From: an uncultured delta proteobacterium
GTDB taxonomy: Bacteria > Desulfobacterota > Binatia > DP-6
DNA length: 64,000 nucleotides
Direction of reading: 5' to 3'
Assembly (NCBI GenBank): GCA_963851365.1
Contig: CAWKPA010000003.1
Span: 64,390 to 128,389 of the forward strand
How positions within the stretch are numbered: the first letter of the stretch is position 1; the number at the start of each line of letters is the position of its first letter. Positions 1 to 64,000 of this stretch are shown here, piece after piece. The notes under the pieces were generated by a model. It saw only the letters and a program-made list of their open reading frames with translations. It made no database searches and had not been told where the DNA came from. Made by a program: the position numbers and the translations under genes.

Positions 1-1183
1 AGTCGTTGCACAGGAGCCCCGCCAGCAAACACTCCCGTGCGGCGACGTTGTCGGCCAGGGCGGGGCCCTGCCGGCTCACGCACTGGACCTCGCCGAGCGG
101 CTCGTAGCCGCTGCCGGACACCTCGTAGACCGCGTCTCCCGCCAGGATCTCTCTCACGGTCATCTGGTTGACGGTGAGCGTGCCGGTCTTGTCCGAACAG
201 ACGATCGTGGTGCTTCCCAGAGTCTCGACGGCGGGCAGCTTGCGGATGATGGCTCGACGGCGAGCCATCCGCGCGACGCCGATCGACAGCGTGATCGTGA
301 CCGCCGCCGGCAACCCTTCCGGAATCGCTCCGACCGCCAGGGCCACTGCCGCCATGAAGATATCGAACGCTCCTTGCCCGCGTAACCACCCGACGGCGAA
401 CGTCACGCTCGCCAGCCCCAGAATCACCACCAGGAGAAGACGGCTGAACTTCGCGATCTTGCGAGTCAGCGGCGTCTCAAGCACGTCGGCAGTGGAGATC
501 AACTTCGAGATGTGGCCCACCTCTGTGCTGGCGCCGGTCGCGAAGACCACGCCCCGCGCCTGACCGTAGGTCACGAGCGTGGAGGTGTAGGCCAGGTTAC
601 GGCGCTCCGCGAGCGAGACATCACCAGTCATGACGTCCACGTGTTTGCTCACCGGGACGGATTCACCAGTCAGAGCCGACTCGTCGACTTGGAGGTCGCG
701 GCAGCGAAAGAGGCGGAGGTCGGCCGGCACCTTGTCGCCCGACTGCAAGACGACGATGTCCCCCGGCACGAGTTCGGTGGAGGAGATCCGCCGCATCTGA
801 CCAGCTCGCAGGACGCTGGCTTCCGTGAGCGTCGTCTGGGCCAGCGCCGCCAGCGCTTTCGCGGCACTGGACTCCTGCAGGAACCCGATGACACCGTTCA
901 CGAGGACGACGCCAAAGATCACCCCCGAGTCGACCCACTCATGCAGAAACGCCGTGATCGCTGCCGCCGCCAGCAGGATGTACACCAACGGTGTGTGGAA
1001 CTGCAGCAAGAACCGTATCCACGGCCCGCGCGCTGTGGCAGCGGGAATGACATTGGGTCCGAATCGCGCCTGACGCGCCTGAAGCTCCAGGATGTCGAGC
1101 CCTTTTTCGGCGTCCGTTCCCAGCAACTGCAGGACTTCGGCCGCGGGGAGTTGGTGTAGGTTCTCTCTGACGAGCACGTCCAC
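1..1183 (-). CDS. P-type cation-transporting ATPase, P2-type (Ca2+/Mg2+-like), N-terminal ~394 aa; C-terminus lies beyond the window start
   Basis: Minus-strand translation gives a Cation_ATPase_N-like start (LDILELQARQARFGPNVIP), the TGES actuator motif (ALTGESVPV) and the phosphorylation motif CSDKTGTLT. A GTG start at about 1183 follows a GAGGA RBS. The ORF is open to position 1. Confidence 0.85.
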   Translation of the reverse strand, partial: MDVLVRENLHQLPAAEVLQLLGTDAEKGLDILELQARQARFGPNVIPAATARGPWIRFLLQFHTPLVYILLAAAAITAFLHEWVDSGVIFGVVLVNGVIGFLQESSAAKALAALAQTTLTEASVLRAGQMRRISSTELVPGDIVVLQSGDKVPADLRLFRCRDLQVDESALTGESVPVSKHVDVMTGDVSLAERRNLAYTSTLVTYGQARGVVFATGASTEVGHISKLISTADVLETPLTRKIAKFSRLLLVVILGLASVTFAVGWLRGQGAFDIFMAAVALAVGAIPEGLPAAVTITLSIGVARMARRRAIIRKLPAVETLGSTTIVCSDKTGTLTVNQMTVREILAGDAVYEVSGSGYEPLGEVQCVSRQGPALADNVAARECLLAGLLCND

Positions 1184-1395
1184 GGTTTGTCATCCTCGGA
1201 TTCGTCGGGAGTCGGTGACGGCAGTCGCCGCATGCGACACGCCACCGGCCTGTCGTCGGCACTCTTACATTGTGTGCCCCGCTTCCGGCTTCCTCCCGCG
1301 GCTTTCCTCCGTCCCACGCGGGCATGCGCAACTCCTGCGCCCCGGGGAGCCGGCGGAGGGCGAGAACGGCCGGCGCGGCGGCGCGTTCCTCATGC

Positions 1396-1644
1396 TCACC
1401 GTCCGTCGAAGACCTCGTCCGGCAAGCCGGTAGCGTACTCGACGTTGCGGAGGACGATACGGCTCGACGTGCGCTCTGGAACGACCTCCATCGTGATCTC
1501 GACCGGCGTAGGGTGGCCGGCGATGGACTCCACGCAATCGATCGTGCGAATCTTGTAGAGCATGCCGTTGGGCGCGAAGTGTTCGGTGCGCCGCGGTAGA
1601 AAATCCTGCTTGTCGAGGCACCGGATGACGCGACCGTACCACAC
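1396..1644 (-). pseudogene. C-terminal fragment of an unknown protein (possibly LolA-like outer-membrane lipoprotein-sorting family), N-terminus lost
   Basis: An 82-aa ORF ending in ...RNVEYATGLPDEVFDGR. It abuts the truncated IS256 transposase directly and has no upstream coding continuation. The family assignment is from memory of LolA_like C-termini and is weak. Confidence 0.3.
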
Positions 1645-1649
1645 TCAGC

Positions 1650-2294
1650 CGTGGCGCGCATGTGACCGGCGAGGATGGCGCGGGGTGGCTGGCCTTCGTG
1701 CGCGGCCTGGTCGCGCGGGGCCTCGCCGGCGTGCAGCTCGCGATCTCGGACGCACATCCGGGCTTGCGGGCGGCGCTTGGGGCGACGTTGCCCGGCGCCG
1801 CGTGGCAGCGGTGCCGCACCCATGCCATGCGCAACCTACTGACGAAGGTGCCGAAGAGCGCGCAGGGGCTGGTGGCGACGCTGGTGCGCACGATCTTCGC
1901 GCAGCCCGATGCCGAGCTCACGCGGGCGCAGCTTGCGCGCGTCGTCGAGCAACTCACGGCGCGCTGCCCCGACGCGGCCCACCTCTTGGCCGACGCCGTC
2001 GAGGACCTGCTGGCCTTCACGGCCTTCCCGAAAGAACACTGGCGGCAGATCTGGTCGAACAACCCGCAGGAGCGGCTCAACCGCGAGCTGAAGCGGCGGA
2101 CGGACGTCGTCGGCATTTTCCCGAACCGCGCTGCCGTTGTGCGGCTGGTCGGGGCGGTGCTGGCGGAGCAGCACAACGAGTGGGCGGTGGTGCGGCGCTA
2201 CCTGACCGTGGACGGGCTGCCCAAGCCGACGCCGGTGTCGCTGCCTGCGCCGGAGTCGCCGGAGGAGACGGTGAAGACCACGCGCGCCGCGTAG
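1650..2294 (+). pseudogene. IS256-family transposase, C-terminal ~210 aa only (N-terminal half missing)
   Basis: The translation ISDAHPGLRAALGATLPGAAWQRCRTHAMRNLLTKVPK...FPKEHWRQIWSNNPQERLNRELKRRTDVVGIFPN is the conserved C-terminal region of IS256/mutator-type transposases. Full-length proteins are about 400 aa. Confidence 0.8.
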
Positions 2295-2560
2295 CGATCA
2301 CCGGAGGGTGCCGCGAGGCGCCCGTACACCACTTGCGCGGACGTGGCCCCCCGGCTGCCTGTATCGTGCGATGGCCAGCGATCGGGCGCGGTAGAACTGG
2401 TCGAAAGGCATCCATGGCGGAGCACGATCGGGCTGTACTCCCTCCAGGACCGAACGGCCACATAGACGGTCTACGCCTCCACGATCATCTGCGAGTCTCT
2501 GGAGGAGCGGTTCCCCCCCCTGCTCGACCCCGTCATGGACGGGCATGTGCACGAGGCCGT

Positions 2561-3400
2561 TCAGATCGGCTCGCGGATCCGCTCCAGGCCCCGCGCGATG
2601 AGACCCACGTCCGCCGGATCGCTCCAGTGGCTGAACCCCGGACCAAGAAACCGGGGCAGTTTTGCCGCGACTCGCCACAGCAGCCCCGGAGACACGTACA
2701 GGTAGCGCCAGTGCTCGAGGCGTCTGCCGGCCATGATCGGCCGCTCAGGCTCCAGTAGCACCTCTTGAATCCCCCCCATCGCGCTGACGAGCACGCGGCA
2801 GGCCTTCGCCAAGGCACGCGCGTGCCGCAGACGATCGCGCAGGCCGGTACCATACAGATGCTCGTACACTTCGGAGGCGACCGATTGGTGCTCCATCTCC
2901 TCGAGGCAATGCCACTCCATGAGGCGTCTCACCTCGGGCACCATGCCCGCCAGCACCGCCGGGGACTCGAGCACCGTCTTCGCGATGGCATAGATCGCGT
3001 ACTCGCCGACGATCACGAACGTCAGCGCACCGCGCACATCGTCTTCGTCCGTCAACGTGCGTAGTCTCTCCTCGGCGAGTGCCGCGGCGCGCTCGACATC
3101 GTAACCGAGCGACGCAAGCCGCGCGTTGAGGCTGGCGTGGTGACGCGAGTGCAACGCTTCCTGCACCAGGAAAGACTCCACCTGCGCTCGCAGCGCAGGA
3201 TCCGTGACCTTCGGGCGGGCCTTCTTCATGGCACGGATCAGGAACCCCTCCGTCTTCGGTGCCAAAATCGAGAGCGCGTTCCAGAGATGGCTCGTGTACG
3301 GGTTGCCACCGCAGTGCAGCGCGGGGGTATCGTCGAACGAAAACTCGAGACCATGCCGTACGGGGATCCTGAAGGGCGTCTTTGCCGCCGCAGTCGTCAT
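2561..3400 (-). CDS. predicted metal-dependent hydrolase (COG3687 / PF10118-like)
   Basis: 279 aa with SHLWNALSILAPKTEGFLIRAM...VQEALHSRHH, the signature of this family. It overlaps the upstream TetR gene by 4 nt (ATGA). Confidence 0.6.
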   Translation of the reverse strand: MTTAAAKTPFRIPVRHGLEFSFDDTPALHCGGNPYTSHLWNALSILAPKTEGFLIRAMKKARPKVTDPALRAQVESFLVQEALHSRHHASLNARLASLGYDVERAAALAEERLRTLTDEDDVRGALTFVIVGEYAIYAIAKTVLESPAVLAGMVPEVRRLMEWHCLEEMEHQSVASEVYEHLYGTGLRDRLRHARALAKACRVLVSAMGGIQEVLLEPERPIMAGRRLEHWRYLYVSPGLLWRVAAKLPRFLGPGFSHWSDPADVGLIARGLERIREPI

Positions 3401-4023
3401 CGTCTGTTCTCCTTTCCGATCGCTGCGCTCCGACGCGTCTCGACCAGTAACGCCAGGGTCGAGCCGATCTCACCCAGCCGCCGGTCCAACCCGTCATCGT
3501 CTTGATCCAGGTGATGCTGCAGCGCCGCGCCTTGCAGAAGGCCGAGGGCCGTTTGTGCCAGCTGATCGACGTCGCGCACGGGACCCGACACCTCTTCGAT
3601 TGCGCGCGAAATGATCGCGCGGGACCGCTGCATGACTCGCTGGAGCGCCGCACGAATGGCGGGCACGGAGCCGGCACTGTCCAGCTGCAGCCGGATCAGC
3701 AGCCGGATCGGCGTGTGTGGGGTGAGGATGAGGGCCCGCCAACCGCGGAGCCCAGCTGCCAGCCGCTGTGGGAACGACGCCACCGGAGCGACGGCCGCTT
3801 CCAGCTCGTCAAGCCACGCGTCGACCATCGTCTCGACCACGGCCGCGATCAGCCCTTCCTTGTTCCCATAGTGGTAGTAGAGGGTTGGAGGCTGCACACC
3901 CGCCCGCCGGCAGATTTCGTTCACGGTGGCTCCCGCATAGCCGCCATGGGCGAGCAGCTCCGTAGCGGCCTCGAGGAGACGGGCTTTTCCCCCACTCTCG
4001 CTCGAAGTCTCCCTGCTGGGCAT
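3397..4023 (-). CDS. TetR family transcriptional regulator
   Basis: N-terminal HTH ARLLEAATELLAHGGYAGATVNEICRRAGVQPPTLYYHY. The in-frame ATG is at 4021-4023. It forms an operon with the downstream hydrolase. Confidence 0.8.
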   Translation of the reverse strand: MPSRETSSESGGKARLLEAATELLAHGGYAGATVNEICRRAGVQPPTLYYHYGNKEGLIAAVVETMVDAWLDELEAAVAPVASFPQRLAAGLRGWRALILTPHTPIRLLIRLQLDSAGSVPAIRAALQRVMQRSRAIISRAIEEVSGPVRDVDQLAQTALGLLQGAALQHHLDQDDDGLDRRLGEIGSTLALLVETRRSAAIGKENRR

Positions 4024-4453
4024 ATAGTGAGCACTACATACACTAAAGCGGCTTGTCAAAGGGCCCGCAGTTCCAAGCCGAGCGCGACGCGGGCGCGCAG
4101 TCTCGGCAGCCTCGGGATCCTGGTCATGGCGATTGCGCCGAGTCTGTTCGCGAGTCGGCTGATCCCGCGCTGGGTCAGCAACTCTTCCGCGATGGAATAC
4201 CCCACGGTGTAGGGGTTGAGCGTGTCGTCCTCCCCTTCGCCGTGCACGGCCCGCGCGACGTGACCTTCTCGAAGTCTGGTAGCTGCCAGCGCTCGTCGAA
4301 AAACGCCCCGGTCGGGCTGTACGATCGGCGGGACGCGCAACCGATACGTGTTGGCGCCGTTCAGCCAATTGCCAGCGCTGGCAACCCCGACGTGCGGCGC
4401 CGCCCGCTCCGGAACCACTGGGCACGGCCGTCGTTCTCGGCTATCGCCAATCG

Positions 4454-5389
4454 ATGCGCATTCCCTCCCCGTTCTTCGCCCTCCTGGGCGTCGTCCCCGC
4501 GCTCATGGCTTTACACCTCGCCCCGCCGGCCGCGCGCGCGGAGACCGTGCCGGCCGCTACCGGCGCACCGTCCCTCGACGAGCTGAAGAACGCCACGTTC
4601 AGAGGCTTCGACGAGCCTGCGGGGCCAGTCACCCTCTCCGGTGGTCGGTGGGAAGGGAAGCCGTACGTGCAGGGGGGCGCCTCGCTGCCCGTAGTGACGC
4701 TGGCGGACGACTTCCGGCTCGTCGGCGACCTGGACGGCGACGGCAGCGAGGAGGCGGTGGTGCTGCTGGCGCAGAGCAGCGGCGGCACCGGCGAGTTCAT
4801 CTATCTTGCCGCCGTCGATCGCAAGGACGGACAGCCGCACAACGTCGCCACCACGCTCCTCGGCGATCGCGTGGACGTGCGGGACGGCAAGATCGAGAAG
4901 GGGCGCATCACCCTCGACGTGGTACAGCCGGGCGACAGGGACGCCCGGTGCTGCCCCGGTGACCTCGTGACGCGGAGCTGGACGCTCGCGAGCGCCAAGC
5001 TGAAGGAAGGCACCCCGGCGCGCACCGGACGGCTGTCGCCCGACACCCTGGCCGGTACGGAATGGGTCCTGCGGCGTTGGGCCTGGAACGAGTCGGCCCC
5101 GGGCGAGCCAGGCATCACGCTGCGGTTCGCGGACGGCCGCTTCGCGGGTAGCGCGGGCTGCAACTCGTATACGGCGTCGGTGCAGGCCGGCAAGCAGCCA
5201 GGCGACATCTCCGTCGGACCGGCGGCCGCAACGCGCAAGATGTGCCCAGAGCCCGCCATGGGCATCGAGTCCCGCTTCCTGTCCGCGCTCGGGGCCGTCG
5301 AGCAGTTCTCGTTCCGCGACGGACGGCTGGTACTGACCTACCCCCCCGACGGCAAGACTCTGCTGTTCGACCGCGCGCCGGCCCGGTAG
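4454..5389 (+). CDS. secreted protein with C-terminal META/HslJ-like (DUF306) domain
   Basis: Signal peptide MRIPSPFFALLGVVPALMALHLAPPAARA. C-terminal AGSAGCNSYTASV...ATRKMCPEPAMGIESRFLSAL matches the META/HslJ domain. Confidence 0.6.
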   Translation: MRIPSPFFALLGVVPALMALHLAPPAARAETVPAATGAPSLDELKNATFRGFDEPAGPVTLSGGRWEGKPYVQGGASLPVVTLADDFRLVGDLDGDGSEEAVVLLAQSSGGTGEFIYLAAVDRKDGQPHNVATTLLGDRVDVRDGKIEKGRITLDVVQPGDRDARCCPGDLVTRSWTLASAKLKEGTPARTGRLSPDTLAGTEWVLRRWAWNESAPGEPGITLRFADGRFAGSAGCNSYTASVQAGKQPGDISVGPAAATRKMCPEPAMGIESRFLSALGAVEQFSFRDGRLVLTYPPDGKTLLFDRAPAR

Positions 5390-5512
5390 CCGCACCGCAA
5401 CCCTTCCGGGCTTGCCGCCCGTCCTCGCGATTGGGAGGGTCGCGAAAGCCACGAAGGCACCGGCCTCCGCGACACGCCGAAGAACTGGGCAAAGCTGGAG
5501 GCTCGAGCCACC

Positions 5513-6330
5513 GTGATGTCTCTGGAGATCGCCGAGGGAACCTTCGACTACATGCGGTGGTTCCCTGAGGGGAACAAGGCCGCCCTCTACCGACCACCGG
5601 AAGCAGCGCCAGCGCCCCGGATCCCCACGGTTTCAGAGTACGCGGAGCACACCTGGCTGCCGCGGAAGGTTCCCCCGACCGTGCGTGCGAGCCTCGCCGA
5701 CACCTACCGGTGGGCGCTTCGGCACATCCTGGGTGGCCGACGAAGGTCGATCCCGAGCCCGACCCCTTCACCGAGGAGGAGCAAGACCTGCTCATCGACT
5801 ATTTCACCAACCGGAACCAGCATTATCTGGCCCTCGTCGTGACGATGTTCCGCACCGGGCTCCGGACGGGGGAAGCATGCGGCCTGCGGTGGGGGGACAT
5901 CGACCTGCGCGGCAGGAAGTTGACCGTGCGTCGGTCCCGCACCATGGGCGAGGACAACCCGCCGAAGACCCGGAAGAGCCGTCGGACGATCACTCTGCTG
6001 GAGAACGTCGTCGCAATGCTCAGGCGCGTGCAGCCGCTCCATGCCGGCCCGGACACCTTCGTGTTCGCCACGCAGCAGGGCACCCCACTCGACGGGGAGC
6101 GATTCGTGGAGAAACACTGGAGGCGGGCGCTCCGCGCGACCGGCGTGCGACCCCGGAAGTTCTACGCCACCCGCCACACGTTCATTTCGCTGGCCCTCAC
6201 GTGGGGTTTGAACCTCAAGTGGCTGGCCGACTACTGCGGAACGTCGGTGGAGATGATCGAGCGCCACTACGGCCGGTTCATGAACGCCGACTCGGGGCAG
6301 CTCGCGATTCTGGCAGGTCGCGGCGGATCG
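5513..6330 (+). pseudogene. tyrosine recombinase / phage integrase remnant (N-terminally truncated, one frame shift, apparent internal deletion)
   Basis: Frame 2 carries the SAM-like N-domain (EYAEHTWLPRKVP...ADTYRWALRHILG). Frame 1 carries the catalytic domain (RTGEACGLRWGDIDL, KSRRTITL, HATRHTFISLALTWG...MIERHYGRF). About 80 aa between the two domains are absent. It reads toward the tRNA-Ser 3' repeat at 6468-6494. Confidence 0.7.
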
Positions 6331-6467
6331 GGAGGACCGAGCGGCGAGCGTCAACCAATGGCAGCGACGGCGGGGCGTTCAACCCGTCCGGCGCGCGATT
6401 CCGCGCTCAAGACCGGAACCTTTGCCGGAACCTTTCGGAAGCCGCGCGTAACCTCGCGATCTACCAA

Positions 6468-6494
6468 AGCGGAGGGGGGGAGATTCGAACTCCC
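6468..6494 (-). repeat. 27-bp direct repeat identical to the 3' end of tRNA-Ser (T-arm plus acceptor 3' strand), the distal att site of the island
   Basis: agcggagggggggagattcgaactccc is identical to 35242-35268. No matching acceptor 5' strand (cccctcc) lies upstream, so it is a fragment and not a second tRNA gene. Imperfect similarity continues about 30 bp further left. Confidence 0.8.
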
Positions 6495-6882
6495 TTATCA
6501 GAAGATGCCGAGACGCGCCGGAAACGCTGGAAACCGTTGTGCCGCATGGGTTTCTTGCATCGCGAAGCCATTGGCCGAAAGAGGCCGAAAGCGGCCATTC
6601 TTGACCTAGAAGAGTGCACAAAAGGTGCACAGCAGCGACCGGATACGTGGCTCGTACCCACCCGGAATGAGCTCATGCCGCCCAAGATGCAGGCTGAAAC
6701 GAAGGGCTCGCACAGTGGTCGTCGCCTTGTGCAGGACGTCCTCGGACGCGACGAACTACATGGGGCAGGTGAGCTAGTCGCCACGGCATCCTACATGACA
6801 CTCGCCCCGAAACGACCAGCAAAAGTAGTCGAGGCGCAGGCTGCAGTGCTGCCGCCTGTGCGGGGTTGATCGGGACGGAGCA

Positions 6883-7125
6883 GTGGGGTCGATGCGGTGT
6901 GGCGGGATGACCATCCTCGATGCGCTCGCCGACCCGGCGTTGTTCGCGCCGCACTTCCGGATGCCGACGTGGGCGCCGTGGCGGACCGCCTCATCGAAGT
7001 TCTTATCCGCCCTCCCACATGATCGCGCGCAAATCCGGCCGGTCCACCGCGACGACGAAGCGCGGAAGACCATCTGCCTCGACGTCGCGCCGGAGCAGAA
7101 CGACGGCCAGCCCTGTTTGCCTTGA
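6883..7125 (+). other. short ORF with a possible phage terminase-large-subunit-like N-terminal motif; degraded
   Basis: MTILDALADPALFAPHFRMPTWAPWRTASSKFLSAL resembles the N-terminal segment of the terminase at 33154 (VVCDPVRFARGLL...). Downstream frames are broken and there is no clear domain. Confidence 0.15.
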
Positions 7126-8289
7126 AATCCTTGTCTGCCTCGTTCCCCTTGCGGATGATCCCGATGGTCACGTCCTGTGGGCGCTGACGAACTCGATGGT
7201 GACTGGTTGGACGTTGATCAACCTGGCGGCATCCTCCGAACAGACCCGCAGCTCGGTGGAGTTCAGCGGAGAAGGATACCAACCGCGATAGGCTCGTTCG
7301 ACGAGATGGCGGGACTGCACGAGGTCGTTCCAGATGGCGGCGGGGATATGTACACAGGCGACGCCCCCCTCATCGGGACCTCCGCGTACCAGGGCATTTG
7401 CGGAATGATTGTAGACCGTATCGAGGCGGCCGCGGGATCACGCGACATCAGTCCGCCGGCGCCGACGTCTTGCGATCGCAGGAACTGACCGGCCACCAAG
7501 CGCACATTGCTCTGCACACCCCGATAGACGAGCATCTTTGTGCCGATGCAGGGCGGCGGTGGCGTCAGCAGCCAGATTGGTGGCGGGCTTTCGCTCGGCC
7601 GCAGCGGGCGTAAGGGCATGACGACCTCCGCGTCAGGATTTCGTCGCAGCCTAGCAAGCGAGAAGGCGTCCCCACAACTCATCCTCGTCATCCGGAGGAT
7701 TGTCAGCCACCTCGGGCTCCCCTGATGGCCGACGCATCCTCGTCGGAACACCCTGCCCGCCCCGCCCGCCCACGACTCGACGCAGCTCGCGGCGCACCTG
7801 CAATCGCTGCTCATGGACCTCGGGCTGGAACGCCGGGCGAAGCCGGTGCCCGACTTGCAGTCCTAGCTCGCGGCGAAGGGCACCGGCGGGGAGCCGATCT
7901 CGAGACCCGGGTCGTGCAGCGCACCGGCAGCATCGTCTTGGTCGCGCACTGGGAGCCCGGCGTGGTGGAGTTCGCCGTCTACGACGAGGCGGTCCAACCC
8001 GAGCGGGTCGAGCACTGCGGAGCGGGCATTGCGGACTGGCGGATCGACCCGCGCGCACCGGTGTTCCGTCGCTGGCAGTGATTTCTGGGATCGCGGAACC
8101 GCTCACCGACCGCGTGTATGAGCTCTCGCCGCGCCGCCCACTGATTGCACCTGGCCATCGCTGGCCTCCTCGGTCCCGCTGGTAGCGGATTCCGTGAGGC
8201 AACGGCCCGCGCTCGGTAACGAATCAGCTGCGGCAATGCGATGGAGAGATGTAATTGTCGCTCGGCGCCCCTCGCGCGACTGAGCTTCT

Positions 8290-8697
8290 CTACATGACGC
8301 GCTTGCAGTCGAAGGTGTCGCCAGACTCCAGCGAATGCCATGTCATGGTCTTAGCCCTCACATCGAAGAGCGAGAACGCGTACCCGTCCTCCAACGTGAT
8401 CCGAAAATCGGGGCCCTCTGGCCCGTCAGACTCCGACCGCTCAACCTTCTGAATTCGTATCGGGCCGCTATCGGTGCCGACCCGGTAGTGCGTGGTGCTG
8501 AACGTGAACTCAGACACCTCGCAATCCCACGTCCCGACGAAGGGGTACGCTTCGGCAACAGATATCGAAGCCACCTGTCTCACATTCGGGTCGGGGCGAG
8601 CAGGACCGGCAACACCCCCTCCGAGACATGCAACGAGCACGATAGCGCAGGCCATGGCGGACGCGCTTCCCGAGATATGCCATTGGCCCCTACGCAT
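8290..8697 (-). CDS. small lipoprotein, hypothetical
   Basis: MRRGQWHISGSASAMACAIVLVAC has a lipobox (LVAC). About 135 aa. It lies in a locally AT-richer patch. Confidence 0.45.
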   Translation of the reverse strand: MRRGQWHISGSASAMACAIVLVACLGGGVAGPARPDPNVRQVASISVAEAYPFVGTWDCEVSEFTFSTTHYRVGTDSGPIRIQKVERSESDGPEGPDFRITLEDGYAFSLFDVRAKTMTWHSLESGDTFDCKRVM

Positions 8698-9030
8698 TGC
8701 GGGCGCAGCGCGCAAAGGGCGGTCGTGGAGTATGGTTGCAGGAGCCGTCGAGGTGGCACCCAACTGCCCCGGAAATCGGACCTTTCAACCCGCCCGCCGG
8801 GGTCATGATTGCACGCCGAAGGGGGTCAAACTTCGCCGCCGATTCACAGTGATGCCAGCCGGAATCATGGGCGCCCCCTAGAACAACCCGTCGCGGACGG
8901 CAATCCGGCCCTCTGGTCTGCAGCAACCGGAGTCTGCGCGGAACAACGGAGCCGACCGGCCAGGTGGCGGATCGTGCAGCGAGAGAGCCGGGCCGCCCCC
9001 GGCTCCACTTCCGCCTCGCCGAACATCCTT

Positions 9031-10023
9031 CTAGACCAGAACTCGACAATCAGACGTGGGCCCGCCTAGGCTAGCGGGCGCAGCGGAAGCCGAAGTCGAC
9101 GAGCTGCGCACGACGGCTCGAAGAGCCGTAGACGACGAGCGGGCCGGCAACGGCCCGCCGTCGAAGAGGAAGTCGCCGCCGCGCAGCAGCGCACCGGGCT
9201 CCCCCGTCGTGGCCGCCCCCGCCAGGCACTGGTAGTCGCCCGTCGGGCTCACGCCGGCGCTCCACGTCCCGCACGCCGTCGAGCGCGGCACCCAGTCCGC
9301 CACCCACTCGTAGAGGTTCCCCACCATGTCGAACGCCCCGCGCGCCGACTTGCAGCTGCTGCGCGACCCGGTGGGGACCGCCGAAAGGCAGCTGCGCGTG
9401 TTGCAGTCCGTCGTGCCGTTGTCCGGCCCTGGGTCCGGCGTCCCGATCACCGCCGCCTGCCACTCCGCGTTCGACGGCAGCCGCTTGCGCGCGTTCTCGC
9501 ACGCCGCCTGCGCCTGGAACCAGGTGATGTACGCCGACGGCGTCACCCCCGGCAGGCTCACCGCGTAGATGTCGTCGGTGCAGTTCTGCCCGCTGTCGGC
9601 GCACGGCGCGTAGTCGTCGGTGAAGCCGATCCCGAGCTGCGTCGCGCCGCCCGCCACGAGATCAACGAGCGTCGCGGTGCCCCCCTGAACTTGCTGCACA
9701 AGCGTCGTGGCACCCGGCGGGATCCGCCACACGCTGGCTTCGTACTTGTCGATGCAGATGTCGCCGGATCGGACCGAGTCCGGTGGGCACGGGCGTTCCC
9801 ACTCCCATACCAACGGCCCCGGCTCCCCTGGGTCTCCCTTGTCGCCCTTTGGTCCTTGCAGACCGAGGGCCACGGGATCGAGCTGCGTTTCCGTTGGTCG
9901 GCACGCTTCGCGCAGCTTGATCGAGGTGTTGTAGGTGCCGTCGCTGCGGGGCTTGGCACAGAGCACCACCGCGTCGGCTGCGGATACGCCGAGCACGGCA
10001 GAGAGCAGCATCGTCGCCAACAA
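9031..10023 (-). CDS. secreted protein with collagen-like G-X-Y repeat and FGE-sulfatase (SUMF1-like / C-type-lectin-fold) domain
   Basis: Signal peptide MLATMLLSAVLGVSAADA. GPKGDKGDPGEPGP collagen triplets. C-terminal CENARKRLPSNAEWQAAV...FDMVGNLYEWVADW is the FGE-sulfatase domain signature. Confidence 0.65.
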   Translation of the reverse strand: MLATMLLSAVLGVSAADAVVLCAKPRSDGTYNTSIKLREACRPTETQLDPVALGLQGPKGDKGDPGEPGPLVWEWERPCPPDSVRSGDICIDKYEASVWRIPPGATTLVQQVQGGTATLVDLVAGGATQLGIGFTDDYAPCADSGQNCTDDIYAVSLPGVTPSAYITWFQAQAACENARKRLPSNAEWQAAVIGTPDPGPDNGTTDCNTRSCLSAVPTGSRSSCKSARGAFDMVGNLYEWVADWVPRSTACGTWSAGVSPTGDYQCLAGAATTGEPGALLRGGDFLFDGGPLPARSSSTALRAVVRSSSTSASAAPASLGGPTSDCRVLV

Positions 10024-10063
10024 GAGTTCATCGACGCCCCCCTATCTCTCGGCGTGAGGCCGG

Positions 10064-10990
10064 CTACGGCTCCACCGGCACCGGCCGGCAGACGTCGTCC
10101 GCTGGGTTCGCTCGGTCCACGCGGTCCACGAAGCAGTCGGCGTCGCGGCCGCGCATTGTCGGCTCGTCGTTTCTCCAGTCTGCCTTCTTGCAGGCGCGCG
10201 CACCCGTTCGCGTTGTCACATCGATCCGGGCGCAGAACTGGGTGACCGAGCAGCCGGCGTCGTCCACCGGGTCTCCAGCGGCAGTGCCAGGGCAGCGGTC
10301 GGTGGCGTTGGTCTCCCCGTCACCGTCGGCGTCAGGCAGAGGCTGAGACTCACACGCCGCAAGGTCCTGTTGGCAGATGCCGAGATTCGTCTCGCACTGC
10401 GCCTGCTCGTTGTCGCGGTCGTTGGGGAAGGGGTCGCAGGCGTCACCGATCAGATCGAATCTGCGTCCTCCTGGCTGGGGTTCGGTTCGTTCGGGCAATT
10501 GTCAGCGTAGTCGGGTACACTATCGTTGTCGGTGTCTGGTGAACTGGTCGACTCCGCATTCACAAAGATTGTGGAGAAGCCGCTGATGGTTAGGTTCTCC
10601 GTGGACAATTGAACCTGATTCCCAGCCTCATCCCTCAATATAAGCAACAGGATCGTATAGGGTCCAAGCGGACTGTACTGCGGCAACGTGACTCTGCAGT
10701 TCTGAACCGAATCCAGGACGGTCCCCGATACGATCACGCAGAAAGGTGCTCCAGACCCGCCCCCAATTGGGCTTCGGTACACCCAACCCGCGTTGTCACC
10801 CGTAAAGCCGGAGAGATTGTCGAGAATCTCAATCGGTAAGGAGATGTCGGCGGGTCCGTTGGTCGTATCCACTACTGGGGTGTTGATGACCAGATCGGAC
10901 CAGCACCGGCGGCGTCGTGTCCTCCTGCGCCTCCACGCGAAGCGGCGCGATCAGGCTAACCGCCAGCAGGACTGCCAAGGAGCGTTCGGG
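10064..10990 (-). CDS. secreted thrombospondin type-3 repeat (TSP3) protein; reading frame broken at least twice (probable indel errors)
   Basis: TSP3 Ca-binding repeats DTDNDSVPDYADNCPNEPNPSQEDAD and DADGDGETNATDRCPGTAAGDPVDDAGCS. A signal-peptide-like LAVLLAVSLIAPLRVEAQ sits near 10960 in an adjacent frame. Confidence 0.5.
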
Positions 10991-11010
10991 TCATCGGCAT
11001 GCCCTCCCTT

Positions 11011-12094
11011 TTAGCGCGTCAGGAGCCACCCCGCACCGCGCGAACGCAGGTTGGGACTCCGTCTTGAAGCCCGCGTCGACGCTCCCGTCGCCGAAGTACA
11101 CGTCCCACGCGACTCCGGGTCAGCCTGGTAGGTAGTGGACGACCAGTAGTAATCGGACTGCGTGCACGAACACGTCATCACCGTGCACGCCGCGACGCAG
11201 CCCGTGTTGAACGCGGCGACACGGACGGGTTCACCGCCCCGTAGTTCACGAGGCTCTGCAGTTCGTTCACGTTCGGCAGCCGCCAGTCGGTGTAGCCCGC
11301 GAAGCCGCCGCCCGCCGTTCAGCGCCGCCACCTTGTCGCGAACGCGTTCGCCCAGGTGTACGTCGTGTCCTTGTCGTGGATGCTGCCGTCGTCCGACAGC
11401 TTCTCCCACATGAGCCCGGTCTTCGTGTCGGTGATCGTGCCGTCGCCGTTGTCCACGTAGGCGCGCGCGAGCCCCTTCTGCAGCTCGCCGTCCTGGCCCG
11501 TGCCGGCGCACGCGATGACCGCGCCGGCCGCGTCCCAGCACTGCGTCTGGCCGGTCTTCAGCCGCTGCCCCTGCGGCGCGGCCTGGCAGGTCGCCAGGTC
11601 GTTCTGGCAGGCGTCAGGTGCCGTGCAGGCGTGAGGCTGCCCTGCGTCGCGGTGAGGTCGATCTGGCAGGTGCCGAGATCGCCCGTGCAGTGCCGAGGTC
11701 GCCCTGACAGCGCGAGCAGGTCGCCCGGGCAGTCCGGCAGCACCCCGCCCGCCAGCGCCGTCGCCACGTTCGTCGTGTGCGTGTCGATCGCCCCCTGGAT
11801 CGCCTCTTGGTCGCCGGTGGTCTGGCACATCCCGCCCGCCTTCGACTCCAACAGCGGCCACTTCACGGCAAGCTTATAGGCGCACTTCTCCAGCGCGAGC
11901 TGGTAGGCGGCCGCGTCGCCCCTGGTGGCGAACCTCGCCTCGGCCTTATAGCGGCAGTTGGCGTAGCGGCCAGCTTCTTTGTTCTTGCTCGCCTGGCACG
12001 TCTGCGCGGGACTCACGGCGTCCGCCACGCGGGCTACTGCGCCGAGCCCCAGCACGAGCACGAGCATCGCGCCGACGCGCACCCTGGTTGCCAT
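11011..12094 (-). CDS. secreted DUF1566 (Lcl C-terminal domain) protein; split over three frames
   Basis: N-terminal signal [29 protein letters not shown]1566 core [31 protein letters not shown]...DYYWSSTTY. The ORF track splits it at 11011-11541, 11319-11861 and 11558-12364. Confidence 0.5.
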
Positions 12095-12110
12095 CGCACC
12101 CTCCCGTCGG

Positions 12111-12212
12111 GAGCGTAGGCGCGATAAAGCGGCGAAGGGCGACATAACGCCCGAACCCGGACGTTGGCGGTCCTGTCCCGCCCTGTCTCCCCTCACCCCC
12201 CCGGTTGCCGCG
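12111..12212. repeat. REP-X: ~100-bp GC-rich interspersed repeat with two 5-bp stem hairpins (copy 1, intact)
   Basis: agcgtaggcgcgataaagcggcgaagggcgacataacgcccgaacccggacgttggcggtcctgtcccgccctgtctcccctcacccccccggttgccgcgg. It recurs at 16064-16165. Copies at 20893 and 26380 are split by an IS. Confidence 0.7.
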
Positions 12213-12283
12213 GAATGGTCTGGCAGTGGATCGCCGTCGCGGTCACCTGATCGATCGGCATGCGAAGCGCCTCGATGTCCGCC

Positions 12284-12370
12284 GCCGTCACCGTCGCCGT
12301 CGTTACGGAAGGGCAGCGGTCGGGTAGACGCGCCGGGCGGCAGGCTGGTAGGGGTTGAGGGCAACTCGCC
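12284..12370. repeat. ~85-bp inverted repeat, left copy, flanking sulfatase/hydrolase module 1
   Basis: gttacggaagggcagcggtcgggtagacgcgccgggcggcaggctggtaggggttgagggcaactcgcccttttgaatcctct is the reverse complement of 15250-15335. A shorter relative is at 12412-12470. Confidence 0.7.
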
Positions 12371-12479
12371 CTTTTGAATCCTCTATCGGCTTTCGCCGAG
12401 AGCCGATGTGCGGTCGCTATTACGGAACGGCAGCGATCGGGTAGACGCGCCGGGCGGCAGGTTCGTAGCGACCGCCGCC

Positions 12480-13481
12480 TCAGACGCTGCGATAGCCGCC
12501 GTTCACCCAGGCAAGCAGCATCTCGGCGAACTCCTCGGCGTTGTCCTGGTAGCTGAAGTGGCCGCAGCGTTCGAAGATGCGCAGTTGACTGCGCTTCAGC
12601 CGCTGGTGCAGGCGCCGGGCATTCTCTTCAAGCAAAAACACGTCGAGGTCACCCCAGAAGATCTGCACCGGAAGGTCGAGGCCGGCCAGGTGGGGGTCCA
12701 CGGTTGCCAGGTTCTCGGGGTAGGTCTTGAACCAGTAGGTGATCGGACCCATCCGGCCGTCGTAGGAAGCGACGTAGTCGGCCACCTCGGCGGCATGGGG
12801 CACGTAGTTCACGCAGGCCAGACGGTAGGCCCCTTCGACAAAGGCCTGGGCGCCCGCGACACGGAAGATCGTGCGCCAGAAGCCGGAGTCGACGGCCTTG
12901 TTGATGATGCTGCCGTTGCTCGTCGGCAGGATGCCCGGGCCGTCACCAATCAGCAGGCTGGCCAGCTCGTGCTTCTGGTGGATCGCGTAGTGCAGCGCGG
13001 CGGCCATGCCGACGTCGGGCCCTACCATGTGGATATGCTTGAGCCCGAGCTCGCGCACGAACTCGACGAGGAAGCGGCTCTGCGCCTCGAAGCTCATGAA
13101 CTCCAGCCCGCCGCTGCTGCGGCCGAAGCCGGGCAGGTCGAGCGCGACCAGCCGGCAATGCGGCGCGAGCGTGCCCCAGATCGCGTCGAAGCACAGGATG
13201 CTCTGCGGCAGCGGGCACAACAACAGCACGACCGGCCCGTCCTTCCTTCCGCCCTGCGCGATGCGCACCTGGGTGCCGGCCACCGTGCGCATCTCGGTCT
13301 TCATGGTGAACCGGGCCGGGCGCGATTCGGCCCGGCCGGCGCCGGGGCGTGCCGCCTGCTTGATCTGCGAGAACTCCGGTGTCACGGCGAGCAGCACGCC
13401 GGCGTTGAGCTTGCCGAAAGGTCCGATCGGGTCGGGGGTGGTTTCCATGCGCGTCTCGATCTCTGGGATGGAGCGGATCAA
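12480..13481 (-). CDS. alpha/beta hydrolase fold protein (paralog 1)
   Basis: 333 aa: LLLCPLPQSILCFDAIWGTLAPHCRLVALDLPGFGRS...HMVGPDVGMAAALHY...ERCGHFSYQD. About 80% identical to the protein at 25347-26315. Confidence 0.75.
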   Translation of the reverse strand: MIRSIPEIETRMETTPDPIGPFGKLNAGVLLAVTPEFSQIKQAARPGAGRAESRPARFTMKTEMRTVAGTQVRIAQGGRKDGPVVLLLCPLPQSILCFDAIWGTLAPHCRLVALDLPGFGRSSGGLEFMSFEAQSRFLVEFVRELGLKHIHMVGPDVGMAAALHYAIHQKHELASLLIGDGPGILPTSNGSIINKAVDSGFWRTIFRVAGAQAFVEGAYRLACVNYVPHAAEVADYVASYDGRMGPITYWFKTYPENLATVDPHLAGLDLPVQIFWGDLDVFLLEENARRLHQRLKRSQLRIFERCGHFSYQDNAEEFAEMLLAWVNGGYRSV

Positions 13482-15248
13482 GGCTTACGGCCATCGGGCT
13501 CGATGAAGCCGTGCCACGGGCTCCAGTTGTCGGCGACCGGCACGAGGCCCTTCTGGGCAGCGAACTGGTCGTAGATGGCGATCAGCTTCTTCAGCCGCTC
13601 GGGTTGCGCGGCGTCGAGCGGCTGCGTTTCGCCCGGGTCGTTGCGAATGTCGTACAGGTGCCACTGGCCGTCGCCGTACATGCCCGGTCGCACCCGCATC
13701 GCCTTGTAGTCGCCGGCCACGACATAGCCGTTGCCGAACAGCTCGAAGACCACTGGCTGCGCTTCGGTGCGCGGCTGCTCGGCCCGGCCTTCGAGGAAGC
13801 TGCGCATCGAGACGCCAGAAGGCGCGGCGATCTTGCGGCCCCGGTAGCCCTGCGGCGCCGGCTGGACCCCGGCGTAGTCCAGGATCGTCATCGGCAGGTC
13901 CTTGACGTTCGCGTACTCGGCGCTCAACTGCCCGCGACGTGGGGACGGCTGGCTCCGCGGCGGGACCACGATCAGCGGCGTGCGCACGCCGCCTTCACCG
14001 ATGAACCACTTCCACCACGACAGGCCGCCGGTCACGGCATTGGCGAAGTCGGTGCCGATGAAGGCGTAGGAATCGCCCCAGCCGATGTGCTCGAAGGCCT
14101 GGCTGAAATTCGCGCTGCACCCACTTCGTGGCGCCCGGATTGCTGAGCGCGCCCTGGTCGTCGAAGCCCTCGGGGCCGTTGTCGGACAGGTAGACGATCA
14201 GCGTGTTGTCGAGCTGGCCGGTCTCGCGCAGGTAGTTCAGCAGCAGGCCGATGTGATGGTCCTGCGACTCCATCATCGCCGCGTAGGTGGCCATGACGCG
14301 CGCGAAGCGCCGCTTGTCGTCCTCGCTCAGCGACGACCAGCTGCGCAACAGGTGGTTCTTGCCGGCGTCGGGATACGGCGCGTCCTTCGGGAGGATCCCG
14401 AGCCGCTTCTGCGCCTCGAAGCGTTCGCGCTTCAGGCCCTCGAAGCCGAGCGCGTAGAAGTGCTGCTCGTACTTGTCGACCAGGAAGTCCGGCGCCTGCA
14501 CCGGCGCATGCGGCGTGGTGTAGGCGACGTAGGCGAAGAACGGCTTGCCGGTTGGGCGGCCCTGCTCCAGGTAGCTGAGCAGCTTGGCCGTGTACAGGTC
14601 GTCGGAGAAGATGCCCGTGGGGCGCACGACCCGCTCGCCGTTCTCGAAGTAGGGCTCCCTCGGGATCCTTCCGGCCTTGACGTCGGCGGCGGCTTGCGGG
14701 TCCTCGAGGTCGACGTGGAACACGCCGTCGTTCCAGTGGTTCGCGCCGCCGGTATAGATCCCGTAGCTGCGGTCGAAGCCCCACTGGGCAGGCGGCTCGC
14801 CGCCGTGGCGCGTGCCACCGAGGTGCCATTTGCCGACCATGTAGGTGCGGTAACCGGCGTCTTTCAGCAGCTCGGCGATGGTGGCCGTGGTGCGGGTCAG
14901 GTAGGCCTCGTAGCCGCGCTTGCCCTTGGCGCCGGGATAGAGCGAGTAGTCGAACGCGGCGAGCCCGATCTCAACCGGGTTGTTGCCCGTCAGCAGCATG
15001 GCGCGCGTGACCGAGCAGACCGGCGAGGCATGAAAGCGCGTGAACGTGGTCCCGTGCTGGGCCAGACGGTCGATGGTCGGCGTGCGAGTCGCCGCTCCGG
15101 TGAAACCGAAGTCTCCGAACGCGGCGTCGTCGGCGACGATCAGCAGGACGTTCGGCCTCGTTTCCGACGCTGTCTGTGCGTGCGCGGGCGCTGTTGGGGT
15201 GCAGAAACAGGCCCACGCGGCCAACAAAAACAGGGTCAAGGATCTCAT
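13478..15248 (-). CDS. sulfatase-family (alkaline-phosphatase superfamily) enzyme, paralog 1; split across two frames near 14000-14050
   Basis: Signal peptide, then NVLLIVADDAAFGDF...FTRFHASPVCSVTRAMLLTGNNP...YMVGKWHLGG. The C-terminal half is in ORF 13478-14035. About 80% aa identical to 23551-25311. The active-site pentapeptide is C-S-V-T-R, not the canonical C-x-P-x-R. Confidence 0.75.
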
Positions 15249-15249
15249 C

Positions 15250-15335
15250 GGGAGCGGATAGAGGATTCAAAAGGGCGAGTTGCCGTCAACCCCTACCAGC
15301 CTACCGCCCGGCGCGTCTACCCGATCGGTGCCCTT
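15250..15335. repeat. ~85-bp inverted repeat, right copy
   Basis: Reverse complement of 12284-12370. Confidence 0.7.
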
Positions 15336-15608
15336 CCGTAACGGAAGTTGGAGAGCGGTCTGCCGATTCGAGCTCGCGGGAACAGCGGTCGGCATACAGC
15401 AAGAGTCTCGATCTCGAGCTTGGCCCCCGCATTCCTTTGGGGCCGGGATGCGGAGCTTCAGCTCGAGGGCCCCTTTGCCACGCGCTTCGCGACGCGTCTG
15501 AGCTCGATATCACCTTGCCCCCTATGGACGTGCCCCGGTACCATTACACGGTAGCCACCCAGCCAGAGGTGTACAATGCCTAGATGCAGTCCCCGGACCG
15601 CCTCCTGC

Positions 15609-16070
15609 ATGGCTCGCGGCGCAGTCGCCCTCGCGATCGTCTGGTTCGTAGCAGTGTCGGGACAGGCTCGGGCGATTCCTCTGACGGATTGCACGGAGCG
15701 TATGGAGGGCGTTTTCACAAGCGCGAGTGGGGCGCGCAATCCGCTGCGACTCCGCATCGTGGTCACGGGCCCCGGGTTCGCCCTGTCGGGACGTTTCCGC
15801 TGCCGGCGCGGCTCCGCCGGTCGATGTGTAGTGCCGGTGGCGAGCGTCGACGGTCACCTGGTCGGGGATGCCGCGACGACGCGTTATCAGGTGTCCTTGT
15901 CTCGCGGCCACGGGGACGCGTATCGGCTGCTCTGCCGGCTGGACGGCACGGCACCGTTTCTCTTCGGCCTCTACCTCCCAGCTCTTGAGGGTACCTACAC
16001 CTGCGATGACGGTGGGGGATTGAGTGACCGGGGCACGTTTCAGCTCGTGGGTGTGGGCCGGGGTGCGTAG
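15609..16070 (+). CDS. hypothetical small secreted protein
   Basis: MARGAVALAIVWFVAVSGQARA is a signal peptide. Cys-rich, about 150 aa. No recognised domain. Confidence 0.3.
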   Translation: MARGAVALAIVWFVAVSGQARAIPLTDCTERMEGVFTSASGARNPLRLRIVVTGPGFALSGRFRCRRGSAGRCVVPVASVDGHLVGDAATTRYQVSLSRGHGDAYRLLCRLDGTAPFLFGLYLPALEGTYTCDDGGGLSDRGTFQLVGVGRGA

Positions 16071-16165
16071 GCGCGATAAAGCGGCGAAAGGCGACATAAC
16101 GCCCGAACCCGGACGTTGGCGGTCCTGTCCCGCCCTGTCTCCCCTCACCCCCCCGGTTGCCGCGG
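16064..16165. repeat. REP-X copy 2 (intact)
   Basis: Near-identical to 12111-12212. Confidence 0.7.
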
Positions 16166-16416
16166 TCGTGCGCTTCCACGGCCGTCGGCGCGAGACGTGG
16201 ACCAGGCCAGGCGTCGGCACGACCGAGCGCTTCCGCCACCGCTACACGGACGCGGAGCTCTCGGAGTGGGTTCCGCGCCTCCGCGCGCTGGCGGCCTCCA
16301 CGGGCCGCGTCTACGCCCTCATGAACAACTGCCACGGGGACGACGCGGTACGAGGAGCGAAGGATCTTGCCAGGCTCCTTGCAGAGGAAGAGGGCGGTTT
16401 TCTATAGGTACCAGTC

Positions 16417-19400
16417 ATGGTCCGGTTGTCGATTCGTCTCGAGGTTCTCATCGGTCTGCTCTCGCTCGTCCTCTTCGCGCCCATCCGGGGCATCGCCGCC
16501 GTCGAGTGTCCTCCGGCGCGCTATCTCGTACCGGACGGCTCGCCGGCCGCCGTGATCGAAGTGCTGGACGACGGCACGGTGGCGGTCGAAGGCGTGTGTC
16601 CTCCCATTCCTGCGAAGCTGAAGGGCAAGCGGCGCGTGCAGAAGGTGCGCGCCACGTGGCCCAAGGATGCGTGCCAGGGGCTTACCGGCAAGGTGAAGCT
16701 CAGGGCGAAGATCGACGAGACGTGTGGTACGCTTCGCGGCAAGCTACGCGCGAAGAAGCTTCGGCAGAAGTTCCTCGCGTCGGTCTCCCGATGCGACGAT
16801 GGTTTGCTCGATCCGCCGGTCGATGGAGCCTGTCCGCTGCTGGAGGGTCCGGGCGATGCGCTCGCGGTGGACGCGGTGCTCGACATGGATCGCGAGGACG
16901 GCGTGCCCGACGCCGAGCTGGAAGGCGACGAGGCCGACGGAATGGTCGCCCGCACGCGGCTCGAGGTCGAGATCATGCCGGACGCGACGGTCGGGCAGGT
17001 GAACGCCGCGATCGCCGAGGTGAGCGGCGAGGTGCTGCTCTCGATCCGCGGCATGCCGTTTCTCCTCGTTCGCATCCCCGACCCGGGAACCCGTGCGGCG
17101 CTGGATGACGTGGTCGCCACCATGGCGGGCATGCCTGGCATCGCGACGGTCTTGCCTGGTGCGGTGCCCGGCCCCGATGCGCTCCCGGCGAACTACGCGC
17201 CGATCACCGGCGCGGACCTCGGGCGCATCGACCATCATCTCGCCGTCCGGGCGCCCGCGGCGTGGAACGCGCAGGCGGCTGCGGTGGCGAACGTGAACGT
17301 CGTCGTGGCGGACCTGTTCGGGGGCGGTCCTCCGAACGGCGATCTCACCGCGACCATCACGTCGGCGGACTTCGCGACGGGTGCGCTCAGGGATCACGGC
17401 TACCATGTCTCCGGCATCGTCACGGGACGTTTCGGTGGGACGGCGTGTACGGGCGCGATCGGAACCACCGGCGCCGCCGGACGCGGCTGCGTGACCGGGA
17501 TGTATCCGGGGACGCCGCGGCTGCCCGTGGTCGATCTCCGGCTCGGCCTGACCGACCTCGCGGTGCAGAAACGCATTCTGGATCGCGTGTCGCTCGCGAC
17601 GGGGCCCGTCGTGGTCAACACGAGCCTCAACGACTGCGGGGACGGCGCGTGCGGCAACGCGGCGATCGCGGCCATTCTCGCGCGCCGGTGGGTCACCCTG
17701 GTGCGCGACATGGGGCTCGAAGAGCGGTTCCTGCACGTCACGACCTCGGGAAACATCAAGCTGCAGGCGCCGAGCGTCATCGACGCGCAGACGAACAGCG
17801 CGTACAGCGCGGCGGCGCTGCTGCCCGGTCTCACCACGGTGTTCGGCTTCGAGCTTCCGAACCTCACGAACCTCCTCGTCGTCGACAACGTCGCGAACGG
17901 TCCGGGGCCCGATTTCGCCCCGGTGTGCATGGACGAGACGTCGAAACGGGGCGGAACCATCAGCGGGATCGGCGCGGGGACCGGCGCGGGCTCCGGCGAC
18001 GACGTCTGGTCGTTCGCCGATGCGACACAGGCGAGCCGCTTCGCCGGTGGTACGTCGATGGCCGCGCCGCAGGTGAGCGGTCTCGCGGCATACCTCTGGA
18101 GCGTCGATCCAGGCATGACGGTCGCGGAGATGCAGTCGGCGTTGCTCCAGACGGCGCGTCCCGTCGTGCCGTCCACGACGGCCGGCGACTGCGCCGCCGC
18201 GGGCGTGGTGCCGGCGCCCATCATCGACGCCTACGACGCCATCCTCTCGCTCGATGCCGCGGAGCCGCCCGATCCGATCGTCGCGACCGTGCGCCACGCC
18301 ATCATGGATCACGACGGCGACGGGCGGTTCGACGACGCCGACGTGCGGGCGTTTCTGACCGCGTACTTCGATGGCTTCGTGTCGGCCGAACAGCCCGGTG
18401 CGCCCGTCGAGCCGATCGACCGGACCTTCGGTCGCGAAGATCTGAACGGCGACGGTTTCGTCGGCGGTGCGCGCACCGATGCCTTCGATCTCGATCGCGT
18501 GGACTCGGTGCAGTACGGCGTGAGCGGGTACGGTCTCGTCCAGCAGGGCGTCGAGAACGGGGTCGCGACCTTCGACGAGGCCGCGGTGACCGACCTCGAC
18601 GTCCTGTGCTTCTACGCGTACTCGGACCTCTACGAGGGAGCGTCCGCCGCCCGCACGACGCTCCTCGGGTCGGCGATCTGCAATCCCATCCGGCTGCTGA
18701 TCGGCTTTCCGTCCACGGTCGAGGTCGCCGTCCCCGAGGTGCTCTCCGTCGAGGTGCTCCGCGAGGATCCGCAGCTCGGCAGCGTGCCGCTCGCGGGGGC
18801 GCTCGTCGAGATCGACGTGCTCGGGGGGAACGCGCTGGCCGGCGACGGCGTGACGGACGGGCAAGGGCGGTTCGAGACGGAAGTGGCCGCGGACGGTAGC
18901 GCCTCGCCGATGCGGATCGTGGCGCGCGTTCGTGACGTTCCCGAGGGGCCGGTGCTGGTCGAGGGCTTCGTCGATGCGACGATCGCGACGACCACCACGA
19001 CCACGTCGACCACGCTCCCGCCGGGCAGCTCCTTCGTGTGTCACGATGCAGAAGTAGCCGAGCGCGAGGTGCCGTGGCAGGGATTCGGTGAAGACTGCGA
19101 TCCGTTTCCCGGCTGCGGATGCGAGGAGCGCTGCAGCCCCAGCCCGGACATCGAGCTCGAGGTCACCCAAGACGAGACGGAGCTGGTGGCCGCGTTTCGA
19201 AGGCGCTCCGGGGCAAGCCCCATCGCATTTTCCGGTGGCGCCGTGGAAAACGTCCTCACGATGGATCAGGTCGACGGGGACCTGCATCTCGTGGCAACAC
19301 TGCGATCCGACGGCGTGCTGGCCGGGCGGATCGATCGGGACTTCTTGTGCAACGGGTTCGTCTGTAAGAACGGTTGGGACTTCGAGCTCGGCTGCGGGGC

Positions 19401-20148
19401 CTCCCCGACGACGACGTCGAGCACGACGCTCGCCACGACCACCACCACCACCAGCAGCACCACCACCACGTCGACGACGGAGACGACGACCCCCACCACC
19501 AGTACGACGACGACCACGACGGCGACGTTGCCGCCGGGCGCCGGCTTCGACTACCGGCTCTACCCGGCCACGGGGCCCGACGCGCCCTCGGTCACCCTCG
19601 TCGACGAGTTCCGCAACGAGACCGTCGACCTCGATGCCGTCGACTTCCACCTGGCGCCGTCCGGCATTGGCGGGGCGTTCCCGGTCGATCCGAGGTCGGA
19701 CCTCACATGCTACCAGCACCCGGGCGCGGTCTTCTCCGGGAGCGCGAGCGTGGTGAATCGCTTCTCGGCGAATACGCAGGCGCTCACGCTGACGGGCCCG
19801 ATCGCGACCTGCGTGCCACGGGACGATGCGCTGGTGCAGGTGGATCATTTCACCTGCTATGGAGCGAGCGGGTCCAGCGTCGATACGCCGCTCACGATCT
19901 TCGATCGATTCCAGAGCGAGAGCGTGACCGTCGGTGCGCCGACGCTCTACTGCACGCCGACGGACAAGAACGGCGAGGGCGTGCTCGTCCCACCGACGCC
20001 GCAGGTCGTCTGCTATGGGGCGACGCCCCAGGGTGCGGCTCCAGGCGGGTTCGAGGTGACCAACCAGTTCCACACGGCGCCGCTGGACCTCGCCGCTCCG
20101 GCGGCGCTCTGCGTCAGCTCCTTCGTCGAGAGCGTGAGCGGGAGCTGA
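16417..20148 (+). CDS. large secreted subtilisin-like serine peptidase (S8 family), 1243 aa, with Thr-rich linkers and dockerin/EF-hand-like Ca-binding repeats
   Basis: Catalytic motifs: Asp NVVVADLF, His HGYHVSGIVTG, Ser GTSMAAPQVSG. N-terminal signal. Poly-Thr linkers (ATTTTTTSTT, TTTSSTTLATTTTTTSSTTTTSTTETTTPTTSTTTTTT). DHDGDGRFDDADVRAF and NGDGFVGGARTD repeats. Confidence 0.85.
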   Translation: MVRLSIRLEVLIGLLSLVLFAPIRGIAAVECPPARYLVPDGSPAAVIEVLDDGTVAVEGVCPPIPAKLKGKRRVQKVRATWPKDACQGLTGKVKLRAKIDETCGTLRGKLRAKKLRQKFLASVSRCDDGLLDPPVDGACPLLEGPGDALAVDAVLDMDREDGVPDAELEGDEADGMVARTRLEVEIMPDATVGQVNAAIAEVSGEVLLSIRGMPFLLVRIPDPGTRAALDDVVATMAGMPGIATVLPGAVPGPDALPANYAPITGADLGRIDHHLAVRAPAAWNAQAAAVANVNVVVADLFGGGPPNGDLTATITSADFATGALRDHGYHVSGIVTGRFGGTACTGAIGTTGAAGRGCVTGMYPGTPRLPVVDLRLGLTDLAVQKRILDRVSLATGPVVVNTSLNDCGDGACGNAAIAAILARRWVTLVRDMGLEERFLHVTTSGNIKLQAPSVIDAQTNSAYSAAALLPGLTTVFGFELPNLTNLLVVDNVANGPGPDFAPVCMDETSKRGGTISGIGAGTGAGSGDDVWSFADATQASRFAGGTSMAAPQVSGLAAYLWSVDPGMTVAEMQSALLQTARPVVPSTTAGDCAAAGVVPAPIIDAYDAILSLDAAEPPDPIVATVRHAIMDHDGDGRFDDADVRAFLTAYFDGFVSAEQPGAPVEPIDRTFGREDLNGDGFVGGARTDAFDLDRVDSVQYGVSGYGLVQQGVENGVATFDEAAVTDLDVLCFYAYSDLYEGASAARTTLLGSAICNPIRLLIGFPSTVEVAVPEVLSVEVLREDPQLGSVPLAGALVEIDVLGGNALAGDGVTDGQGRFETEVAADGSASPMRIVARVRDVPEGPVLVEGFVDATIATTTTTTSTTLPPGSSFVCHDAEVAEREVPWQGFGEDCDPFPGCGCEERCSPSPDIELEVTQDETELVAAFRRRSGASPIAFSGGAVENVLTMDQVDGDLHLVATLRSDGVLAGRIDRDFLCNGFVCKNGWDFELGCGASPTTTSSTTLATTTTTTSSTTTTSTTETTTPTTSTTTTTTATLPPGAGFDYRLYPATGPDAPSVTLVDEFRNETVDLDAVDFHLAPSGIGGAFPVDPRSDLTCYQHPGAVFSGSASVVNRFSANTQALTLTGPIATCVPRDDALVQVDHFTCYGASGSSVDTPLTIFDRFQSESVTVGAPTLYCTPTDKNGEGVLVPPTPQVVCYGATPQGAAPGGFEVTNQFHTAPLDLAAPAALCVSSFVESVSGS

Positions 20149-20213
20149 CGAGGAGCACGATTTCGGTTGACGGCGGGGGCATCCAGAAACTAGACACCCT
20201 GTAAGGTTTTCGG

Positions 20214-20828
20214 ATGGCCCGCGCCGCGAAGCACGCTCCGCGTCCCTATCTGCCGGCTCCTGAGCGCCGGGAGCAGCTGCTCGAGACCGCGGGACGGCTC
20301 GTGCGGAGGAGTGGGTGGGCCGGGCTGTCGATGCAGGGCCTCGCCGCCGCCGCGGGGGTGAGCCGCCAGCTCGTCTACGAGCACTTCGCCACGGCCGACG
20401 ACCTCTACGTCGCGACGCTGATCCATCTGTTCGAGCGCGCGTACGCGAGCACCGAGACGATCGTCAGGCGCGGCGAGTCGGTGGAGGACACGGTTCGCCA
20501 GGCGGTGATCGTGTTCCTCGACTTGCCGGCCGAGGAGCGCCGCGCGCTGCGCGCGCTCGCGTCGGAGACCGATCCGGGACGTCCCAGCCTCGCCCGCGCG
20601 CGCGCGCGGCTTCGCGCACGCATCGCCGAGCTCTGGGTTGGATACGTACGGGCACAGACGGGCGCGAGCGACGCGGAGAGCACCGCGCTCGCGTGGATGC
20701 TGACGACGGCGCTCTGGGGCCTCTCGGACACCATCGCCGACGGTACGATCGATCGCGACGACGCGACGGACCTGTTCGTGGGGTTCGTCGGTCGGACGCT
20801 CGCCACGTGGAAGGGAGACGACAGATGA
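20214..20828 (+). CDS. TetR family transcriptional regulator
   Basis: PAPERREQLLETAGRLVRRSGWAGLSMQGLAAAAGVSRQLVYEHF is an HTH. 204 aa. It lies 66 bp downstream of the subtilase gene. Confidence 0.8.
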   Translation: MARAAKHAPRPYLPAPERREQLLETAGRLVRRSGWAGLSMQGLAAAAGVSRQLVYEHFATADDLYVATLIHLFERAYASTETIVRRGESVEDTVRQAVIVFLDLPAEERRALRALASETDPGRPSLARARARLRARIAELWVGYVRAQTGASDAESTALAWMLTTALWGLSDTIADGTIDRDDATDLFVGFVGRTLATWKGDDR

Positions 20829-20946
20829 AACGGGATCTGCTTCGCATCGGTCTGCTGCTCGGCGTCGTGGGCATCGCCCCATGGGTGAGCGGAGCGTAGG
20901 CGCGATAAAGCGGCGAAGGGCGACATAACGCCCGAACCCAGACGTT

Positions 20947-22440
20947 GACGTGTAGGCCCCAAGTGCAAATGTCCGGTTTCTCCAAAGTAGAGATGTCCGC
21001 CTGGACCCCACAGTGCCGGGTGCCATGGCGACGACCGTGGGGCTGACCATGGGGGAACTGGACCGCCTGCAGATCCTGACCCGGCTCGCCGAGCGGCGGC
21101 TGACGCAGCGCGCGGGCGGCCGCGCTGCTCGCGGCTGAGCGAGCGCCAGGTGCGGCGGCTCTATCGGCGCGTTCCAGGACGACGGCGCGGCGGCGCTGGC
21201 CTCGCGGCGGCGCGGTCGCCCGAGCAATCGGCGGCTGCCCGCGCGCGTCCGCGACCGGGCACTGCGCGCTGGTCCGCGCGCGCTACGCCGACTTCGGGCC
21301 GACCTTCGCGCACCAGAAGCTCACCGAGGACCACGACCTCGTCCTGTCGGTCGAGACGCTGCGCGGCTGGATGATCGCCGCCGGGCTCTGGGTGCCGCGC
21401 GTCCAGCGCGCCCGCCGGAGCTATCCGCCGCGGCCGCGCCGCGCGTGTCCCGGCGAGCTCGTCCAGATCGACGGCTCCGACGCACGCCTGGTTCGAAGAC
21501 CGCGGGCCCGTCTGCACGCTGCTCGTCTACGTCGACGACGCCACCAGCCGGCTGATGGAGCTCTGCTTCGCCGACGGTCGAGTCGACGTTCGACTACTTC
21601 CGCGCGACGCGCCGCTACCTCGAGCGCCACGGCAAGCCGATGGCCTTCTACAGCGACCGGCTGAGCGTCTTCCACGTCCAGGCCCGCGACCGCGCCCAGG
21701 GCGGCGCCCGGGCTGTCGCAGTTCGGCCGGGCGTGCAGGCCCTCAACATCGACCTCTGTGCGCCAACAGCCCGGAGGCCAAGGGCCGCGTCGAACGCGCC
21801 AACGGCACGCTGCAGGACCGGCTCGTGAAGGAGCTGCGGCTCCGCGGGCTCAACGATCCCGTCGCGGCCACGCCGTTCCTCCCCGCGTTCATGGCCGACT
21901 ACAATCGCCGCTTCGCCAAGCCGCCCGCCGTCGCCTACGACGCGCATCGGCCGCTGCGCCCGGCGGACGACCTCGACCAGGTCTTCACGCTGCAGACGAC
22001 GCGCCGGATCAGCCGCCAGCTCACCGTGCACTACAAGCGCGACCTCTACGTGCTCACCGACACCGTCGCGACTCGCCGCCTGCGCGGGGCCACCGTGGAC
22101 GTCCGCGAGGCGGAGGACGGCACCGTCACGTTGCACGCCCAGGGCGCGTCCGCTGGCGGCCCGCCTCTTCCCGAAAGATCACGCGCAGATCGCTCCGGGA
22201 GCCGTCGTCGCGTACCCGCATCTCGACGGCGCCTTCGACCTGGATCGCGGCGCAGCAGCGCGAGCGCGACCAGGCGCGGCTCGCCAATCCCAAGCTCAGC
22301 GCGGCGCGAGAAGCAGCGGCTGCGCGCGGGCCGGCCGCTGCGTGTCCCGGCCTCCCCCACGGAGTGAAACCGGACATCTCTACTTGGGGCAAAGGCGGAC
22401 ATTTCTACTTTGTGTTGACATGACATGACATGACATGACG
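20947..22440 (+). mobile_element. ISNCY-family (IS1202-like) insertion sequence, copy A; transposase reading frame heavily disrupted
   Basis: The ends are shared with copy B: left gacgtgtaggccccaagtgcaaatgtccg..aaagtagagatgtccg, right ...ctactttgtgttgac(atgac)4. Transposase fragments MATTVGLTMGELDRLQILTRLAERRL, GELVQIDGSDA, FYSDRLSVFHV, AKGRVERANGTLQDRLVKELRLRGL sit in several frames (21025-22367). It is inserted inside a REP-X copy (20893-20946 and 22441-22471). Confidence 0.7.
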
Positions 22441-22648
22441 ACCCTACCTCCCCCCCCGGGGCTGCCGCGGACGAAGACGCAGGCGATGCTGCCGAGCGAG
22501 GACGCGGTGCTCTTGCTCCTCTTCGGCCTCCTGATGAGCGGGCAGATTCGCTCGCGCAAGATCGACGGCTGGCAGGAGCTGCCGGCGGTCATGGCGACGC
22601 GGAGAAAGGCTGCGTAGCCGCGGATATCAACTCGGACTCACGCGCGGA

Positions 22649-23563
22649 GTGATGACCGGACCTTTTCCACACGTTGACAGACACGACCGCATGGCGTACG
22701 CGCCTACCGTGCAGGCGGAGGCGGGGTTCACCCACCATGCACTGCGGCACTTCTCCGGAAATCTCGGTGCCCCGCAGACCGATCCGTTGTCGCACGCCGA
22801 CGTGTACGCTGGCCTGCAGGCAGCCATCGGCGTGCTGGCTGCATTGCGCCAGCGCGAGCGCACCGGCCGCGGCCAGCACATCGACGTCGCGATGGCAGCC
22901 ACGATCATGGCCATCAATGAGCGTGCACACGTTGACCTGAGCGGCCTGGACATCGGGGACGAGCCCGCAATTCTCGGCGCGACCGACGGCTCGTTCTTCA
23001 AGGGGCCCGGCGTCGAGACCTTCGTTTCGGCCATCAGCCTGGTCGGAACGATCACGTTCCGTTTCTTCATGGCTGCAATGCGACGGCCGGACCTTGCGCA
23101 GGACACGCGTTTTACCACCCCGGGTGCGCGACGGGCGAACCTGGATGCGTTGAGGGCGATCGTGCAGGCGTGGATCTACTCGTTCCCGGACCTCGCGGCG
23201 CTGGATGCGCAGCTCGACGAGGCGAAGATCGCCATCGGCGAGATCCGCTCACCCGAGCACGTGGCGGACAGCGAGTGGGCCGAGTACTGGACGGCCACGC
23301 ATCGCGTCTCCGACCGCAATGGTGGCGATTTCCGCCTGCCCGGGCGGCCCTGGAAGTTCTCGGCCGCGGAACTCGATCCCCCAGGTGAGCCCGCGCTGCA
23401 GGGCGAGCACAACGCAGAGGTCTGCACGCTGCTCGGCCTCGATGCGCAGGAAACGGAGCGGCTCGCGCACTCCGGAGCGCTGGTCGGGAATTTCGCGGCG
23501 CAGATGATTGCGGTGGTTCTCGGTGAATCGAATTCTGCTGGAGCGACTGAATGCGAACATTGA
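22649..23563 (+). pseudogene. CoA-transferase family III (CaiB/BaiF-like), N-terminally truncated
   Basis: GLQAAIGVLAALRQRERTGRGQHIDVAMAATIM... matches the central and C-terminal regions of family III CoA transferases. The expected ~100-aa N-terminal glycine-rich region is absent. It starts just downstream of IS copy A. Confidence 0.55.
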
Positions 23564-25311
23564 TCCTGTCCTGTATTGCCGCCGGCGTGATCGCAGGGAC
23601 GGTGTCTCCGTACGCCCGGGCGGAGAAGCCCGTAAAACGGCCAAATGTCCTGTTGATAGTCGCCGATGACGCGGCACTGGGCGATTTCAGTTCTACCGGC
23701 GCCGTGACCCGAACGCCGAACATAGATCGCATCGCGCAAGAAGGGATCACCTTTACGCGATTCCATGCCTCACCGGTGTGCTCGATCACGCGGGGCATGT
23801 TGCTGACCGGAAACAACCCGGTGGAAATCGGTCTCGGCGCCTTCGACTACTCGCTCTATCCGCCGGCGGAGGGCAAGCCGGGCTACGAGGCCTACCTGAC
23901 CCGAACGACGGCCACGATTTCCGAACTGCTGCGCGACTCCGGCTACCGCACCTACATGGTCGGCAAGTGGCACCTCGGCGGGACCCGTCACGGCGGCGAT
24001 CCGCCGATCGAATGGGGATTCGATCGCAGCTACTCGATCTACACCGGTGGCGCCAATCACTGGAACGACCAGGTATTCCACATCGACATGCACGACCCGG
24101 AAGTTGCCGAGCAGGTCAAGGCCGGCAAGATCCCGGCTGAGCCGTACTATGAGGACGGCAAGCGCGTCGCGCGGCCCACGGGCGTCTTCTCGGACGAGCT
24201 CTTCACGACCAAGCTGCTCGAATACCTCGAGACGGACCGCGAGAGCGGCAAGCCGTTCTTCGCCTACGTCGCCTATACGACTCCGCACGCACCGGTGCAG
24301 GCGCCGGACTTCCTCATCGACAAGTACGAGCAGCACTTCTACGAACTCGGCTTCGATGGCCTCAAGCGCTCTCGTTTCGAGGCCCAGAAGAAGCTCGGCA
24401 TCATCCCGCAGGACGCAAAGTACCCCGACACGAGCAAGAACCACCTGCTGCGCGCCTGGTCGTCATTGAGCGAAGAAGACAGGCGCCGGACGGCGCGCGT
24501 CATGGCCACCTACGCGGCCATGCTGGAATCGCAGGACTACAACGTGGGCCTGATCCTCAACTATCTTCGCGAGACCGGCCAACTCGACGATACGCTGATC
24601 GTGTACCTGTCCGACAACGGGCCCGAAGGTACGGACGTCCAGGGTGAGCTGAGCAACGCTGCTGCCACACAGTGGGTGCAGAATAACTTCAGCCAGGCCT
24701 TCGACGACATCGGGGACGGCAACGCGTTTTCATTCATCGGTACAGATTTTGCCAATTCCGTTACCGGTGGCCTGTCATGGTGGAAGTGGTTCATCGGCGA
24801 AGGCGGTATCCGCACGCCGCTGATCATCGTTCCGCCCACCAACCGGGCATTTGCCCGCAAGGGCGACAAGACCTCCGAGTACGCCAACGTCAAGGACGTG
24901 CCGACCACGATCCTTGACTACGCCGGAGTCGAGCCGGCCCCGCAGGGGTACCAAGGTCGGAAGATCGTCGCGCCGTCCGGAGTGTCGATGCGCAGCTTTC
25001 TCGAAGGCAAGAGCGAGCGCCCTCGCACGGAAAACCAGTGGGTCGCGTTCGAGCTGTTCGGCAACAGTTTCGTCGTCGCGGGTGACTACAAGGCAATGCG
25101 CGTCCGGACAGGCATGTACGGCGACGGCCAGTGGCACTTGTATGACATTCGCAACGATCCCGCTGAAACCACTCCGCTCGACGGTGCGCAGCCCGAGAGG
25201 CTCGAGCGAATGATCGCGATCTACGACAGTTACGCAAAAGAGAAGGGCATCGTGCCCGTCGCCGAAAACTGGAGTCCCTGGCACGGCTTCATCGACGAAA
25301 AGAATCCCTGA
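23551..25311 (+). CDS. sulfatase-family enzyme, paralog 2 (intact, 586 aa)
   Basis: Signal peptide. NVLLIVADDAALGDF...FTRFHASPVCSITRGMLLTGNNP...YMVGKWHLGG. C-terminal WHLYDIRNDPAET. The active-site pentapeptide is C-S-I-T-R. Confidence 0.85.
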   Translation: MRTLILSCIAAGVIAGTVSPYARAEKPVKRPNVLLIVADDAALGDFSSTGAVTRTPNIDRIAQEGITFTRFHASPVCSITRGMLLTGNNPVEIGLGAFDYSLYPPAEGKPGYEAYLTRTTATISELLRDSGYRTYMVGKWHLGGTRHGGDPPIEWGFDRSYSIYTGGANHWNDQVFHIDMHDPEVAEQVKAGKIPAEPYYEDGKRVARPTGVFSDELFTTKLLEYLETDRESGKPFFAYVAYTTPHAPVQAPDFLIDKYEQHFYELGFDGLKRSRFEAQKKLGIIPQDAKYPDTSKNHLLRAWSSLSEEDRRRTARVMATYAAMLESQDYNVGLILNYLRETGQLDDTLIVYLSDNGPEGTDVQGELSNAAATQWVQNNFSQAFDDIGDGNAFSFIGTDFANSVTGGLSWWKWFIGEGGIRTPLIIVPPTNRAFARKGDKTSEYANVKDVPTTILDYAGVEPAPQGYQGRKIVAPSGVSMRSFLEGKSERPRTENQWVAFELFGNSFVVAGDYKAMRVRTGMYGDGQWHLYDIRNDPAETTPLDGAQPERLERMIAIYDSYAKEKGIVPVAENWSPWHGFIDEKNP

Positions 25312-25346
25312 GTCACGTCATTCAACCCAATGGAATTCACGCAGCC

Positions 25347-26315
25347 ATGAATACAACTTCCGATCCGATTGGTTTTCTCGGCCGGCTGAACGCCAGTGTG
25401 CTGCTCGCGGTTACGCATGAGTATGCTCAGGTCAGGAATGCCGCGCGTCCCGGCGCCGGGCGTGCCGAGTCCCGCGCGGTGCAGTTCAGTATTCGTCCCG
25501 AGTTTCGCAGCATCGATGGCGTCAAGGTTCGCTTTGCCCAGGGTGGAAAGCAGGATGGTCCCGTCGTGCTGCTGCTGTGTCCGCTGCCGCAGAGCATCCT
25601 GTGCTACGAGCCGATCTGGGACAAGCTTGCACAGCACTGCCGGCTGGTCGCGCTGGACCTGCCCGGATTCGGACGCAGCGAAGGCGGCCTCGAGTTCATG
25701 GGCTTCGACGCCCAGAGCCGCTTCCTGGACAAGTTCATCCGCACACTGGGACTCAAGCAGGTTCACATCGTCGGCCCGGACGTCGGCATGCCGGTGGCAC
25801 TGCATTACGTGATATACCGTCAACACGACGCAGCCAGCGTGATCGTGGGTGACGGTCCGGCCATTGCGCCCTCGACCAACGGCAGCATCATCGACAAGAT
25901 GGTGGACTCCGGGTTCTGGCGCATGATGTTCGCCGTTACCGGATCCAAGGCTTTTGTGGAAGGCGGCTGTCGCCTCGGCTGCGTGAACTACGTTCCCAGC
26001 ACCGCGGAAGTCGCGGATTACGTCGCGAGTTATGCCGGGCGCATTGGCACGGTGACGCAATGGTTCAAGGCCTATCCCGAGAACCTCGCAACGGTCGACC
26101 CGCACCTCGCCAGCCTCGACCTGCCGGTGCAGCTCTTCTGGGGCGATCTCGACCAGTTCCTGCTCGTCGACAACGCCCACCGCTTGCAGCAGCGGCTCAA
26201 GCGCAGTCAATTGCGGGTGTTCGAGCGCTGCGGGCACTTCTCTTACCAGGACAAGCCCGAGGAATTCGCCGAGATGCTGCTCACCTGGGTGGGCGGCGGG
26301 TATCGCGGCGTCTGA
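25347..26315 (+). CDS. alpha/beta hydrolase fold protein (paralog 2)
   Basis: 322 aa, about 80% identical to 12480-13481. LLLCPLPQSILCYEPIWDKLAQHCRLVALDLPGFGRS...HIVGPDVGMPVALHY. Confidence 0.8.
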   Translation: MNTTSDPIGFLGRLNASVLLAVTHEYAQVRNAARPGAGRAESRAVQFSIRPEFRSIDGVKVRFAQGGKQDGPVVLLLCPLPQSILCYEPIWDKLAQHCRLVALDLPGFGRSEGGLEFMGFDAQSRFLDKFIRTLGLKQVHIVGPDVGMPVALHYVIYRQHDAASVIVGDGPAIAPSTNGSIIDKMVDSGFWRMMFAVTGSKAFVEGGCRLGCVNYVPSTAEVADYVASYAGRIGTVTQWFKAYPENLATVDPHLASLDLPVQLFWGDLDQFLLVDNAHRLQQRLKRSQLRVFERCGHFSYQDKPEEFAEMLLTWVGGGYRGV

Positions 26316-26433
26316 GCGGGCGCACCAGCTCTGTACAAACATAGAGGCAGCATGACCGATACGTACCAGACTGATTCGGAGCGTAGGCGCGATAAAGCGG
26401 CGAAGGGCGACATAACGCCCGAACCCAGACGTT

Positions 26434-27918
26434 GACGTGTAGGCCCCAAGTGCAAATGTCCGCTTTCCCCAAAGTAGAGATGTCCGCCTGGAGCCCCCAG
26501 AGGTGGCGCCATGGCGGACACGCTGGGGCTGACCATGGGGGAGCTGGACCGACTGCAGATCCTGACTCGGCTCGCGGAGCGCCGGCTGACCCAGCGCCGG
26601 GCCGCCGCGCTGCTCGGGCTGGGCACGCGCCAGGTGCGGCGACTCTCCCGCGCTTTCCAGGGCGACGGCGCCGCGGCGCTGGCCTCGCGCCGGCGGGGTC
26701 GCCCGAGCAATCGGCGGCTGCCCGCGCGCGTCCGCGACCGGGCACTGCGCCTGGTCCGCGCGCGCTACGCCGACTTCGGGCCGACCTTCGCGCACCAGAA
26801 GCTCACCGAGGACCACGGCCTCGTCCTGTCGGTCGAGACGCTGCGCGGCGGGCTCATCGCCGCCGGGCTCTGGCTGCCCCGCGCCCAGCGCGCCCGCCGC
26901 AGCTACCCGCCGCGGCCGCGCCGCGCGTGTCCCGGCGAGCTCGTCCAGATCGACGGCTCGGAGCACGCCTGGTTCGAAGACCGCGGGCCGGCCTGCACGC
27001 TGCTCGTGTACGTCGACGACGCCACCAGCCGGCTGATGGAGCTGTGCTTCGCCGAGGTCGAGTCGACGTTCGACTACTTCCGTGCGACGCGCCACTACCT
27101 CGAACGACACGGGAAGCCGATGGCCTTCTATAGCGACCGGCTGAGCGTCTTCCACGTCCACGCGCGCGACCGCGCCCAGGGCGGGCCCGGGCTGTCGCAG
27201 TTCGGCCGGGCGTGTCGGGCCCTCAACATCGACCTGCTGTGCGCCACCAGCCCGGAAGCCAAGGGGCGCGTCGAACGGGCCAATGGCACCTTGCAGGACC
27301 GGCTCGTGAAGGAACTGCGGCTGCGGGGGCTCAACGATCCCGTCGCGGCCACGCCGTTCCTCCCCGCGTTCATGGCCGACTACAATCGCCGCTTCGCCAA
27401 GCCGCCCGCCGTCGCCTACGACGCGCATCGGCCGCTGCGCCCGGAGGACGACCTCGACCAGGTCTTCACGCTGCAGACGACGCGCCGGATCAGCCGCCAG
27501 CTCACCGTGCACTACAAGCGCGACCTCTACGTGCTCACCGACACGCGTCGCGACCCGCCGCCTGCGTGGGGCCACCGTGGACGTCCGCGAGGCGGAGGAC
27601 GGCACCGTCACGTTGCACGCCCAGGGGCGTCCGCTGGCGGCCCGCCTCTTCCCGAAAGATCACGCGCAGATCGCTCCGGGAGCCGTCGTCGCGTACCCGC
27701 ATCTCGCCGGCGCCTTGACCTGGATCGCGGCGCAGCAGCGCGAGCGCGACCAGGCGCGGCTCGCCAATCCCAAGCTCAGCGGGCGCGAGAAGCAGCGGCT
27801 GCGCGCGGGCCGGCCGCTGCGTGTCCCGGCCTCCCCCACGGAGTGAAACCGGACATCTCTACTTGGGGCAAAGGCGGACATTTCTACTTTGTGTTGACAT
27901 GACATGACATGACATGAC
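26434..27918 (+). mobile_element. ISNCY-family (IS1202-like) insertion sequence, copy B, with near-intact transposase (26511-27846, one frame break near 27560)
   Basis: A 463-aa ORF with MADTLGLTMGELDRLQILTRLAERRLTQRRAAALLGL (HTH), GELVQIDGSEHAWFEDRGPACTLLVYVDDATSRL, FYSDRLSVFHV, ATSPEAKGRVERANGTLQDRLVKELRLRGLND, FMADYNRRFA. The true C-terminus ...RVPASPTE is in ORF 27577-27846. Imperfect ~45-bp terminal IRs. It is inserted in a REP-X copy (26380-26433 and 27919-27951). Confidence 0.8.
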
Positions 27919-28179
27919 GCCCCGACGCCCCTCCCCCCCCGGCTGCCGCGGCGAAGCCACAACGAGGAACGGCCGCATCGGGCGCTGGGGCGGAAGCCCC
28001 CACGCACTTTCTCCCGCGGCCGTCGGAACCCCGAGAGTCCAGGAATGCGGTGTCTACTTGACGGGGCTGACTACGCCTCGGCCGGCCTGTTGGCGAACAC
28101 GTAGTCGTACGACTCGACTGACGGATTCGGTGCGCGAGGGCCAACGCGAGGCATCCTCAGATGATCCGAGAGGCTGGAG

Positions 28180-29223
28180 TCAGTCCGCCAGCATAGGCGT
28201 CAGGAGCTTTCGCAACCGTGCAATCCAGTCCTTGTCGGTGACCTCAAGATAGTGGAAACTCTCATCCACGGCCTGTCGGAGCTTAGCCTGGAATAGGCTG
28301 CCGTGCTGGTAGGATTCGACCAAGAAGATGACCGCCTGGTCACCCTCGATCGCATGACAGTAGTACCCGAAACCGTTCGGAGGCTGCGTGTAGAAATGGC
28401 CCGGCTGCAAGACAGTATCGAACCGTAGGGCTCCCTCGAACGTCCAGTCGGCACCCGTGACGACGTTCTGGTGCCTGTAGGTGATCATCATGCGCGCAAA
28501 CACGTTGGGGTCGAGACGATTGTCTTTGCCCATGACGCGCGCTTCCTGAACTTCACAGTCGAAGGACACGCGCTTGACCTTTGCTTCATTCTCAAGGGCG
28601 CGACCGGTGGCTAGTACCGGCTCCGGGAATACCCACTCCTTGGAGAAATTCGTCTGCTTGACTGGAGGAATACGATCGTCGTGAGTAAGCACGTCAATCA
28701 CACGCTCGACGGTCATCGACTCGCCCGTACCCTGCAAGAGTGTGTTCCTTATCTGGAAGTGTAGGCGCGTCGGCTCCTCGGAGAGAACGATAGGTGGTCC
28801 GTCGACTACCTCAAGGCGCACGTTGCGGATGAAGAGCGCGGGGACAGTCCTGTCTTGTACGCCCGAAGGCGATGCCGGGGCAGCCTCACTGATCGTAACG
28901 AGATCAATGCCGTGGCGGCGAGCTACCGTGATCGCACCGTCCTGGAACCCGGACGTCGATACCATGATCGCCTTGTTCGCGTGGACGTCGTGCGACTTCG
29001 TCACAAAGGCATCGACGTCCAATGCCTTGACGGCCTGACTGGGCTGATCCCTACATTCGACGACCACGAGATAGTGATAGCCACCGGCATCGAACCGAAC
29101 CGTAACGTCGAACTGCCGATCCGAAATCTCCTCGTCCCACGTGACCACCGCGCCGTGATGTTCGGCGCGTTGAATCGCCGCGATGAGCTGTTCAAAGGCT
29201 CGCCAACCCGACGCCGTGATCAA
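28180..29223 (-). CDS. protein with N-terminal restriction-endonuclease-like (Mrr_cat / PD-(D/E)xK) domain fused to a ~230-aa C-terminal domain of unknown function
   Basis: 347 aa. N-terminus GWRAFEQLIAAIQRAEHHGAVVTWDEEISDRQFDVTVRFDAGGYHYLVVVECRDQPS...AIMVSTSGFQDGAITVARRHGIDLVTI matches the Mrr catalytic-domain pattern. The C-terminal region has no family I recognise. Local GC is well below the window average. Confidence 0.55.
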   Translation of the reverse strand: MITASGWRAFEQLIAAIQRAEHHGAVVTWDEEISDRQFDVTVRFDAGGYHYLVVVECRDQPSQAVKALDVDAFVTKSHDVHANKAIMVSTSGFQDGAITVARRHGIDLVTISEAAPASPSGVQDRTVPALFIRNVRLEVVDGPPIVLSEEPTRLHFQIRNTLLQGTGESMTVERVIDVLTHDDRIPPVKQTNFSKEWVFPEPVLATGRALENEAKVKRVSFDCEVQEARVMGKDNRLDPNVFARMMITYRHQNVVTGADWTFEGALRFDTVLQPGHFYTQPPNGFGYYCHAIEGDQAVIFLVESYQHGSLFQAKLRQAVDESFHYLEVTDKDWIARLRKLLTPMLAD

Positions 29224-29904
29224 GACGCGATCCTCCAGCGGACGCTTGTCGAGGAAAGTACGAGATGCGCGGAGCGCATAGACGTAGCAATGAAGACGAG
29301 CTGCCCTCCGCCGCGATAGGGTTCGCGGTGGACCACGGGGTCAACCGAGACGGTGCCCCAAAACAGCGAGGAGGGCAGCCCGATGGAATGCTACGTGGGA
29401 TTGGACGTGCACAGCAGTGGGCCACGCGTGCGAGGAGGTCGCCTGCCGCTGCGGTCACGGCACGTTCATAGCAGACTGTGTGTAGAATGCAAGAGATGTG
29501 ACGGTGCTAGGTCACGCCGCGCTCCGTGTTGGGCGCGGGACACCCTGGAGCAAGCGTGCGAGCTCGGCGCCGTCGATCCGTACGCCTGGACCGTCGCCGA
29601 GCAAGAGTTCGCGGTCAATTGTCCGCTTCCCCTGGCTCACGCCGCCTCATATCCGTCGCACCCCACGATCTGGAGGGGGTGCTTCCTGTTCGTCGACTCG
29701 CGGTTTCTGCTCCCCGCTTCTTTCAGCGCCAGCCTCGCGACCGGACCGGTCTCCCGGCTTCTTCGCCTTGCGGTTCGCTCGAGGTCACTGCGATCAACTC
29801 CCTCCAGGATTTTCACCCGTTCATCACCTCCCTGCTGGGCACACAACTAAGCCGCTTCGCGGCAGGCCGGAGCTCGCCGCGCAGGCGCAGGGGGGCCATA
29901 CACG

Positions 29905-30530
29905 CTACGGTCCCGCGATGAGCCTGCCCATGAAGGTTATCGTCCCCCCGAAGGTGGCACCGCCCCCGAGCCGCGAGAAGGTAACCGTCTCTCCCGACGC
30001 GAAGCTGATTCCAGCGTTGAAGGACTGAGCGCCCGGCGAGTTGGGAATGGCGGTCCAAGTGAGACGAGTTCCCGAACTATCCCTGAGCTGCCATTGCCCG
30101 CAGGGCCAGACTGAACAGCCGCTGTCGCCGTACACTCCGTGAATGTCGGTCAGGACGAGCCGACGCCCAACTGGTACCGTCACAACGTCCAGCGAGCCCG
30201 GTCCAGGGGAACCCATCGAATAGGTAACGTCGAACAGCTGCTCTGTCGCTGGGGAAGCAGGGTTTGTGACCTCAACTGGGATAGGCGTCGGTAGACTTGT
30301 AACCTGTACGGGTTGCGCAGCAGGGAAGTTCGCCACCTCTACCCTCGCCGGACTGACCCCGAACAGAACGTTCCCAAACTGATCTACAACCGCCGACAGC
30401 TTAGCTTTTCCCCGAGTTGGGAAAGTCACCGGCACTGTCAACGTCCAAGCAAGCCCCGGCGCTCAGCACCAAGCCGAGCGCCAGCAATGACACACCTGCC
30501 CTATTTCGCATTTGCTTGCTCCTTCGGTTC
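29905..30530 (-). CDS. small lipoprotein, hypothetical (1-nt frame break between signal peptide and mature domain)
   Basis: MRNRAGVSLLALGLVLSAGAC ends in a lipobox at the tail of ORF 30401-31531. The mature beta-rich domain continues in ORF 29905-30441. Low GC. Confidence 0.4.
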
Positions 30531-30621
30531 AATGCTGCCGACCTCAGAGTGCAAGAAGAGTGCCTCGACATCAACAGCCGCCGAGCACCGGACACGTCCC
30601 GAGCCAGGGGGTGGTCTGCAA

Positions 30622-31257
30622 TCAGGGCGCCACGGCCAAGTGCGCGGTCTTGGCCGTCGCTTCGGCCACGGCGGCCGCCGGCGCGATGTGCTGGAGGTAG
30701 ACGCTCGTCGTGTGCAGCGAGCGGTGCCCGAGGAGCTGTTGGATCGCGTTCAGCGACGTCCCGCTCTGCACCTGGGCAAGCGCCCAGCCGTGGCGGAGGC
30801 CGTGCGGGTGGACGCGCTTCTCGATGCCGGCTTTCGCCGCGAGCCGCTTGCAGAGCGTCCTGACGTAGGAGTCCCACAGCGGCTCGCCGCGGAGCGTGCA
30901 AAAGAGCGGATGCCGACCCGTGAGCCGGAGCCGCTTCCGGCAGTCGAGCCAGCGGTCTACCGCCTCGGCCGCGTCGCTGGGCAGCGGCGCCGTGCGCGCC
31001 TTGTCGCCCTTCCCGTGGAGGATGCGGAGCGAGCCACCTGCGGGGTCGAGGTCTTTCGGAAAGAGCGCCAGCGCCTCCGAGATGCGCAGCCCGCTCCTGA
31101 ACAGCACAGCCAACAGGGCGCGGTTGCGGATGCCGGTCGGCGCACGCCGCGAGCAGGCGGCACGGAGCGCCTCGACGTCGGCGAGGCCGAGCGGTTCGGC
31201 GGGGAAGCGGCGGGTCGGTTTCTTCCGTCGGGGCGCGGGGGTGCGTTTCCTGGGCAT
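30622..31257 (-). CDS. tyrosine recombinase (XerD-like small integrase)
   Basis: 211 aa: RNRALLAVLFRSGLRISEALALFPKDLD...ILHGKGDKARTAPL...HPHGLRHGWALAQVQSGTSLNAIQQLLGHRSLHTTSVYL. It carries the R, K, H-x-x-R, H and Y catalytic residues. Confidence 0.8.
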   Translation of the reverse strand: MPRKRTPAPRRKKPTRRFPAEPLGLADVEALRAACSRRAPTGIRNRALLAVLFRSGLRISEALALFPKDLDPAGGSLRILHGKGDKARTAPLPSDAAEAVDRWLDCRKRLRLTGRHPLFCTLRGEPLWDSYVRTLCKRLAAKAGIEKRVHPHGLRHGWALAQVQSGTSLNAIQQLLGHRSLHTTSVYLQHIAPAAAVAEATAKTAHLAVAP

Positions 31258-31356
31258 CGGGCCTCTCTTGCGAGCTGAGTGTCGGTTCTCCTTCGTTTCG
31301 ACACTCTATGGGGCGTCTACACCCGCTCGGGCCGACTGCGCAAGAGAAACGACACT

Positions 31357-33154
31357 CTATGGCGTTGATCGGGGCTGCGGGTTCTCTTGCCCGGTGTCCA
31401 CCGTCGGCGCCGGTACCGGCGGCACGGCGGATGCGGCCGGACACCGGCCAGCCGGGCGGGGCCGGCGTGACCCCGCCCCTACGGCGGACCCGGTCTGCGG
31501 GGATCGGCGCAGAGACCTCGCACGCGGGCACGCCGCGTCCCAGTCACTCAGGCGCCGGGTCCAACCACCACAGCCAATGTCCGCGGCCGTGACGAGCAGG
31601 TGGCGCAGGGCACAGCGCGTGCCGCCACTCCGATCCCGCGTGAGGGAGCTGCAGTCGGCACACGTCAGGCGGTCCTGGGAGTCGAGGTCGAACGGCAGCG
31701 CGTTCCGAAGCTGCCGATCATACGGGCGCAGCACCTGGCCGACGGCCTCGCTCGGGTCCCCCATCAACAGCAACTGGCTCGTCACCGGGCGAGCCAACGC
31801 CAGCATGACCGCCTCCGCCCGATCCGGGCTCTTCACGCCGCGCTTCCGGGCGTCCTCCTTGCGTTCGATCTCGATCTGGCCGCGCGCGGTGTGCCGGTAG
31901 CGGATGCCGGCCAACTGCGCGATGGTGCGCTCGTCGGTCAGCCCGGCGACGTCGCCGTCCTGGAAGCGCGTGCCGGAGCCCCCAGTAGAGCTCGGCCTTG
32001 AGGTTCGCGATACCGCTCGCGATCGCTCGACCGCTCGCCGACGTTCACGAAGCGCACGGGGTAGCCCAGATCTTCCAGATGCTTGGCGAAGTAGTGCCCG
32101 ATCCCGGCGACGTCGACGTTCACGGCCTCCAAGGCGGTCGCCGATAGGGGGCCAGGGTGGCGGCGACGGCGCCCCGAGGGTCGGCCTTGCCCACGCCTGC
32201 AACGTCGAGGATCGCCCGGCCTCCGCGAGTCACGAGCACGGTTTCGTCCTCGCCCGGACCCGCCACGTCCAGGCCCGCCGTACAGCCGGCCCGCCGCAGT
32301 CGGCACGCTGGCCGGCGGGCCGCCTCGTCGAGCCAGGCGAGCGAGATCAGGGCATCGTCGGCCTGCGTCGGGAACTGCCCGAGGACGCGCGCCTCCCAAG
32401 CGGGTGACCTGGCCCCCATTCCGCATACTTCTCCCGCACCCAGCGGCGCGTGACGAGGTAGGGACGGGGGCAGTCATCCAGCGCGGGATCGGAGCAGGGC
32501 GAGCGACTCGTCGAGGTTCAGCCCGGCGAGATTCGGACTGTCGAACGCGGAGATCGTGAACGTGCACCAGCCGTCCCGGTTGCTCGTGAAGGCGTCGTAG
32601 AACGGCCCGCTCGCGATCGTCGGGTTCCCGAGCGCGAGCACGCGCACGTCGCCGCCCGCGCGAATGCCCTCGATCGCCTCCCAGATCTCGGCCTTCACCC
32701 CCGGCGCCTCATCGACGACGATGAGGATGCGGCCATGGAAGCCCTGAAACCGCACGCCCTCGTTCGTGGACAGGCCGATGGCGTAGTTGCCGGGGCCGAT
32801 CCGCAGTTCGGTCTTGTTCAGCGGCGGAAAGGCGATGCGGCTGGCCTGCGCGGCGCGGTGAATCTCGCCCCACAGCAGCTTCTCCACCTGCGTCCACGTC
32901 GGCGCCGTCGTGACGACGACGCCGTCCCGGTAGCGGGTCACGAACCAGAGGACGGCCAGGGCGGCGACGAAGGTCTTGCCGCTCGCATGGCACGCCTTGA
33001 CGGCGGTGCGGGGCCGGCGCGCCACCGCACGGAGGATGGCCTCCTGGAGGGGCCAGACGTTCTGGCAGAGCAGGCCGCGGGCGAACCGGACCGGGTCGCA
33101 CACGACGGCCGCGAGGGCGGCGGCCTCGTCAGCCTGTCCCGGCGCGCTCGGCAT
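31357..33154 (-). CDS. phage terminase large subunit (prophage remnant); split over three or more frames
   Basis: N-terminal ATPase domain with P-loop VKACHASGKTFVAALAV (ORF 32474-33679). C-terminal nuclease-domain segments VLVTRGGRAILDVAGVGKADPRG (32120-32419) and ...RKEDARKRGVKSPDRAEAVMLALA (31357-32202). Confidence 0.6.
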
Positions 33155-33471
33155 CCGCCACCACCGCCTGGACGAGCGTCGAGCGACAACGTCTCGCCGT
33201 CCTTCCCCGCTAGCTCCAGCCCCTGCGTGGGCCTGCCGAAGCCGCGATCGGCGAGCCAGGTGGCCGCCTCGAGGCGGTCGCGCAGCTTCACGCCTTCGAC
33301 CTCGCCCCGGAAGACGCGCACGACGAACGCGACCAGCTCCTCCCCCTCGCGCGTCTGCGCGCGGATGGCGCTGACGATGCCCTTGGGGCGACCGCCGGGG
33401 TTCCCGGAGTGCCCCTTCGGGAACGGGCGCCCCGGGCCCCGGCGCGCTGTTTCGGCGCTGTTTTGAGCCAA
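33154..33471 (-). CDS. DUF5681-like small phage protein (putative terminase small subunit / packaging partner)
   Basis: MAQNSAETARRGPGRPFPKGHSGNPGGRPKG is the characteristic N-terminal motif of DUF5681 proteins, which precede terminase large subunits. The 3' end is uncertain because the ORF runs out of frame into the terminase gene. Confidence 0.5.
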
Positions 33472-33602
33472 CTGGCCCCCCGTACGCGATCACAAGCATA
33501 GGCGAAAACAACGCGAAACTCCAGAGGACGTACAAAGCACCGAGGTCCTTCGCAGGGGGAGGTGTTTCGGAGCCACCAGCCGGTGGAACACGCCGAAGCT
33601 TG

Positions 33603-33747
33603 AGCGTGTAGAACCCGCTTCGACGGTAGCCTCGCCGGTGCCCGACCGCTGGGCAAAGGACGCCGTGATCCGTGGTCACAACGCCCCCCTGAACCGGCCA
33701 AAGCCCGGCTAAAGCGTAAGATTCAGCCGTAAGTACTTGAATCTACG
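33603..33747. repeat. ~145-bp imperfect direct repeat (copy B), about 90% identical to the sequence immediately 3' of tRNA-Ser
   Basis: agcgtgtagaacccgcttcgacggtagcctcgccggtgcccgaccgctgggcaaaggacgccgtgatccgtggtcacaacg...cttgaatctacg is paralogous to 35097-35241. It lacks the tRNA 3' segment. Confidence 0.7.
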
Positions 33748-33762
33748 CGCAGGACAGCGGAG

Positions 33763-34718
33763 ATGGGCGAGTGGAGCTTCCCGACCTGGCAGACCGCGCC
33801 TTGCAATTGGCCAGACGTCCCCGCACCAGTTCTTCACCTCATGCCTTCCTCGCCGCCGGACGGGTCGTTCCACGTTCCGGACGACCATGACTCAGCCATC
33901 CTGAGAGTTGCCGACCCGCTACTCGACGAGGTCGTGAACTTTGGCTTGGTACTCCACGGGCGGGTTTCCAACGTCCCCGGCCAGCAGGAGCACCACTTGG
34001 CCGTGCACTTTCTCTACCGACGAAACTTCTGGATCTCACCGACGCCTTCCGCCTCCTCGCGCGGGAGTTTGCTGCAGGTCCGGGCAGACTTCAGCTCCGG
34101 GCGGTTTTCGAAGCGGTCCTGGGCCTTGAGTGGATCGCGAGCGAGAATTCGGAGTGTCGCGGCATCGCATACCTCGTCGGGGACACCCTAACGCAGCTCG
34201 CTTTCTGGGACAGAATCATCGAATCGTCTATCGGGAACAAGCTGCCGGAGACTTTCTCGACTATGATGGCCACTGTGACTGCGAGGCTGGAGCGGCCAGG
34301 GTGGGCGGAGGCGTATCAGGAGTTCATCGCCGAGCGTGGTCGGCAGCGGAAGAGGCCACGCCCTCGATGGTGGCCGCCTTGGTACTCGCTCGGCGGTGGC
34401 CCGTCCGATATCGCAGGGCTCGCCGCTCGTTGCGGGCGATCGGGCGACTACGACCGACTCTACAGACACTGGTCACAGGCCACTCACGCGGTTGACGTCG
34501 TGTGGCAGATGAAGCCAACGGGCGATGGACTCCGTCCGCTTCGCTCTCCGATTCTCTTAGCCCCCGCCGTAAGTCTCGCCGTCGAATTCGCCACCAACGC
34601 GATGAAGTTGACGCTCCACTCGTTCGGATTGTCAGACAGGGAGGCTATTGTCCAAGAGTGGCTGGTGCGCGAAGGGATCAACGCCCGACTCTCAACTGCT
34701 CGAGTCAATGGCGCCTGA
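33763..34718 (+). CDS. hypothetical protein (about 318 aa if the two frames are joined near 34020)
   Basis: ORFs 33763-34191 and (34020)-34718 join into one plausible protein (...FEAVLGLEWIASENSECRGIAYLVGDTLTQLAFWDRIIES...HWSQATHAVDVVWQMKP...). No family recognised. GC is lower than the surroundings. Confidence 0.3.
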
Positions 34719-35096
34719 CGTAACGTAAATCCTGGACTCCACACGAGGCCGTCAGTCGCGACTTTGCTCGCCGTCCGCGCGGCACCGCGCGGCGCTCGAG
34801 GCCGAGGTCGCGAAGCACACCCTGGAGGTGGTTCGCGAGCGCCGTCCGCTCCTTCACAACGGGCAGCACAGACTTCGTCTTCAAGTTCACCAGCGACCTC
34901 TGCGCGAGCAACCACGCGTCGAGGGAATCGAGGAGCAGCTTGGTTCCGCACCGCCATCTCGACGAGTTGCTGCTGCGCCGTCGAGGGGTTGCCACCGAGG
35001 TCGCGGATCAGCTCGGCCCGCCAGGCGGCCAGCTACTTACCGAGGGTGGTTCGGCGATCGATCACCCTCGGCCCGAGCTGTCGTAGCGTCGCCTTT

Positions 35097-35241
35097 AGCG
35101 TGCAGAGACCCGCTGCGACGATAGCCGCGCCGGCGCCCGACCACCGGGCCAAGGACGCCGTGATCCGTGGTCACAACACCCCCCGAGCCGGCCAAAGCCC
35201 GGCCAAAGCATAAGCTTCAGCCGTAAGTGCTTGAATCTACG
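35097..35241. repeat. ~145-bp direct repeat (copy C) abutting the 3' end of tRNA-Ser
   Basis: Paralogous to 33603-33747. Its tRNA-proximal ~30 bp also resemble the bases left of the 27-bp att copy at 6440-6467. Confidence 0.7.
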
Positions 35242-35243
35242 AG

Positions 35244-35330
35244 CGGAGGGGGGGAGATTCGAACTCCCGAGGACTTGCGCCCTGGCGGTTTTCAAGACCG
35301 CTGCCTTAAACCGGACTCGGCCACCCCTCC
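35244..35330 (-). tRNA. tRNA-Ser (anticodon UGA), class II with long variable arm
   Basis: Minus-strand sequence GGAGGGGTGGCCGAGTCCGGTTTAAGGCA GCGGT CTTGAAA ACCGC CAGGGCGCAAGTCCTCG GGGAG TTCGAAT CTCCC CCCCTCC G. Acceptor stem 7 bp, D-arm GCCGAG..AAGGC, anticodon stem 5 bp with loop CTTGAAA (TGA), T-loop TTCGAAT. Coordinates may be off by 1. Confidence 0.85.
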
Positions 35331-35465
35331 GGGGGAGAGCGGCAAGACGCCACGTTCCGGTGTCGGCTTAGCACGCCGCCCGGCGATTGTAACGCGGCCG
35401 CCGTCTGGTCGACCGCCGCGTGCTGCGTGCGGCGCATCGCCGCATGCGCACTGCCGCGCCGGCGC

Positions 35466-36335
35466 TCACGCCCCCGCCAGCAGCGCCCGCAACTCCTCCT
35501 CCTCCACCACGTACCGGGCGCTGCAGAACTCGCAGGTCGCCTCGGCGCGACGCTCCGACGCCAGGACGTCCTCGATCTCCGCGCGCCCCATGGCGAGGAT
35601 GGCCGTGTCCACGCGCTCCCGGCTGCAGCGGCAGCGGAAGCGGACCTCGCGCTCCTCGAGCAGCGCCACCCCCTCGCCCGCCACGGCGTGGAGAATGCCC
35701 ACCGGGCCGAGTCCGTCGCGCACCAACTGCGACGGCGCGGCGGCGCGATCGACGCGGTCGGCGACGTCGTCCAGCGCCTCCTGCGTCACGCCGGGTAGGC
35801 CCTGCACCAGATAGCCGCCGGCGGCGACGACGCGGCCGTCGCCGTCCACGTAGACGCCCACCCCCACCGCCGCGGGCGTCTGCTCCGACGACCGCAGGTA
35901 TTCGGCCAGGTCGGCGCCGATCTCGCCCGAGGCCAGCGGGACCACGCTGCGGTAGAGCTGTCCGCCGGCGATCGGCACGCGCATGACGCAAAGCACGCCC
36001 TCCCCCAGCGCGCCGCCGACGTCGAGCTTTCCCGCGCGCGGCGGCAGGTGCGTCGCCGGGCGCGTCACGAACCCGCGCACGTCGCCGTCGGGCGTGGCGT
36101 CCACCAGCACGCCGCGGAGCGGACCGTCGCCGCTGAACTCGAGCGACAGCCGCTCGTCGCGCTTGATCGTCGCCGCCAGCAGCAGGGCGCCGGTGAGCGC
36201 GCGGCCCAGCGCCGCCGTGGCGGTCGGGGCGGTCCCGTGTCGCCGGCGCGCCTCCTCCACCAGATCCGTGGTGACGGCGGCCAGCACGCGCACGGTGCCG
36301 TCGTGCGCCAGCGCGCGGGCCAGCCGGTCAGCCAC
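35466..36335 (-). CDS. hslO: Hsp33 redox-regulated chaperone
   Basis: 289 aa. C-terminal zinc centre CRCSRERV...CEFCSARY. The N-terminal domain is conserved. Confidence 0.9.
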   Translation of the reverse strand: MADRLARALAHDGTVRVLAAVTTDLVEEARRRHGTAPTATAALGRALTGALLLAATIKRDERLSLEFSGDGPLRGVLVDATPDGDVRGFVTRPATHLPPRAGKLDVGGALGEGVLCVMRVPIAGGQLYRSVVPLASGEIGADLAEYLRSSEQTPAAVGVGVYVDGDGRVVAAGGYLVQGLPGVTQEALDDVADRVDRAAAPSQLVRDGLGPVGILHAVAGEGVALLEEREVRFRCRCSRERVDTAILAMGRAEIEDVLASERRAEATCEFCSARYVVEEEELRALLAGA

Positions 36336-38013
36336 GTTCGGCGCCCGCGGCGTCGCGCAGGCCGGCCGCGAACTCGTCGGCCGGCACGAACCCGATGAAG
36401 CGACGGCGCTCGCGACCGTCGGGACCGAGGAGAACGTACGTCGGCACGCCGGGCACCTGCCAGCGCGTCATCAGCGCTTCCGCGGCCGCGTCCTGCTCGG
36501 TGACGTCGGCCTTCAGCGTGGCGAAGTGCCGCGCCGCGTGCACCACGTCGGGATCGCGGAACGTCGTCCGTTCCATTTCGCGGCACGGCAGGCACCAGGC
36601 CGCCTGGAAGTCGATCAGCACCGGCTGGCCACCGTCCGTCGCCTGCGCGAGCGCCTGCTCCGAGAACGGCGCCCAGGCGAGCCCGCTCTCGGGCTCGCGC
36701 GCCGTCAGCCCCGCCAGCCCGACCACGATGGCCCCGACGCCCGCGGTCCGCCGGAACCACCGGTAGCCCACCGGCTCGCCCTCCACCGCGCCGAGGAAGC
36801 CGAGCACGATACCCGCCACCACCAGCAGCGCGGTCCACAGCCCCTGCACGGCGACGGCCGGCAGCAGCGGCGTGACGAAGTGGAGCGCGATGCCCAGCAG
36901 CACGAAGCCGAAGAGCCGCTCCACCCAGATCAGCCAGGCGCCCCCGCGCGGCAGCCGGCGCAACCGACCGGCGACCGCCGCCAGCGCCAGGTAGGGCAGC
37001 CCGAGGCCCAGCCCCAGCGTGAAGAACAGCGCGAAACCCAGCGTGGCCGACTGCTGCGCGCCCACGTAGAGCAGGAGCGCCGCCACGATGGGTCCGATGC
37101 ACGGCGCCCCGACCACGCCCATGGTGAGCCCCATGAAGAACGCGCCGAAGGCGCCCTCGCCGCCCCGGCCGGCCGCCTGCATCAGCGCGGCCGGCATGCG
37201 GAGCTGGTAGAGGCCGAAGTTCGACAGCGCCAGCGCCACCATGAGCAACGCGATGCCCCACAGCACGGCCGGTTGCTGCATGGCGGCGCCAAAGAGGGAG
37301 CCGGTGAGCGCCGCGGCGACGCCCAGCAGGGAGAACGTGAGGCAGATGCCCAGCACGTAGAGCAGCGCGTGGCCGAGCCGCGTGCTCTCGGCCGCGGTGC
37401 GGCCGCCGAAGAACGCCACCGTGACCGAGATCATCGGGTACACGCACGGCGTGAGGTTGAGCGCGAGACCGAGCAGGCCCACCCACAGGAACGTGGCGCC
37501 CCAGCCCCAGCGCGCGACGAAGTCGGCGACGGCGTTGCCCTGCACGCCGGCCGCGGCCGGACCGCCCCCACCGGAGGTCAGCTCCACCGAGCGCGGCGGC
37601 AGGCAGGTGGTGTCGTCGCACGCCTGGTAGCGGAGCGTCGCGCGCAGCGGCGCGTCCGGGTCGGCGGGCGTGCCGCCGAGCGGCGCCGCGAGGTGCAGCG
37701 TCCCCTCGTAGAGGAGCAGCGGCGCACCGGGCGAGAACGCCAGCGTGCGCTCCACCGGCGCGGGCCAGGCGACGGCGCCGACGGTCCTGCCGGGAGGCGG
37801 CGCGAACGCCAGCGTGGTGGGGATCAGGAACTCGTCACGCGGCTGGTGCGCGTTCACATGCCAGCCTGGCTCGATGACGACCTCCACGACGGCTTCGGTC
37901 GCGGTGGTGCGCAGCGTGGCGCGCAACGGCTCCTGGGCGGCACGCGCGACCACGGCCGCCACCACGACGAGCAGTGCCGGCAGCAGCCGGCCGGTAGACC
38001 GCGCCAGCGTCAC
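36328..38013 (-). CDS. dsbD: thiol:disulfide interchange protein DsbD (DsbD-alpha domain + CcdA-like membrane core + C-terminal thioredoxin)
   Basis: Signal peptide, then the N-domain with CDDTTC, the membrane core with LTPCVYPMI and GAPCIGP, and the C-terminal thioredoxin WCLPC. A GTG start overlaps the ribBA stop. The 3' end overlaps the hslO start. Confidence 0.85.
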   Translation of the reverse strand: MTLARSTGRLLPALLVVVAAVVARAAQEPLRATLRTTATEAVVEVVIEPGWHVNAHQPRDEFLIPTTLAFAPPPGRTVGAVAWPAPVERTLAFSPGAPLLLYEGTLHLAAPLGGTPADPDAPLRATLRYQACDDTTCLPPRSVELTSGGGGPAAAGVQGNAVADFVARWGWGATFLWVGLLGLALNLTPCVYPMISVTVAFFGGRTAAESTRLGHALLYVLGICLTFSLLGVAAALTGSLFGAAMQQPAVLWGIALLMVALALSNFGLYQLRMPAALMQAAGRGGEGAFGAFFMGLTMGVVGAPCIGPIVAALLLYVGAQQSATLGFALFFTLGLGLGLPYLALAAVAGRLRRLPRGGAWLIWVERLFGFVLLGIALHFVTPLLPAVAVQGLWTALLVVAGIVLGFLGAVEGEPVGYRWFRRTAGVGAIVVGLAGLTAREPESGLAWAPFSEQALAQATDGGQPVLIDFQAAWCLPCREMERTTFRDPDVVHAARHFATLKADVTEQDAAAEALMTRWQVPGVPTYVLLGPDGRERRRFIGFVPADEFAAGLRDAAGAERG

Positions 38014-39206
38014 GTGCCGCGCAGCGGGACGACCTTGGTCGCCCCGGGCTCCTCCGGGCGCGCGCCCGCATCGTCGCTGAGCGGCACCCACTCGACGATC
38101 TCGAGGCCGTACCCGGGCAGACTCACCAGCCTGAGCGGGTTGTTGGTGAGCCAACGGATCTTGCGGACTCCGATGTCGCGGAGGATCTGCGCGCCGATCC
38201 CGAAATCGCGGAAGATGCTGGAGCGCGGCGACGCGAAGCCGGTGCTGGGCGCGGCGGGGCTGCCGGCCTCCGGCACGTCGAAGACGTCGACGCCGCGGCC
38301 CGGGCGCCGCAGATAGAGGATCACGCCGCGCCCCTCGGCGGCGATGCGCTCCATCGAGCGGTGGAGCAGCGTGCGCGTGTCGCGCGGCGCGTAGCCGAAG
38401 ATGTCGCCGGGCAGGTATTCCAGGTGCGGGCGCACCAGGACGGGTTCGGGACCCGTGACGTCGCCCTTCACCAGCACCAGGTGCTCGTTGTCGTCGATGT
38501 CGGTAGTGTAGACGAGCGCCCGGAACTGCCCGCCGTAGATGGTGGCGAGCGGCGCCTCCGCGGCGCAGTGCACCAGCTTGTCGTGCTGGCTGCGGTACGC
38601 GATCAGGTCCGCGATGGTGGCGATCTTGAAACCGTGCCGGCGGGCGTAGCCCTCCAGATCGGGGAGGCGCGCCATCGCGCCGTCCTCGCGCATGATCTCG
38701 CAGATGACGCCGGCGGGCGCGAGCCCGGCCAGCCGCGCCATGTCGACGGCGCCTTCGGTCTGACCCGCCCGCACCAGCACGCCACCGCGGCGGGCCCGCA
38801 GCGGGAAGACGTGGCCCGGCGTGACGACGTCGGCGGAGCTGGCGTCCGGCCGGATGGCCGTGCGGATGGTGGCGGCGCGCGCGGCGGCGGAGATGCCGCG
38901 GCCCAGACCGTTCCGCGCGTCGATCGACACCGTGAACGCGGTACCGAGCGGGGAGCGGTTCTCGCGCACCATCATGGGCAGCCCGAGTCGGTCGCACTGG
39001 CTTTGCGTGAGCGACAGGCAGATCAGGCCGCGGCCGTGAGTGGCCATGAAGTTGATGTGCTCGGGCGTGACGCGGTCGGCGGCGACGAGGAGATCGCCCT
39101 CGTTCTCGCGATCCTCGTCGTCCATGAGGATGATCATCCGCCCGGCGCGGATCTCGTCGAGCGCCTCCTCGATGGGGACGATGCTGGAGCCGGAACGCCT
39201 GGGCAT
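38010..39206 (-). CDS. ribBA: bifunctional 3,4-dihydroxy-2-butanone-4-phosphate synthase / GTP cyclohydrolase II
   Basis: 398 aa. DHBP synthase region (MDDEDRENEGDLLVAADRVTPEHINFMATHGRGLICL) and GTP cyclohydrolase II region (LVKGDV...VLVRPHLEYLPGDIFGY...GRG). Confidence 0.95.
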   Translation of the reverse strand: MPRRSGSSIVPIEEALDEIRAGRMIILMDDEDRENEGDLLVAADRVTPEHINFMATHGRGLICLSLTQSQCDRLGLPMMVRENRSPLGTAFTVSIDARNGLGRGISAAARAATIRTAIRPDASSADVVTPGHVFPLRARRGGVLVRAGQTEGAVDMARLAGLAPAGVICEIMREDGAMARLPDLEGYARRHGFKIATIADLIAYRSQHDKLVHCAAEAPLATIYGGQFRALVYTTDIDDNEHLVLVKGDVTGPEPVLVRPHLEYLPGDIFGYAPRDTRTLLHRSMERIAAEGRGVILYLRRPGRGVDVFDVPEAGSPAAPSTGFASPRSSIFRDFGIGAQILRDIGVRKIRWLTNNPLRLVSLPGYGLEIVEWVPLSDDAGARPEEPGATKVVPLRGT

Positions 39207-39303
39207 CTGTCCGGAGGATACCGCCGCCCCCCGGGCGAGGCCAGCGGCGAGGCCGGGGCCACCGCCAGAACCTTCGCGGGTCGATGGTGGGCGGACTGAC
39301 GGG

Positions 39304-39558
39304 TCAGTCGGCGGGCGCGGAGCGCGGGCGCGCGCCGTCGGACCCGAGGGGTGGCGCGAACGGCGGCGCCACGTTCGACCGCCGCATCAGCATCCAGCCG
39401 GCGCCGCCGATCGCCCCCATGACGGCGAACGGCAGGAGCGAGAGGACGAGCGTGCTCCACCAGTAGGCGCGCAGGCTGGCGGCCTCGTTGCCGAAGCAGA
39501 CCGGGCAAGCCTGGGCGCCGGTAGCCGCCGCGACCAGCAGCGCGACGACGACCCTCAC
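39304..39558 (-). CDS. small single-pass membrane protein with CPVC motif, hypothetical (cytochrome-oxidase-associated)
   Basis: About 84 aa: VRVVVALLVAAATGAQACPVCFGNEAASLRAYWWSTLVLSLLPFAVMGAIGG. A GTG start overlaps the stop of the upstream subunit-III-like gene (GTGA). Confidence 0.3.
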   Translation of the reverse strand: MRVVVALLVAAATGAQACPVCFGNEAASLRAYWWSTLVLSLLPFAVMGAIGGAGWMLMRRSNVAPPFAPPLGSDGARPRSAPAD

Positions 39559-40184
39559 CACAAGTACACCAGGGTGTAGAGGATCGGCCAGATGCCGACC
39601 ACGAAGAACCAGTAGAGACCGACCGCGGTCGTCACCGGCTCCAGCCGGTCGGTGAGCTTCCCCTGCCAGACCAGCAGCCAGGCGACCAGCAAGGTGAGGA
39701 CACCACCGAGCACGTGGACGCCATGCACGCCGATCAGCGCGGAGAAGAGTCCGCCGTAGATGCCCGGGGAGATCGCCAGGCCGTGGCCGACCAGCCGGAC
39801 CCACTCGACCCCCTGCACCAGCAGGAAGAGCGCGCCCAGGCCCGCCGTGACGCCGATCCAACGCTCGACCTCCGACTCGACGCCGCGCCGTGCCGCCCGC
39901 AGCGCGCGCCACATGGTCCAGCCGCTCGCCAGCAGCACCACGGTGTTGATCGCGGTGATCCCGACCGGGAACCGTGGCTGCCCGGGGGGCGGCCACTCCG
40001 GCACCTGCGACCGCAGCACGAGGAAGGCGCTCACCAGCCCGGCGAACAGCATCACCTCCGAACCGATGAAGAGCAGCATCCCGAAGACGGCGTTCGACGC
40101 CGTCCGTGCGGTCGCCACCGGCGGGGGCGGCGGCTCGCCCGGTCGCCTGGGACCGGGCGCGATCACGGTGAGCCTCGGTTTCAC
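39555..40184 (-). CDS. heme-copper oxidase subunit III family protein (second, short subunit-III-like)
   Basis: 209 aa, 5 predicted TM helices, HGVHVLGGV motif. Confidence 0.7.
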   Translation of the reverse strand: MKPRLTVIAPGPRRPGEPPPPPVATARTASNAVFGMLLFIGSEVMLFAGLVSAFLVLRSQVPEWPPPGQPRFPVGITAINTVVLLASGWTMWRALRAARRGVESEVERWIGVTAGLGALFLLVQGVEWVRLVGHGLAISPGIYGGLFSALIGVHGVHVLGGVLTLLVAWLLVWQGKLTDRLEPVTTAVGLYWFFVVGIWPILYTLVYLW

Positions 40185-40465
40185 CGGAAGGCGATGTCCG
40201 GCATCAACGTGAGCACCATGCCGATGGCCAGCAGCAGCGGCGCCACGAGCAGCGCATAGAGCATCGGAGGGACGTTGTGCAGGTGCATGAAGTTGCGCAG
40301 CACGAGCACCGCCTTCACCGCCGCGATGCCGAAGATCAGCAGCAGTGCCGCCGTCTTCGACAGGTGGAGCTCGAAGACGAGCATGCCGAGGACCAGGAGC
40401 GCCACCAGCGCGCCCCAGATCCAGACGTACAACCGGGTGTTGTGATGGGCGGGGGCGTGGGTCAT
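40181..40465 (-). CDS. cytochrome c oxidase subunit IV (prokaryotic COX4 family)
   Basis: 94-aa, 3-TM protein. It sits directly downstream of ctaE with a 4-nt overlap to the next gene. Confidence 0.6.
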   Translation of the reverse strand: MTHAPAHHNTRLYVWIWGALVALLVLGMLVFELHLSKTAALLLIFGIAAVKAVLVLRNFMHLHNVPPMLYALLVAPLLLAIGMVLTLMPDIAFR

Positions 40466-40472
40466 CGCGTCC

Positions 40473-41069
40473 TCACGAGAGATAGAGCAGCGGAAAGAGG
40501 AATATCCAGACCACGTCGACGAAATGCCAGTACAGGCCGGCGTACTCCACCCGCTGCCGGATGGCGTGCCAGGTGGGCCGACCGATGGCGACGCCCACCG
40601 CGAAGATCCAGATCACCCCGATCAGCACGTGGAGCCCGTGCAGGCCGGTCATGCCGTAGTAGTACGACCAGAACGTCGAGGTGGCCGGCGTATAGCCGTG
40701 GTGGATCTCGGTCGAGTACTCGTAGGCCTTGTTGCAGAGGAAGACGAGGCCGAGGGCCGCCGTGACGAAGAGGAAGCGCTGGGCGCGCTTGTTGTCGCCC
40801 GCATCCGCGGCGGCATGCGCCTGGACGATGGTGAGGCTGCTCGTCACCAGCACCAGCGTATTGATGGCCGCGATGGTGGCGTTGAGATGCGTCATCTCCT
40901 CCGTCCATCCGCCATGCGCGATCCGCGAGAGGATGTACGCGCCGAGGAGTCCGCCGAACACCATGATCTCCGAGCTGAGGAACCACCACATGCCCACCCG
41001 ACCGATGGGCAATTCGCTCAACGTCCGGGGATGACCCGACGCCGCGTGGGGCTGGGACGTGGCCGTCAT
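40473..41069 (-). CDS. ctaE: cytochrome c oxidase subunit III
   Basis: MTATSQPHAASGHP...MWWFLSSEIMVFGGLLGAY...YYGMTGLHGLHVLIGVIW. Confidence 0.85.
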   Translation of the reverse strand: MTATSQPHAASGHPRTLSELPIGRVGMWWFLSSEIMVFGGLLGAYILSRIAHGGWTEEMTHLNATIAAINTLVLVTSSLTIVQAHAAADAGDNKRAQRFLFVTAALGLVFLCNKAYEYSTEIHHGYTPATSTFWSYYYGMTGLHGLHVLIGVIWIFAVGVAIGRPTWHAIRQRVEYAGLYWHFVDVVWIFLFPLLYLS

Positions 41070-41088
41070 GACGCGCACCTCCTCCGGT

Positions 41089-42831
41089 TCAGGACGCGGT
41101 GGCCGCAGCCGGAACGGTCTGCGGGATGTAGTCGGCCGTCTCGCCCGGCACGCTGTACTCGTACGGGTCCCGGTAGACCACCGGCACGGCGTGGAAGTTC
41201 CCGTGCGGCGGGGGCGACGACGTCTGCCACTCGAGCGTGTTGGCATGCCAGGGATTCGCGGGCGCCTTCGCGCCGGCCACCAGGCTCCACACCACGTTCA
41301 CCAGCAGCACCAGCTGGGAGAGGATCAGCACGATCGCCGCCACCGTCACGAAGGCGTGGATGGGCTGCGTCGGCTGCAGGAAGTCGTACTGGTAGGGGTT
41401 GTAGATGCGCCGGTGGTGCCCGCTCATCCCGACGAGGAAGAGCGGGATGAACACAAAGTTGAACGAGATGGTGGTGAGCCAGAAGTGCAGCTTGCCGAGC
41501 GGCTCGTTCAGCATCCGCCCGAACATCTTGGGGAACCAGAAGTAGAGCCCGGCGAGCCCGCCCAGGATCACGGACGGGAACAACGTGTAGTGGAAGTGCG
41601 CGACCACGAAGTAGGTGTCGTGCAGGTAGATGTCGACCGCCGCCGACCCGAGCGCGATGCCGGTGACGCCGCCGATCAGAAAGGTGGCGACGGTGCCCAG
41701 CGCGAAGAGCATCGGCGTGGTGAACTGGATCGACCCGCCGTAGAGCGTCGCGATCATGGCGAACATCATCACGGCGAACGGCACCGAGATCAGGATGGTG
41801 GTGATGCTGAACGGCGTGGCCAGCCGCGCGTCGATGCCGGAGATGAACATGTGGTGCGCCCACACGATGAAGCTGAGGGCGCCGGCCGCGATGGTGGCCC
41901 AGATGATGGCGCGGTAGCCGAACAGCGGCTTCCGCGCGAACACCGGCAGGATCTCCAGGATGATGCCGAAGCCGGGCAGCAGGATGACGTACACCTCGGG
42001 ATGCCCGAAGAACCAGAACAGGTGCTGCCAGAGCAGCGGGTCGCCGCCCCGGTCCGGCAGGAAGAAGCCCGTCCCGGCGACGCGGTCCAGCAGCATCATG
42101 ATGGCGCCGGCCACGAGCGGGCCCACCGACAGCATGAAGAGGACGGCCGCGGTGAGCTGCATCCACACCAGCATCGGCATGCGCATCAGGGTCATGCCCG
42201 GCGCCCGCATGTTGATCGCGGTGGTGAGGAAATTGACGCCGCCCATCAGGAACGACGCGAACTCGAGCGCCAGCGCGATGAGCCAGAGGTTGATGCCCCA
42301 GTTCGACGCCCGTGTAGGCGGCTTTCGCCGACAGCGGCGGATAGGCCGTCCACCCGCCCGCCGCCGCGCCGCCCTCGACGAAGAAGCGACGCCAGCAGCA
42401 CCAGCGACGCGAGTCCGAGCGTCCACACCGACATCATGTTGAGCCGCGGGAAACGCCATGTCCGGCGCGCCGACCATGATCGGCAGCAGGAAATTGCCGA
42501 AGGCGCCGAGCAGGATCGGCATGGCGGCGAAGAACACCATGATGGTGCCGTGCATCGTCACCAGCGAGATGTAGAACTCCGGCGGCACGATGCCTTCGTA
42601 CATGGTGGGCTCGGGCACCCAGCCCATGAGCGGCACCGCCGTCTCCGGCCAGGCCAGCTGCCAGCGCATCAGGTAGGCGGCGATGCCGCCGAGCACCGCC
42701 ATGAACGTGCCGATGCCGAGGTACTGCTTGCCGATCACCTTGTGATCGACGGAGAAGACGTATTTCGACCAGAATGTGGTGGGTTCGGGGTGTTCCGCGT
42801 GGTGCGGAACATGTGTGGCTGGCGTGCTCAT
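41089..42831 (-). CDS. ctaD: cytochrome c oxidase subunit I (aa3/caa3 type); contains a ~48-codon out-of-frame stretch near 42300-42450
   Basis: 580 aa from MSTPATHV. Canonical HGTIMVFF, WFFGHPEVYVILLPGFGI, HHMF, VAHFHY motifs. Residues 129-176 are non-homologous, consistent with paired indels. Confidence 0.9.
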   Translation of the reverse strand: MSTPATHVPHHAEHPEPTTFWSKYVFSVDHKVIGKQYLGIGTFMAVLGGIAAYLMRWQLAWPETAVPLMGWVPEPTMYEGIVPPEFYISLVTMHGTIMVFFAAMPILLGAFGNFLLPIMVGAPDMAFPAAQHDVGVDARTRVAGAAGVASSSRAARRRAGGRPIRRCRRKPPTRASNWGINLWLIALALEFASFLMGGVNFLTTAINMRAPGMTLMRMPMLVWMQLTAAVLFMLSVGPLVAGAIMMLLDRVAGTGFFLPDRGGDPLLWQHLFWFFGHPEVYVILLPGFGIILEILPVFARKPLFGYRAIIWATIAAGALSFIVWAHHMFISGIDARLATPFSITTILISVPFAVMMFAMIATLYGGSIQFTTPMLFALGTVATFLIGGVTGIALGSAAVDIYLHDTYFVVAHFHYTLFPSVILGGLAGLYFWFPKMFGRMLNEPLGKLHFWLTTISFNFVFIPLFLVGMSGHHRRIYNPYQYDFLQPTQPIHAFVTVAAIVLILSQLVLLVNVVWSLVAGAKAPANPWHANTLEWQTSSPPPHGNFHAVPVVYRDPYEYSVPGETADYIPQTVPAAATAS

Positions 42832-42862
42832 GCGACCGTCCCTCCCCTGCTCGCTTGCCGGT

Positions 42863-43540
42863 TCACTTGGCGGCTCGCGCGATGCGGTCGGCGACCCATT
42901 GCTTGTAGTCGTCCGGCCTGTGGACCTCCAGGAAGCCCCGCATCGTGTAATGCCCGAAGCCGCACAGCTCCGCACACGGCAGCTCGTAGCGGCCCGGCAC
43001 CGTCGCGTTGAACCAGCCCTTGATGGCGCGGCCCGGCACGACGTCCTGCTTGAGCCGCACCGTCGGGATGAAGAAGCTGTGGAGGACGTCCTCCGAGGTG
43101 AGCGTGAAGTGGACGTTCTCGCCCGCCGGCACGTGGAGCTCGTTGTCCATCGCGAAGTCGTCGTCGGTGCCGAGCTTGCCGTCGGCACCGGGATACTTGA
43201 AGGCCCAGTTGAACTGTTTGCCGACCACGCCGACCTCGACGCCGCCGGCCGGCGCGTGCTCCTTGATCTTCGCCCAGACGGGCGCGCCGAGGCCGTCGAG
43301 CCAGAGGTCCAGCCCGAGCACGATCGTGGCCGGGACCAGCACCCACGCCAGCTGCGACCAGTTCTCGCCGCGGACGTACGCCGCCCGGACGCCCGGCTTC
43401 CGGCGGTAGCGCAGGATGAACCACAGCAGCACCACCTCGGCGGCAATGAACCATGCGCCGACCACGTAGTAGATGGTGGCGAACACACGGTCGATGTCCC
43501 CTCCGAACGTGGAGATGTTCGATGGCAACCAGCTCATCAT
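42863..43540 (-). CDS. coxB: cytochrome c oxidase subunit II (CuA centre)
   Basis: Two N-terminal TM helices and CuA ligands H...CAELCGFGHYTM. Confidence 0.85.
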   Translation of the reverse strand: MMSWLPSNISTFGGDIDRVFATIYYVVGAWFIAAEVVLLWFILRYRRKPGVRAAYVRGENWSQLAWVLVPATIVLGLDLWLDGLGAPVWAKIKEHAPAGGVEVGVVGKQFNWAFKYPGADGKLGTDDDFAMDNELHVPAGENVHFTLTSEDVLHSFFIPTVRLKQDVVPGRAIKGWFNATVPGRYELPCAELCGFGHYTMRGFLEVHRPDDYKQWVADRIARAAK

Positions 43541-43696
43541 GCGCGACTGGCCTCCTCGTTCCGATCTCGTCCTCGAGCAAGCACCTTCCCGAGAGCGGGC
43601 GCCTTCCTAGCATCGAGTGCCCTCGGGGGTCCACACCGGGGCGGGGCGCCCGGCGGCTTGACGCGGGCGCGGGCCCGTTGCTAGCGACCCCGGGGC

Positions 43697-44509
43697 GTGA
43701 GCGTCGGACACCGTCCATCGCGCGCCGAGATCGACGCGGCGCGGCTTTTGCTGGCGCCATGGCGCTGGCTGACCGCGCCGCAGTTCGAGGGGGTCGAGCA
43801 CGTGCCCCGCGACCGCCCCTTCCTGCTGGCCGGCAACCATACCCTGATGGGCGTGCTCGATTCGCCGCTCCTCGTCTTGGGCCTCTGGGAACGATGCGGC
43901 GTCTTCGTCCGGTCGCTGGGCGACCACCTGCACTTCCAGGTGCCGCTCTGGCGGGACCTGCTGAACCGCTTTGGCGTGGTCGACGGCACGCCCGAACACG
44001 TGCACGCGCTCATGGCCGGGGGCGAGTCGATCCTGGTGTTCCCCGGCGGCGGGCGCGAGGTCTTCAAGCGCAAGGGCGAGAGCTACACGCTGATCTGGGG
44101 GCGGCGCACCGGCTTCGCCCGTCTGGCGGTGGAGCACGGGTATCCCATCGTCCCGGTCTCGGCCGTCGGCGCCGACGACGCCTTCGACATCCTGGCCGAC
44201 GCCGACGACCTGCTGGCGTCGCCGCTCGGGCCGCTCATCCGGCGGCTCGCGCCCCGCCCCGACGTCGTGCCCCCGGTGCTCCGCGGGATCGGCCCGACCG
44301 CGCTGCCACGCCCCGAGCGCTTCTACTTCCGCCTCGCGCCACCGATCGAGACCGCGCACCTGGGCGGGGCGGCGGCCGACGAGGCCGCGGTCTTCGCCGT
44401 GCGCGAGGCGGTGCGGTGCGCCATCGAGGAGGGCCTGGTCGCCCTCCTGGTCGAGCGCGAACGCGACCCCGACCGCGCGCTCCTGCCGCGCATGTTGCAC
44501 CGCCGCTGA
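43697..44509 (+). CDS. lysophospholipid acyltransferase family protein (PlsC-like)
   Basis: [11 protein letters not shown] (the NHxxxxD motif) and VFPGGGREV (an FPEGTR-like motif). Confidence 0.6.
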
Positions 44510-44520
44510 GGCGGGCGGTC

Positions 44521-46355
44521 CTACTCGACCGTCACGCTCTTCGCCAGGTTGCGCGGCTGGTCGACGTCGGTGCCGCGGTAGACCGCCACGTGGTACGCCA
44601 GCAACTGGAGCGGCAGGGTCAGCAGGATCGGGGTCAGCAGCTCGTTGGTGGCGGGCACCTCGAGCACTTCCCACGCGACGTCTTCCAGGTCCTCGGTGCG
44701 GCGCGTCGGTCACCACGATGATGCGGCCGCCGCGGGCTTCGACTTCCTTCAGGTTCGAGAGCGTCTTCTCGAACACGGCGTCGTGCGGGATCAGCACCAC
44801 CACCGGCATCTCGTCGTTGATGAGCGCGATCGGACCGTGCTTCATCTCGCCCGCCGGGTAGCCCTCGGCGTGGATGTACGAGATCTCCTTCAGCTTGAGC
44901 GCGCCCTCGAGCGCGACCGGGTAGTTGACGCCGCGGCCGAGGTAGAGAATGTCCTGCGCCTGGCCGTACTTCTTCGCGACGCGCTCGATCAGCTTCTCGC
45001 GGCCGAGCGCCTCCTTCACCAGCGCCGGCAAGGCCACCAGGTCGCTCAGCAGCTGGCGGCCACGGTCCGCGTCGATCGCGCCGCGCTGACGCCCGAGGTA
45101 GAGCGCCAGCAGGTAGAGCGCGGTGAGCTGGGTCGTGAACGCCTTGGTGCTGGCGACGCTGATCTCGGGACCGGCGTGGGTGTAGAGCACGCGCGTCGCG
45201 CGACGCGCGATCGACGAGTCGACGACGTTGCAGATCGCCAGGACCGGCACGCCGCGCTCGCGGCCGGCTTCCACGGCGGCCAGCGTGTCGGCCGTCTCGC
45301 CGGACTGCGACACGACGATCAGCAGCGTGCCGGGCTCGAGGACCGGGTCGCGGTAGCGGAACTCGCTGCCGTAGTCGACCTCGCACGGGATGCCGGCGAG
45401 CCGCTCGATGAGGAACTTGCCGACCAGGCAGGCGTGCCAGGCCGTGCCGCAGGCGACGAGCACGCAGCGCTTCGACCTCCGCCGGCAGACTGTTGCCGTG
45501 ACCTCGACGTCGAGCTGGACGTCGCCCTCCTCCTGCAGGATGCGGCCGCGCATGGTGTCGATGATCGCCTGCGGCTGCTCGTGGATCTCCTTCAGCAGGA
45601 AGTGCTTGTAGCCGCCCTTCTGCGCCGTCACGGCGTCCCAGGCGACCGACCTTCGGCTCCCGCTCGACCGGCGCGCCGTCGAAGGTGGTGATGACCGCCC
45701 GATCGGCCGTCAACTCCGCGATCTCACCGTCCTCCAGGAAGACGACGTCGCCGCGTGTGCTCGAGCATGGCGGGGATGTCGGAGGCCACGAAGTTCTCGC
45801 CGTCGCCGAGCCCGAGCACGATCGGCGTGGCGCTCTTGGCGGCGATCAGCGGTCCGGTTCGCGTCTCGGAGAGCACGACGATCGCGTACGAGCCCTGCAG
45901 CTTCGCGATGGCGCGGCGGGTCGCCTCGGCGAGGCCGAGCCCTTCGCCCACGAGCTCGTCGATCAGGTGCGAGATGACCTCGGTGTCGGTCTCCGACGCC
46001 ATGGCGCGACCCGCGCTGCCAGCGCGTGCGCGCAGCTCGAGGAAGTTCTCGATGATCCCGTTGTGGATGACCACGACCTTCGCCCGCGCGATGCGGGTGG
46101 GCGTTCTGCTCCGACGGCCGCCCGTGCGTCGCCCAGCGGGTGTGGCCGATGCCCGGCGTGCCCGGCAAGCGGCTGTTCGCGCAGCATCGCGTCCAGGTTG
46201 TCGAGCTTGCCGACGCAGCGCCGGACGTCGATGCGCCCGCCATGGATGGTGGCCAGCCCGGCCGAATCGTAGCCCCGGTACTCGAGCTTGCGCAGCCCCG
46301 CCACGAGAACGGGAGTGGCCTCCCGATGACCGACGTATCCGACGATTCCACACAT
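44521..46355 (-). CDS. glmS: glutamine--fructose-6-phosphate aminotransferase; reading frame split across 3-4 ORFs (indel errors)
   Basis: N-terminus MCGIVGYVG...[10 protein letters not shown] (45963-46355). Glutaminase domain middle (45724-46353). Isomerase SIS domains (about 44520-45631). It ends ...TVE. Confidence 0.9.
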
Positions 46356-46367
46356 GACGTTTGGTCT

Positions 46368-47783
46368 CTACTTCCCTTTGCGCTGGCGGGCGCGGAAGCG
46401 CTCCACCCAGCCTTCGATGAGCTTGATCGGCGTGCGGCTGACGGCCAGCGCCCCCGCGGGCACGTCACGCGTCACCGTGGTGCCCGCCGCCACGTACGCG
46501 TCGTCCGCGACGTGCACCGGCGCCACGAGCTGCGTGTCGCTGCCGATCTGCACGCGGGCGCCGATCGTCGGTCCGATGCTTCGCGAACCCGTCGTAGTTG
46601 CAGGTGATGGTGCCGGCGCCGACGTTGGTGTCCGGCCCGATCTCGCAGTCGCCCAGGTAGGTCAGGTGGTTCGCCTTCGTCCCGGCGCCCACCACGGCCT
46701 TCTTGGTCTCGACGAAGTTGCCGATGTGCACGCGTTCCGCCAGCTCCGTCCCCGGCCGCAGGCGGGCGATAGGGACCGATGACGGCGTCGGCGCCGACCT
46801 GCGCCTCGTGGACCCAGCAGCCGAACAGCAGGTGGACGCCGTCGCCGAGGGTGGCGTCGAGCAGCCAGGACGTGCCGTCGAGCCGGCAGCCGCGGCCGAT
46901 CCGCGTGCGGCCGCGGATCGTCACGTTCGGCCCGACGACCGTGTCGGGTTCGATCTCGACGTCGGGGCCGACGTAGGCGGTCGCCGGGTCTTCGAACGTC
47001 ACGCCGGCCGCCATGAGGCGCTCGACGGTCTCGCAGGCGGAGCGCCGTCTCGACGCGGGCCAGCTCCGCGCGGGTGTTGATGCCCGCCACCTCGTTGGGC
47101 CGGTCCGTCTCGACGCGCGATCACGCGCCGGCCACCGCTCGCCGCCAGCCCGACGATGTCCGTGAGGTAGAACTCGCGCTGCGCGTTGTCGTCGCGCAGC
47201 GCCGCCGACCAGCTCGCGCAGGACGGGCGCGCGCACGCAGTAGAAGCCGGGATTCACCTCGGTGATGGCGCGTTCCGCCGGCGTGGCGTCGCGCTCCTCG
47301 ACGATGCCCCGCACGCGCCCATCGGGTTCCCGCACGATGCGCCCGTACCCCGTGGGATCGGCGTACCGCACGGTCAGGAGGGACAGATCGGCCCGCTCGG
47401 CGCGGTGCGCCTCGACGAGGCCCTGGAGGGTGTCGGCCCGGATGAGGGGCGCGTCGCCATAGAGGACGAGGACGTCGCCCTCCCCGCCGTCCAGCGCCGG
47501 CAAGGCGCAGCGGACCGCATGCCCCGTACCGCGCTGCTCCTCCTGGAGCACGCTACGGATGCCCGGCCCGGCCGACGCTTGGGCGGCCCGGCGGACGGCG
47601 TCGGCCTGGTGGCCGACCACCACGACCACGGGCGCCGCCCCGACCGCCCGCAGCGCGGTCAGCGGGTAGTGGAGGAGCGGCCGGCCCCCGAGCTCGTGGA
47701 GCACCTTGGCCCGGCGTGGAGTGCATCCGGGTTCCGAGGCCGGCGGCGAGCACGATCGCCCCAACAGGGTCCTGTCCCATCAC
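46368..47783 (-). CDS. glmU: bifunctional UDP-N-acetylglucosamine pyrophosphorylase / glucosamine-1-phosphate acetyltransferase; frame-split
   Basis: N-terminus [12 protein letters not shown] (47553-47783). Central region in ORF 46472-47764. C-terminal left-handed beta-helix hexapeptide repeats (46368-46553). Confidence 0.9.
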
Positions 47784-47857
47784 GGTCGCCGCGACCTATC
47801 ACATTCCCCGCACTGCTGCATGACCGGGGTTGCTCAAACCCCGGGCTTTACGGGAAA

Positions 47858-48454
47858 ATGGGACGCATGGTGCGGGGAATCCGTGTCGCGGCGACGTGGC
47901 TGGCGGTGGTGGGTCTGGTCGGGGTGTTGGGCGCCGGGTGCGCGGGCACCAAGCGACAACGGATACTGGCCGACGAGGATCGGCTCGACTGGGCCCGCAA
48001 CGAGCCCAGCTTCGTGGTGATCCGGAAGTCGTGCAAGACGCTCGACGTGTATCGCTACGGCGAGCGCGTGCGCAGCTACCCCGCGGTGTTCGGGCAGGCC
48101 GGCGCCAAGGGCGGGCGGAAGCTGTTCGAAGGCGACATGCGAACGCCGACGGGTCTCTACGCGATCATCGCCGACCGCTGGCACGATCGCTGGGAACACT
48201 TCTTCCTGCTCGACTACCCGAACGCCGCCGACGCGCAGCGCTACCGTGTCGCCATGTCGCAGGGCCAGATCCCGGTGCGCGGCGCGCAGCCCGTCGGCAT
48301 CGGCAGCGCCATCGGCATCCACGGCAGCGACAAGCCCTGGCTGAACCGCCAGGGCATCGACTGGACGTGGGGGTGTATCTCGATCGACAGCGCCGCCGCG
48401 CGCGAGCTGAAGTCCTACGCCGGCGCCGGCACGCCGGTGCTGATCCTCGAGTGA
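47858..48454 (+). CDS. L,D-transpeptidase (YkuD domain) lipoprotein
   Basis: Signal peptide with Cys, GDMRTPTGLY, catalytic HG...GTWGCISI. Confidence 0.8.
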   Translation: MGRMVRGIRVAATWLAVVGLVGVLGAGCAGTKRQRILADEDRLDWARNEPSFVVIRKSCKTLDVYRYGERVRSYPAVFGQAGAKGGRKLFEGDMRTPTGLYAIIADRWHDRWEHFFLLDYPNAADAQRYRVAMSQGQIPVRGAQPVGIGSAIGIHGSDKPWLNRQGIDWTWGCISIDSAAARELKSYAGAGTPVLILE

Positions 48455-48501
48455 CCGCGGGCGCCGGCGCGCCCGCGGCTCCGCGCCGCGCGCGCCGCCC
48501 G

Positions 48502-49114
48502 CTACAGCCGCTCGCGCACCGCCCGCGTCACCGCGCTGGCGCCCAAGCCGAAGAAGTGATCCGCACCGTCCACGAGGACGAGGTCCGCGCCCGTGGCCGC
48601 CAGCAGCGCGTCGAGCCGGTCGCGCGGGCAGAAGGTGTCCCGTTCGCCCACCACCACGGTGAGCGGCGCGCCCATGTCGGCCGCGAAGGTCCACGGAAAG
48701 ACGCGGAGCGGCGGGGCGATGGCGATCACCCGGCGAACGCCAGGCAGCGCCATCGCGGCCTGCGCCCCGACCCAGGCCCCGAACGAGTACCCGAGGATGG
48801 CGAGCGGCGCGTCCGCCGGCAGCGCGTCGCGGAGCGCCGCGGCGGCCGCACGGGCGTCGCGCACCTCCTCGACGCCACCGGTGTACCCGCCCCCGCTCGC
48901 GCCTACGCCGCCGAAGTTGAACCGCAGCGCGCTCCAGCCGGCCTCGACGCAGCCGCGGACGGCCGCGAGGACGACGTGGCTGTCCATGTCGCCGCCGTAT
49001 TCGGGGTGTGGGTGGCAGACCACCGCCCCACCGCGCGGCGGCGCACCCGGCTCGGCGAGCCGCGCCTCGAGCAGCCGGGGCGCGGCGCCGATGGTGAGCG
49101 GACGGTCGCGCAGG
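48502..49114 (-). CDS. alpha/beta hydrolase (dienelactone-hydrolase-like); start codon unresolved
   Basis: AVVCHPHPEYGG, GYSFGAWVG nucleophile elbow, DHFF. There is no canonical start near the SCP2 stop. Confidence 0.55.
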
Positions 49115-49115
49115 G

Positions 49116-49673
49116 TCAGGCGGTGAGCGCGGCCACCTGCATCATGAACGCCATGTCGCCCTCGATGCGGAGCCGGCCGGTCATGAACGCTTCCTGCCCG
49201 TTCAGCTTGCCTTCCTGCATGGCCACGAAGTCGGCGAGCTTCATCTTGAGGACGGTGCGCGGGCTCTCGGCGCCGTTGAACTTCATCTCGAGCTTGAAGG
49301 GATCGGCGCCGTCCCGCGCCAGCTCCTGGGCGATCGTGCCCTTCAACATCTTGGCGCGGCCGCTGGTGTCGGGCCGCCCGGGGCGGCTCGCGGGAAGCAA
49401 CACCGTGGGCGCCGCCCCGTTGCGGGAGTGGATGGCGTCCAGGAAATCGTCGAGCGAGAGGGTGAAGGTGAGGATCGCCTCGCCCGTCCCCTGCTTGGTG
49501 ATCATGGCGCCGTCCGTGATCGCGACGTGCCACGCGCCGCCGCCGTCACCCTGCACGTGGTACTGCATGCTGAAATCCTGCGGGACGGCGTTGCCGACTT
49601 CCTTCTGCGCGGCGAATCCCGCGGGGAGCAGCTGCTCGAAGAACTGCTGCGGCGTGACCTGTTCCTCTGCCAT
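49116..49673 (-). CDS. SCP2 sterol-binding domain protein
   Basis: 185 aa. FKLEMKFNGAESPRTVLKMKLADFVAMQEGKLNGQEAFMTGRLRIEGDMAFMMQV. Confidence 0.75.
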   Translation of the reverse strand: MAEEQVTPQQFFEQLLPAGFAAQKEVGNAVPQDFSMQYHVQGDGGGAWHVAITDGAMITKQGTGEAILTFTLSLDDFLDAIHSRNGAAPTVLLPASRPGRPDTSGRAKMLKGTIAQELARDGADPFKLEMKFNGAESPRTVLKMKLADFVAMQEGKLNGQEAFMTGRLRIEGDMAFMMQVAALTA

Positions 49674-49817
49674 GGGCGATCTCCTTTGCGGGCCCGTTCA
49701 TGCCACTGGCGACACATCCTCGGCAAACGCTCGCGGGCGAGCCGCCGGAAGGCCGGCGCGATTGGCACGAACCCGCCGCCCAACGGAACCGCCCGAGCCG
49801 CCCGGCGCGCGGCCGGC

Positions 49818-50663
49818 TCACTCCACGAGGCGCACCCGGCTCCGATGCACGTACCCCGCCACGCCCTGCCGGGTGGTGACGGGCCACCAATCCCCGGGCG
49901 AGACCCTGGTGGTGAAGGGCTCGCCCTCGACGATCCGGGTGACGACGCCGAACGCGGCCCCCGGTCCGGACCGGACGTTGGTGAAGCCGTCCGGATCGTT
50001 GATCACCGCGCGCGCGCTCCCGGGCTCGACCGGCGCCGGCGCGGTCGCCGGCGGCGAGGTCGGCGCCGGGCCCCGCTCCGGCGCCGCCGGCGGGGGTGGA
50101 ACGGGCGCCGGCACGGGCCGTTCCCGCCCGCGCATGGAGAGTCCCGCCACGAGCGCGGCGCCGAGGGCGACGGCGCCCGCGATGGCCGGCCATCCGGCAC
50201 GGCCACCGGGTCGGGGTGGCGCGGACGCCGGCGGCGGGGTTCGCGGGGTGTCCGGCGGCGACTTCGAGCGACCACGCGCGAGCAGCCGCCCGATGTCGTC
50301 CGCCAGCTGGTCGAACTCCGGCGACGCCTCGCCGGGGGTCCAGCGTCGCAGGTCCGCCGTCTGGATCTCCCGGAAGCCTCGCGGCGGCGCGACGTCGTCG
50401 AGCAGGACCGGCACCAGGACCCCGCGCTGCTTGGCGTCCTCGGCCTCCTCGGACACCCAGCTCGAGCCGGTCGAATCGCGCGACCAGGCGACGAGCACGC
50501 AGCGCGCCTCCTCGAGCGCCGTCCCGATGTAGCTGCGCCAGGTTTCTCCGGCGGGAATCCGCCGGTCCCAGAACACCGACCACCCCCGCCGTTCCAGCCC
50601 GGCGATGAGCGGCTGGATCCGCGCGGCGTCCTCCCGGGCGTAGCTGACGAAGATGTCGGTCAT
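49818..50663 (-). CDS. TIR-domain protein with a central TM helix and C-terminal bacterial SH3 (SH3b) domain
   Basis: 281 aa. N-terminal TIR_2-type domain MTDIFVSYAREDAARIQPLIAGLERRGWSVFWD...VLVAWSRDSTGSSWVSEEAEDA. Pro-rich linker. TM WPAIAGAVALGAALVAGL. C-terminal SH3_3-like INDPDGFTNVRSGPG...GDWWPVTTRQGVAGYVHRSRV. Confidence 0.75.
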   Translation of the reverse strand: MTDIFVSYAREDAARIQPLIAGLERRGWSVFWDRRIPAGETWRSYIGTALEEARCVLVAWSRDSTGSSWVSEEAEDAKQRGVLVPVLLDDVAPPRGFREIQTADLRRWTPGEASPEFDQLADDIGRLLARGRSKSPPDTPRTPPPASAPPRPGGRAGWPAIAGAVALGAALVAGLSMRGRERPVPAPVPPPPAAPERGPAPTSPPATAPAPVEPGSARAVINDPDGFTNVRSGPGAAFGVVTRIVEGEPFTTRVSPGDWWPVTTRQGVAGYVHRSRVRLVE

Positions 50664-50899
50664 GACGCCTCCCCCGCCAACATCGCCCGCAGCCGCGTCT
50701 CGAGCTGCGGCAGCCAATCGTCGAGCGGGGTCTCGGCGTCGACGACGATCTCCACCTTGCCGTTCGGCAGCGTGCGGACGGTGCCGGGCGAAGCGGGCTT
50801 CAGCGGGATCACCACCGCCTCGCGCGACAGGCCGAGCCGATCGAGCACCTCGAAGATGCGCTGGATCACGGGCAGCGTGACGGCAGTGAGCGCAGCCAT
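50660..50899 (-). CDS. small protein of unknown function, translationally coupled to the TIR gene
   Basis: 79 aa: MAALTAVTLPVIQRIFEVLDRLGLSREAVVIPLKPASPGTVRTLPNGKVEIVVDAETPLDDWLPQLETRLRAMLAGEAS. Its stop overlaps the TIR start as ATGA. Confidence 0.45.
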   Translation of the reverse strand: MAALTAVTLPVIQRIFEVLDRLGLSREAVVIPLKPASPGTVRTLPNGKVEIVVDAETPLDDWLPQLETRLRAMLAGEAS

Positions 50900-50968
50900 C
50901 GCGCGTGTGTAGCCGGTCCGTCGCGCTCCGGGCAACTTGACTCCCGGCCGTCCCGGCCGGCAGACGGG

Positions 50969-52684
50969 GTGGCCGTGAGCCTCGCCGTCCTCGCCGGATC
51001 CGTGATCGCCGCCCTGATCGTCGCCTACGCGGTCTACGGGCGCTTCGTGGCGGCGCAATACGGACTCGACGCCGGCGTGGTCACGCCGGCGGTCGCGCTG
51101 CGCGACGGCATCGACTACGAGCCCACGCCGCCCTTCTACCTGTTCGGCCAGCACTTCAGCGCCATCGCGGCGGCGGGGCCCATCGTGGGGCCGATCGCCG
51201 CCTGCCTGCAGTTCGGCTGGCTGCCGTGCCTCCTCTGGATCGCGCTCGGCGGCATCTTCATCGGCGCGGTGCACGACTTCAGCGCGCTGGTCGCCAGCGT
51301 GCGCCATCAGGCGCGTTCGATCGCCGAGATCGTGAAGGAGAACCTGAGCCGGCGCGCCTGGGTCGCGCTCATGTGCTTCATCTGGCTGGCGCTGGTCTAC
51401 GTCATCGTCGCCTTCACCGACGTCACGGCCAGCACGTTCCTCGGCCGCATCGAAGAGCTCGACGGCGTGCCGGTGGCGTTCGACGCCGGGGGCGCGGTGG
51501 CCTTCGCCAGCGCGGCCTACCTGACGATCGCCCTGGTGATGGGCGTCTGGCAGCGCGTCGCGCACCCGCCGCTCTGGCTGCTCACCACGATCTTCGTCCC
51601 CGCGACGCTCGGCGTGGTGTGGCTCGGCACGCAGTGCTCCGGCGTGCTCGCACTCCAGGGACCCGCGGCGCAGAAGACGTGGGGCGTCGTGCTGTTGATC
51701 TACTGCTTCGTCGCCTCGCTGTTGCCGGTGTGGTTGTTGCTCCAGCCCCGGGGGTACCTGGGCGGCTTCGTGCTCTACCTGGTGCTGGCGGCCGGCGTCG
51801 TCGGGGTCTTCGCGGGGGACTTCACCATCGCGCAGCCGGCCTTCAAGGGCTTCGACGTCGGGGGCCCCACGGGCGCGCTGTTCCCCTTCCTCTTCGTCAC
51901 CATCGCCTGCGGGGCGTGCAGCGGATTCCACGGGCTGGTGTGCGGCGGCACCACGTCGAAGCAGATCGCCCGGGAAACGCACTGTCGGCCGGTGGGCTAC
52001 GGCGCCATGCTGTGCGAGACTTTCGTGGCGCTGATCGCGCTCGTCACCGTGATGATCGCGAACCCCGCGGTGCGCGCGCCGGCCGGGGCGATCTACGGCC
52101 AGGGGATCGGCCAGTTCGTCGCGGTGGCGTTCGGGCGGGAGCATCTGCTCTTCGCCACGGTTTTCGGGTCGATGGCGTTCTCGACGTTCGTGTTCGACAC
52201 GCTCGACGTCGCCACCCGGCTCGGCCGGTACATCCTGCAGGAACTGTTCGACTGGCGGAGCCGCACCAGCGGCGTGCTGGCCACCCTGGCGACGGTCGGC
52301 GCGCCGCTGCTGTTCCTCGTGAGCGCCGATCCGCCCGCGCCCGGCAAGCCGCCGACCTACATGGCGTTCTGGACGCTCTTCGGCACGTCGAATCAGCTGC
52401 TGGCCGCGCTCACGCTGGTGAGCGTCACGGTGTGGCTCAAGCGACAGGGGCGCGCGTCGTGGTTCACCTGGGGCCCCATGCTGTTCGTGCTCGTGGTCAC
52501 GGTGTGGGCGCTGCTGCTGCAGGCGTACGCCGGCTTGACCGCGCCGCCCGCCGCCGGGCTCCTGGCGCGCGTGAACGGCTGCGTGGCGGTGGCGCTGCTC
52601 GGCCTCGCGTCGCTGGTGGTGGTCGAGGCGCTCCGCGCGCTGCAACGCCCGCGCGAACCGGCGGTCGGATCGATCGCCGCCTGA
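50969..52684 (+). CDS. cstA: carbon starvation protein A
   Basis: 571-aa polytopic membrane protein with the conserved CstA N-terminal domain. Confidence 0.9.
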   Translation: MAVSLAVLAGSVIAALIVAYAVYGRFVAAQYGLDAGVVTPAVALRDGIDYEPTPPFYLFGQHFSAIAAAGPIVGPIAACLQFGWLPCLLWIALGGIFIGAVHDFSALVASVRHQARSIAEIVKENLSRRAWVALMCFIWLALVYVIVAFTDVTASTFLGRIEELDGVPVAFDAGGAVAFASAAYLTIALVMGVWQRVAHPPLWLLTTIFVPATLGVVWLGTQCSGVLALQGPAAQKTWGVVLLIYCFVASLLPVWLLLQPRGYLGGFVLYLVLAAGVVGVFAGDFTIAQPAFKGFDVGGPTGALFPFLFVTIACGACSGFHGLVCGGTTSKQIARETHCRPVGYGAMLCETFVALIALVTVMIANPAVRAPAGAIYGQGIGQFVAVAFGREHLLFATVFGSMAFSTFVFDTLDVATRLGRYILQELFDWRSRTSGVLATLATVGAPLLFLVSADPPAPGKPPTYMAFWTLFGTSNQLLAALTLVSVTVWLKRQGRASWFTWGPMLFVLVVTVWALLLQAYAGLTAPPAAGLLARVNGCVAVALLGLASLVVVEALRALQRPREPAVGSIAA

Positions 52685-52708
52685 GGGCCCGGCCCCGCAC
52701 GCCGCCGG

Positions 52709-53533
52709 TCAGTCGCCGATGCGGCCGAAGCGAGGGGGGCGCTTCTCGAGGAAGGACGTCACGCCCTCCCGGAAGTCGGGCCGCTCGAAGCTCTCGAGCA
52801 TGAGCGTCACGGCCTCGCGTTCGGCGACGTCGAGTCCGGCCGTCCAGTGCTGCCACACCTGGCGCTTCATGATGGCCATCGACGCCGGCGAGCAGTTGGC
52901 GGCCAGATCCTGCACGTAGGCATGGACGAACGGCAACAGCTCGTCGTGCGGCACGATCCGGTTCACGAGCCCGATCCGTTCGGCCTCGGTCGCGTCGACC
53001 TTGCGCGCCGAGAACAGCAGGTCGAGCGCGTGCGCCGTGCCGACGACCCGCTCGAGCAGCCAGCTGATCCCCCACTCGGCGATCAGCCCGCGGCGCGAGA
53101 ACGCGGTGGTGAAGCTGGCGCGGTCCGAGGCGAAGCGGAGGTCGCACGCCAGGACGATCGGCACCGCCATGCCGGCCACCGGTCCGTTGACGGCCGCGAT
53201 GACCGGCTTCCGCAGCGACGCGAACCAGGTGTAGCTGCCGCGGAACTCCGTCATCGCCGGATCGCCCGGGTTGGCCGCCAGCTCGGCCGGCGGCGCGGCC
53301 TGCTGACCGCCCTCGGTGATGCTCTTCAGGTCCTTGAGATCGGCGCCGGCGCAGAAGCCGCGGCCGGCCCCGGTGATCACCACGGCGACCACGCGCGCGT
53401 CACGCTCGGCCGCCGCCAGGGCGTGCTGCACCTCCGCTCCCATGCGCGTGGTCCACGCGTTCAACACGGTGGGGCGATTCAGCGTGACGGTGGCGACCGG
53501 GTCGCGCACCTCGTAGGCGATCTCGGCGTACAT
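52709..53533 (-). CDS. enoyl-CoA hydratase/isomerase (crotonase) family protein
   Basis: VVITGAGRGFCAGADLKDL oxyanion-hole motif. Confidence 0.85.
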   Translation of the reverse strand: MYAEIAYEVRDPVATVTLNRPTVLNAWTTRMGAEVQHALAAAERDARVVAVVITGAGRGFCAGADLKDLKSITEGGQQAAPPAELAANPGDPAMTEFRGSYTWFASLRKPVIAAVNGPVAGMAVPIVLACDLRFASDRASFTTAFSRRGLIAEWGISWLLERVVGTAHALDLLFSARKVDATEAERIGLVNRIVPHDELLPFVHAYVQDLAANCSPASMAIMKRQVWQHWTAGLDVAEREAVTLMLESFERPDFREGVTSFLEKRPPRFGRIGD

Positions 53534-53603
53534 GCGGCGGTCCCTCCCGTGCGCCCCATAGCATCACGTGGAGGGCTCGCGCAGCCCCACGGCGCGCGGG
53601 CCC

Positions 53604-54047
53604 TCAGGCGCCCCGCAGCAGGTTCGTGTACCGCCGCTGCATCTCGTCGGGCGCCACCGCCTCGATGCTGTGGCCGATGTTCCAGCAATGGCCGAAAGGG
53701 TCGCGGATGCGGCCGGAGCGCTCGCCGTAGAACTGGTCCTGCGGCGCGATCTGCACCTGGGCGCCCGCCGCGACGGCGCTGGCGATCACCGCGTCGGCGT
53801 CGTCGACGTGCAGGTGGATCGTCACGGCCGACCCGCCGATCGTCTCCGGGCCGGTGATGCCGTACTCCGGAAACTCGTCCGCCAGCATGAGGGTGGCACC
53901 GCCGAACTCGAGCTCGGCGTGCCCGATGCGGCCGCTCGGCTCGGTCAGGCGGAACTTCTCGCGCGCGCCGAAGGCCTGCACGTAGAAGTCGATCGCCTTG
54001 GCCGCCCCACGGACGCAGAGATAGGGAAACAGTTCATGGACGCTCAT
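53604..54047 (-). CDS. VOC (glyoxalase/bleomycin-resistance) family protein
   Basis: 147 aa. HAELEFGGATLMLADEFPE...HLHVDDADAV. Confidence 0.8.
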   Translation of the reverse strand: MSVHELFPYLCVRGAAKAIDFYVQAFGAREKFRLTEPSGRIGHAELEFGGATLMLADEFPEYGITGPETIGGSAVTIHLHVDDADAVIASAVAAGAQVQIAPQDQFYGERSGRIRDPFGHCWNIGHSIEAVAPDEMQRRYTNLLRGA

Positions 54048-54061
54048 CGGAGGGCTCCTCT

Positions 54062-54330
54062 CATGGCGGGCACCTTTAGCGCCGATCCGCGCCGCGGTCT
54101 TGTACGAAATCGACCTCGCGGACGGCCACGTGGTGCGGGAACCGCGGTGAGGCGCGGCGGTACTCCCCCGGGGTGATGCCGGCCAGCTCGCGGAACTCGC
54201 GATTCAAGTGCGGCTGGTCGCTGTACCCCGCGTCCATTGCCAGGTCAGCCCACGACGCGGTCGGGCACGCCGCGACGCGGTCGAGCAGGCGCCCGCAGCG
54301 CCGGCTTCGATCGGGGGCCAGGCGGTGTCA
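54062..54330 (-). pseudogene. AraC-family regulator, C-terminal HTH fragment only
   Basis: ...LLDRVAACPTASWADLAMDAGYSDQPHLNREFRELAGITPGEYRR is the second HTH of AraC. The in-frame ORF opens only about 82 aa upstream. A secreted-protein gene starts 40 bp further up. Confidence 0.4.
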
Positions 54331-54368
54331 CCCGCCCGGCCCCCGTGATGCTGGGACTGGATGCCGGC

Positions 54369-55172
54369 TCAGTTGAGCGGGCAGCCGATCTCGTTCATGC
54401 CGGCGAACATGTCCTTGAACTTCTCGTACTCGCCGCTGTCGAACGCCTGCTGGAAGAGCGAGACGACCTGGGAGCTCGTGTACGGATAGTTCACGCTCGC
54501 GTTCGACCCGTTCAGCAGCGCCGCCGTCGCGTGCCGCATGAGGGCCACCAGGCCGCCACCCCGCCCCCTGAGCGCGTCGAGGAGCGTCGGGTTCCCCGGC
54601 ACGTCGCGGCCGAAGACGGTCTCGAACAACCCGTCGGGCGAATAGCCGACCCACGAATCGAAGTGCTGGCTCTGCTTCCAGTACCCGGGCGTACACCCGG
54701 CGAACACCTCGACCTCGCAATCCACCGGGATGCTCGTGCCGCCGGCGCCGTCGGTGAGGGGCACCGTGTTGTACTGGACGCCATCCTGGAACAGCGTCGC
54801 GGACCCGCTCAGATCACAGGTCCGGCCCGCCAGGGCGTCCGCGGCCTGCGTGACCGTGAGGTCGAAGGTCCCCGCCAGGGCGTTCGGCGGGTTGTTGACG
54901 ACCGTGCCGTTGGCCGTGCCCGTGATCGGCGGAATGGCCGGGCCGCCGTCCAGACAGGTGACCGTGATGGAATACGGGATGGAGAACGGGCCGTTCTCCA
55001 TGTACTGGCCGGTGAAGCGGAGCCCGATCGTCTTGGTCTCGCAGTCGGGCGTCGCCACCGCCGCCAGCAGCTCGTGCGCCTGCGACGCCCGAGCGCCCAT
55101 CAGCAACACGATCGCGGCCATCGCCGCGGCCCGCCCGAGCTTGCGGGCGGAAGGGAAGGAAGTGTGTGTCAT
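54369..55172 (-). CDS. secreted hypothetical protein
   Basis: Signal peptide MTHTSFPSARKLGRAAAMAAIVLLMGARASQA. Cys-containing, about 267 aa. No family recognised. Confidence 0.45.
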   Translation of the reverse strand: MTHTSFPSARKLGRAAAMAAIVLLMGARASQAHELLAAVATPDCETKTIGLRFTGQYMENGPFSIPYSITVTCLDGGPAIPPITGTANGTVVNNPPNALAGTFDLTVTQAADALAGRTCDLSGSATLFQDGVQYNTVPLTDGAGGTSIPVDCEVEVFAGCTPGYWKQSQHFDSWVGYSPDGLFETVFGRDVPGNPTLLDALRGRGGGLVALMRHATAALLNGSNASVNYPYTSSQVVSLFQQAFDSGEYEKFKDMFAGMNEIGCPLN

Positions 55173-55352
55173 CTGCTGTCTCCTCTCCGGGTGCAAGATT
55201 CTCTTTCAAGCCTGCCCACAGACTGCCGCCGCCTGTCAAGGTAGTAGTGGGGTCTGCCGGACGCGCGGCCTGCCCTCGGCATGTCACTTGAGATGGCACG
55301 AGCCACCAGGGGCGCCCCCGCTGCGCGTCCGGGCGCGCCTTGACGGGCGGGA

Positions 55353-57086
55353 GTGCCCGTAATAGCCCGCTCGAGCCGAACCCCCGGGGGTCCCGTGGCT
55401 TCAGATCGTCCGCCTCCCACCGATCGCCGTTCCGCGGGCGCCCACGCCGTGCTGGTCGCCGTCGCGGGCGCCGCCTCCGCCGGCCTCGCGCTCGCCGTCT
55501 ACGCGAGAATCGCCTGGTGGTCCGTCCCCATCGGCTGGATCGGTCTCGTGCCCTGGCTGCTCGTCCTGGACCGGACGCGGTCCATCGGCGGAGCGCTCGG
55601 CGCCGGGGTCATGATGAGCATCGCGTTCGTGATGGCCGTCCTGCCGTGGCTGCCCCGGATGATCGGGGACTACACGGGGACGCCCTGGCCGATCTGCCTC
55701 TTGTTGGCGCCGATCCTGGCGCCGGTTCTGGAGCCGCAATTCCTCAGCTTCGCGGCGGCACGCCATCTGGCCCGCCAACCGGGCGGCACGGGCTGGTGGC
55801 TGCCGGCGCTCGTCGGCGCTGGGGTCTACGTGGGCACCGAATGGGCGTGGCCGAAGGTCTTCGCCGACACGCTCGGGCACGGCCTGTATGCGTCGCCGCG
55901 GCTCCGGCAGGCCGCCGACCTGATCGGCGCGCACGGCCTCACCTTCGCGACGATCCTCGGGAACGAGTGCGTGCTGGCCGCGTTCCGCGCGCTGCGGGCG
56001 CCCCGGCCGCTCGCCGCCGCCGGACGTGCGCGCGGGTGGACGGCGGGCGTCCTGCCGCCCGCGGCGTGCCTCGTGCTGCTCGCCGGCGGCCTGGCCGCCT
56101 ACGGCGCCGCCCGCCTGGCGCAGCTCCGCGACTCGAGCGCCGGCCAGCCGATCGCGGTCGCCAGCATCCAGGCGAACCTCGCGCACTATGATCGCCTGCG
56201 GCTCGAACTCGGCACCTACGAGACGGTCCGGCGCATCCTCGAGAGCCACTTCACGCTCTCCCGGAAGGCGCTGCGGCGACACCGGCTCGATCTGCTCGTG
56301 TGGCCGGAGACGATCTACCCGACGACGTTCGGGACGCCGCTGACCCCGGAGGGGGAGGACTTCGATCGCGCGATCGCCCGCTTCGTCGCGGACGCCGGCG
56401 CACCGCTCCTCTTTGGCGCCTACGCGACCGACGGCGCGACGCAGTTCAACGCCGCCCTGTTGCTCCAGACCCCGGCCCCTGGGCGGCTGAGCGGCGACAC
56501 CTATCGCAAGACGCGACTGTTCCCGTTCACGGAGTATCTCCCGGGTCCGCTCGACTCGGCGCGCGTCCGGCGGTGGCTACCGTGGGCCGGCACGTGGGCG
56601 CCGGGCGACGGCCCACGCGTCCTGACGATCGGGGCGCGCGGCGCCAAGCCGACGCGCATCGCGCCGCTCATCTGCTACGACGCGCTGGACACCGACTTCG
56701 TCGTCGGAGCGGTGCGGCAGGGCGCGGAGCTGCTCGTCACCCTGTCGAACGACTCCTGGTTCGCCTTCCCCGGCGTGCAGCGGTTCATCCTGATCATGGC
56801 GGCGTTTCGCAGCGTCGAGACCCGTCGGCCCCAACTGCGGTCGACACCCACCGGGGTGTCGGCGCTGATCGACGACACCGGCGCCGTGACGGCGTCCCTC
56901 GACGTCGGCGTGCGTGGCGTACTGTCGGGCACCCTCCGCCCGGCGACCACCCGGACGCTGCTCCTCGCCTGGGGCAACTGGCTACCGCCCGCGGCGTTGG
57001 TCGGCGCCCTGCTGCTGCTGCCCGCCGCCCGTCGCCGCGCTGCGCGTGAGGCGCCGCCACCGGTCGAACGCCGGCAGCGCGCCTAG
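55353..57086 (+). CDS. lnt: apolipoprotein N-acyltransferase
   Basis: N-terminal polytopic membrane domain plus CN-hydrolase domain (VWPETIYPT, RKTRLFPF, ICYDAL). Confidence 0.85.
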   Translation: MPVIARSSRTPGGPVASDRPPPTDRRSAGAHAVLVAVAGAASAGLALAVYARIAWWSVPIGWIGLVPWLLVLDRTRSIGGALGAGVMMSIAFVMAVLPWLPRMIGDYTGTPWPICLLLAPILAPVLEPQFLSFAAARHLARQPGGTGWWLPALVGAGVYVGTEWAWPKVFADTLGHGLYASPRLRQAADLIGAHGLTFATILGNECVLAAFRALRAPRPLAAAGRARGWTAGVLPPAACLVLLAGGLAAYGAARLAQLRDSSAGQPIAVASIQANLAHYDRLRLELGTYETVRRILESHFTLSRKALRRHRLDLLVWPETIYPTTFGTPLTPEGEDFDRAIARFVADAGAPLLFGAYATDGATQFNAALLLQTPAPGRLSGDTYRKTRLFPFTEYLPGPLDSARVRRWLPWAGTWAPGDGPRVLTIGARGAKPTRIAPLICYDALDTDFVVGAVRQGAELLVTLSNDSWFAFPGVQRFILIMAAFRSVETRRPQLRSTPTGVSALIDDTGAVTASLDVGVRGVLSGTLRPATTRTLLLAWGNWLPPAALVGALLLLPAARRRAAREAPPPVERRQRA

Positions 57087-57898
57087 TGCACCTCGGCGCC
57101 GCCCGCGACGGTGAGCGTGATGCCGGTCACGTTCTCCGCCCGGCAGAGATACACGGCGGCGTCCGCGATCTCCTCCGGGGTTTGCTCGCGCTTCAGGAAC
57201 GTGGCCCGCTGAACGAAGTCCTCGAACACGCGGTCGAGCGGCACGCCCGTCATCTCCGCGAGGACGGGGTTCAGCACCTCGGTCCACATCGCGGTGCGGA
57301 TGAACCCCGGGCACAGCGCGTTCACCGCGACGTTCGCCGGCCCCAGCTCTTCGGCCAGCGACTGCGTGAACGAGATCACCGCGGCCTTCGACGCGCAATA
57401 CGCCGACAACCCGGCGCGTCCCGTCTTGCCCGCGACCGACGCCACGTTGACGATGCGCCCGCTGCCGCGCGCCACCAGCAGCGGCACCGCGGCGCGCGCG
57501 CACAGGAACACGCCCTTCACGTTCACCGCGAAGACGCGATCCCATGCCGTCTCCTCCATCGCCGCCACCGGCGCGGCTGCGATGACGCCCGCGTTGGCGA
57601 TCAGCACGTCGAGCCCGCCCAGCCGCTCCGCCACGGCACGCACGAGCAGGTCGACGTCGGACGCGAAGGTGACGTCGGCCGGCACCGCCACCGCGCGACG
57701 GCCGACCCGTTCGACCGCGGCGGCCGTGTCCTCGAGGTCGTCGCCCGAGGCCAGGCGGTAGGGCGTCGCCGCGTCGCGGTCGCGCGCGATGTCCGACACC
57801 GCGACGTCGCAGCCCGCCCGCGCCAGCGCGACGGCGATGGCCCGGCCGAGACCCCGCCCCGCGCCGGTCACCAACGCGATCTTGCCGTCGAGGTCCAC
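57083..57898 (-). CDS. SDR family oxidoreductase
   Basis: ALVTGAGRGLGRAIA Rossmann motif. NAG, Y-x3-K. Confidence 0.85.
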   Translation of the reverse strand: MDLDGKIALVTGAGRGLGRAIAVALARAGCDVAVSDIARDRDAATPYRLASGDDLEDTAAAVERVGRRAVAVPADVTFASDVDLLVRAVAERLGGLDVLIANAGVIAAAPVAAMEETAWDRVFAVNVKGVFLCARAAVPLLVARGSGRIVNVASVAGKTGRAGLSAYCASKAAVISFTQSLAEELGPANVAVNALCPGFIRTAMWTEVLNPVLAEMTGVPLDRVFEDFVQRATFLKREQTPEEIADAAVYLCRAENVTGITLTVAGGAEVH

Positions 57899-57963
57899 GC
57901 GCGGGCCTTACGTCATGAGCGGCGCAGCCGTCCAGTCCACGGCTTCCTGGCCGGCACGACGCC

Positions 57964-60414
57964 ATGCTACGTTCGCGCATGTCCGTTCGCCCGCCGATGT
58001 GCGCGGCCGCGCTCATCCTGGCCCTTGGCGTCGTACCGGCGGGACACGCCGCGCAGCTCGCGAAGCTGGTCAACGTCTTCACCGGCGCCGAGGCCGGCGG
58101 CGGCGACTTCCAGACCGGAGGTGGGGCTGGCAACACCTTTCCCGGCGCCGTGCTCCCGTTCGGGATGCTCGCGTGGAGCCCGGACACGGTGCCGGGCACG
58201 GTGAACCACCCGGGCGGGTATTCCTGGGGCGACCAGCAGGTCCGCGGCTTCAGCCTGACGCACGTGAGCGGCGCCGGCTGCGGCACGCATCAGGACTTCC
58301 CGATCCTGCCGACGACCGTCCCCGTGACGACATCCCCAGCGGTCGCCGGGTCGTACGACGTCGCCCCGGCCTTCGTGCCGTCGTTCACGCACGATCGCGA
58401 ACGGGCCGAGCCGGGCTTCTATCGCGTCGACCTCGACCCGGGCACCCCGCGCGAAATCGGGGTGGAACTGGCCGCGACCACCCGCGCCGGGATCGGACGC
58501 TTCGAGTTCCCCCGCGCGGAGACCGCCAGCGTGCTGGTCAATGCGGGCGGGAGCTCCATGGCCAACGGCCTGGCCATGTTCACGGTGGCCCCCGGACGCC
58601 GCGAGATCACGGGCACCGTCGAGAGCGGCCAGTTCTGCTATCACCTCAATCGCTACACCATCCACTTCGCCGCCGAGTTCGACCGGCCCTTCGCGGCCTG
58701 GGGCACGTGGCGGAAGCAGGCGCTGCTCCCGCGCGGGACCACGACCGCAGACCGGGCGGCGATGCCGTTCCACCTCCGCCCCATCTCGGCGGCGCCCTTC
58801 GCCACCTCCGCCAGCAACGGGGCGCAGGCCGGCGCCTGGGTCACCTTCGACACGCGCGGCGACCGCCGGGTGCTGATGCGCGTGGCCGTCTCGTACGTGA
58901 GCGTCGAGAACGCGCTCGACAACCTGCGGCGCGAGCAGCCCGCCTGGCACTTCGGGCGCACACGGCGCGATGCCCGGCGCGCGTGGAACCGTGCGCTCGG
59001 CACGGTCCGCGTGCGCGGCGGATCGGCTGCCGACCGGCGCACGTTCTACACCATGCTCTACCATGCGCTGCTCGGCCCCACGGTCTTCAGCGACGCCAAC
59101 GGCGACTACCTGGGCATGGACGGCGCCGTGCGGTCGGCCGGCGAGCGGACACGGTACACGACGTTCTCCGGGTGGGACGTCTACCGCAGCCAGATCCCGC
59201 TGCTCGCCCTGCTGGCTCCGGATCGGGCCAGCGACATGATGCAGTCCCTGGTGCGCAACGCGCAGGAGAGCGGGTGGCTGCCACGGTGGTCGATCGCCGC
59301 CGCCCACACCAACGTCATGGTGGGCGATCCCGCGCCGGCCATGATCGCCGGTGCGCACGCCTTCGGGGCGCGCGATTTCGACGAGACCGCCGCCCTGGCC
59401 GCCATGCTGAAGGGCGCCACCGACCCCGTCCTGCAGAACGGGCACGTGCAGCGGCAGGGGCTCGCGGGCTATCTCGCGCACGGCTGGGTGCCGCACGACG
59501 GCACCGAGACCAGCTCCGGCGCGTCGTCGTCGATGTTCGGCACGCCGGACGGCGTGTGGGGATCGGCGGCCACCACGCTCGAGTACGCCACGGCCGACTT
59601 CGCCATCGCCCGTTTCGCCGCCGCGCTCGGCGACGGGGCCACGTGCCGCACCTACCTGGCGCGCGCCGGCGGCTGGGCTTCCCTCTTCAATCCCGCCACC
59701 GGCTACCTGCAGCCGCGGCATGCCGACGGCAGCTTCCCGGCCGCGTTCGACCCGGCGGCCCGCGAGGGCTTCGTCGAAGGCAACGCGGCCCAGTACCTGT
59801 GGATGGTGCCGCACGACGTCGGCCGCCTGACGGCGCTGTTGGGTGGGCCCGCCGCCGCCACCGCGCGACTCGACGAGTTCTTCCGGTTCCTGAACGCCGG
59901 CGACGAGGAACCCTACGCGTACCTCGCCAACGAGCCGTGCGCGCTCACCCCCTGGCTCTACGCATGGCTCGGCCAGCCCGCGAAGACCCAGGACACCGTG
60001 CGCCGGGCGATGCTGGAACTCTTCGACGACTCGCCGGCGGGCTACGCCGGGAACGACGATCTCGGCCAGATGTCGGCCTGGTACGTCTTCGGCGCGCTCG
60101 GCCTCTACCCGGCGATTCCCGGCACCGACGTGCTCGCGATCGGCAGCCCGCTCTTCCGTCGCGCCAGGCTCGACTGGGGTGGCGGCACGCTGACGATCGT
60201 CGGCCGCGGCGCCCGGCGCGACCGGCCGTACGTGCGGCGCCTCGTGGTGGACGGCCAGGCGCACGACCGCCCGTGGCTGCGCGCCCGCGACCTCCGCCGC
60301 GACGCCACGCTGCGCTTCGAGCTGGCCGCCGCGCCGACGGCCTGGGCGACGCGCCCCGACGGCGCGCCGCCGTCGTTCCCGCCGGACGCCGCCACGACCT
60401 GCGACACGCCCTGA
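57964..60414 (+). CDS. glycoside hydrolase family 92 (alpha-1,2-mannosidase-like), secreted
   Basis: Signal peptide. GH92 N-terminal signature NVFTGAEAGGG...GNTFPGAVLPFGMLAWSPDT. 816 aa. Confidence 0.8.
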   Translation: MLRSRMSVRPPMCAAALILALGVVPAGHAAQLAKLVNVFTGAEAGGGDFQTGGGAGNTFPGAVLPFGMLAWSPDTVPGTVNHPGGYSWGDQQVRGFSLTHVSGAGCGTHQDFPILPTTVPVTTSPAVAGSYDVAPAFVPSFTHDRERAEPGFYRVDLDPGTPREIGVELAATTRAGIGRFEFPRAETASVLVNAGGSSMANGLAMFTVAPGRREITGTVESGQFCYHLNRYTIHFAAEFDRPFAAWGTWRKQALLPRGTTTADRAAMPFHLRPISAAPFATSASNGAQAGAWVTFDTRGDRRVLMRVAVSYVSVENALDNLRREQPAWHFGRTRRDARRAWNRALGTVRVRGGSAADRRTFYTMLYHALLGPTVFSDANGDYLGMDGAVRSAGERTRYTTFSGWDVYRSQIPLLALLAPDRASDMMQSLVRNAQESGWLPRWSIAAAHTNVMVGDPAPAMIAGAHAFGARDFDETAALAAMLKGATDPVLQNGHVQRQGLAGYLAHGWVPHDGTETSSGASSSMFGTPDGVWGSAATTLEYATADFAIARFAAALGDGATCRTYLARAGGWASLFNPATGYLQPRHADGSFPAAFDPAAREGFVEGNAAQYLWMVPHDVGRLTALLGGPAAATARLDEFFRFLNAGDEEPYAYLANEPCALTPWLYAWLGQPAKTQDTVRRAMLELFDDSPAGYAGNDDLGQMSAWYVFGALGLYPAIPGTDVLAIGSPLFRRARLDWGGGTLTIVGRGARRDRPYVRRLVVDGQAHDRPWLRARDLRRDATLRFELAAAPTAWATRPDGAPPSFPPDAATTCDTP

Positions 60415-60430
60415 CGCGCGGGCGGGCGAC

Positions 60431-60670
60431 TCATTCCTTCGACTTGAGGCGATCCGCGTTGTCGCGGATGAAGGCGCGAATGTCGTCCGCCATGTCGAGC
60501 AGCCGGAGCCACTGCTCCTTGTAGAGGGTCACCGGGAAGCGCCCGAGCCCGTAGACGGACACCCCGCCCTTCTCCGACACCCGGAGCGATCCGCCCCGCG
60601 CGGCGGCCTGTTTGAGCCGCTCGTTCTCCGCCCGCAGGCGTTCGAGCTCCGAGGCCTCGTCGTCCGACAT
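60431..60670 (-). CDS. small coiled-coil hypothetical protein
   Basis: 79 aa: MSDDEASELERLRAENERLKQAAARGG... Downstream of acyl-CoA dehydrogenase. Low confidence. Confidence 0.3.
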   Translation of the reverse strand: MSDDEASELERLRAENERLKQAAARGGSLRVSEKGGVSVYGLGRFPVTLYKEQWLRLLDMADDIRAFIRDNADRLKSKE

Positions 60671-60780
60671 GACCGGAGCAGATACCAAGCGATCGGCCGC
60701 GGAACCAGTCGCCGGCGGCGGCGCGACCTCGGCGGGCGCGGTAACGACTCTGCCGGGGCCGGCGACGAACAGGCCGTCGC

Positions 60781-61951
60781 TCAGCGGATGGCGTCGCACC
60801 CCGTGACGTCGCGGCCCACGATGAGCGTGTGCATGTCGCACGTCCCCTCGTAGGTGTTCACCGTCTCCAGGTTCATCATGTGCCGGATCACCGGGTACTC
60901 GTTCACGATGCCGCTGGCGCCGAGCACGTCGCGGGCGAGGCGCGCGATCTCGAGCGCGTGCCCCACGTTGTTGCGCTTGGCGAGCGACACCTGCTCCGGC
61001 CGCACGGTGCCCGCGTCCTTCAGCACGCCGAGGCGCCAGGCCAGCAGCTGCGCTTTGGTGATCTCGTTCAGCATGTGGACCAGCTTCGCCTGCACCAACT
61101 GGAAGCCGGCGAGCGGCTTGTCGAACTGCGTGCGCGTCTTGGCGTAGTCGAGCGCCGTCAGGTAGCAGGTGCGCGCGGCGCCCACGGCGCCCCAGACGAT
61201 GCCGTAGCGCGCCTGGTTGAGGCACGAAAACGGGCCGCCGAGCCCCTTCGCCTCGGGCAGTATGGCCGACGCCGGCACCCGCACGTCCTCCAGCACCAGC
61301 TCCGAGGTGATCGACGCGCGGAGCGAGAACTTGCCCTTGATGTCGGGCGCGCTGAAGCCCGGCGTGCCGCGCTCCACCAGGAAGCCGCGGATGTCGCCCG
61401 CGTCGTCCTTCGCCCACACCGTCGCGATGTCGGCGATCGAGCCGTTGGTGATCCAGCGCTTGGTGCCGTTGAGCACCCAGTGCGCGCCGTCGCGGCGGGC
61501 CCGCGTCTCCATGCCGCCGGGGTCCGAGCCGTGGTCGGGCTCCGTGAGCCCGAAACAGCCGATCGCGCGGCCAGCCGCCATCTCCGGCAACCAGCGCCGC
61601 TTCTGCTCCTCGCTGCCCCAGCGCCAGATGCTGAACATGGCCAGCGAGCCCTGCACCGACGCCATGGAGCGCAGGCCCGAGTCGCCCGCTTCCAGCTCCT
61701 GACAAATGAGGCCGTACGCGACCGCCGACAGCCCGGCGCAGCCGTACCCGTGCAAGATGAGCCCCGAACAGCCCGAGTTCCGCCATGCGGGGGATCAACT
61801 GGCGCGGGAACTCCTCGCGGGCATGGCACCCTTCGATGAGGGGTAGCGCCTCCCGCTCGACGAAGGCGCGCACGGTCGCGGCGGTCATCCGCTCCTCGGG
61901 CGCGAGCAGCTCATCGATCTGGTAGTAGTCGACCTGTGTGGGAGTGGTCAT
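60781..61951 (-). CDS. acyl-CoA dehydrogenase (glutaryl-CoA-dehydrogenase-like); N-terminal ~65 codons in a different frame
   Basis: N-terminus MTTPTQVDYYQIDELLAPEERMTAATVRAFVEREALPLIEGCHAREEFPRQLIPRMAELGLFGAHL. Core CFGLTEPDHGSDPGGMETRA...YEGTCDMHTLIVGRDVTG. Confidence 0.8.
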
Positions 61952-62097
61952 CGGCCCATCGTCCTCCGGCCCGGAACCCTAGACCATGACGCGGGGCAGA
62001 TGCGAGGCCGGGCCCGAGGGGGCAGCCGAACCTTGCACCATCCGGCGCCACACCCTATGAGGAGCGGTCGTTCTCGGCCGGCGATCCATTAGCCGAC

Positions 62098-62976
62098 ATG
62101 CATCTCGAAACCCTCAAAGTCTTCTGCGACGTCGTCGAGACCAAGAGCTTCTCGGCCGCCGCCTCCCAGAACTTCGTGACCCAGTCCGCCGTGAGCCAGC
62201 AGGTGCGCATGCTGGAAGACCGCTGGGGGCGCCGCCTGCTCGAACGGACGCGCGGCAATGTCCAGCTCACGCCGGCGGGCGAGATCCTCTACCAGGCCAG
62301 CAAGGACATCGTGCAGCGCTTCCAAGACATGGAGACGCAGCTGCAGGCCAGCGCCAACGTGGTGGGCGGTTCGGTGCGGATCGCCACCGTGCATTCCATC
62401 GGTCTCTACGAGCTGTCGGCGTCGCTCAAACGCTACATGAAGGCATTCCCGCAGGTCCAGTTGCACCTCGAGTACAGCCGGTCCAGCAAGATCTACGACG
62501 ACGCGCTGAAGGGCCACATCGACATCGGCATCGTCGCCTTCCCCACCAAACGCCCCGGCATCACCGTCATCCCCTTCCGCCAGGATCGCCTGGTGCTGGT
62601 CACGCCGCCCGGCCACCCGCTCGCACGCCACCGTTCCGTGTCCATCCGCAAGCTGTCGGGCGAGGCGCTGGTCGGCTTCGAGCGCGACATCCCGACCCGC
62701 AAGGAGACCGACCGCGTCCTGCGGCGCCACGGCGCTGAGGTCCGGTACGTGATGGAGCTGGACAACGTCGAGACCATCAAGCGGGTGGTGGAGATCGGCC
62801 ACGGGCTCGCCATTCTCCCGGAGCCCGCGGTGCGGCCGGAGGTGAAGCAGAAGGCGCTGGCCGTGGTGCAGCTCGCGGACGAGACGCTGTGGCGCCCGCT
62901 CGGCATCATCCATCGCCACGGCAAGCACTTCTCGCCGGCGGCCGAACGGTTCATCGAGTTCCTGCGGACCGACTGA
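62098..62976 (+). CDS. LysR family transcriptional regulator
   Basis: MHLETLKVFCDVVETKSFSAAASQNFVTQSAVSQQVRMLE is an HTH. 292 aa. Confidence 0.9.
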   Translation: MHLETLKVFCDVVETKSFSAAASQNFVTQSAVSQQVRMLEDRWGRRLLERTRGNVQLTPAGEILYQASKDIVQRFQDMETQLQASANVVGGSVRIATVHSIGLYELSASLKRYMKAFPQVQLHLEYSRSSKIYDDALKGHIDIGIVAFPTKRPGITVIPFRQDRLVLVTPPGHPLARHRSVSIRKLSGEALVGFERDIPTRKETDRVLRRHGAEVRYVMELDNVETIKRVVEIGHGLAILPEPAVRPEVKQKALAVVQLADETLWRPLGIIHRHGKHFSPAAERFIEFLRTD

Positions 62977-63023
62977 CCGCCGCAGATTGACTGGTCCCAC
63001 GGGCGCCGCGATACTCCTCCGCC

Positions 63024-64000
63024 ATGCGAAGGCGGCGAGTCGCGGTCGTGGGCGCAACCGGCATCGCCGGCCAGCAGGCGCTGGTGGCGCTGGCGGAGCA
63101 CCCCTGGTTCGAGATCGCGACGGTCGCCGCCTCGGCGCGGTCGGCGGGCCGCCCCTACGGCGAGGCCATTCGCGACGCCGGCGGCGCCCGGCTGTGGTGG
63201 TGCCGCGAGGAACCTCCTGAATCCGTCCTGAACCTCCCGGTGATCGAGGCGCAGCACCTCGACCCCGGCTCGGTCGACCTCGTCCTGTCGCTGATCGAGT
63301 CCGACGCCGCCCGGGAGCTCGAGCCGCGCTTCGCCGCCGTCGTGCCCACGCTGAGCAGCGCGTCGGCGTATCGCTACGAGACCGACGTCCCCATCCTGGT
63401 GCCCGGCGTCAACATGGTGGCACACCTGCCGCTGATCGAGCACCAGCGCCGGCAGCGCGGATGGAAGGGGTACCTGCTGCCGCAGTCGAACTGCACGGTG
63501 GTCGGGCTGGTGGTGTCGCTCAAGCCGCTGGTGGATGCCTTCGGCGTCCGCCGCGTGCTGCTCACCACCATGCAGGGTCTCTCCGGCGCCGGCCGGGCGG
63601 GCGGCGTCCTCGCGCTCGACGTGGTCGACAACCTGGTCCCCTACATCCCCAAGGAGGAGGAAAAGGTCGCCACCGAAGCCGGCAAGATCCTGGGCCGGCT
63701 CGGCGAAGGCCAGGTCCAGCCCTATCCGGCGGTGGTGGGCGCCACCTGCACGCGGGTCCCCGTGCTCGACGGCCACACGGCCGCCGTCGCCGTCGAAACC
63801 GAGCGGCCCTGCAGCCCCGAGGCCGCCGCCGAGGCGATGCGGGCTTTCACCGGCGACTACGGCGCGTTCGACCTGCCGAGCGCACCGCGCCAGCCCATCG
63901 TCGTCCACGACGATCCGTTCCGCCCGCAGCCGCGCCTCGACCGCGATGCCGACGGCGGCATGGCCACCAGCGTCGGCCGGCTCCGTCCCGAGCCCGCGCT
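63024..64000 (+). CDS. asd: aspartate-semialdehyde dehydrogenase (3' end beyond window)
   Basis: RVAVVGATGIAGQ Rossmann motif, active-site region QSNCTVVGL, open to the window end. Confidence 0.9.
   Translation, partial: MRRRRVAVVGATGIAGQQALVALAEHPWFEIATVAASARSAGRPYGEAIRDAGGARLWWCREEPPESVLNLPVIEAQHLDPGSVDLVLSLIESDAARELEPRFAAVVPTLSSASAYRYETDVPILVPGVNMVAHLPLIEHQRRQRGWKGYLLPQSNCTVVGLVVSLKPLVDAFGVRRVLLTTMQGLSGAGRAGGVLALDVVDNLVPYIPKEEEKVATEAGKILGRLGEGQVQPYPAVVGATCTRVPVLDGHTAAVAVETERPCSPEAAAEAMRAFTGDYGAFDLPSAPRQPIVVHDDPFRPQPRLDRDADGGMATSVGRLRPEPA

What the first reader, a model, noticed from the sequence alone, without database searches (positions are those of the whole stretch)
28180..30600. Low-GC patch encoding an Mrr-catalytic-domain fusion to an uncharacterised ~230-aa domain, a candidate single-gene defence or nuclease effector
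The 347-aa protein has a recognisable restriction-endonuclease-like N-terminal domain: an Mrr_cat-type PD-(D/E)xK fold, with D..FDV...YLVVVECRD. The C-terminal two-thirds (..RNVRLEVVDGPPIVLSEEPTRLHFQIRN...WTFEGALRFDTVLQPGHFYTQPPNGFGYYCHAIEGDQAVIFLVESYQHGSLFQAKL..) matches nothing I recognise. It lies in the lowest-GC stretch of the window, between an IS copy and a prophage remnant and beside an IS110-like start motif and a frame-broken lipoprotein. That is typical context for defence islands. Architectures pairing an Mrr-like nuclease with a novel sensor domain are a recurring theme in newly described antiphage systems.
Basis: partly seen in the sequence, partly recalled or inferred. Interest (0 to 1): 0.7.

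Follow-up and report, generated by a model that had tools for sequence, protein, structure and literature searches.

The report
Solitary Mrr-type nuclease with novel tail
An intact, horizontally acquired gene encodes a restriction-type DNA-cutting domain fused to a 230-residue module that matches no known protein domain; it is a credible but untested candidate for a one-gene anti-phage nuclease.

The parts
28180..29223 (-). Complete gene, 347 aa plus TGA stop (28180-28182): Mrr_cat head plus a family-specific C-terminal module
   Evidence: ORF list. Coding GC pattern. 126 homologues, nearly all full length. Coordinates verified.
29231..29236 (-). Shine-Dalgarno GGAGGA, 7 nt upstream of the TTG start (29221-29223)
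   Evidence: Read directly from the sequence. Homologues start at the equivalent residue.
28888..29208 (-). N-terminal Mrr_cat PD-(D/E)xK nuclease domain (residues 6-112). Putative active site: D39 (29107-29109), E56 (29056-29058), R58 (29050-29052, AGG; K in 60 of 73 relatives), invariant K76 (28996-28998).
28489..28878 (-). Middle sub-domain (residues ~116-245): long antiparallel beta-strands (122-139, 193-206, 214-231) with helices; acidic; no known counterpart
28183..28488 (-). SH3/Tudor-like beta-barrel plus two C-terminal helices (residues 246-347). It carries the family signature: G275-x-F277-Y278, Y287-Y288-C289, V-E303-S-Y-Q-H-G308, D330, R336-L337.

Best explanation
The gene encodes a stand-alone, horizontally mobile DNA endonuclease of the restriction/defence type. 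The N-terminal Mrr-type PD-(D/E)xK domain (D39, E56, R/K58, K76) would cut DNA. The family-specific 230-residue C-terminal module would decide what is cut or when. That module is an acidic alpha/beta sub-domain plus an SH3/Tudor-like barrel with invariant E303 in a VESYQHG loop and a cluster of conserved aromatic residues. There is no methyltransferase and no partner gene. The most economical mechanism is therefore type IV-like: the tail recognises a feature of foreign DNA, for example a modified or hypermodified base, and licenses cleavage by the head, probably acting as an oligomer. What is shown: the domain identities, the folds, the family coherence, the absence of a partner gene, the patchy distribution and the mobile or defence context. 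What is inferred: nuclease activity, DNA as the substrate, the recognition role of the tail, and antiphage function.
For: Mrr_cat is supported by HMM and by fold. D39, E56 and K76 are invariant in 73 relatives. Head and tail are conserved together over the full length in 126+ homologues. The tail occurs only behind an Mrr_cat head: 367 cluster representatives among 1.84 billion, starting at residue ~113-158. No neighbour family is shared among 47 genome loci. No DNA methyltransferase is adjacent in 8 Pfam- or GenBank-annotated contexts. Defence or mobile contexts recur. In Methylibium the gene is flanked by a PD-T7-4-like DUF4145 protein and a PDC-S21/DUF4917 protein, plus an IS and a RES toxin. 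It lies next to DUF4238 inside a TniABQ transposon seen on 24 contigs. It is Tn7-like cargo together with T5orf172, NERD and PIN genes. It sits in an integrase/IS cluster. On an Agrobacterium plasmid it lies with AbiE, a reverse transcriptase and another REase. Among 143 neighbour ORFs there are scattered PADLOC matches: DUF4238 x3, Ppl, mad8, PbeA, HerA, a CBASS cyclase with a 2TM effector, and type I and IIG R-M. Frame-broken copies occur in L032, L036, L040 and L046. In the window the gene has low GC and low GC3 and sits in an island next to tRNA-Ser. Modularity is supported in two ways. The same head subtype carries unrelated tails in solitary plasmid 'restriction endonucleases' of E. coli, Acinetobacter and Vibrio (hhalign probability ~99% over the head only). 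A long-form subfamily has lost the ExK of the head and carries an extension with a conserved D...ExK-like motif. A precedent for the same logic is the END nucleases: a solitary nuclease head plus a sensing tail, with no methylase, in defence islands (PMC12191111).
Against: There is no experimental datum for any family member. The family matches no PADLOC model. The tail is not a recognisable DNA-binding or reader fold. It is mildly acidic and has only one conserved basic residue, R336, which is unusual for a DNA-recognition domain. The window copy has R at the canonical catalytic K position. However, 13 of 73 otherwise intact relatives from several clades share this. One homologue sits alone among housekeeping genes. 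The enrichment of defence neighbours was not measured against a background. The neighbour ORFs in the 47 loci were called crudely.
Confidence: 0.55

Rival explanations
1. The protein is a sensor-activated, abortive-infection-type nuclease. The C-terminal module binds a phage protein or a small molecule rather than DNA. It then releases or assembles an otherwise silent, non-specific Mrr head, which degrades DNA indiscriminately.
For: The tail is acidic, with a single conserved basic residue and a conserved aromatic/acidic cluster. It has no known DNA-binding fold. The nearest folds of the head include ligand-activated effectors: Can2, Card1, NucC, Cap4 and Cdn1. In the long-form subfamily the effector appears to have been swapped, which suggests the tail is a portable sensor. 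The confident fixed head-tail packing (pTM 0.87) is compatible with autoinhibition.
Against: There is no NTPase, CARF or SAVED domain. No cyclase or signal-generating partner is conserved nearby. The protein is small. Nothing identifies a trigger.
Confidence: 0.2
2. The protein has a non-defence function. It could be a repair, recombination or structure-specific nuclease, or a maintenance or toxin function of the mobile elements that carry it.
For: NucS, Hjc and Holliday-junction resolvases are among the fold neighbours of the head. The gene rides in transposons and islands. One copy lies among housekeeping genes. UvrD/PcrA/CarD-type Tudor barrels, which contact RNA polymerase, are among the weak tail matches.
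Against: The family is very rare and patchy: 47 hits in one pattern-limited scan of 185,579 species genomes. It has no fixed position within the elements and no conserved antitoxin or partner gene. Copies are frequently pseudogenised. None of this is typical of a housekeeping repair enzyme.
Confidence: 0.12
3. The protein is an orphan type II or IIS restriction endonuclease. Its cognate methyltransferase would be encoded elsewhere or would have been lost.
For: Mrr_cat heads occur in type IIS enzymes, and FokI, PaqCI and BspD6I are fold neighbours. Source databases name the family 'restriction endonuclease'.
Against: No DNA methyltransferase is adjacent in any of the 8 annotated contexts, and no family recurs among 143 neighbour ORFs. 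An unprotected type II enzyme would be lethal, yet intact copies persist in many phyla.
Confidence: 0.05
4. In this particular window the gene is an inactive passenger, caught in a decaying island before it accumulates stop codons.
For: It has R58 instead of K. It is surrounded by broken genes: a truncated integrase, a terminase fragment and a frame-shifted lipoprotein. No sigma-70-like promoter was detected upstream.
Against: The ORF is intact, with a good ribosome-binding site and all other invariant residues. R58 recurs in 13 of 73 intact relatives from several clades. The promoter scan is a consensus tuned to other bacteria.
Confidence: 0.08

Closest known systems
E. coli Mrr and Mrr-like type IV restriction enzymes (e.g. 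Rv2528c, PMC11279042)
   Same: Both have an Mrr_cat PD-(D/E)xK catalytic domain and are solitary genes without a methyltransferase.
   Different: Mrr has an N-terminal winged-helix (Mrr_N) reader and a C-terminal nuclease. Here the nuclease is N-terminal, no Mrr_N is detected, and the other domain has an unrelated beta-rich fold.
MspJI/AspBHI and PvuRts1I/AbaSI modification-dependent enzymes
END nucleases (PMC12191111)
   Same: The design logic is the same: a solitary gene in defence islands, no methylase, an N-terminal nuclease head, and a C-terminal sensing domain that sets specificity. Heads and tails are exchangeable.
   Different: END heads are PLD or NucS-like, and the tail is an inactivated EndoIII/Ogg1 helical domain. 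Here the head is Mrr_cat and the tail is a novel beta-rich module.
AF1548 (PDB 1y88), an Archaeoglobus protein of unknown function
   Different: It has 184 residues, an uncharacterised function and no equivalent of the 230-residue tail.
Solitary plasmid 'restriction endonucleases' with the same head subtype (E. coli UIB47797.1, Acinetobacter WP_032072977.1, Vibrio WP_086370938.1)
   Same: The N-terminal ~115-130 residues are homologous (hhalign probability 98.8-99.0%, E about 1e-17). The WxxFE, R(Q/E)FD, IECKD, DAFxxK and G(F/Y)QxGA motifs are shared.
   Different: Their C-terminal 170-220 residues do not align with this family's tail. None matches PADLOC.
SH3/Tudor-like barrels (HspQ/YccV, FeoA, Tudor-SN, CarD, UvrD/PcrA C-terminal domain)
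   Different: There is no sequence similarity (4-17% identity). The match is generic to small barrels and covers less than a third of the module.

Membership tests
Mrr_cat (PF04471) PD-(D/E)xK nuclease domain | Profile-HMM match above Pfam's gathering score | tested here: met
   42.9 bits against a cut-off of 21, E=6.1e-11, residues 6-112 matching profile positions 5-109 of 115.
Mrr_cat (PF04471) PD-(D/E)xK nuclease domain | Restriction-endonuclease-like alpha/beta fold | tested here: met
Mrr_cat (PF04471) PD-(D/E)xK nuclease domain | Catalytic D ... (E/Q)-x-K triad | tested here: inconclusive
   D39 and E56 are present and invariant. The K position is R58 in the window copy. Across the family it is K in 60 and R in 13 of 73 sequences. 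Whether R supports catalysis cannot be told from sequence.
Classical Mrr type IV restriction enzyme | N-terminal Mrr_N winged-helix DNA-binding domain followed by a C-terminal Mrr_cat | tested here: not met
   No Mrr_N match was found. The nuclease is N-terminal and the rest of the protein is a different fold.
Classical Mrr type IV restriction enzyme | Cleavage depends on modified DNA | not testable with these tools
   This needs in vitro or in vivo assays.
Type IV enzymes with known reader domains (SRA/PUA-like, EVE, YTH, McrB-N, SBD) | Presence of one of these reader folds | tested here: not met
Type II/IIS restriction-modification system | Cognate DNA methyltransferase encoded next to the endonuclease | tested here: not met
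   None is present in the 8 annotated contexts. No family is shared among the neighbours of 47 loci.
Catalogued antiphage systems (PADLOC-DB v2.0.0, including Lamassu LmuA-Mrr, Avs, Shedu, PD-T4/T7/Lambda, PDC candidates) | Match to a system protein HMM | tested here: not met
   The window protein has no match. Nine further family members have none, apart from two marginal hits of E about 1e-3 in one of them.
END nucleases | Inactivated EndoIII/Ogg1 (HhH-GPD) sensing domain | tested here: not met
Cyclic-oligonucleotide-activated nucleases (Can2/Card1, NucC, Cap4) | CARF or SAVED sensor, or NucC-type ligand pocket, plus a linked cyclase or type III CRISPR locus | tested here: not met
   Only the nuclease domain superposes. 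No CARF or SAVED domain is detected. A cyclase appears among the neighbours only once or so in 143 ORFs.

The most novel reading that the evidence does not exclude
The 230-residue C-terminal module is a previously unseen class of sensor. It would recognise a DNA hypermodification or a phage-derived factor through the conserved aromatic/acidic surface of its Tudor-like barrel. It would also be portable between nuclease effectors. The long-form subfamily suggests this: there the Mrr head has lost its ExK and a new D...ExK-bearing domain is appended. The family would then define a new single-gene immune system with a new recognition principle.
Probability: 0.3. Interest if true: 0.7.

Novelty: new variant of a known kind. 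Interest (0 to 1): 0.5.

Why it matters
Single-chain 'nuclease head plus reader tail' enzymes are a source of new anti-phage systems. They have also yielded tools for mapping DNA modifications, as MspJI, AbaSI and PvuRts1I did. A reader or sensor domain with no known relative would, if it recognises a DNA modification or a phage cue, add a new recognition principle and possibly a new reagent. The family is compact (~350 aa, one gene), widely distributed and confidently modelled, so it can be tested directly by cloning. If it turns out to be an ordinary non-specific nuclease, little is lost.

Tried and rejected
I searched the whole protein and a 73-sequence profile against PDB sequences. Only chance-level matches came back: a ferredoxin at E=0.007 and a D-Ala-D-Ala ligase at E=1.5. 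The C-terminal profile found nothing.

NCBIfam gave only a meaningless PrpR match of 11.8 bits against a cut-off of 499.

The Pfam sub-threshold DUF7527 match overlaps the Mrr_cat region and adds nothing.

The AFDB50 Foldseek search of the tail could not be run because the library was unavailable. A BFVD viral search gave no match at E<=0.001.

An exact-sequence look-up of the window protein's contig failed, as did the look-up for the Rhizobium homologue.

The phage GenBank collection has no homologue. IMG/VR has one locus in 2.9 million contigs. PLSDB plasmids have one full-length homologue. The family is therefore not typically phage- or plasmid-borne.

I considered a two-gene system with the adjacent 178-aa ORF or lipoprotein remnant and rejected it. 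That ORF has one homologue in the database and is absent from all other loci.

The 'IS110-like' remnant has no Pfam support.

I considered a CBASS or type III CRISPR effector role because of the Can2, NucC and Cap4 fold hits. I rejected it for lack of a sensor domain and of linked cyclases.

Literature searches for an already named system with this architecture found none. They were limited to open-access full text.

Full report
THE OBSERVATION. The window has an intact ORF at 28180..29223 on the minus strand, 347 aa. It starts at TTG 29221-29223, and a GGAGGA Shine-Dalgarno lies 7 nt upstream at 29231-29236. Its codon-position GC (0.64/0.40/0.72) is that of a real gene, but GC3 is well below the 0.80-0.91 of the flanking host genes. 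The gene is 58.5% GC in a 69.2% GC window. The 1-kb bin 28001-29000 is the window minimum, and the low-GC patch runs from about 27900 to 30600.

THE SURROUNDINGS. To the left lies an IS bounded by 24-nt inverted repeats (26463-26486 / 27850-27873). It encodes a 463-aa HTH-plus-integrase-core-like transposase. To the right are three broken genes. One is a near-orphan 178-aa ORF preceded, out of frame, by a lipoprotein signal peptide. One is a 211-aa tyrosine-integrase fragment at 30622-31257. One is a terminase-large-subunit fragment at 32474-33679. Further right is tRNA-Ser at 35243-35330, whose 3' flank is duplicated about 1.5 kb away at 84-90% identity. Host genes resume with an alpha/beta hydrolase on the left and Hsp33 on the right. 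The gene thus lies in a tRNA-linked graveyard of mobile elements. The 'IS110-like start motif' has no Pfam support. Hsp33 relatives suggest an uncultured soil bacterium related to Candidatus Binatia. The exact protein and the exact Hsp33 are both recorded with a longest contig of the same length, 515,393 bp, presumably the same contig.

CONSERVATION IN THE TAIL. Conservation is concentrated in the barrel: G275-x-F277-Y278, Y287-Y288-C289, the loop V-E303-S-Y-Q-H-G308 with E303 invariant, then D330 and R336-L337. The module is mildly acidic. The middle part has a median net charge of -4 and is acidic in 82% of members. R336 is the only basic position conserved in at least 70% of members. By contrast, conserved basic residues are plentiful in the head. 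This pattern is not what one expects of a classical sequence-specific DNA-binding domain. It would suit a pocket for a base or another ligand, or a protein-binding surface. I could not inspect coordinates, so the spatial clustering of these residues is inferred from strand pairing only.

THE FAMILY. A word-indexed search finds 126 homologues, nearly all 343-400 aa and aligned over 93-100% of the query. At most they are labelled 'restriction endonuclease'. An exhaustive HMM search with the tail profile against 1.84 billion cluster representatives finds only 367 proteins at E<=1e-3. In the full-length ones the tail begins at residue ~113-158, that is, always behind an Mrr_cat head. Shorter hits are N-terminal truncations. 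The family is patchily spread over many groups: Planctomycetota, Nitrospirota, Cyanobacteria, Acidobacteriota, Verrucomicrobiota, and Alpha-, Beta-, Gamma- and 'Delta'-proteobacteria. One pattern-limited scan of 185,579 species genomes gave 47 loci. Several copies are frame-broken or truncated (L032, L036, L040, L046). It is essentially absent from phage genomes (one IMG/VR locus) and rare on plasmids (one full-length copy).

NEIGHBOURS. An all-against-all comparison of ORFs within 5 kb in the 47 loci finds no shared family other than antisense shadows of the gene itself. Eight contexts with Pfam or GenBank annotation show no adjacent DNA methyltransferase. Most of them show mobile or defence genes:
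- In Methylibium the gene is flanked by a DUF4145 protein (PD-T7-4-like, E=2e-5) and a DUF4917 protein (PDC-S21, E=6e-112), then an IS and a RES toxin module.
- A TniABQ transposon seen on 24 contigs carries it next to an 801-aa DUF4238 protein. DUF4238 is an experimentally active single-gene anti-T7 defence (PMC9122126).
- A Tn7-like element carries it with T5orf172, a UvrD-like helicase, and NERD and PIN genes.
- One copy sits in an integrase/IS cluster.
- An Agrobacterium plasmid carries it with AbiE, a reverse transcriptase, a VPA1262-family protein and another REase.
- The closest relatives lie next to a DUF559/MTES_1575 protein, or next to a ligase and a Schlafen/AlbA_2 protein.
- One copy lies alone among housekeeping genes.

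A pooled scan of 143 neighbour ORFs gives scattered PADLOC matches, with no recurrent partner and many housekeeping genes as well. These ORFs were called crudely and no background rate was computed. 'Defence-island association' is therefore suggestive, not demonstrated.

MODULARITY. Two observations bear on mechanism. First, the same head subtype occurs in solitary plasmid-borne 'restriction endonucleases' of E. coli, Acinetobacter and Vibrio (285-342 aa). It shares the WxxFE, R(Q/E)FD, IECKD, DAFxxK and G(F/Y)QxGA motifs. The tails of those proteins do not align with this family: hhalign probability is ~99% over the head only. Second, a long-form subfamily of 560-740 aa keeps the tail but has lost the ExK of the head. 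Examples are VVDCIE, VVTCIE and LVRCYE. This subfamily carries a 250-350-residue extension with a conserved 'KKADYFF..R.II.ELKSL' motif, which reads as a D...ExK. That this extension is a replacement nuclease is my inference; no HMM confirms it. Both observations fit a 'cutting head plus exchangeable specificity or sensor tail' design. The same logic has been shown experimentally for END nucleases (PMC12191111).

INTERPRETATION. The best-supported reading is a stand-alone restriction/defence-type DNA endonuclease. No methyltransferase or partner gene protects the host, so discrimination must reside in the protein itself. The simplest model is type IV-like recognition of a foreign-DNA feature by the tail. 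The acidic, poorly basic character of the tail keeps a second model alive, in which the tail senses a phage protein or ligand and de-represses the head. Non-defence roles, such as repair or mobile-element maintenance, are less likely because of rarity, patchiness, pseudogenisation and the lack of a fixed position in the elements. So is an orphan type II enzyme, for the reasons given under the rival explanations. The window copy may or may not be active, given R58 and its decaying surroundings.

COMPARISON WITH KNOWN FAMILIES AND NOVELTY. The protein is a member of the Mrr_cat domain family. It is not a classical Mrr: there is no Mrr_N and the domain order is reversed. It is not an MspJI- or PvuRts1I-type enzyme (no SRA-like reader) and not an END nuclease (no iEndoIII domain). 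It belongs to no system catalogued in PADLOC v2. It works like, or is designed like, the single-chain modification-dependent or sensor-coupled nucleases. I rate it a new variant of a known kind. The architecture class is familiar, but the tail is a domain without known relatives. Interest is moderate (0.5), because uncharacterised nuclease fusions in defence-like contexts are common. The points in its favour are that the module is confidently modelled, really unmatched, compact and easy to test.

Noticed in passing
window 33613-33764 and 35108-35258; tRNA-Ser(tga) 35243-35330 (-): A ~150-nt direct repeat (84-90% identity) duplicates the 3' end and downstream flank of tRNA-Ser about 1.5 kb away. 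It looks like attL/attR remnants of successive integrations at this tRNA.
   Followed up: partly
window 26463-27873: A complete-looking IS has 24-nt terminal inverted repeats (92% complementary) and a 463-aa transposase (HTH_29/28/23 plus a weak rve_3 match). It abuts the low-GC patch.
   Followed up: partly
window 29905-30502 (-): A lipoprotein signal peptide (MRNRAGVSLLALGLVLSAGAC...) ends in a stop and is out of frame with the following 178-aa ORF. That ORF has a single homologue (37% identity) in 5.8 billion proteins. It is probably a frame-shifted orphan gene.
   Followed up: partly
window 30622-31257 (-) and 32474-33679 (-): There is a truncated tyrosine integrase with the catalytic domain only (Phage_integrase, E=5.8e-36). 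There is also a terminase-large-subunit fragment (phrog_2, E=1.3e-19). Both are prophage debris.
   Followed up: yes
proteins P0162, P0214, P0181, P0226, P0228, P0248, P0166 (alignment A4): A long-form subfamily keeps the novel tail but has lost the ExK of the Mrr head. It carries a 250-350-aa C-terminal extension with a conserved 'KKADYFF..R.II.ELKSL' (D...ExK-like) motif that matches no Pfam, PADLOC or PDB entry. This may be an effector swap.
   Followed up: partly
L063:4998-5867, L064:617-1645, L065:2395-3252 (plasmids of E. coli, Acinetobacter, Vibrio): Solitary 285-342-aa 'restriction endonucleases' share this family's N-terminal head (hhalign probability ~99%) but have unrelated, uncharacterised tails. 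One sits on a 5.4-kb mobilisable plasmid. This hints at a wider modular group.
   Followed up: partly
proteins P0025, P0027, P0085, P0093, P0166: Some family members end in a SEC-C zinc-knuckle motif (PF02810) appended after the tail.
   Followed up: no
L023:1538-7954 (Sphingobium xanthum): A 2138-aa ORF ends just upstream of the family member in this genome. It was left out of the pooled neighbour scan and was not examined.
   Followed up: no
window 36001-42000: This stretch has sustained positive AT skew (0.13-0.29) at 66-76% GC, unlike the rest of the window. It was not examined.
   Followed up: no

Follow-up and report, generated by a model that had tools for sequence, protein, structure and literature searches.

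The stand-alone NADases AbTir, BtpA (TcpB), PdTIR, and BtTir are soluble proteins in which an N-terminal coiled-coil or other region precedes a C-terminal TIR domain, and they have no dedicated partner gene. Sensor and TIR domain are joined in one polypeptide in TIR-STING, TIR-SAVED/Cap12, SPARTA TIR-APAZ, and TIR-NLR/Avs, which act as NADases on oligomerisation; these anti-phage proteins sense cytoplasmic ligands (nucleotides, nucleic acids, or phage proteins) and are encoded in operons or defence islands. The activity of TIR enzymes (AbTir, SARM1, SPARTA, TIR-STING/SAVED) needs TIR self-association, and some TIR domains that keep the conserved glutamate are scaffolds or signal generators, not NAD+ depleters. 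To our knowledge, every bacterial TIR system that has been characterised by experiment either senses cues in the cytoplasm or receives a nucleotide signal. The Toll-like/IL-1 receptors and the PASTA Ser/Thr kinases (PknB type) have a single-pass layout: an ectodomain that binds a ligand or peptidoglycan, one transmembrane (TM) helix, and a signalling domain in the cytoplasm. In YgiM (TIGR04211, SH3_and_anchor), endolysins, and NlpC/P60 proteins, the SH3b domain is joined to either a hydrolase or a simple anchor rather than to a TIR domain. Proteins of the TIR–TM–ectodomain kind have been outside the coverage of systematic surveys; stand-alone TIRs, for example, were explicitly excluded from the TIR survey of Yirmiya et al. 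(2025, bioRxiv 10.64898/2025.12.03.692087).

Here we describe such a protein, of 281 aa, encoded in a 64,000-nucleotide stretch of DNA from an uncultured member of the class Binatia (the window). It shares with the AbTir group the βA motif (D-I-F-x-S-Y/H), the W…E motif, and the lack of a dedicated partner gene; however, its TIR domain lies at the extreme N-terminus and is predicted to be TM-tethered to a periplasmic domain, and in sequence the similarity is only distant (profile E-values of 1e-5 to 1e-7). It belongs, as a stand-alone protein, to a large, uncharacterised family with a constant N-terminal TIR domain, one TM helix, and an interchangeable ectodomain.

The gene follows a 79-aa ORF on the same strand (Table 1). 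A first-pass annotation, made from the sequence alone, had described these two ORFs and their ATGA overlap, the native GC content, and the SCP2, cstA, and L,D-transpeptidase neighbours, and all of this was borne out: both ORFs are present, the flanking genes encode SCP2, CstA, and YkuD by Pfam in an otherwise metabolic neighbourhood, and the GC and GC3 of the TIR gene are native, with a GC3 of ~0.92 in both frames that matches the neighbouring genes. Alternative ORFs overlapping the pair have a lower GC3 (0.63–0.84) than either gene and are spurious. The same two ORFs were called by independent gene callers in two other samples of the same organism, and an identical copy of the 281-aa protein was called in three assemblies. 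The ATG at 50663 is favoured over an upstream TTG as the TIR start because the homologues begin with M-x-DIF-x-SY. The two genes are almost certainly co-transcribed. The spacer between the TIR and SCP2 genes contains no terminator or promoter consensus, and its folding is not unusual (z-score −0.49).

Table 1. Features of the TIR locus, with positions counted from the first letter of the window
Feature	Position	Strand	Basis
Small ORF, 79 aa	50660..50899 (start 50899, end 50660)	−	ORF and sequence
TIR–TM–SH3b gene, 281 aa	49818..50663 (ATG 50661-50663, TGA 49818-49820)	−	ORF, sequence, Pfam TIR_2 and SH3_3, GC3 0.918
ATGA overlap of small gene stop and TIR gene start	50660..50663	−	Sequence
Shine-Dalgarno-like run GGGGGAGG in the final small-gene codons	50668-50675	−	Sequence
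TIR domain, residues 1-131, predicted cytoplasmic	50271..50663	−	Pfam, AF2 model
WxxxE motif, codons W69-V70-S71-E72-E73	50445..50459	−	Homologue alignment
E73, predicted catalytic glutamate	50445-50447	−	Alignment with known TIR NADases
Single TM helix, residues 158-178	50130..50192	−	Kyte-Doolittle, AF2
SH3_3 beta-barrel, residues 216-280, predicted periplasmic	49824..50018	−	Pfam, AF2, Foldseek
144-bp spacer, TIR stop to SCP2 start	49674..49817	−	Alignment with L010

The N-terminal domain matches Pfam TIR_2 (PF13676) over residues 4–120 (E 1e-22, 81.2 bits versus a gathering cut-off of 28), and its AF2 model (pLDDT >90) has the flavodoxin-like TIR fold. The best Foldseek match is the active AbTir filament (7uxu; E 2e-7, TMt 0.75), followed by BtpA, SARM1, and PdTIR, with a probability of 1.00 for AbTir, BtpA, and SARM1; SPARTA TIRs and the TIR domains of TLR15, TLR10, and TLR1 are also among the fold matches. 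The first-pass annotation had singled out a conserved acidic residue in SSWVSEE, and careful alignment, the step at which it allowed that catalytic residues might prove to be missing, found them kept: W69 and E73 align with the W…E of BtpA/TcpB, BtTir, PdTIR, and 'NAD(+) hydrolase AbTIR' (4c7m, 7uxr, 3h16, 7uwg, 8g83), which puts E73 at the catalytic glutamate position of AbTir, BtpA, and PdTIR. The WVSEE motif also aligns with WCLDE of plant RPV1. W60, V70, and E73 are invariant and W69 is nearly so among 120 homologues, E73 is likewise invariant in 135 non-redundant representatives, and the window protein keeps all family-invariant residues. Identity of the TIR domain is 59–75% within the SH3b subfamily and 60–75% between different ectodomain types. 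Taken together, these comparisons predict a catalytically competent TIR domain of the NAD+ glycohydrolase type.

The remainder of the protein agrees with the architecture proposed at first pass, a TIR_2 domain followed by a Pro-rich linker, one TM helix, and an SH3b domain, on which Pfam and AF2 concur. The TM helix (Kyte-Doolittle mean of 1.85 over 19 residues; AF2 helix H158–178) is flanked by disordered Pro/Ala-rich linkers in the AF2 model. The C-terminal domain matches Pfam SH3_3 (PF08239) over residues 228–276 (E 1e-7, 32.4 bits versus a cut-off of 27) and SH3_4 (E 2e-4), and forms a barrel (pLDDT ~96) that superposes, with an rmsd of 1.6–1.8 Å, on two SH3b modules, one from the phage endolysin Psm (4krt) and one from an NlpC/P60 peptidase (BACOVA_00612, 3npf). 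What the protein shares with YgiM is this C-terminal SH3_3 barrel, and the TIGR04211 profile scores 16.7 bits against a cut-off of 65. A search with the SH3b domain alone for other output domains, using a word index of low sensitivity, returned one fragment, 84% identical and labelled YgiM/DUF1202 by JGI.

One TM helix is found at the same place (~residue 150–200) in 100 of the 120 homologues, and one follows the TIR domain in 91 of 135 non-redundant relatives. Across the family, the flanks of this helix carry a mean K+R of 3.12 on the N side versus 1.56 on the C side, with N exceeding C in 78 of 100 proteins (p=6e-12), whereas the flanks of the window protein are ambiguous (two on the N side, three on the C side). 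From the positive-inside rule, which is significant family-wide and ambiguous for the window protein itself, we infer a cytoplasmic TIR domain and an extracytoplasmic SH3b domain, as the first-pass annotation had supposed. The SH3b domain may also bind peptidoglycan, to judge by its fold likeness to cell-wall-binding modules and by its sister proteins, in which SPOR, PASTA, or PG_binding_1 takes its place, although SH3_3 is a broad family, which counts against presuming such binding in the SH3b subfamily.

The family was defined by a TIR domain that begins at residue 1 (M-x-DIF-x-SY), W-V-x-x-E at residues 69–73, one TM helix ~150–200 residues in with the N-terminus inside, and a C-terminal extracytoplasmic domain; the window protein has every one of these features, its N-in topology being ambiguous from its own flanks. 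The family comprises 1,005 clusters at 50% identity (E<=1e-30). Among the 120 homologues, the ectodomain is SPOR in 20 and SH3_3 in 16; non-redundant representatives carry FGE-sulfatase, SPOR, Sel1, Fib_succ_major, PG_binding_1, PEGA, or PASTA, and most have an ectodomain without a Pfam domain. PG_binding_1 occurs together with SBP_bac_5 at one locus (L071), and tandem paralogs carrying PASTA are found at some loci. Many of the ectodomain types (FGE-sulfatase/C-type-lectin-like, SPOR, SH3b, PASTA, PG_binding_1, PEGA) are peptidoglycan or carbohydrate binders. The claim that a TIR–TM–SH3b protein is not a described system held up: the window protein belongs to no PADLOC or NCBIfam family, and a keyword search of the literature found no described TIR–TM–SH3/SPOR/PASTA protein.

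A conserved partner or effector for the family was sought by ORF clustering and by Pfam and PADLOC scans of the nearest neighbours, and even the commonest neighbour families reach at most 5 of 83 loci; the family gene therefore acts alone or with unlinked genes. Pfam matches among the 124 nearest neighbours of these loci are mostly to housekeeping families, and no defence-island enrichment was seen in this test, which is crude given the short metagenome contigs; the only PADLOC matches among them are other TIRs, one UvrD-like protein, one RT-helicase, and one REase. Like the sensor-fused anti-phage TIRs, family members would combine sensor and TIR domain in one chain, but the sensor domain is extracytoplasmic by prediction and there is no cyclase, Argonaute, or NTPase partner. 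The PADLOC profiles SAVED_TIR (residues 3–76) and PDC-S66 match the TIR part of the window protein alone; the rest consists of linker, TM helix, and SH3b domain, and no cyclase or Argonaute neighbours were found that would place it in CBASS, Pycsar, or SPARTA.

The reading we favour, with somewhat less than even confidence, is that the window protein is a stand-alone inner-membrane protein of the TIR NADase type whose SH3b ectodomain makes it an outside-in sensor, that its gene is accessory cargo, and that the 79-aa protein has no part in it. The ectodomain would serve as the input, reporting on the condition of the cell wall or envelope, or on whether a ligand is present, and a change in its binding or clustering would bring the cytoplasmic TIR domains together. 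Like other TIR enzymes, the assembled TIR domains would then build an active site around E73 and cleave NAD+; the outcome could be NAD+ depletion with growth arrest or the release of an ADPR-type product. As lineage-specific cargo, the TIR gene would have been inserted directly behind the conserved 79-aa gene and would use the promoter and 3' end (Shine-Dalgarno-like run plus ATGA) of that gene.

Extended to the family, this mechanism would define bacterial transmembrane TIR receptors in which an interchangeable ligand- or peptidoglycan-binding ectodomain signals outside-in across the inner membrane through oligomerisation of a TIR NADase, a Toll-like-receptor design; we put this forward as a tentative proposal that may well prove wrong. 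The layout parallels that of the Toll-like receptors, and PASTA ectodomains in some members recall PknB. However, the order is inverted relative to the Toll-like/IL-1 receptors (TIR N-terminal, ectodomain C-terminal), LRR or Ig ectodomains are lacking, and the output is a TIR domain where PknB has a kinase, and the resemblance to both groups would be one of design only, not of demonstrated descent or function. If the proposal is true, wall attack by phage lysins, T6SS amidases, lysozyme, or antibiotics could be sensed in the periplasm and answered by NAD+ collapse or re-signalling. Were a TIR enzyme to be controlled in this way by a periplasmic domain, NAD+-based signalling or suicide could have its trigger outside the cytoplasm, with cell-wall damage as one possibility. 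With ~1,000 clusters (50% identity), one constant TIR domain, and swappable ectodomains, the family should be a tractable model.

The TIR domain of the family is unusually conserved, unlike those of fast-evolving immune TIRs, and for this reason an immune role is not favoured over a physiological one. A physiological envelope role, in which the status of the peptidoglycan or septum is coupled to metabolism or wall remodelling and the TIR domain hydrolyses NAD(P)+ under local control, makes an ADPR-type second messenger, or serves as a scaffold, and is not a suicide effector, is possible, if on balance unlikely. Besides the very strong conservation of the TIR domain, the ectodomain repertoire (SPOR, PASTA, PG_binding_1, SH3b) points in this direction. 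SPOR binds septal denuded glycan. The closest full-length homologues have an SLT_2/PG_binding_1 lytic transglycosylase gene 30–60 bp downstream, the neighbours are mostly housekeeping genes, and the family gave no matches in phage genomes and is rare on plasmids (2 of 72,556 records, at 42–44% identity). On the other side stand the patchy presence of the gene even among close relatives, its position in a variable cargo slot, one homologue that adjoins HigB and BrnT toxin modules, and the ectodomain interchange and tandem paralog arrays, which are more typical of conflict or recognition systems.

We consider improbable a Thoeris-like mode of signalling in trans, in which the membrane TIR would make a cADPR-isomer signal for an effector encoded elsewhere in the genome. 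Like ThsB, the window protein is a small TIR protein with the conserved glutamate, it has weak similarity to ThsB-type profiles (Pfam ThsB_TIR E 0.04; PADLOC ThsB 1e-3; NCBIfam ThcB4 29.8 bits), ThsB_TIR matches recur in 36–38 family members, and numerous new types of Thoeris have been reported (Yirmiya et al. 2025, bioRxiv 10.64898/2025.12.03.692087). However, the scores are far below the family cut-offs (220 for ThcB4), known Thoeris systems are operonic, and the protein is predicted to be membrane-anchored with an ectodomain. Neither ThsA nor another effector lies beside its gene, whose neighbours are the small orphan gene and SCP2, and no effector-like gene is conserved beside the family in the 83 loci.

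The first-pass annotation had taken the 79-aa protein for a tightly coupled partner of the TIR protein, and the view that both belong to one dedicated system with coupled translation, the small protein serving the TIR as its regulator, antitoxin, or sensor, would fit the 4-bp overlap, the Shine-Dalgarno-like run GGGGGAGG within the 3' end of the small gene, the recurrence of the arrangement in two more samples of the same organism, and a small protein without known fold or function (no Pfam, NCBIfam, PADLOC, or PDB match; α-β-β-α model, pLDDT 86). Against this, the pair is not conserved in related genomes. The 79-aa protein has 324 homologue clusters (up to 90% identity) and is present in 51 species genomes, and tblastn found a TIR near the small gene at none of the 51 genome loci. 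With positive controls working, the TIR HMM found nothing at 57 small-protein loci (542 kb), nor did the small-protein HMM at 85 TIR-family loci (493 kb). The small protein is also much better conserved, at 70–90% identity, and occurs more widely in Binatia than the TIR protein, for which identity drops to 57% at the next-best homologue. At other loci, an SDR gene is coupled to the small gene or a CstA gene lies beside it. In the closest relative (L010), the same synteny occurs without a TIR gene. These co-occurrence results largely refute the two-gene reading, to which we give very little credence; synteny, tblastn, and the reciprocal HMM searches together lead us to reject the small protein as a TIR partner, and its gene is a conserved orphan of the class Binatia, unrelated to the TIR family. 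As a caution, neither a 4-bp overlap nor 'native' GC is proof that two genes work as a pair or belong to the core genome.

Core status, which the first-pass annotation had assigned to the pair, does not apply to the TIR gene. In L010, the closest relative, the order ECH–cstA–small–SCP2 is the same but the gene is absent: the small protein is 90% identical, a 131-bp spacer stands where the window has the TIR gene plus its 144-bp spacer, and the similarity breaks exactly at the small gene stop codon, within the ATGA overlap. The syntenic site also lacks the TIR gene in L011, L014, and L015, and in relatives the slot holds different cargo. Since the syntenic site of the closest relatives is without a TIR, we regard the gene as accessory cargo in a variable slot. 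The direct or inverted repeats that flank it amount to no more than GC-rich matches at chance level, and there is no tRNA or integrase context nearby. That it is a decaying or non-functional insertion or a high-GC annotation artefact, as its absence from the closest relatives and the many long spurious ORFs in this high-GC DNA might suggest, is very unlikely, to the point of being negligible, given an intact ORF with a GC3 (0.918) like that of its neighbours and above that of the overlapping ORFs, the Pfam match (E 1e-22) with all family-invariant residues kept, a pLDDT >90 in both globular domains, and an identical protein in three assemblies. The nearby L,D-transpeptidase gene, to which the first-pass annotation had drawn attention, shows no link to the TIR gene: YkuD is conserved beside the small gene and SCP2 in TIR-less relatives as well, so its proximity reflects ancestral synteny.

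The 79-aa and 281-aa ORFs, which lie on the minus strand of 49818-50899, are joined by a 4-bp overlap (ATGA), and the last codons of the 79-aa ORF contain a Shine-Dalgarno-like run, GGGGGAGG. GC3 was approximately 0.92 in both frames and 0.91-0.96 in the neighbouring genes, as opposed to 0.63-0.84 in the long overlapping ORFs of other frames, which were rejected as high-GC artefacts. Since homologues start with M-x-DIF-x-SY, the ATG at 50663 was taken as the start of the 281-aa protein, and an upstream TTG was ruled out. The identical 281-aa protein is found in two other assemblies, in which both gene calls and the 4-bp overlap are repeated.

The 281-aa protein belongs to Pfam TIR_2 and SH3_3. 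Together with an AlphaFold model (43-sequence alignment, mean pLDDT 85) and the single hydrophobic segment, this agrees with the TIR, Pro-rich linker, TM helix and SH3b layout read by the first-pass annotation. Using Foldseek, we found that the nearest TIR fold match was the AbTir filament structure 7uxu (E 2e-7, TM 0.75), followed by BtpA/TcpB, SARM1, PdTIR, SPARTA, and animal and plant TIRs; the SH3b modules of phage endolysin Psm (4krt) and an NlpC/P60 peptidase (3npf) superposed on the β-barrel at 1.6-1.8 Å. The family profile aligned W69…E73 (WVSEE) to the W…E of BtpA, BtTir, PdTIR, and "NAD(+) hydrolase AbTIR", and phmmer aligned WCLDE of plant RPV1 to the same motif. E73, the acidic residue singled out earlier in SSWVSEE, does not vary among 120 homologues or among 135 non-redundant representatives, and it occupies what we take to be the position of the catalytic glutamate (AbTir E208, BtpA E217, SARM1 E642); a loss of the TIR catalytic residues, raised as a possibility at first, was not borne out by this alignment. 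The protein is predicted to carry a catalytically equipped TIR domain inside, a single TM helix, and an SH3b-type ectodomain outside.

Coordinates of the ORFs, protein segments, and loci compared (protein segments in residues of the 281-aa protein)
Feature	Locus	Position	Strand	Remark
79-aa ORF	window	50660-50899	-	ATG at 50899, TGA 50660-50662
281-aa ORF	window	49818-50663	-	ATG 50661-50663, TGA 49818-49820
TIR_2	281-aa protein	4-120		Pfam, E 1e-22
SH3_3	281-aa protein	228-276		Pfam, E 1e-7
TIR domain	281-aa protein	1-131		AlphaFold, confident
Pro-rich linker	281-aa protein	between TIR and helix		AlphaFold, disordered
Helix	281-aa protein	158-178		AlphaFold; sole hydrophobic segment
Second linker	281-aa protein	between helix and β-barrel		AlphaFold, disordered
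β-barrel	281-aa protein	216-280		AlphaFold, confident
Slot	window	49674-50659		TIR gene
Slot	L010	3979-4108		empty, 131 bp
Slot	L011	4596-5248		unrelated 104-aa reverse-strand ORF
Slot	L016 (same in L017)	6208-7443		361-aa secreted protein
Slot	L001	5223-7581		hydrolase + acetyltransferase (GNAT)
YkuD L,D-transpeptidase	window	47867-48454	+	
SDR ortholog	window	57086-57898	-	
Tandem TIR–TM array	L114	5284-7543		
Tandem TIR–TM array	L119	2637-4705		
Tandem TIR–TM array	L122	5059-7026		
Tandem TIR–TM array	L089	2-1987		
Tandem TIR–TM array	L116	6001-7597		
Homologue + transglycosylase	L006	5908-7089		
Homologue + transglycosylase	L007	5915-7102		
Homologue + transglycosylase	L008	5866-7050		
Homologue beside toxin–antitoxin modules	L005	5860-7307		
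TIR–TM–TPR-type gene	L144	3962-5935		Novosphingobium sp. RL4

When 1.84 billion representatives were searched exhaustively by HMMER for the TIR domain, 1,005 clusters were retrieved at E<=1e-30. In both family samples (120 word-index matches and 135 non-redundant representatives), the TIR domain starts at residue 1 and WVxxE lies at 69-73; exactly one hydrophobic helix follows ~150-200 residues in (100/120 and 91/135), and the tail after it has a median length of 139 aa. The top scorers of the search (P0242, P0243, P0260, P0286, and P0304) have two tandem TIR stretches per polypeptide. We counted K+R in the 15-residue flanks of the helix: the family has 3.12 N-terminally vs 1.56 C-terminally, and the N side is the richer one in 78/100 proteins (Wilcoxon p=6e-12), which argues for an N-in, C-out orientation. 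The cytoplasmic TIR and extracytoplasmic SH3b proposed earlier therefore hold as a family-wide prediction, whereas the flanks of the window protein by itself are ambiguous (2 vs 3).

Conservation of the TIR is striking: its identity is 59-75% inside the SH3b subfamily, and members whose C-termini differ still share 60-69%, vs only 11-32% in the linker and TM region. The ectodomains of the 120 matches include SPOR (20/120), SH3_3 (16/120), FGE-sulfatase, Sel1, PDZ, YARHG, and pentapeptide repeats; most of those of the non-redundant representatives matched no Pfam family, and the others were FGE-sulfatase, SPOR, Sel1, Fib_succ_major, pYEATS, PG_binding_1, PEGA, PASTA, and PAN. Single loci added PASTA, PG_binding_1 plus SBP_bac_5, a SoxYZ-like domain, and a multi-TM DUF805. 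By this census, SH3b, SPOR, PASTA, and PG_binding_1, four types of peptidoglycan-binding domain that are unrelated to each other, share one position. Judged by sequence comparison, the ectodomains are interchangeable, and the family plan reads as a constant TIR output with a variable extracytoplasmic input. Several loci (L089, L114, L116, L119, and L122) carry 2-3 tandem TIR–TM paralogs with differing tails, which suggests that the sensor part has been duplicated and has diversified; the C-termini of these paralogs comprise PASTA×1 and PASTA×2, multi-TM DUF805, and domains of unknown type.

The first-pass annotation had treated the 79-aa protein as a coupled partner of the TIR protein, and the pair as core DNA. 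The 79-aa protein has 324 homologue clusters (72-80 aa, <=90% identity), nearly all from Candidatus Binatia; conservation of the TIR protein is far weaker, its next-best homologue being 57% identical. Searches by tblastn and by reciprocal HMMs showed that the pair is not conserved: no TIR was found within ±6 kb of the small gene in 51 loci (one genome per species), the TIR HMM had no match in 57 small-protein loci (542 kb), and the small-protein HMM had none in 85 TIR-family loci (493 kb); the positive controls of both HMM searches worked. In three loci (L001, L003, and L004), the small gene overlaps the SDR gene stop with no TIR nearby, and the closest TIR–TM–SH3b homologues (L005-L009) have different upstream genes. 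L010, the closest relative, lacks the TIR gene and encodes a 90%-identical small protein in exactly the synteny of the window (ECH – cstA divergent – small – SCP2), with a small-to-SCP2 gap of only 131 bp; the DNA identity of ~90% between the two breaks off where the small gene stops and returns from the ribosome-binding site of SCP2 onwards. The TIR gene is missing from this site and other cargo occupies it elsewhere, so the core assignment of the pair fails: on sequence grounds, the small gene is core in Binatia and no partner of the TIR protein, the interval from the small gene to SCP2 is a slot of variable content in which the TIR gene counts as accessory cargo, and the ATGA coupling is a local, lineage-specific junction. 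No integrase or repeats were seen at the slot, and mobile-element hallmarks were absent around the TIR insertion: no meaningful repeats were present, GC3 was native, and neither a terminator nor a promoter consensus turned up. The L,D-transpeptidase gene does lie nearby, as noted before; its tie to the TIR gene does not hold, because it is kept beside the small gene and SCP2 in TIR-less relatives, which points to ancestral synteny. The product of this YkuD gene opens with a lipoprotein-like signal (…LGAGC…), and the gene is retained close to the small gene/SCP2 in 15/51 Binatia genomes, irrespective of any TIR gene.

The 79-aa protein itself forms a Binatia-wide orphan family (window and L013-L063) with an α-β-β-α model and no match in Pfam or PDB. 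Its gene directly adjoins a CstA-family transporter gene in 13-14 of 51 genomes; there it either diverges from the ortholog or follows, after 25-220 bp and in the same direction, a CstA paralog (33% identity to the window CstA). This placement recalls ybdD and yjiX, the small partner genes of cstA and btsT in E. coli. Elsewhere, the small gene overlaps the stop of an SDR gene. The window ortholog (82% identity) of the SDR gene immediately before the small gene in L001, L003, and L013 lies ~6 kb from the small gene, indicating that the region was rearranged.

No non-TIR neighbour family is shared by more than 5 of 83 family loci. The 124 nearest neighbours were mostly housekeeping genes (gyrase/topoisomerase IV, fumarase, UvrD, MiaA, RsgA, transporters, and FKBP), with a few other TIR, PIN, FGE-sulfatase, or PG_binding_1 genes and sparse, generic PADLOC matches. 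The family was found in 0/50,697 phage records and only 2/72,556 plasmid records. From the lack of a conserved neighbour, the TIR gene is predicted to act solo, without a dedicated partner, and its role may be immune or physiological alike. Behind the closest full-length homologues (57% identity), 30-60 bp downstream and in the same orientation, lies a lytic transglycosylase gene (SLT_2 + PG_binding_1); the window contains no such gene. Among the contexts seen, only that of L005, a 49%-identical TIR–TM–SH3b homologue adjoining HigB-like/HTH_3 and BrnT toxin–antitoxin modules, is clearly island-like.

We regard these anatomical and evolutionary conclusions, taken jointly, as highly probable. 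AbTir, SARM1, SPARTA, and TIR-STING/SAVED are active only once their TIR domains self-associate, and for this reason an outside-in switch is the most economical model: engagement of the ectodomain with the cell wall or another ligand would set lateral clustering of the protein, which would set E73-dependent NAD+ cleavage, and the output would be either the direct consumption of NAD+ or an ADPR-type product that diffuses to unlinked targets. We hold this mechanism tentatively, as an analogy that may well prove wrong. Its main rival, in which the protein would serve cell-wall or division physiology and not immunity, is less likely yet a serious contender. A Thoeris-like signal acting in trans is improbable; with no linked effector gene, direct consumption or a diffusible product is likelier than an operonic relay. 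A two-gene model is very hard to sustain given the empty reciprocal searches.

The protein was rejected as a Thoeris member (no effector; ThcB4 29.8 vs the cut-off of 220), as a CBASS, Pycsar, or SPARTA effector (it lacks SAVED, STING, and APAZ domains and has neither a cyclase nor an Argonaute as neighbour), and as a YgiM/TIGR04211 member. Like Toll-like receptors and PASTA kinases, it has an ectodomain – TM – cytoplasmic signalling domain layout, but its domains come in the reverse order and its ectodomains bear no relation to theirs. A TIR classification survey reports diverse architectures of prokaryotic TIR groups and no more (PMC7075850), the TIR fusions described in the Aravind-group surveys are cytoplasmic (PMC7159879, PMC8195603), and the latest systematic TIR screen left out stand-alone TIRs (bioRxiv 10.64898/2025.12.03.692087). 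We found no description of a TIR–TM–SH3b/SPOR/PASTA protein in the searchable literature; the earlier claim of an undescribed system hence stands for the membrane-anchored architecture and falls for the small partner. We place the protein among the sensor-fused TIR enzymes, not as a categorically new system; it represents a genuine, large, and unstudied family of membrane-receptor TIRs. A member from the cultured Novosphingobium sp. RL4 (NZ_CP141945.1, a 1.8-Mb replicon; unannotated in the PLSDB table) has a large periplasmic TPR-type domain of ~470 aa with TPR-like repeats after the TM helix, and could give an experimental entry point.
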